Shown here in pieces: positions 1-12,630 of a stretch of DNA of 12,630 bases. Below the pieces are notes generated by a model. That model was not told where the DNA came from and ran no database searches. It saw nothing but the letters and a program-made list of their open reading frames with translations. The first letter of the stretch is position 1. Each line of letters starts with the position of its first letter. The stretch is from Candidatus Aenigmatarchaeota archaeon (GTDB lineage Archaea; Aenigmatarchaeota; Aenigmatarchaeia; CG10238-14; WAMV01): assembly GCA_015522145.1 (NCBI GenBank), contig WAMV01000018.1:1-12630 (forward strand), written 5' to 3'. The position numbers were made by a program, and so were the translations under genes.

Positions 1-252
1 GGTGGTGGGGCCTTTGGATAAGATTGTTTTGAAATTTCCTTTTAGTTTGAGTTTTTTAGTTACTTTTAGGAAAATATCTGGTCTACAGGCATCTAGGATT
101 ATTAGAAATTTCCAGTCTTGGGTAAAGATGTCTGTACCTGGGGTTAGTTTGTATATCAATCCAGACAAAACATAATTAGAAAATCCATCTCTTAAGTAGA
201 ATGGATTAATTAAATTTTTTAACCTTGGTTTCTTACCCGAAACAGTAAACAT
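1..252 (-). CDS. Alkaline phosphatase/sulfatase-superfamily protein, archaeal 'DW..LIILDACR.D' type (N-terminal 84 aa; runs off the window edge)
   Basis: Not in the ORF track. Manual translation from ATG at 252 gives MFTVSGKKPRLKNLINPFYLRDGFSNYVLSGLIYKLTPGTDIFTQDWKFLIILDACRPDIFLKVTKKLKLKGNFKTILSKGPTT, open to base 1. LIILDACR.D is the first metal-ligand strand of the AlkP/sulfatase fold, and S.G..T is the expected nucleophile region. There is an in-frame stop upstream at 268-270. Confidence 0.8.
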   Translation of the reverse strand, partial: MFTVSGKKPRLKNLINPFYLRDGFSNYVLSGLIYKLTPGTDIFTQDWKFLIILDACRPDIFLKVTKKLKLKGNFKTILSKGPTT

Positions 253-283
253 AAACTTAATTTCATGTTATAAAAATTAAATT
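253..283. promoter_or_regulatory. Very short (31 bp) divergent promoter region
   Basis: AT-rich gap (aaacttaatttcatgttataaaaattaaatt) between divergent ATGs at 252 (-) and 284 (+). It contains TATA-like TTATAAAA/TTTTATAA and no Shine-Dalgarno, which fits leaderless archaeal transcripts. Exact boxes cannot be resolved. Confidence 0.45.
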
Positions 284-1336
284 ATGGATTTTGATTTTTC
301 TATGGTCACCACATGGAACAGAGTTGATGGGATAGCTGATTTCTCCAAACATTTGGTAAAAGGATTTGAAAAGCTTGGGAAAAGGGTGGAAATTGTAGAA
401 ATAAAAAAACCGGGGAATAAAAATCCCATTTATTGGATTAAGCTTGCTAAAAAAACAAGAAGCAAAAAAATACTAATTCAATATGAGCATGGAATTTGGG
501 GGACAAGATTTACTAATCTAGCTGTAATCCCATTCTTTCTCGTAAGTAAACTGAGAAAGAAGGAAATTTATTCTATAATACATACATACTTTATTCCAAC
601 AGGAGGATTGAAAGGATTTATAAGAAAAATAATGTACTATCCTGCCAGAAAAGTTGTTGAGCTTCTTTCTAATAAAGTTATTTTTTTGAATGAAGCCTCT
701 TATAAACTATCCAACAGTAAAAACAAAGTTTACATACCCCATGGATGTCTGGAAGAACAAGAAAGATTGAATAAAGAAAAATGTAAAAAAACATATGGGT
801 TTAGCAAAAAAGATATTGTTATAGTAATCCCAGGTTTCGTTTCTCCCTGGAAGGGTCATCAAAAGGCTATAGAATTTTTAGAATATTTGCCTCAGAACTT
901 CAAACTATTTATTGCTGGCTACATATCACATTGGAAACAAAAATTGTTTTACAAAGAACTTAAAGAATTTGTTAAGGAGAGAGGATTAAAAAACAGGGTG
1001 AAATTTTTGGATAGGTTTGTTAAAAAAAATGAATGGAAATACATCTTTAGCTTGGCAGACGTTGTGATATTTCCATATTTATTAACAACCCAAAGCGGAA
1101 TATTCAATGTAGCAATATCTTATAAAGTTCCTATAGTTGCTAGTCAACAGCCTTTTTTTGTTGAAGTTAAAAGAAAGTACGACTGTATAATTATAAGTAG
1201 TATAGAAGATTTTCCAAAAAATATTATAACTGCAATGAAAAAAGAAAAGGTGCTCGCTAAAAAATCAGAGAAATACATAAAAGAAAGAAACTGGGGTTCC
1301 ATGGCTAAAAAATTTGTTAATTTAATGGGGGTTTGA
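284..1336 (+). CDS. GT4 (GT-B fold) glycosyltransferase, mannosyltransferase-like subgroup
   Basis: Motifs: N-terminal DGIADFSKHL, QYEHGIWG, IPHG, PGFVSPWKG, ADVVIFPY..TQSG...A..Y.VPIVAS, and C-terminal RNW...A. Confidence 0.9.
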   Translation: MDFDFSMVTTWNRVDGIADFSKHLVKGFEKLGKRVEIVEIKKPGNKNPIYWIKLAKKTRSKKILIQYEHGIWGTRFTNLAVIPFFLVSKLRKKEIYSIIHTYFIPTGGLKGFIRKIMYYPARKVVELLSNKVIFLNEASYKLSNSKNKVYIPHGCLEEQERLNKEKCKKTYGFSKKDIVIVIPGFVSPWKGHQKAIEFLEYLPQNFKLFIAGYISHWKQKLFYKELKEFVKERGLKNRVKFLDRFVKKNEWKYIFSLADVVIFPYLLTTQSGIFNVAISYKVPIVASQQPFFVEVKRKYDCIIISSIEDFPKNIITAMKKEKVLAKKSEKYIKERNWGSMAKKFVNLMGV

Positions 1337-2094
1337 TGATAATCGGAATGTTTAGAAGGGCAAAAACTTACATAAGCTTAGGAAAGAGGTTGATAGATAG
1401 ACTAAGGATTATTATAATGATATCTTCTTTTTATCAAAGATTGAAGAAATTTGGTTGGCTCGGTAAAAACACTAAAGTCATCGTCAACGGCTTAGAATTT
1501 GAACTACCAGACACTGTTAGTTTTTACATACTGTTAAGCGAAAAGGAAGTAGAAAGATTGCTCAGAAAAAGAGTCAAGAAAGGTTGTGTATTTGTAGACG
1601 TAGGCGCCCACATAGGTAAATATTCCATTCTTGTAGCTACCATGTGTAAAAAAGTGTATGCTGTTGAACCGAATAGTTTAGCTCTGAAATATTTAAGATA
1701 CAATGTTAGGATAAATGGTTTGAATAATGTGAAAATTCTAAATTTTGCGGCCTGGGACAAAAATACTCAGCTTGAGTTGTTTTATCCTGGTGGGAGTGGA
1801 GGGGTTAACTTATTTAAAAGAGGTAAACTAATTCAGAAAGTTATAGCAAAAAGGCTTGACGATGTAATCAAAGATAAAGTAGATATAGTAAAGATAGATG
1901 TGGAAGGTGCGGAATACAAAGTTCTGCTTGGAATGAAAGGAATTTTGAAAAGATATAAGCCTTTACTAATTGTAGAAATACAGAACGAGAATAAGAAAAA
2001 GGTTTTTGAACTGCTAAAGAGATATTCATATAAAGGCAAAAAATTATGGAAGGGTATAGGTCAAGAGTACTGGGTATTCGAGGCCAAAAAATGA
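1336..2094 (+). CDS. FkbM-family SAM-dependent methyltransferase
   Basis: Motifs VFVDVGAHIGKYS (SAM motif I), VYAVEPN, LDD, KIDVEGAEYKVLLG and P.LIVE. The ATG at 1336 overlaps the upstream TGA (TGATG) and follows GGGGG. The track start is TTG at 1333. Confidence 0.92.
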   Translation: MIIGMFRRAKTYISLGKRLIDRLRIIIMISSFYQRLKKFGWLGKNTKVIVNGLEFELPDTVSFYILLSEKEVERLLRKRVKKGCVFVDVGAHIGKYSILVATMCKKVYAVEPNSLALKYLRYNVRINGLNNVKILNFAAWDKNTQLELFYPGGSGGVNLFKRGKLIQKVIAKRLDDVIKDKVDIVKIDVEGAEYKVLLGMKGILKRYKPLLIVEIQNENKKKVFELLKRYSYKGKKLWKGIGQEYWVFEAKK

Positions 2095-2171
2095 AAAAGA
2101 AGAAGAAAGACTGGAAAGAAATAATGAAAGAAAGGTTAAAGGATTTGGGGTATTTTGATGAAGAGGAATGA
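2091..2171 (+). CDS. Unannotated 26-aa micro-protein MKKKKKDWKEIMKERLKDLGYFDEEE (stand-alone RLxxLGY motif)
   Basis: ATGA overlap with the FkbM stop, SD-like GAGG at 2080-2083, fills the whole FkbM-cysD gap and overlaps the cysD start by 14 nt. EIMKERLKDLGYF aligns ungapped with the CysD tail EYVMQKLRALGYM. Confidence 0.7.
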   Translation: MKKKKKDWKEIMKERLKDLGYFDEEE

Positions 2172-2973
2172 ATTGCAAGAACTAGAAGCAAAAAGCATAT
2201 TCATAATAAGAGAAGCTTACAGAGTTTTTAAAAACAAAATAGCAATACTAGCTAGCTTTGGTAAAGATTCCACAACCTTGCTTTATTTGGTTAGAAAGGC
2301 TTTTCTTGGTCATGTGCCTATGCCAGTAATACACTTAGATGCTCAAACTGAGTTTGAGCAAGTTTATGAGTTTAGGGATAAGCTTGCTAAAGAATGGAAG
2401 CTTAAGCTAATCGTTGAAAAATACGGCAAAGGTATAGATGAGTCAGAAGAAGCAAAAAAAGTTTGTCATTGTACTTTATTCAAGACACAGGCTTTAAAAA
2501 GAGTTGTAGCTAAGTATGGCTTCAAAGCTTTAATAGTTGCTATAAGAAGGGACGAGCATGGCATAAGAGCTAAAGAAAGATACTTTAGCCCAAGAAAGAA
2601 TTTTACTTGGGATTATCTAAGGCAGCCACCAGAACTTTGGGAGCAATTTAACGTTTCTTTAAGCTTAAGCAAGGACATGCATATAAGAGTACATCCCATG
2701 CTTCATTGGCGCGAAATTGATGTGTGGCAATACATTAAGCAGGAGAGAATTCCAATAGTTAACCTTTATTTCTCGGGAGTAATTAAGAAAGGTTATAGAT
2801 ATCGTAGCCTTGGTTGTAAAAATTGTACTGTGCCTATACCCAGTCAGGCTAAAAACATAGATGAGATAATTGAAGAATTGAAAACCACAGAAATTGGAGA
2901 AAGAGCTGGAAGATTAAAGGGTAAAGAAAAAGAATATGTTATGCAAAAGTTAAGGGCTCTTGGCTACATGTGA
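2158..2973 (+). CDS. cysD: Sulfate adenylyltransferase (ATP sulfurylase) subunit 2
   Basis: Motifs LEAKSIFIIRE, PP-loop SFGKDST, RRDE...RAKERYFSPR, QPPELW, RVHP...W.EIDVWQYI..ERIPIVNLYF, YRSLGC, ERAGR and C-terminal LGYM. Lies directly upstream of a CysN-like GTPase. ATG at 2158 is preceded by GGGGT; the track start is TTG at 2155. Confidence 0.9.
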   Translation: MKRNELQELEAKSIFIIREAYRVFKNKIAILASFGKDSTTLLYLVRKAFLGHVPMPVIHLDAQTEFEQVYEFRDKLAKEWKLKLIVEKYGKGIDESEEAKKVCHCTLFKTQALKRVVAKYGFKALIVAIRRDEHGIRAKERYFSPRKNFTWDYLRQPPELWEQFNVSLSLSKDMHIRVHPMLHWREIDVWQYIKQERIPIVNLYFSGVIKKGYRYRSLGCKNCTVPIPSQAKNIDEIIEELKTTEIGERAGRLKGKEKEYVMQKLRALGYM

Positions 2974-2978
2974 TTTTT

Positions 2979-4157
2979 ATGTTAAGCATAGCCTTACTTG
3001 GTCATGTAGACCATGGAAAATCAACACTCATTGGAAGGCTTGTTTATGATACGAAATCATTGCCAAAAGAAAGGCTTGAGGAAATTGAGAATGTAGCAAG
3101 AGCTCTAGGCCAAAAGCTAGAGTTTGCGCATGTGGTGGATGCTTTAGAGGAAGAAAGATTAGAGCAAAAAACAATAGAAGCAAGTCAAACATTTTTTAGA
3201 ACGAAGAAAAGGGAATATGTTTTAATTGACGTGCCAGGCCATAAAGAGTACATAAAAAACATGGCTACTGGGGCAAGTTTTGCTAAGTTTGGCATACTTA
3301 TTGTAGATGTTACTAAGGGTATAGAGGAACAAACAAAGAGACATGCTTTCCTAGCAAAATTACTTGGAATAAACAATGTAATTGTGGTAATAAACAAAAT
3401 GGATCTAGTAAATTATAAAAAGAAAAAGTTTAACTTAGTTTGCAAGAAAGTTAATGAACTGCTTGAAAAACTAAAATTAAAAAAAGTTGCATGCATACCA
3501 ATTTCGGCATATTATGGAGATAACGTTGTAAAAAGAAGTAAAAAAATGGATTGGTATAGAGGAAGGACCTTAGTAGAAGTTTTAGATTCATTAAAAGAAG
3601 GGGAGGAAAAGGGAAAGACAACGCTTGTTGTTCAGGATAATTATGATGGTTTGGCATTTGCCTATTTAATTAAAGGTTCTCTACATGTTGGGCAAAAATT
3701 AACATGTTATCCTGAAAAGAAGGTTGTTAGGATTGAGGAAATTCTAGATGGTGATAAAAAAGTGAAAAGGGTTGATGCGCCTAAAGCAATAGCTATAAAA
3801 ACAAACAAAAAAGTTAAGAGAGGTGATGTTCTTTCATTATCGAAATTAAATACGAAATCAAGCTTTAGGACAAGGTTGTTCTGCTTGGATAGCAAAATAA
3901 TCGAGAATAAAAAATACAAGCTAAGGTTATTTACCCAAGAAAGAGAAGCTGAAGTTAAGAAAATAGAAAGCGTCGTATCCCTAAAAGATTTGAAAGAGAA
4001 AAAAGCAAAGCATTTGAAGTTGGGAGATATAGGCATAGTGAAACTAAGAACAAATCATAAGATTGTTTATTCAAATTTTGAAGAAATGAGAGAGCTAGCT
4101 AGATTTGTTATACTAAATAGAAAGGGTCAAATAATAGCAGGTGGTGTAATTTTTTAA
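2979..4157 (+). CDS. cysN: Sulfate adenylyltransferase subunit 1 (EF-Tu-like GTPase), no fused APS kinase domain
   Basis: G-motifs GHVDHGKSTLIGRL, DALEEER..KTI, DVPGHKEYIKNMATGAS, NKMD and ISAYYGDNVV..S..MDWY.G.TL. C-terminal RFVI...IIAGGVI. Adjacent to cysD. Alternative start is GTG at 2970. Confidence 0.88.
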   Translation: MLSIALLGHVDHGKSTLIGRLVYDTKSLPKERLEEIENVARALGQKLEFAHVVDALEEERLEQKTIEASQTFFRTKKREYVLIDVPGHKEYIKNMATGASFAKFGILIVDVTKGIEEQTKRHAFLAKLLGINNVIVVINKMDLVNYKKKKFNLVCKKVNELLEKLKLKKVACIPISAYYGDNVVKRSKKMDWYRGRTLVEVLDSLKEGEEKGKTTLVVQDNYDGLAFAYLIKGSLHVGQKLTCYPEKKVVRIEEILDGDKKVKRVDAPKAIAIKTNKKVKRGDVLSLSKLNTKSSFRTRLFCLDSKIIENKKYKLRLFTQEREAEVKKIESVVSLKDLKEKKAKHLKLGDIGIVKLRTNHKIVYSNFEEMRELARFVILNRKGQIIAGGVIF

Positions 4158-4179
4158 CTACTAAGCTTTTATTTTGATT

Positions 4180-4989
4180 ATGCAACTAGTAAGCATTAAC
4201 ATCCCAACTTTTAATTCTGGAAAAACGCTAGAGAAAACATTGGAAAGTGTTAAAAATCAAACTTACAAGAACACAGAGGTTATTGTCATAGATAGTTATA
4301 GTAAAGACAATACTGTTGAAATTGCTAAGCAATATGGCGCTAAAGTTTACTATTACAAAGGTGCTTTGCTTGGAGCAAGATATCTTGGTGTAAAAAAAAG
4401 TAAGGGTGAATATATTTTGCTATTGGACTCTGATCAAATACTGGAAAAAACAGCTGTAGCTAGAGCCGTTAAGCTAATGAAAAAATGCGATATGCTCTGG
4501 TTGGAAGAGAGAAGCTATAAACCAAAAGGTTTTTTGGAAAAAATCTATGACGCTGATAGGCAGCTGGTTCAAAAACATTACAAAGATTTTTTAAATCCTT
4601 TGGGTGGCGTTATTTTGCCTAGGTTTTTTAAGAGAAAATTGTTGCTAAAAGCTATGAATAACATTCCTAAAAACATACTGAGAATTTGCGTTGCCCACGA
4701 CCACGCTATAATTTACTATGAATGTTATAAGCTGAGTAAGAAAATAGGAAAGCTTAGTCATGCGGTCTACCATATAGAGCCTTCTAACATACTAAAATTG
4801 TTCAAGAAAACTGTTCGCTACGGTAAAACAACTAAAATGCTTGTAGAAAAAAATGTATATCCTGAGCTTCTGAAAAGTAAAGTTAGGTTTAGAAAATTTT
4901 ACAAGGAAGACTTAAGTCTTTCGATAAAAAGTATGATGCTCAGAACAATAAGAGCTGTACCTTACATGCTTGGTTATTATTTAGCTTAA
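4180..4989 (+). CDS. GT2 (GT-A fold) glycosyltransferase
   Basis: Motifs VSINIPTFNS, LESVKNQTY, VIDSYSKDNT, AR..G...SKGEYILLLDSD (DxD). ATG at 4180; the track start is TTG at 4174. Confidence 0.92.
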   Translation: MQLVSINIPTFNSGKTLEKTLESVKNQTYKNTEVIVIDSYSKDNTVEIAKQYGAKVYYYKGALLGARYLGVKKSKGEYILLLDSDQILEKTAVARAVKLMKKCDMLWLEERSYKPKGFLEKIYDADRQLVQKHYKDFLNPLGGVILPRFFKRKLLLKAMNNIPKNILRICVAHDHAIIYYECYKLSKKIGKLSHAVYHIEPSNILKLFKKTVRYGKTTKMLVEKNVYPELLKSKVRFRKFYKEDLSLSIKSMMLRTIRAVPYMLGYYLA

Positions 4990-5002
4990 AAGAATTTTAA
5001 TT

Positions 5003-6124
5003 ATGGAAGTTAGCATTGTGTCATCCTTCCCAGAGATGAATTGTGGTATCGCACAATATACCTATCAGCTTGTGAAACATTTGAGTAAAAATATATTCGT
5101 TAGGGTTTACACACATAAAGAATCGAACCCAAAGAAATTAAAGAATGTTGAGGTTGTCAAAGCATTTGATAGAAACGATTTTTTCTCTTATATAAAGCTG
5201 AAGAATTTGCTTAAGGAAGAGAAAATTGTTCATGTACAACATGAGCACGGACTTTATGGTAAATTTGGTGGTCCTTTTAACGGATTGTTTGGAATTTACC
5301 TCTTAAGGAAATTGAGAAAAGCTATAGTTACATTACATACTGTGTTTACTCCTAGTTATATCCTTGGGTATTATGATTTTTTGAAAAGGTATAATCCAAT
5401 AGTAGGAAAAACCATCCTAAGAAATTTCGTTTCTGCTGGTATTTATCTAAGAGAATTTTTAGTATTTCCCAAAAAACATGTCTACATAGTTCATTCCTAT
5501 GAACAAAAGAAAGTTCTAAATGAAAGAGGTATCAAGAATGTTTACGTAATCAGACATGGTGTGCCTGTAATAAAAAGACTAAGAAAAAGGAAAAGAAGAG
5601 AGTTAACTTTGCTCTGTTTTGGGTTTGTTGATTACAGAAAGAATTATGAGCTTGTAATCAAAGCTATGAAATTTCTGGATGCAAAACTAATCATAGCCGG
5701 TAAGGCCAATGAATCGTATTTGACCTTGCTTAAAAAATTAGCTACTAAGCATGGTGTTCAAGATAAAGTAACCTTTATCAACAAATTCCTAAGTGAAGAG
5801 GAAAAGAAAAGGATTTTTGAAAATTCTGATATATTAGTTTATCCCGTGCTTTCTATGAGTCAGAGCGGAGTGGTTTCTGATGCTATAAGCTTTAGAATTC
5901 CTGTAATAGTCGGTGCTTTTCCCTATGTAAAGGAACTTTTCCGAGAATTTGGAAATTTGGGTTATTTAATTAAATCGAATGATGAAAAAGAAATAGTGAA
6001 AGGAATAAATTTCATAACAAACAATTACAAAAAAATAAAGAATAGCCTTGAGAAGGCATATAAAGAAATAAATTGGGAAAAAACAGCTAGGAAACATTTG
6101 AAAATTTATGAGGTGTTTATGTGA
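5003..6124 (+). CDS. GT4 (GT-B fold) glycosyltransferase, same subgroup as 284..1336
   Basis: Motifs CGIAQYTYQL, HVQHEHGLYG, VTLHT, IRHG, FGFVDYRKNYE, SDILVYP..SQSGVVSDAISFRIPVI and NWEKTARKHLKIY. Confidence 0.9.
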   Translation: MEVSIVSSFPEMNCGIAQYTYQLVKHLSKNIFVRVYTHKESNPKKLKNVEVVKAFDRNDFFSYIKLKNLLKEEKIVHVQHEHGLYGKFGGPFNGLFGIYLLRKLRKAIVTLHTVFTPSYILGYYDFLKRYNPIVGKTILRNFVSAGIYLREFLVFPKKHVYIVHSYEQKKVLNERGIKNVYVIRHGVPVIKRLRKRKRRELTLLCFGFVDYRKNYELVIKAMKFLDAKLIIAGKANESYLTLLKKLATKHGVQDKVTFINKFLSEEEKKRIFENSDILVYPVLSMSQSGVVSDAISFRIPVIVGAFPYVKELFREFGNLGYLIKSNDEKEIVKGINFITNNYKKIKNSLEKAYKEINWEKTARKHLKIYEVFM

Positions 6125-6816
6125 TACTCATATTAGCGTATGATGGTCTAGAATACAATTACGTTGGGGAATTTAATCTTAAAGGACTCATGCAGAAAGA
6201 TTTTGGAAAAACCGATATTAGCGAGTTTTCTGAGCCAAGAACCATGGTTTTGTGGTCTTCTTTTTTAGCTGGAAAAAATCTAGAGAAAAGAATACTAAAG
6301 CTAAAGAACATTTGGAAGTTTAAGCTTAAGCCAAAAGAAACCTTCTTTAAACATTTCAAAAAATGGAAGGCTATAGATGTACCTGGCTTAACTCATAAAG
6401 AAGAGGAACATGAACTAGAAAGAAAGCTTTTGAAGATGTATTTTGAAGAAAATTTAAGCATAAAGGAATATGATAAAATTGTTTTCGAGCACCACAAAGA
6501 AAACAAAGAGGAATTTTTTAAATCGCTGGAAGAGGATTATGAAATAATAATGGCTTATTTTCCGTTAGCGGATTTAATCGGTCATCTAAGCTTTGGATTA
6601 AAAAGTAAGATGAGGTTAGTTTACAAAGAGTTGGAAAGCATAGCAAAAAAAGTTGAAGCTGACTTCAAGCTAATAATTTCTGACCACGGTATGAAGGCTG
6701 TTGGTAGGTATGGTGATCACAGCAATTATGGTTTTTGGTCTACCAACAAAAAGCTTGGTACTAAGAATCCTAAAATTACAGATTTTGCAACTTTAATTTT
6801 AAATTTCTCAAAATAA
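6121..6816 (+). CDS. Compact alkaline phosphatase-superfamily protein (type I phosphodiesterase/nucleotide pyrophosphatase-like)
   Basis: Metal-ligand and catalytic motifs ILAYDG, PRTMVLWSSFLAG (Thr41 at the nucleophile position), DLIGH, IISDHG and GDHS..G. The GTG start overlaps the upstream TGA, with SD GAGGTG at 6110-6115. No signal peptide or TM segment is evident. Confidence 0.85.
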   Translation: MILILAYDGLEYNYVGEFNLKGLMQKDFGKTDISEFSEPRTMVLWSSFLAGKNLEKRILKLKNIWKFKLKPKETFFKHFKKWKAIDVPGLTHKEEEHELERKLLKMYFEENLSIKEYDKIVFEHHKENKEEFFKSLEEDYEIIMAYFPLADLIGHLSFGLKSKMRLVYKELESIAKKVEADFKLIISDHGMKAVGRYGDHSNYGFWSTNKKLGTKNPKITDFATLILNFSK

Positions 6817-8230
6817 ACGATGTAAAGAATTCTACATCATTTTTGCTTATAACCTTAGAAATAATTAAAGATTTGAAATAGACAATGAATGAAAAAAGAA
6901 TAAGAATCAGCTTATAGGTTAAAGCTGCTTCTATAAAATCTATGATTAACTGAAGGAATAGAAAAATTAGCAGAGAAATTATGAAAGCAAATGTTTGTTT
7001 TTTATCAAATCTAATTCCTATTTTTTCTTCTTTTACTAAAACATAAAGAGAAAAAATTGATACAAATGAAAAGACTAACAAATATGATAGGGATGCGCCA
7101 AAAACACCATAATAATAAGTTAATGTAATCAAAACAGGTATAAATACTAGAGAAATTAGTTTCAAGTTCACTACATCTCTAATTTTACCTAGGGAGAAAA
7201 GAATAGAAGAAGTGTGCCTGAATAGTATCATGAAAAAGAATCCTATTGTTAAGGGTGCAACAAGACTGGATGCATCTAAATACTCATAAGACGATAAAAG
7301 CAAAACTATGGCATCTTGAAATACAATGAAAGATAAAATTAGCGGGAGTGAAAAAATCAATGTGTACTTTAAATAAAAGTTAAAAAGTCTAGATATTCTT
7401 GTTTTGTTCCTATAATTTCTGGAAAAAAGCGGGAAGGTTGATTGTAATAGTATTATACTGAAGATAAAGATTAGCCTAGAAGCGCTTTGTGCAAGAGAGA
7501 AAATACCTGTTGCCTGTTGTGTTATTAATAAGGGTATTATTATAAAGGGTGCTACGCTTATTACATTATCCACTAAAGCTGATATGAAATTGGTAAGTGA
7601 AAAGCTAAACAATCTTTTTTTGAGTTTGGAAATTTCTCTTCCTGGCTTTTCAAAAACAAAAAGAACGGCCAAAGAAAAAAACAATACATATGCTACAAAA
7701 ACTATGGTCGGTGTGATTCTATACAGGAAGGCAAGCAAAACAACAGAAGCTAAAATTAGAGAATATCTAAAAACGTTAGAAATGAATAATCTATTCATTC
7801 TTTGGAGTCCATAGTTAAAAGCATAGAACACATTAAAAATAGCTGTAGCTGGTATGAATAAAGCTATTAAAAATACGATTGTTCTGGGCAATTTCAAGTA
7901 GAAAGATAATAAGCCAGATAGAAGAGCTGTTATAAAAGCAAACGTAATAGAGGTTATCAAAACAAATCTAAATGTTATAGATAAGTACGCTTTTACTCTT
8001 CTGAAATTTCTCTCTTCCGCTATTAACTTGTTTAAAGCTCCTGGCAATCCAAATAAAGAAAGAAATGATAAAAAGTAAGCTATGTTTAAGGCGGTTGAAA
8101 AAATGCCTAGATCTGCTGGACTCATGAACTTTGCAAGAATTATTTTTAGCACCATTACAAACCCAAATAAGAAAAAGGTATTCAAGCTTAAGAAAAACAA
8201 ATTATAAGCTAACTGTTCTCTCAATTTCAT
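6776..8230 (-). CDS. Wzx/RfbX-like oligosaccharide flippase (MOP superfamily)
   Basis: 484 aa with roughly 12-14 hydrophobic segments. Motifs ILAKFMSPADLGIFS, FGLPGALNKLIAE, GIFSLAQS, FPLFSR and YYYGVFGASLS are typical of polysaccharide-export flippases. Confidence 0.85.
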   Translation of the reverse strand: MKLREQLAYNLFFLSLNTFFLFGFVMVLKIILAKFMSPADLGIFSTALNIAYFLSFLSLFGLPGALNKLIAEERNFRRVKAYLSITFRFVLITSITFAFITALLSGLLSFYLKLPRTIVFLIALFIPATAIFNVFYAFNYGLQRMNRLFISNVFRYSLILASVVLLAFLYRITPTIVFVAYVLFFSLAVLFVFEKPGREISKLKKRLFSFSLTNFISALVDNVISVAPFIIIPLLITQQATGIFSLAQSASRLIFIFSIILLQSTFPLFSRNYRNKTRISRLFNFYLKYTLIFSLPLILSFIVFQDAIVLLLSSYEYLDASSLVAPLTIGFFFMILFRHTSSILFSLGKIRDVVNLKLISLVFIPVLITLTYYYGVFGASLSYLLVFSFVSIFSLYVLVKEEKIGIRFDKKQTFAFIISLLIFLFLQLIIDFIEAALTYKLILILFSFIVYFKSLIISKVISKNDVEFFTSFILRNLKLKLQNL

Positions 8231-8691
8231 AACTTAATCTTCTTAGTGATCAAATAATAAATTGATGACACTATCACCAAGCTTGCTAGTATGTCAGAAG
8301 GGTAATGGACTGCCAGAAATATTAATGTAAGCGGTAAAGCTATCAAGAAAATGTAAAATAGCAGGCTTTTTCTATCTAAAAATAAGGCAACAGAAAAGTA
8401 TATGACTGAATGCAAGCTTGGGAAGCTTGGATCATTTTCTTTCTCAACCAAAGGTATTAAATTAAGTTCTACGTATGGTCTAGCCCTATTAACAGAAAAT
8501 TTCAAGCCTACTCCAATAAGAGCTGAAATCATTAAAACTAAAAGAAATTTCTTGAGTTTTTCATCCCGAAAAAAGTAGAGACATATGATTGGTATGAAAT
8601 AGCTTGAATAATAGATTAGCGCGAAGAAATCTGCTAATAGCTTGTTTTGGATTAGTAAATTGTAGAGTGCTTCCACCACTAATTGCTCCAT
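8227..8691 (-). CDS. PAP2-family membrane phosphatase (putative polyprenyl/dolichyl-pyrophosphate phosphatase), variant motifs
   Basis: Motif 1 KFSVNRARP (Kx6RP), motif 2 SFPSLHS, motif 3 LIFLAVHYPSD, plus hydrophobic helices. Coupled to the flippase by an ATGA overlap. Confidence 0.8.
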   Translation of the reverse strand: MEQLVVEALYNLLIQNKLLADFFALIYYSSYFIPIICLYFFRDEKLKKFLLVLMISALIGVGLKFSVNRARPYVELNLIPLVEKENDPSFPSLHSVIYFSVALFLDRKSLLFYIFLIALPLTLIFLAVHYPSDILASLVIVSSIYYLITKKIKL

Positions 8692-11351
8692 AATATTTCT
8701 TTTACTTTTTCTTTACCTTTATAGAAGTATATTGGACCGTTGCATTTAATACATCTCCCGCTTAGCGTAATTGTTTCATAAGTTTCGTTACAATATGAAC
8801 AGACGAAACCGTCAAAACCAATAACTTTCTTAGCTTTACCATTATTTACTATAGAGCTCAAACTTAACTGTTTGCCCAAATTTAATATGTCTTGCCTTTT
8901 GTAGCCTAATGCCTCAAAAACTCTTTCTAATGGTGGTAATATTTGAGATTCTAAATAGTACTGGGAATCTATTTTGAGATTGTTTTGTTTAACGTATTCT
9001 GGATCCTCTGCCCTCTTAGAGACCATTTGGGGGCCTTGTATAATTACGTAGCCGACTCTATCTCCTATACCAGGTATGTTTGCCACTCCCCTTTTCTTTA
9101 GCTTTTTTACAAGCTCTATATGTGGTTGCACACCTTTGTACAAGTGCAGTGGTCTTGATATGCTTTTGTAAATAACAAGCTTGTCTATAGGTATCTCATT
9201 ATTTTGTAGTTTTTGAATTACATCTCTTATGTATAACAAAGCCTTTTCTGGTTTTTCCTCTTTAAGAATAATTTCCAATATTTTCTCGAGCGTTTCTTCC
9301 GTTAACGTGCACCAATCCCTACGCACAGTTTCTATTCCCTTCATTACTATTTTTTCTTTGTAGCCTGTGTCGCTTTTCTCTAGCGATAAGCCAGCATATC
9401 TCTTTTTAGAAAGTATAAGCAAAGTTTTGAAAACACTTTCTATCTTCATCTTAACTACACCTAGCTCGCTGTTTATTAGCTCAGCTAGCTCTTCTCCTAT
9501 TTTGAAAAGTTTCTCTATATCTTCTGTGTCTGCTTTTATCATTACGCTATCTGTATCGCCATAAACAACTTTATAGTTTGTTTTGGTTTCTACAATGGTT
9601 TTGGTTTTAGAAATTAGAAATCTGCCTGATGCAGTTATAGCATTAGCTATGTCAAGCAAATAAAGCCTAGCCCTTAAATAGCCTGTATAGCCATAGAAAG
9701 CATTGGCTAGTATTTTAAGAGCAAGCTGTTCCGCATTTAAGGCCTGCTTAACTTTTTCATTCTTTTCTTTCTTTAGCTTTTTCTTAACTTTGTTTCTACT
9801 TTCAATTAATTGCCTAAGAATTTTTGGGAATATTCCTTCCCTAACTTTCTTAGAAACGAATTTTACTTTATTAGGTGCTTCTATTGTTTCAACGTCATAC
9901 TTTTTTGTTAAAATTGTTGTCGGGCAAATGTTATAACCTATGATTATGTTTGGGTACATTGATGCAAAGTCAAGATAAATAACGTTTTTATGAAAACCAA
10001 CTACAGGGTCAAGAACTAAAGCACCTTTAAGCCCCTTCAAGCTTCTTTCCTCAGTTCTCTTCATAACTTCTTTATCGCTTGGTTTTAAAGGTACAACAAA
10101 ACCGTGTTTATCAAATTCCCTAATTAATAAAATTTCCAACCTGCTTGCCTCACCACCATCCAAAACATCTTGCAATAAGGCACCAGATACTCTAGACAGT
10201 GCTAAATACGTATCTATAAGCTTTAGAGTATTGAATACCTTGTAAGTAATTTCTGAGTCTTTTATTGCGTAATCAACAAGCTTCCTTAATTCTTCCTTAC
10301 TTCCTTTTTCCCAAATTTCCTTTATTTGGCTGTGAGGTATGTCTATTTTACCCTCACCAATTATCTGCTCAGCAACATCTCCCAAACCAAATCGCTTAAA
10401 CCTTAACATACCTTTTTTATTATATTCCTGTAGAATTGGATACGGATCTACTACTATTCTGCCTGGCACATTAACCCTTTCTGTTTGACCAAATTTTTTA
10501 TGAACCGCGGGCTTTGTCGAGCATCTACCAAGGGTTTTTGGCAACTTGTTTTTCTCCAGCCTTTTTAACAAGAAAGGGAAGTCGAAGCGCAAAATGTTGT
10601 AACCAAGAATTATGTCAGGATCGTAGCTATCAACAATGTTTAGGAATTCTTTTAGCATTTCCTTCTCACTCTCAAAGGATAAAATGTTATCACCATTTAT
10701 CTTTTTAGTTGCTACCAAAGCCAATTTTCTTTTCTTTTTATAAGGCGGGTCAAAATATAGGCTTATGATTATGATTTCTGTGTTCTCTGGATCAGGCAGG
10801 CCTTCGCTAGCAGCCTCTATGTCGAAAGTTAGTATCCTAAACTTGCTTTCTTTAGGCTCAATTTCTTTTATCTTTTTTAGAGTTAGTTTTATCTTAGCTT
10901 TGACGTTTTGGGTATTGACTGGTATGCCCTCAACCTCATACCATCTTGACCCAAACAAACCGTAATCTATCATAAACCTGTACCTAAAAAGAATGTCTGC
11001 CTCGTAAGCTTCTTTAACCAAACCAGAAGATAGTAGCTTTTCTTTAACCTTAGGTACTTTGGATGGATCGCTTAAGGTTATTTTTAGTAACTTTACTTTT
11101 TCTGGGTTATAGCCAATTGGTAGAAATTTCTTGACTTCCTCAACGTTGACTATTAAATTATTAAACTCCTTTTTCAGAAATTCAGAAATTTCTTTATCTT
11201 TAACCTTTGGCAAAACGTAGAAATAAGGTAAGAATCCTTCATGAAAACATACAACACTTTTACCATCTTCCGTCTTGCCAAAAATCCTTATGACTGGGTG
11301 GCCATTAGGCAAGATATAATCACAATCAAGCAACTGAAAGGCCACCCTCAT
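8679..11351 (-). CDS. polB: Family B DNA polymerase with 3'-5' exonuclease and an extra C-terminal Cys4 zinc finger
   Basis: ExoI TFDIE, ExoII GYNILRFDFPFL, ExoIII YAIKDS. Polymerase motifs DFASMYP, QLALKILANAFYG, YGDTDS, KKRYAG and KGIETVRRDWC are all intact, with no intein. C-terminal CSYC-x12-CIKC. Confidence 0.97.
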   Translation of the reverse strand: MRVAFQLLDCDYILPNGHPVIRIFGKTEDGKSVVCFHEGFLPYFYVLPKVKDKEISEFLKKEFNNLIVNVEEVKKFLPIGYNPEKVKLLKITLSDPSKVPKVKEKLLSSGLVKEAYEADILFRYRFMIDYGLFGSRWYEVEGIPVNTQNVKAKIKLTLKKIKEIEPKESKFRILTFDIEAASEGLPDPENTEIIIISLYFDPPYKKKRKLALVATKKINGDNILSFESEKEMLKEFLNIVDSYDPDIILGYNILRFDFPFLLKRLEKNKLPKTLGRCSTKPAVHKKFGQTERVNVPGRIVVDPYPILQEYNKKGMLRFKRFGLGDVAEQIIGEGKIDIPHSQIKEIWEKGSKEELRKLVDYAIKDSEITYKVFNTLKLIDTYLALSRVSGALLQDVLDGGEASRLEILLIREFDKHGFVVPLKPSDKEVMKRTEERSLKGLKGALVLDPVVGFHKNVIYLDFASMYPNIIIGYNICPTTILTKKYDVETIEAPNKVKFVSKKVREGIFPKILRQLIESRNKVKKKLKKEKNEKVKQALNAEQLALKILANAFYGYTGYLRARLYLLDIANAITASGRFLISKTKTIVETKTNYKVVYGDTDSVMIKADTEDIEKLFKIGEELAELINSELGVVKMKIESVFKTLLILSKKRYAGLSLEKSDTGYKEKIVMKGIETVRRDWCTLTEETLEKILEIILKEEKPEKALLYIRDVIQKLQNNEIPIDKLVIYKSISRPLHLYKGVQPHIELVKKLKKRGVANIPGIGDRVGYVIIQGPQMVSKRAEDPEYVKQNNLKIDSQYYLESQILPPLERVFEALGYKRQDILNLGKQLSLSSIVNNGKAKKVIGFDGFVCSYCNETYETITLSGRCIKCNGPIYFYKGKEKVKEILWSN

Positions 11352-11372
11352 GAAATTAAAATTTCTAATAGC

Positions 11373-12305
11373 TTATTTAATGATTTCATGTTTTGAGAGG
11401 TTAATTTCACAACTTTTTAAATTTATTCCATACAGATGAACGTTCTTATAGTTTTTGTAGAAATTTTCCTTTGATTTAACAATTATGACGTCTGGAATTG
11501 TGTCAAGCATTAGAGGATCTTCCTTATAATAAAAAAGCTTTGGGTTCAGATGTCTTTTCTCAAGTAGTATAGACAAGGTTTCTAATAAGCTAAGCTTCCA
11601 TTTTTTGGAAATTTGGGTTATTAATGCTTCGTCTAAAAAAAGAAATTTGTATCCAAGATAATTGAGTATGGCAAATTTCCCAACTTTGATTAAAGAATCC
11701 TTTATTTCATAGGGCTTCTCAAACTTAACATGGAAATTTCCCGCTTCTCTGTTAATACCTATGGAGAAATTTAACTCTTTAGCTTTTTTCTCAAAACCTA
11801 AAAATTTAATTTGTTTTAGTTTATTGTTGGAAATTTTGAACACAGCTACATCATTTGTTTCAAGTATATCATAATTTTTAACATTATCAACGGAAATTTC
11901 CAAACTACCTGTTAAATCCTCTATAATTAAGGAATCCACGCTCTTATCAACAACCATAGCTAGGGTTTGGAAATTTCCCATAGTTTTACCTTTATCTATT
12001 GATACTAGCTGGAAAGCAAATTTCTTACTGGCTATTTTTTGAAATTTCTTAAACCTTTCTATAAGCAAAGTTTGTATTTCTTCAACTTTTGTTAGCTTAC
12101 CATTAAGTAGTTTAACGAATTCAGGTTTAGATTTCCTGCTCAAATATTGTAAAAAATGCTTTTCTGTTATGAAAATTTCTTTAACGTTAGATGTAATAAA
12201 GTTGAAGAATTCATCTAGCTCTTCTGTAGGTAATTTTTCTAAAACATCCTTGGTTATTTGATACCCTCTTTCTAGAAATTTCCTAATAATTTTTTGCTTA
12301 TCCAT
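11373..12305 (-). CDS. Shortened, catalytically inactive homolog of PolD small subunit DP1 / polymerase B-subunit
   Basis: DP1-like N-terminus (IIRKFLERGYQIT), helix ERFKKFQKI, OB-fold strands (TLAMVVDK...IIEDLTGSLEI...NDVAVF) and C-terminal LLEKRHLNP...DPLMLDTIPDVIIV, recalling DP1 LL.kRHLAP...D.LvI...PD. The calcineurin-like metal motifs (DxH, GDxxDG, GNHD, GHxH) are absent. Confidence 0.7.
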   Translation of the reverse strand: MDKQKIIRKFLERGYQITKDVLEKLPTEELDEFFNFITSNVKEIFITEKHFLQYLSRKSKPEFVKLLNGKLTKVEEIQTLLIERFKKFQKIASKKFAFQLVSIDKGKTMGNFQTLAMVVDKSVDSLIIEDLTGSLEISVDNVKNYDILETNDVAVFKISNNKLKQIKFLGFEKKAKELNFSIGINREAGNFHVKFEKPYEIKDSLIKVGKFAILNYLGYKFLFLDEALITQISKKWKLSLLETLSILLEKRHLNPKLFYYKEDPLMLDTIPDVIIVKSKENFYKNYKNVHLYGINLKSCEINLSKHEIIK

Positions 12306-12312
12306 ACAGTTT

Positions 12313-12573
12313 TTATTTTCTCTTTAACCTATAAAGTGTTAACCCAAATTTCTTCGGGTCTTTTGAGTGTGGTAAAGCTATAGCTTCTATCTTTCCAAGC
12401 TCTATAAGCTCCTGCACGTATTTCATTACAGTATTCCAACTTAAATTTCTCCCTATCTTAGAATTAACATAAGACTTAATAGAGTTGATGTTTAAGGGAA
12501 CCTCAGTGTTTTCCAAAGCTTCTATGATAAGTGGTATTATTTTAGATCTTAACGGCTTTCTTCCTCTTTTCAT
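12313..12573 (-). CDS. Small winged helix-turn-helix protein
   Basis: 86 aa. Helix pattern IIEALE...LNINSIKSYV...LSWNTVMKYVQELIELGKIE followed by a beta-hairpin wing (TLYRL). Basic N-terminus KRGRKP. Confidence 0.75.
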   Translation of the reverse strand: MKRGRKPLRSKIIPLIIEALENTEVPLNINSIKSYVNSKIGRNLSWNTVMKYVQELIELGKIEAIALPHSKDPKKFGLTLYRLKRK

Positions 12574-12579
12574 GAATAA

Positions 12580-12599
12580 TTTTTGAAAATTTTCATAAA
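12580..12599. promoter_or_regulatory. Palindrome just upstream of the wHTH gene (candidate operator)
   Basis: Perfect 12-bp palindrome TGAAAATTTTCA (12584-12595), extendable to 20 bp with one mismatch, lying 11-22 nt upstream of the minus-strand ATG at 12573. Confidence 0.3.
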
Positions 12600-12630
12600 A
12601 AAATTGAAGTAATAAGCTGAAATTTTTTAC

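Follow-up and report, generated by a model that had tools for sequence, protein, structure and literature searches.

What could a protein of 26 residues contribute to a cluster in which a methyltransferase gene, the genes of an ATP sulfurylase and several glycosyltransferase genes stand side by side? The question is raised by the window analysed here, a stretch of 12,630 nucleotides that is the whole of contig C18 in an archaeal assembly (G000) of 323 kb and 81% completeness. The sequencing runs containing the sequence of the window are mostly hydrothermal vent metagenomes, and the close homologues of its proteins carry Aenigmarchaeota and Micrarchaeota names, which points to a DPANN archaeon. 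The frame in question (2091..2171, forward strand) begins with the ATG at 2091, ends with the TGA at 2169-2171 and encodes MKKKKKDWKEIMKERLKDLGYFDEEE, in which K, R, D or E occupies 16 of the 26 residues and a hydrophobic run is absent. Its conserved core, EIMKERLKDLGYF (2118..2156, forward strand), aligns with the stand-alone peptide of genome G002 whose complex is modelled below. A sequence-only reading of the locus had taken the frame for a free-standing form of a C-terminal RLxxLGY tail, which could be supplied in trans as a docking adaptor, compete with the tail of CysD, or act as a Tyr-based sulfuryl shuttle.

The micro-ORF is preceded by the genes of a GT4 glycosyltransferase (284..1336, forward strand; PF00534) and an FkbM-family methyltransferase (1333..2094, forward strand; PF05050). 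It is followed on the same strand by those of CysD (2158..2973), of a CysN-like GTPase subunit without fused APS kinase (2970..4157; the best models are CysN-type and score below their cut-offs), of GT2 and GT4 glycosyltransferases (4174..6124; PF00535, PF00534) and of a small AlkP/NPP-type enzyme (6121..6816), while a polysaccharide flippase (6776..8230; PF01943) is encoded on the minus strand. Further along the minus strand, at 8679-12305, the PolB gene is preceded by that of a 310-residue protein that apparently lacks most of its middle and has weak matches to both ends of the DNA polymerase D small subunit.

The micro-ORF is most likely a gene

The start of the micro-ORF shares the tetranucleotide ATGA with the stop codon of the FkbM gene (2092-2094), and its end overlaps cysD (ATG at 2158) by 14 nt, both as the sequence-only reading had described. 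The ATGA (-4) arrangement is the commonest gene junction in the genome, with 17 cases, and translation of the micro-ORF is likely coupled to termination of the FkbM gene. The junction (2080..2094, forward strand; 5 spanning contigs) further comprises an A6 run at 2086-2091 and, at 2080-2083, the SD-like GAGG that had been pointed out. The GAGG is present, but it is weak evidence for a ribosome site, as an upstream GAGG is found for 21 of the 247 long ORFs against a background of 2.9%.

Five substitutions between strains fall within the micro-ORF (2111, 2136, 2141, 2165 and 2168). All of them are synonymous in its frame, and two alter CysD in the overlap. With 24 of the 75 possible transitions in the micro-ORF being synonymous, five out of five corresponds to p ~0.003 when each substituted site is counted once. 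One variant contig has AAA inserted in frame after 2099. In three variant contigs, a variant at 2079 creates a stop in the 15-codon extension upstream of the ATG, so that the start is placed at 2091. The database protein at this locus is a 41-residue form that includes the non-coding extension, and its start at 2046 was dismissed on account of the same stop. The frame is thus intact and under purifying selection across strains, as expected of a small coding gene, and most likely it is a real one. Genes of such shortness are easily missed or miscalled. No family of Pfam or NCBIfam matched the micro-protein, and a search of the ESM Atlas gave a single lead at 0.75, under the 0.9 level, to an unnamed cluster of 23-residue proteins with 85 members.

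Lying in the -1 frame right behind the A6 run, the micro-ORF might instead encode the C-terminus of the FkbM protein, either because an error in the assembly separates the two or because ribosomes slip by -1 at C_AAA_AAA. One extra A at 2086-2091, which the sequence-only reading had named among the results that would refute it, is absent. None of the 5 spanning contigs, which come from four runs (X2, X3, X5 and X6) of two studies, has a single-base indel in the A6 run, and the assembly-error version is refuted at the DNA level in those runs. Run X1, possibly the source of the assembly, yielded no close contig at this place. Moreover, the FkbM protein is complete at the usual C-terminus of its family, an LGY tail is found at the end of none of its 104 homologues, and the stand-alone relatives of the peptide follow unrelated genes. 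We consider an origin from FkbM extremely improbable, which leaves room at most for slippage at a low level.

Stand-alone relatives of the peptide

A C-terminal [RK]LxxLGY occurs three times in the 323-kb assembly, namely in the micro-ORF, in CysD and in a start-less frame of 20 codons on contig C7, while 12 Markov resamples, taken as the chance level, averaged 0.58, or ~0.0004 per 200 bp. When the tail profile was searched in 301 genomes of the phylum, 53 were tail-positive, and seven of these (G000, G002, G258, G101, G147, G092 and G125) have stand-alone copies of 23-41 residues, which were identified by reading the profile matches in short open frames. The copy of G125 has its 3' end at the contig edge and lies directly after a tail-less NPP gene. 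Matches in G207 (contig C83) and G328 were excluded from the count for lying at contig edges. A 23-residue ORF of G047 (L132 4893-4964), which ends in KLKELGYEKIN amid ribosomal-protein genes and is probably unrelated, was excluded as doubtful. In a sample of Thermoproteota, 24 of 251 genomes were tail-positive, and no clear stand-alone copy was seen among 30 loci.

In the metagenome locus L186 the peptide precedes cysD, in the order of the window, and several of the stand-alone relatives have a GGTGG or GAGGTGA site of their own and are not coupled to cysD. Database proteins of 24-53 residues, known without gene context, match the stand-alone pattern as well. The N-termini of the stand-alone forms range from Lys-rich to acidic, and the only part that is kept is K/E-x-R-L-x-x-L-G-Y. 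The Lys-rich start and acidic end of the window peptide, once regarded as a feature, turned out to be incidental, as several relatives are acidic at the N-terminus and the DEEE end falls within the overlap with cysD.

The motif also occurs as a structural element of larger proteins. A sequence search of the PDB gave no significant match to the tail. The best relevant entry was 7YQ0 (E 0.43), the APS kinase of A. fulgidus, where the RLxxLGY-like match lies in the C-terminal helix of the core. The top matches among 1.84 billion sequences were repeat proteins with an RLxxLGY helix cap, which we take to be of the peptidoglycan-binding type, and they were set aside as instances of a common helix cap.

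The tail tracks sulfate activation

Fused forms of the tail are found on several unrelated proteins. Counted by BLAST label with fragments included, and biased by the many loci that were fetched via the tail itself, the tail is present on 106 of 110 RHH regulators, 51 of 103 CysD, 8 of 44 CysC, 4 of 37 NPP-type enzymes, 2 of 27 sulfatase-type enzymes and 2 of 8 small AlkP enzymes, and in the fetched loci on none of 84 CysN, 20 Sat and 11 TauE. The commonest carrier is the RHH regulator, a point absent from the sequence-only reading. All 20 complete RHH proteins that were located via adjacency to cysD alone, a subset free of this bias, end in LGY, and the Tyr is found in 100 of 100 RHH tails overall, a set partly selected by the motif; about half of the RHH tails extend beyond the region of the Tyr. 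In another unbiased subset, the tailed RHH genes recovered through their tail and nothing else, 64 of 90 lie within 2 kb of sat, cysD, cysC or cysN, and 27 of 90 lie beside Sat. Since tailed RHH genes adjoin Sat too, the tail tracks sulfate activation rather than CysD. TauE was considered as a universal partner of the tail and rejected, being present in only 10 of 90 cases and not found in G000.

Like the RHH regulators, the window peptide combines an EExIKxRLxxLGY tail with a place beside an ATP sulfurylase gene. The alignment between them covers the tail only (profile positions 52-75), and the RHH domain is absent from the peptide. It is conceivable that the peptide is the leftover of an RHH-tail regulator that lost its DNA-binding domain, or of an AlkP gene that was split, and that its main use is to hand ribosomes on from FkbM to cysD or to compete passively. 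It sits just upstream of cysD, where 17 of the 32 loci with an LGY-type cysD have an RHH-tail gene, no such gene was found in G000 (81% complete), and the ORF overlaps both of its neighbours. However, five synonymous substitutions out of five reflect more constraint on the amino acids than the mere opening of a frame requires, G002 retains a stand-alone peptide together with an RHH gene, and other stand-alone copies have their own ribosome sites uncoupled from cysD. Taken together, a remnant or decoy of this kind appears unlikely.

The tail of CysD

CysD, the catalytic subunit of ATP sulfurylase (NF003587 over cut-off), ends in an LGY tail at 2932-2970. As had been proposed, the core of the peptide aligns with it without gaps, and 5 of 13 positions match (E, L, L, G and Y). 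Residues G269 and Y270 of CysD are invariant in 55 sequences, and the terminal GY is invariant in canonical bacterial CysD as well. The tail of the window CysD is homologous to the KKRQGYF end of CysD from P. syringae (1ZUN), in which the tail region is not ordered and the alignment ends at residue 211. In the model of the window CysD the core is of high confidence and the helix of low confidence, with pLDDT of 65/65/57 over residues 251-271, which is consistent with the tail being a mobile helix arm. The model superimposes on the PAPS reductase 2OQ2 (residues 11-270 with 28-253, Z 20.6, rmsd 2.5, 205 aligned), and the aligned range extends to the C-terminal arm. The arm of CysD would thus resemble those of APS/PAPS reductases (2OQ2, 2GOY) in belonging to the same fold and lying at its end. 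The reductase arms end in ECG[LI]H, with the catalytic Cys in the ECGLH sequence, whereas the arm of CysD ends in the LGY that is common to unrelated proteins. In some loci (L005, L006, L041 8817-9587), a second paralogue of the PAPS-reductase family ends in RLRDLGY, not ECGLH, and adjoins an NPP enzyme. The stretches fetched from G016 and G043 show no cysN next to the RLRDLGY paralogue.

As the peptide adjoins cysD and has the same tail as CysD, it might bind where the CysD tail itself docks, on CysD or CysN, and tune the activity of ATP sulfurylase. Such a role would fit the invariance of the terminal GY down to canonical bacterial CysD, the lack of order of the tail region in 1ZUN and the extension of the 2OQ2 alignment over the arm. 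Three observations stand against it. The 27 tailed RHH genes beside Sat adjoin sulfurylases without CysD or CysN. A second tailed ORF is present in 18 of 32 loci with LGY-type cysD but in none of 47 canonical bacterial cysD loci (L087, a frameshifted LGY-type cysD, was excluded from the latter). Finally, the CysD tail is not placed with confidence on the monomer model. We regard modulation of CysDN by the peptide as highly unlikely. The earlier idea of competition with the CysD tail is accordingly weaker at CysD or CysN, because tailed regulators adjoin Sat-type sulfurylases that lack CysD, CysN and the tail, and it is plausible at the AlkP site described below, which both tails could occupy.

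The cysD genes of related loci show further variation. Those of L141, L142 and L222 (G177, G169 and G178) have long in-frame inserts, probably inteins, giving open frames of 659-743 residues, and in G002 and G081 (L135 7521-8408; L127 4903-5793) a related ORF of ~295 residues, endonuclease-like by eye, lies between cysD and cysN. A conserved ORF of 92-101 residues to which Pfam assigns no family immediately precedes cysD in L014 (785-1063) and in 22 more of the 32 LGY-type cysD loci, mostly of Micrarchaeota.

The tail is predicted to dock on an AlkP-fold enzyme

The enzyme encoded at 6121..6816 is a soluble protein of 231 residues with an intact AlkP/NPP metal site (D8, T41, D151, H155, D188, H189, H200), including Thr41. 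It ends without a tail, which confirms the observation of the sequence-only reading, and it is the predicted partner of the free tail. Pfam left the window copy unmatched and assigned PF01663 to most of its homologues, a profile search matched it to an NPP-family neighbour at 93.7%, and a PDB search with the profile of the small AlkP gave no hit at E<=0.01. A second AlkP-core enzyme, a candidate glycan sulfotransferase and candidate partner, is represented in the window by its N-terminal part at 1..252 (minus strand). Contig C4 ends in a matching C-terminal part (12765-12908, minus strand), which is tail-less and follows a glycosyltransferase, and the contig ends do not overlap. We infer that it continues the gene at 1-252, and since the gene seems to continue on C4, it is probable that the glycan cluster extends over the two contigs. 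As the NPP on contig C19 also ends without a tail, all three AlkP-fold proteins found in the genome are tail-less, which leaves CysD and the peptide as the only sources of the tail found in the assembly.

Relatives of these enzymes can carry the tail in cis. It is present on two of nine aligned relatives of the small AlkP, both distant and in G072, on none of 120 close homologues, and on a relative of the 1-252 enzyme in G092. The small AlkP family occurs in 18 genomes, of which 16 are tail-positive.

To describe how a free tail may meet its partner, we refer to the complex modelled for G002, which pairs a stand-alone peptide of 36 residues with a small AlkP identical to that of the window at 155 of 230 positions. 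The complex scored 0.93 compared with 0.12 for the best control, with 100% contact agreement between runs and a partner pLDDT of at least 85. The mark of 0.93 was reached by 116 of 157 solved pairs and 2 of 215 mismatched pairs, a calibration that holds only roughly for the analyst-built alignments used here. In the model, the peptide contacts residues 38-41, 63-66, 102-109, 156 and 197-203 of the enzyme, which make up its active-site face, and the tail lies over Thr41, His156 and His203. The contacts on the side of the peptide are I26, R29, L30, L33 and Y35, which correspond to M12, R15, L16, L19 and Y21 of the window micro-protein. Tyr35 touches His156, a predicted zinc ligand, and it is Leu33, not Tyr35, that is on Thr41. 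The contact residues of the enzyme are identical in the window copy at 17 of 19 positions, and conservation is 0.84 at the interface versus 0.64 elsewhere. The model supports docking of the tail on the AlkP active site. It speaks to placement, neither to affinity nor to function, and a cap over the site could equally inhibit the enzyme.

A proposed cap supplied in trans for glycan sulfation

That AlkP-fold proteins sulfate N-glycans in archaea was shown in 2025, when deletion and heterologous expression assigned the sulfation of N-glycan sugars in Halobacterium salinarum to the AlkP-core proteins Agl30 (VNG1056C) and Agl31 (VNG1057C) (PMC11980604). In the passages covered here and the Discussion of that study, neither a donor nor a tail is mentioned, and the mechanism is likewise absent from these parts. 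The reverse cloning primers given there translate to the C-termini HLEDLGYL and LEELGYT for Agl30 and Agl31, and the primer for VNG1063H translates to KELGYIE. Agl30 and Agl31 were active with C-terminal tags (PMC11980604), so the tail need not be at the very end of a protein, as in the LGYFDEEE of the window peptide. We liken the window enzymes to Agl30 and Agl31 by fold and not as orthologues. Both pairs have an AlkP core and stand in a glycosylation cluster, and the window enzymes have the metal ligands and Ser/Thr nucleophile of this type; Agl30 and Agl31 have LxxLGY in cis, whereas in the window tail-less enzymes are accompanied by the tail as a separate gene. The proposal that the tail is supplied to the AlkP enzyme in trans is thus supported by the two fused small AlkPs among nine, by Agl30 and Agl31, and by the modelled pair of G002.

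The use of sulfate in these archaea was surveyed in 41 CysD genomes, which are 74-92% complete and related to each other, so that the census is a pattern and not a statistical test. A strong full-length APS kinase was found in 2 of the 41, weak partial profile matches (E<=0.001) in 15 and none in 24; the lack of a clear APS kinase in most of them had escaped the sequence-only reading. Sulfotransfer_3 matches occur in 4, of which 3 are over the cut-off, and sulfite reductase was found in none. The NPP family is present in 38 of the 41, compared with 14 of 50 CysD-negative relatives. In G000 (81% complete), neither an APS kinase (PF01583) nor a PAPS-dependent sulfotransferase was found. As no APS kinase, sulfite reductase or PAPS sulfotransferase was found, the AlkP-fold enzymes become candidates for users of APS.

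We argue, with a probability of roughly 55%, that the peptide serves APS-fed glycan sulfation by lending tail-less AlkP enzymes a cap or docking arm in trans. CysDN would produce APS, and the AlkP-fold enzymes would spend it to sulfate the glycan made by the neighbouring glycosyltransferases. The free helix-Leu-Gly-Tyr tail could dock on the 6121-6816 enzyme so as to cover its two-metal active site, complete or gate that site, and so give in trans the cap that sulfotransferases of the Agl30/Agl31 type have in cis. The tail in general could be a common docking arm of AlkP-fold enzymes, which on CysD or CysC would bring the donor-making enzyme to the AlkP site and on RHH proteins would link the occupancy of the site to transcription. 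It would tie AlkP-fold sulfotransferases to sulfate-activating enzymes and a probable regulator, and it might explain why these reduced archaea maintain a costly ATP sulfurylase though in most of them no APS kinase or sulfite reductase is seen. The free form of 26 residues is also the smallest possible reagent for the tail and can be synthesized.

Several observations weigh against a cap supplied in trans. RLxxLGY is also a common helix cap, as in the repeat proteins and 7YQ0. The small-AlkP family is absent from 37 of the 53 tail-positive genomes, where other types of AlkP would have to be the partner. No AlkP gene is seen in the part fetched of Sat/DHH/CysC operons such as L176 and L202, and G092 holds a stand-alone peptide together with a tailed AlkP-core enzyme. 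In addition, weak partial matches to APS kinase occur in 15 of the 41 CysD genomes, which are 74-92% complete, and the usual target of NPP-type enzymes is phosphorus rather than sulfur.

Sulfate-activation clusters and AlkP sulfotransferases are already published. In Pyrococcus yayanosii, pych_17520-17560 form a copG-sat-pApase-NPP-cysC cluster; the authors, in the parts covered here, find no sulfotransferase or sulfite reductase in that organism and guess that the NPP is a pyrophosphatase (PMC8268124). With its small RHH regulator, ATP sulfurylase and NPP-type enzyme, as described in those parts, this cluster resembles the loci with tailed RHH genes; it has Sat, APS kinase and PAP phosphatase, whereas the window has CysDN and no RHH domain. 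The same parts contain no mention of a tail or a stand-alone peptide for the cluster. The literature searched, which consisted of titles and abstract starts with few subscription papers and no supplements, mentions neither the tail common to these proteins nor its occurrence as a free peptide, and likewise neither the predicted seat on the active site nor the missing clear APS kinase.

Could the tyrosine carry sulfate?

A covalent shuttle would share the docking with a cap supplied in trans and add a chemical step, in which the invariant Tyr is sulfated from APS at one AlkP site and passed to the AlkP that sulfates the glycan. The precedent is found in acyl transfer. DltX is a membrane microprotein with an FxYxxF motif that works between MBOAT and SGNH enzymes, and PatA-type MBOAT proteins have a C-terminal acyl-shuttle motif whose Tyr carries acyl groups, according to the parts covered of PMC12148441. 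Going by those parts, the LGY tail resembles DltX and PatA in being a short Tyr motif that occurs as a free microprotein or fused to a pathway enzyme. Unlike DltX, the window peptide is soluble, has LxxLGY and not FxYxxF, lacks a transmembrane helix and has a predicted partner of the AlkP fold; a Pfam scan of the 14 window ORFs found no MBOAT or SGNH partner. The HbYX motif that opens the proteasome gate has its Tyr in the penultimate position, after a hydrophobic residue, and identity with a gate motif or degron of this kind was rejected since the Tyr of the window peptide is sixth from the end and follows Gly. By its sequence, the peptide is to be placed outside the DltX, RHH and HbYX groups.

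The shuttle is suggested by the presence of the Tyr in 20 of 20 RHH tails found by adjacency to cysD, 100 of 100 RHH tails overall and 55 of 55 CysD. It is further suggested by the modelled position of Tyr35 beside the predicted zinc ligand His156, by the parallel between free and fused forms of the tail and DltX and PatA (PMC12148441, in the parts covered), by the missing clear APS kinase in 39 of 41 CysD genomes and by a predicted lipoprotein AlkP enzyme (L210) that ends in the tail. However, the model lists Leu33 and not Tyr35 on Thr41, and Tyr also dominates in LGY caps whose role is purely structural. Attack by NPP-type enzymes is normally on phosphorus and not sulfur, the tails of DNA-binding proteins are more simply explained as docking tags, a membrane anchor is absent from the peptide, and no donor is named in the parts covered of PMC11980604. 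We consider a shuttle of this kind rather unlikely, though it is the strongest of the alternatives.

Extended to the whole pathway, a speculation to which we give comparably little weight, surface sulfation would be independent of PAPS. CysDN would make APS, a tail-less AlkP would load the Tyr, the sulfo-Tyr tail would be the donor for AlkP-fold glycan sulfotransferases, and RHH tails would read the loading. If true, the sulfo-Tyr tail would do for sulfate what DltX does for acyl groups and would fill the vacant place of the donor in archaeal N-glycan sulfation, and a peptide whose Tyr carries sulfate would be categorically new.

Doubled tails were also observed. Some APS kinases (P0108, P0041, P0075, L197, L203 and L208) have the motif twice, in their own last helix and in a copy after a linker, and the single proteins P0073 and P0076 have two tails each. 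Operons often contain two distinct tailed RHH genes next to each other, as in L127, L138, L139, L150, L164 and L183. In L131 (9212-9502), a protein of 96 residues that ends in the tail, and that is presumably DUF2061-like from its appearance, heads a TauE-cysD-cysN operon.

Follow-up and report, generated by a model that had tools for sequence, protein, structure and literature searches.

The window analysed here, a stretch of 12,630 nucleotides from a Candidatus Aenigmatarchaeota archaeon (contig WAMV01000018.1), encodes a family B DNA polymerase (PolB, P0001) and, 21 bases from it, a 310-residue protein (P0002). The locus raises the question of whether the two proteins act together as a replicative polymerase and, if so, of which type. 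A sequence-only reading of this DNA had described an intact PolB with a CxxC-x12-CxxC end beside a dead homologue of DP1 and the eukaryotic B subunits, an arrangement that the analysis confirmed. We conclude that PolB and the DP1 homologue probably assemble into a heterodimer and that this complex probably stands in for PolD as the replicase of the chromosome, with a probability of about 0.88. The features of the locus are listed in Table 1.

Table 1. Features of the PolB-DP1 locus, in window coordinates.
Feature	Position	Strand	Basis
PAP2-family gene, sharing 13 bases with the end of PolB	8227..8691	-	Pfam
P0001, 890-aa family B DNA polymerase of the B6-aenigma1 group	8679..11351	-	Pfam and tree
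Cys4 ribbon of P0001, DP2 Zn-III-like	8682..8819	-	alignment and profile; model predicts contact surface
Candidate PIP-box-like segment QLSLSSIV (828-835) of P0001, between thumb and Cys4 ribbon	8847..8870	-	sequence
P0001 polymerase motifs A (DFASMYP), B (KILANAFYG) and C (YGDTDS), intact	9546..9971	-	sequence
ExoI FDIE (176-179), ExoII YNILRFD (251-257) and ExoIII YAIKD (361-365) of P0001	10257..10826	-	sequence
P0002, inactivated shortened DP1/B-subunit homologue, 310 aa	11373..12305	-	profile, fold, motifs
Phosphoesterase remnant of P0002, about 130 aa, with RHLNP, IPD and NYK, no metal ligands	11376..11774	-	sequence and model
P0002 OB fold (approximately residues 97-170)	11796..12017	-	VIA matches with OB folds of RPA type (Z 8-10)
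DP1N-like helical domain at the N terminus of P0002 (approximately residues 1-59)	12129..12305	-	VIA to 7e15_F
P0003, winged-helix protein, 86 aa, 7 bases ahead of the P0002 gene	12313..12573	-	fold and synteny
Single TTTTATGAA copy ahead of the P0003 gene; contig ends 30 bases beyond	12592..12600	-	sequence

The P0001 frame is intact and matched the Pfam DNA_pol_B and exonuclease families (E 2.5e-117 and 6.5e-38, respectively). In a quick IQ-TREE analysis of 25 proteins, from which eukaryotic and Baldrarchaeia sequences were left out, P0001 was one of 19 Zn-tailed PolBs that formed a clade (SH-aLRT 99). These include the PolB of locus L032, which is classed as B6 in Table S4 of PMC7544198; the two genes of L032 are those of the type genome of the inactive-DP1 group. 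The residues of all three exonuclease motifs are retained, in line with the earlier claim that proofreading was kept in PolB, and P0001 is probably an active exonuclease. Ahead of the ribbon lies a segment resembling a PIP box, making PCNA binding putative; its aromatic pair is absent, and its Gln is nearly invariant in the alignment of relatives. Frames resembling the PAP2-family gene come after PolB in several relatives.

The tail of P0001 contains only four cysteines, arranged as C851-x2-C854-x12-C867-x2-C870 (window positions 8742-8801), and all four are invariant in the 32 aligned relatives (32/32). Positions 60-94 of the tail profile matched DP2 in 6knb_B, 6hms_B and 6t8h_B with E values of 1.5e-6 to 1.8e-5, the best match falling on DP2 residues 1127-1161 (E 1.5e-6). 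The metal of the ribbon is presumably zinc; CysB of Pol delta carries Fe-S (PMC7544198). In PolD, a basic RRxP loop occupies an acidic groove of DP1. This motif was found in 20 of the 32 aligned tails, whereas P0001 reads YETITL at that position and lacks the loop.

Searched as a single sequence, P0002 gave no Pfam match above the cut-off, no PDB sequence match and no large-database homologue, so its family membership is seen only through the syntenic alignment. We gathered the loci of relatives by searching with PolB, and a profile of 29 syntenic homologues matched archaeal DP1 with an E value of 4.9e-31 and Pol31 with one of about 1e-3; the type protein of the inactive-DP1 group matched the same profile (E 8.9e-104). 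The AlphaFold model of P0002 (pLDDT 84.8) retrieved DP1 first and then all eukaryotic B subunits (Foldseek E 2e-11), and its comparison with DP1 gave a VIA Z of 17.4 (rmsd 4.3, 249 aligned residues). The proposed kinship with DP1 and the B subunits was thus borne out by profile and by fold. The N-terminal domain matched 7e15_F (VIA Z 7.8, rmsd 2.5, 56 aligned), a 61-residue chain that, from PMC9023282, is probably DP1N, the GINS-binding domain.

P0002 retains RHLNP (251-255) and IPD (270-272), but all five nuclease motifs of DP1 are missing from it, as the sequence-only reading had claimed of its metal ligands. By its motifs, P0002 is likely nuclease-dead, and the loss exceeds point changes, since only about 130 residues of the phosphoesterase part remain. 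Three of the 29 members (L012, L016 and L003) keep four of the five motifs, as would be expected if the DP1 homologue were still a nuclease, but the Asn-His of motif III is kept in none of the 29 and P0002 itself has lost the entire set, which makes a surviving nuclease extremely improbable.

The predicted contact between the two proteins was evaluated with a complex model of the pair, which scored 0.85, against 0.00 for the best control. Contacts agreed by at least 96% between runs, and the partner pLDDT was at least 77. The mark applied is one reached by 116 of 157 solved pairs and by 2 of 215 mismatched pairs. The interface through the ribbon suggested earlier is therefore predicted by the model; because it resembles the solved PolD interface, the pass may reflect memory of PolD, and binding by P0001 and P0002 stays predicted. 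The modelled interface centres on Leu863 of the tail loop, a residue that P0001 retains. The genes might instead be co-transcribed relics, the decayed P0002 no longer binding PolB and either working by itself (on ssDNA or GINS, for instance) or on its way to being lost. At 310 aa, P0002 is indeed shorter than every other one of the 29 aligned members (313-395) and only 22-31% identical to its relatives, the P0001 tail is without RRxP, and in the relative L009 the frame of the homologue is cut to 185 aa. However, the P0002 frame is intact and all three of its domains were modelled, the four cysteines are retained along with the leucine central to the predicted interface, and 11 other tails without RRxP still have the partner gene. 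We consider such decay improbable.

The linkage of the two genes is conserved. In 57 of 61 genomes from the order, PolB and the DP1 homologue lie side by side in the same orientation. Neither gene is present in three of the remaining genomes, and the fourth carries the two on separate contigs. Across the phylum, the pair is in tandem in 93 and convergent in 23 of 129 genomes. DP2 was found in 8 of 151 phylum genomes, as against 138 for the Zn-tailed PolB, and the two are nearly mutually exclusive. In one family (f12), DP2 is present in 7/7 genomes and the Zn-tailed PolB in 0/7; its six listed DP1-like frames measure 480-523 aa in five cases and 858 in one.

The source genome (323 kb) yielded no separate DP1 or DP2, and a PF04042 search of its contigs was empty; as this genome is only 81% complete, the absence of DP2 is unproven. 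The DP1 homologue could accordingly pair with an unassembled DP2, leaving the Zn-tailed PolB as an accessory enzyme, and one genome of the same order, G057, does have DP2. That genome is the only one of the 61 in the order to do so, the count falls to 0/29 at completeness of at least 90%, and the G057 gene is next to a canonical DP1 of its own; this canonical pair lies on a contig of 3 kb and comes in addition to the genes studied here. An overlooked DP2 is thus very unlikely to be the partner.

In the PolB-DP1 heterodimer, PolB would perform both synthesis and proofreading, and according to the model its ribbon would contact the OB fold of P0002 as well as the helix just before that fold. P0002 would act as an adaptor without catalysis of its own: through its N-terminal domain it would couple PolB to GINS and the MCM helicase, the part played by DP1N in PolD. 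We infer both the replicase role and the GINS binding of the pair. The same genome contains a second, intact-looking PolB (C13:7218-9623), which has no Cys4 ribbon and fell outside the P0001 clade in the quick tree. This enzyme could take part in replication, which counts against a replicase role for the PolB-DP1 pair.

The P0001/P0002 pair is the published system of a B6-aenigma1 PolB and an inactive DP1. A 2020 study (PMC7544198) described both proteins for Aenigmatarchaeota, the PolB with its Zn tail and the DP1 as inactive. In 2025 their interaction was reported by AlphaFold3 and by yeast two-hybrid, the latter for two DP1-PolB pairs from this phylum (PMC12680538). Novelty of the locus, for which the sequence-only reading had asked a literature check, is not supported. 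With the group described as 'Aenigma_GB_GCA_002789635-like' (PMC7544198), the pair shares one DP2-type Cys4, an intact exonuclease and an inactive DP1; DP2, missing there, was likewise not found in the 81% complete source genome. It differs from the type genome in the length of P0002 (310 against 344 aa), in the loss of RRxP from the PolB tail, and in having the winged-helix gene upstream where the type genome has cdc6.

The three-domain layout of P0002 and the Zn-III-like ribbon resemble PolD; in contrast to PolD, the catalytic subunit is a PolB, P0002 has no nuclease motifs and about half of the phosphoesterase domain, and no sign of a DP2 helical bundle is seen in the P0001 tail of 60 residues. 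Like Pol alpha, delta, epsilon and zeta, the pair joins a family B chain with a Cys4 tail to an inactive DP1-derived subunit, and as in Pol delta and epsilon the proofreading residues sit in the catalytic chain. Eukaryotic polymerases, however, have both CysA and CysB, whereas the P0001 tail has one Cys4 and is not long enough to hold a two-motif C-terminal domain like that of Pol alpha or epsilon. The best matches of both the tail and P0002 are to PolD, ahead of eukaryotic proteins. The eukaryote-like pair first proposed is supported, with the refinement that the ribbon is single and that both partners are closer to PolD. Baldrarchaeia PolB3-DP2CTD with DP1 is similar in having a PolB with a fused, DP2-derived, DP1-binding tail in a lineage without DP2. 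As described in PMC12680538, its tail is full length and the Aenigmatarchaeota tail shorter and degenerate, and Baldrarchaeia present the closer Pol delta-like case.

The gene upstream of the DP1 homologue, P0003, occupies a position held by orc1/cdc6 in most of the phylum. In many euryarchaea the DP1 gene is located behind cdc6 (PMC2643942), a place shared by the DP1 homologues. Canonical orc1/cdc6 was found in 0/41 genomes of a clade that includes the source genome, compared with 107/110 of the others, and no Cdc6_C match was found in the 81% complete source genome. In this clade the cdc6 slot holds a winged-helix gene of about 85 codons, preceded by another small HTH gene and by repeats different from those found with cdc6. 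P0003 does not appear to be a relic of Cdc6, since a profile comparison showed no resemblance to the winged helix of that protein (probability 0.6%). Fold searches returned generic winged helices (Z about 10) among the top matches listed. No Pol32/p66-like chain was among those of two such searches, which by themselves leave room for a third subunit of that kind; a core-subunit role is disfavoured because the gene is missing from cdc6-bearing genomes with the same polymerase.

Only 57 bases upstream of P0003 are available before the contig ends. In several relatives, TTTTATGAA forms arrays with a period of about 21 bp. An ORB-like pattern was detected at the locus in 14/17 cdc6-type genomes against 0/40 winged-helix-type genomes. 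The palindrome TATAACNNNGTTATA was discarded as an origin mark: it also precedes SUF genes (G051 and G038) and the same HTH gene (G027), positions that fit a transcription-factor site. Three winged-helix genomes have their skew turn close to the locus, but one shows a minimum there and two show a maximum, and the cdc6 control was uninformative; this evidence for an origin is mixed. A possible but doubtful account is that replication was remodelled two times at this locus in the clade: after PolB succeeded DP2, the winged-helix protein replaced Orc1/Cdc6 and the ORB boxes in place, binding phased TTTTATGAA repeats and opening the same origin as an ATPase-free chromosomal initiator of the iteron type. 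Sulfolobus WhiP, a winged-helix protein distinct from Orc1/Cdc6, reportedly specifies an origin; the analogy would lie in a winged helix in a non-Orc1 context, and P0003 differs in being a single 86-aa domain.

The PolB-DP1 pair thus confirms published work, to which we add its phylum-wide linkage, the near-perfect trade-off with DP2, and a clade where no canonical cdc6 was seen and a small winged-helix gene takes its place. In the literature searched, we found neither the conserved PolB-DP1 operon as such nor the cdc6-less winged-helix clade, nor any biochemical or structural study of the pair. With 890 and 310 residues, P0001 and P0002 offer a compact natural model of the step from PolD to a eukaryote-style PolB holoenzyme, and the decay series of DP1, from four of the five nuclease motifs retained to the loss of half the domain, shows the minimal needs of a B subunit. 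If the winged-helix protein is only an operon regulator, the clade must initiate replication via a divergent Cdc6-like paralogue or another route; if it is the initiator, it would represent a new way of starting archaeal chromosome replication.

The 310-aa protein P0002 gave no match as a single query in Pfam, among PDB sequences or in a large database. A related ORF was found immediately upstream of the PolB gene in all 30 loci with the best matches to the polymerase P0001, and a profile was built from 29 members (L009, with an ORF of only 185 aa, was omitted). The profile matched DP1 structures with E values between 4.9e-31 and 6.7e-28, and it also picked up Pol31 (E about 1e-3) and Dpb2 (E 7e-3); Pfam DNA_pol_E_B was matched by seven of the 29 members (E up to 0.1). 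Foldseek with the AlphaFold model of P0002 (pLDDT 84.8) placed DP1 on top and eukaryotic B subunits next. Against 48,161 chains, the model reached Z 17.4 with DP1, 12.6–16.2 with B subunits and below 10 with all else. P0002 is a DP1 homologue, confirming the sequence-only reading, which was also right that the phosphoesterase metal ligands are missing: P0002, the shortest member, keeps none of the five nuclease motifs (kept by 6, 5, 0, 4 and 3 of the 29 members for motifs I–V). Three members retain four of the five, with GEID replacing motif III; judged by sequence, these may still bind metal. The L009 homologue, an N-domain plus OB fold, is either a genuine minimal form or an assembly error.

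Features of the window, of its genome (G000) and of relatives' genomes (G) and loci (L); C, contig
Feature	Sequence	Position	Strand	Remark
Family B polymerase P0001, 890 aa	window	8679-11351	-	
DP1-homologue ORF P0002, 310 aa	window	11373-12305	-	21 bases upstream of polymerase
Winged-helix ORF P0003, 86 aa	window	12313-12573	-	7 bases upstream of P0002 ORF
Glycosylation cluster	window	284-8230		three glycosyltransferases, FkbM methyltransferase, flippase
CysD/CysN-like pair	window	2155-4157		inside glycosylation cluster
231-aa ORF	window	6121-6816		no Pfam match
Divergent Cdc6-like ATPase, 337 aa	G000:C13	3110-4117		
Second PolB	G000:C13	7218-9623		clear PIP-like box at end
DP1 homologue, 4/5 motifs	L012	319-1488		
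DP1 homologue, 4/5 motifs	L016	4163-5320		
DP1 homologue, 4/5 motifs	L003	4180-5346		
DP1 homologue, 185 aa	L009	4258-4815		directly before Zn-tailed PolB
Zn-tailed PolB	L035	3980-6658		
DP1-like gene	L035	9447-10361		
Canonical DP1-DP2 pair (L043)	G057:C64	1-3058		
Winged-helix, DP1-like and PolB 5' genes	G001:C21	753-2649		extra copy
ORB-like boxes, cdc6-type	G019:C6	28662 and 33855		flank operon
ORB-like boxes, cdc6-type	G006:C21	364-5743		flank operon
TATAACNNNGTTATA or near variant	G051:C1	663445		ahead of SUF genes
TATAACNNNGTTATA or near variant	G038:C1	532615		ahead of SUF genes
TATAACNNNGTTATA or near variant	G027:C2	739410		ahead of the HTH gene

P0001 keeps ExoI–III and motifs A–C, and has a PIP-like segment near its C-terminal end. 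As previously read, it terminates in a single CxxC-x12-CxxC motif (the ribbon), whose four cysteines are invariant across 32 aligned tails (excluding L017 and L034 as duplicates, L022 for unread bases and L033 as truncated). The ribbon part of the tail profile matches DP2 Zn-III in three PolD entries and, by this sequence likeness, the P0001 tail is derived from DP2. The RRxP motif, described in PMC6355029 as touching DP1 in PolD, is kept in 20 of the 32 tails and is missing from that of P0001. A complex model of P0002 with P0001 residues 825–890 and zinc scored 0.85 versus 0.00 for the best control; the mark was attained by 116 of 157 solved pairs and 2 of 215 mismatched pairs. Three runs shared at least 96% of contacts, with partner pLDDT of at least 77, pairing P0001 858–865, 874–876 and 884–888 with P0002 70–85, 117–136 and 150–151. 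As PolD complexes have already been solved, the model shows likeness rather than binding.

The system to which the pair belongs is already published. PMC7544198 reports a PolB group, B6-aenigma1, that carries one DP2-like zinc motif, and an inactive DP1 group; it proposes that this PolB took DP2's place, and lists B6 and DP1 60 bases apart in its type genome, at locus L032 (Table S4). P0001 clusters with the L032 B6 protein in a quick tree (SH-aLRT 99). PMC4104785 is older than this description. PMC12680538 reports interaction of DP1 with tailed PolB in Aenigmatarchaeota and Baldrarchaeia, by AlphaFold3 and two-hybrid assay, and terms the Aenigmatarchaeota tail degenerate. The PolB-DP1 operon is not discussed in the searched portions of PMC7544198 and PMC12680538 and of their supplements. 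The P0001-P0002 pair is real, correctly read and a further member of this published system.

The closest named relatives of P0001 (six of 12 loci, 45–53% identity) are three Aenigmatarchaeota, two unclassified archaea and one labelled Nanoarchaeota. G000 (323 kb, 19 contigs, 81% complete) is smaller than all 60 relatives listed (at least 400 kb, rounded). Of the 61 genomes of the order, 57 carry the P0001- and P0002-type genes side by side on the same strand; in one the two are split between contigs, and both are missing from three. Among the 129 phylum genomes in the matches listed for both genes (nine weak matches fall outside), the pair is tandem in 93, convergent in 23 (within 8 kb), arranged in another way on a single contig in 3 and spread over two contigs in 10, so that linkage with the Zn-tailed PolB is conserved. 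Locus L035, labelled Nanoarchaeota, shares the convergent layout, with 2.8 kb between the genes.

In a phylum sample of 151 genomes (at least 85% complete, plus G000), a DP1-like gene was found in 146, a Zn-tailed PolB in 138 and DP2 in 8. Seven of these eight make up family f12, from which the Zn-tailed PolB is absent. The remaining one, G057, carries DP2 and canonical DP1 on a 3-kb contig, possibly bin contamination, in addition to the derived pair. A second PolB without ribbon occurs in G000 and in most relatives; in G000 it lies 3 kb from the divergent Cdc6-like ATPase.

Directly before the DP1-like gene, canonical cdc6 is found in 17 of the 61 order genomes and a winged-helix gene in 40; none has both, and the region is missing in four. 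Across the phylum sample, canonical Cdc6 is present in 0/41 genomes of families f1, f2, f3, f5 and f6 and in 107/110 elsewhere, and the winged-helix family in 39/41 and 3/110, respectively. Most loci share their flanking genes whichever gene fills the slot, so the swap seems to have taken place in situ; a literature search on it found nothing. The slot gene of these five families encodes 85 aa and was noted, besides the window, in the related loci L044–L059, usually with a second HTH gene (~130 aa) upstream of the gap. In both slot types (L044–L063 gaps) the replicase operon is preceded by the palindrome TATAACNNNGTTATA, in this form or as a near variant; it recurs ahead of SUF genes or of the HTH gene that belongs to them, which suggests shared regulation.

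One explanation of the swap is that the winged-helix protein and repeats replaced Orc1/Cdc6 and ORB boxes as initiator, which we consider rather unlikely. ORB-like boxes occur at the locus in 14 of 17 cdc6-type versus 0 of 40 winged-helix-type genomes; in cdc6-type genomes such as G019 and G006 they stand on both sides of the entire cdc6-DP1-PolB operon, one set ahead of cdc6 and the other shortly after PolB. Several winged-helix-type gaps hold TTTTATGAA arrays (six copies, period 21, in L054); the array window is the densest on the G038 contig and not outstanding in G051 and G027, and arrays are weak in other f2 gaps. The slot protein is a generic winged helix without profile relation to the Cdc6 domain. 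In three genomes the third-position GC skew changes direction close to the locus. The turn is a minimum in G038, at 233 kb for a locus at 236 kb, and a maximum in the other two: at 310 kb in G027, where the locus is at 301 kb, and at 186 kb in G051, where a plateau extends to 240 kb and the locus is at 223 kb. Each turn exceeds 500/500 gene-order shuffles, a lenient control. However, the sign differs, and the usual rule would therefore put the terminus at the locus in two of the three genomes; a cdc6-type control (400 of 610 kb) gave no clear turn. On each of the three contigs analysed, the second TATAACNNNGTTATA copy is found close to the opposite turn of the skew. A divergent Cdc6-like ATPase persists in G000 and G051, and 15 of 19 f2 genomes give weak Cdc6_C matches, arguing against replacement. 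Table S1 of PMC12680538 likewise gives one genome with Cdc6-2 only.

The P0002 N-domain resembles a 61-aa chain of the DP1N-Gins51C-GAN structure (Z 7.8; structure from PMC9023282), and many euryarchaea place the DP1 gene behind cdc6, according to PMC2643942. The trade-off with DP2 and the gene's place behind cdc6 point to a replicase role. In such a replicase, P0001 would provide synthesis and proofreading, its ribbon would dock onto the OB region of P0002, and the DP1N-like domain of P0002 would link the polymerase to the helicase.
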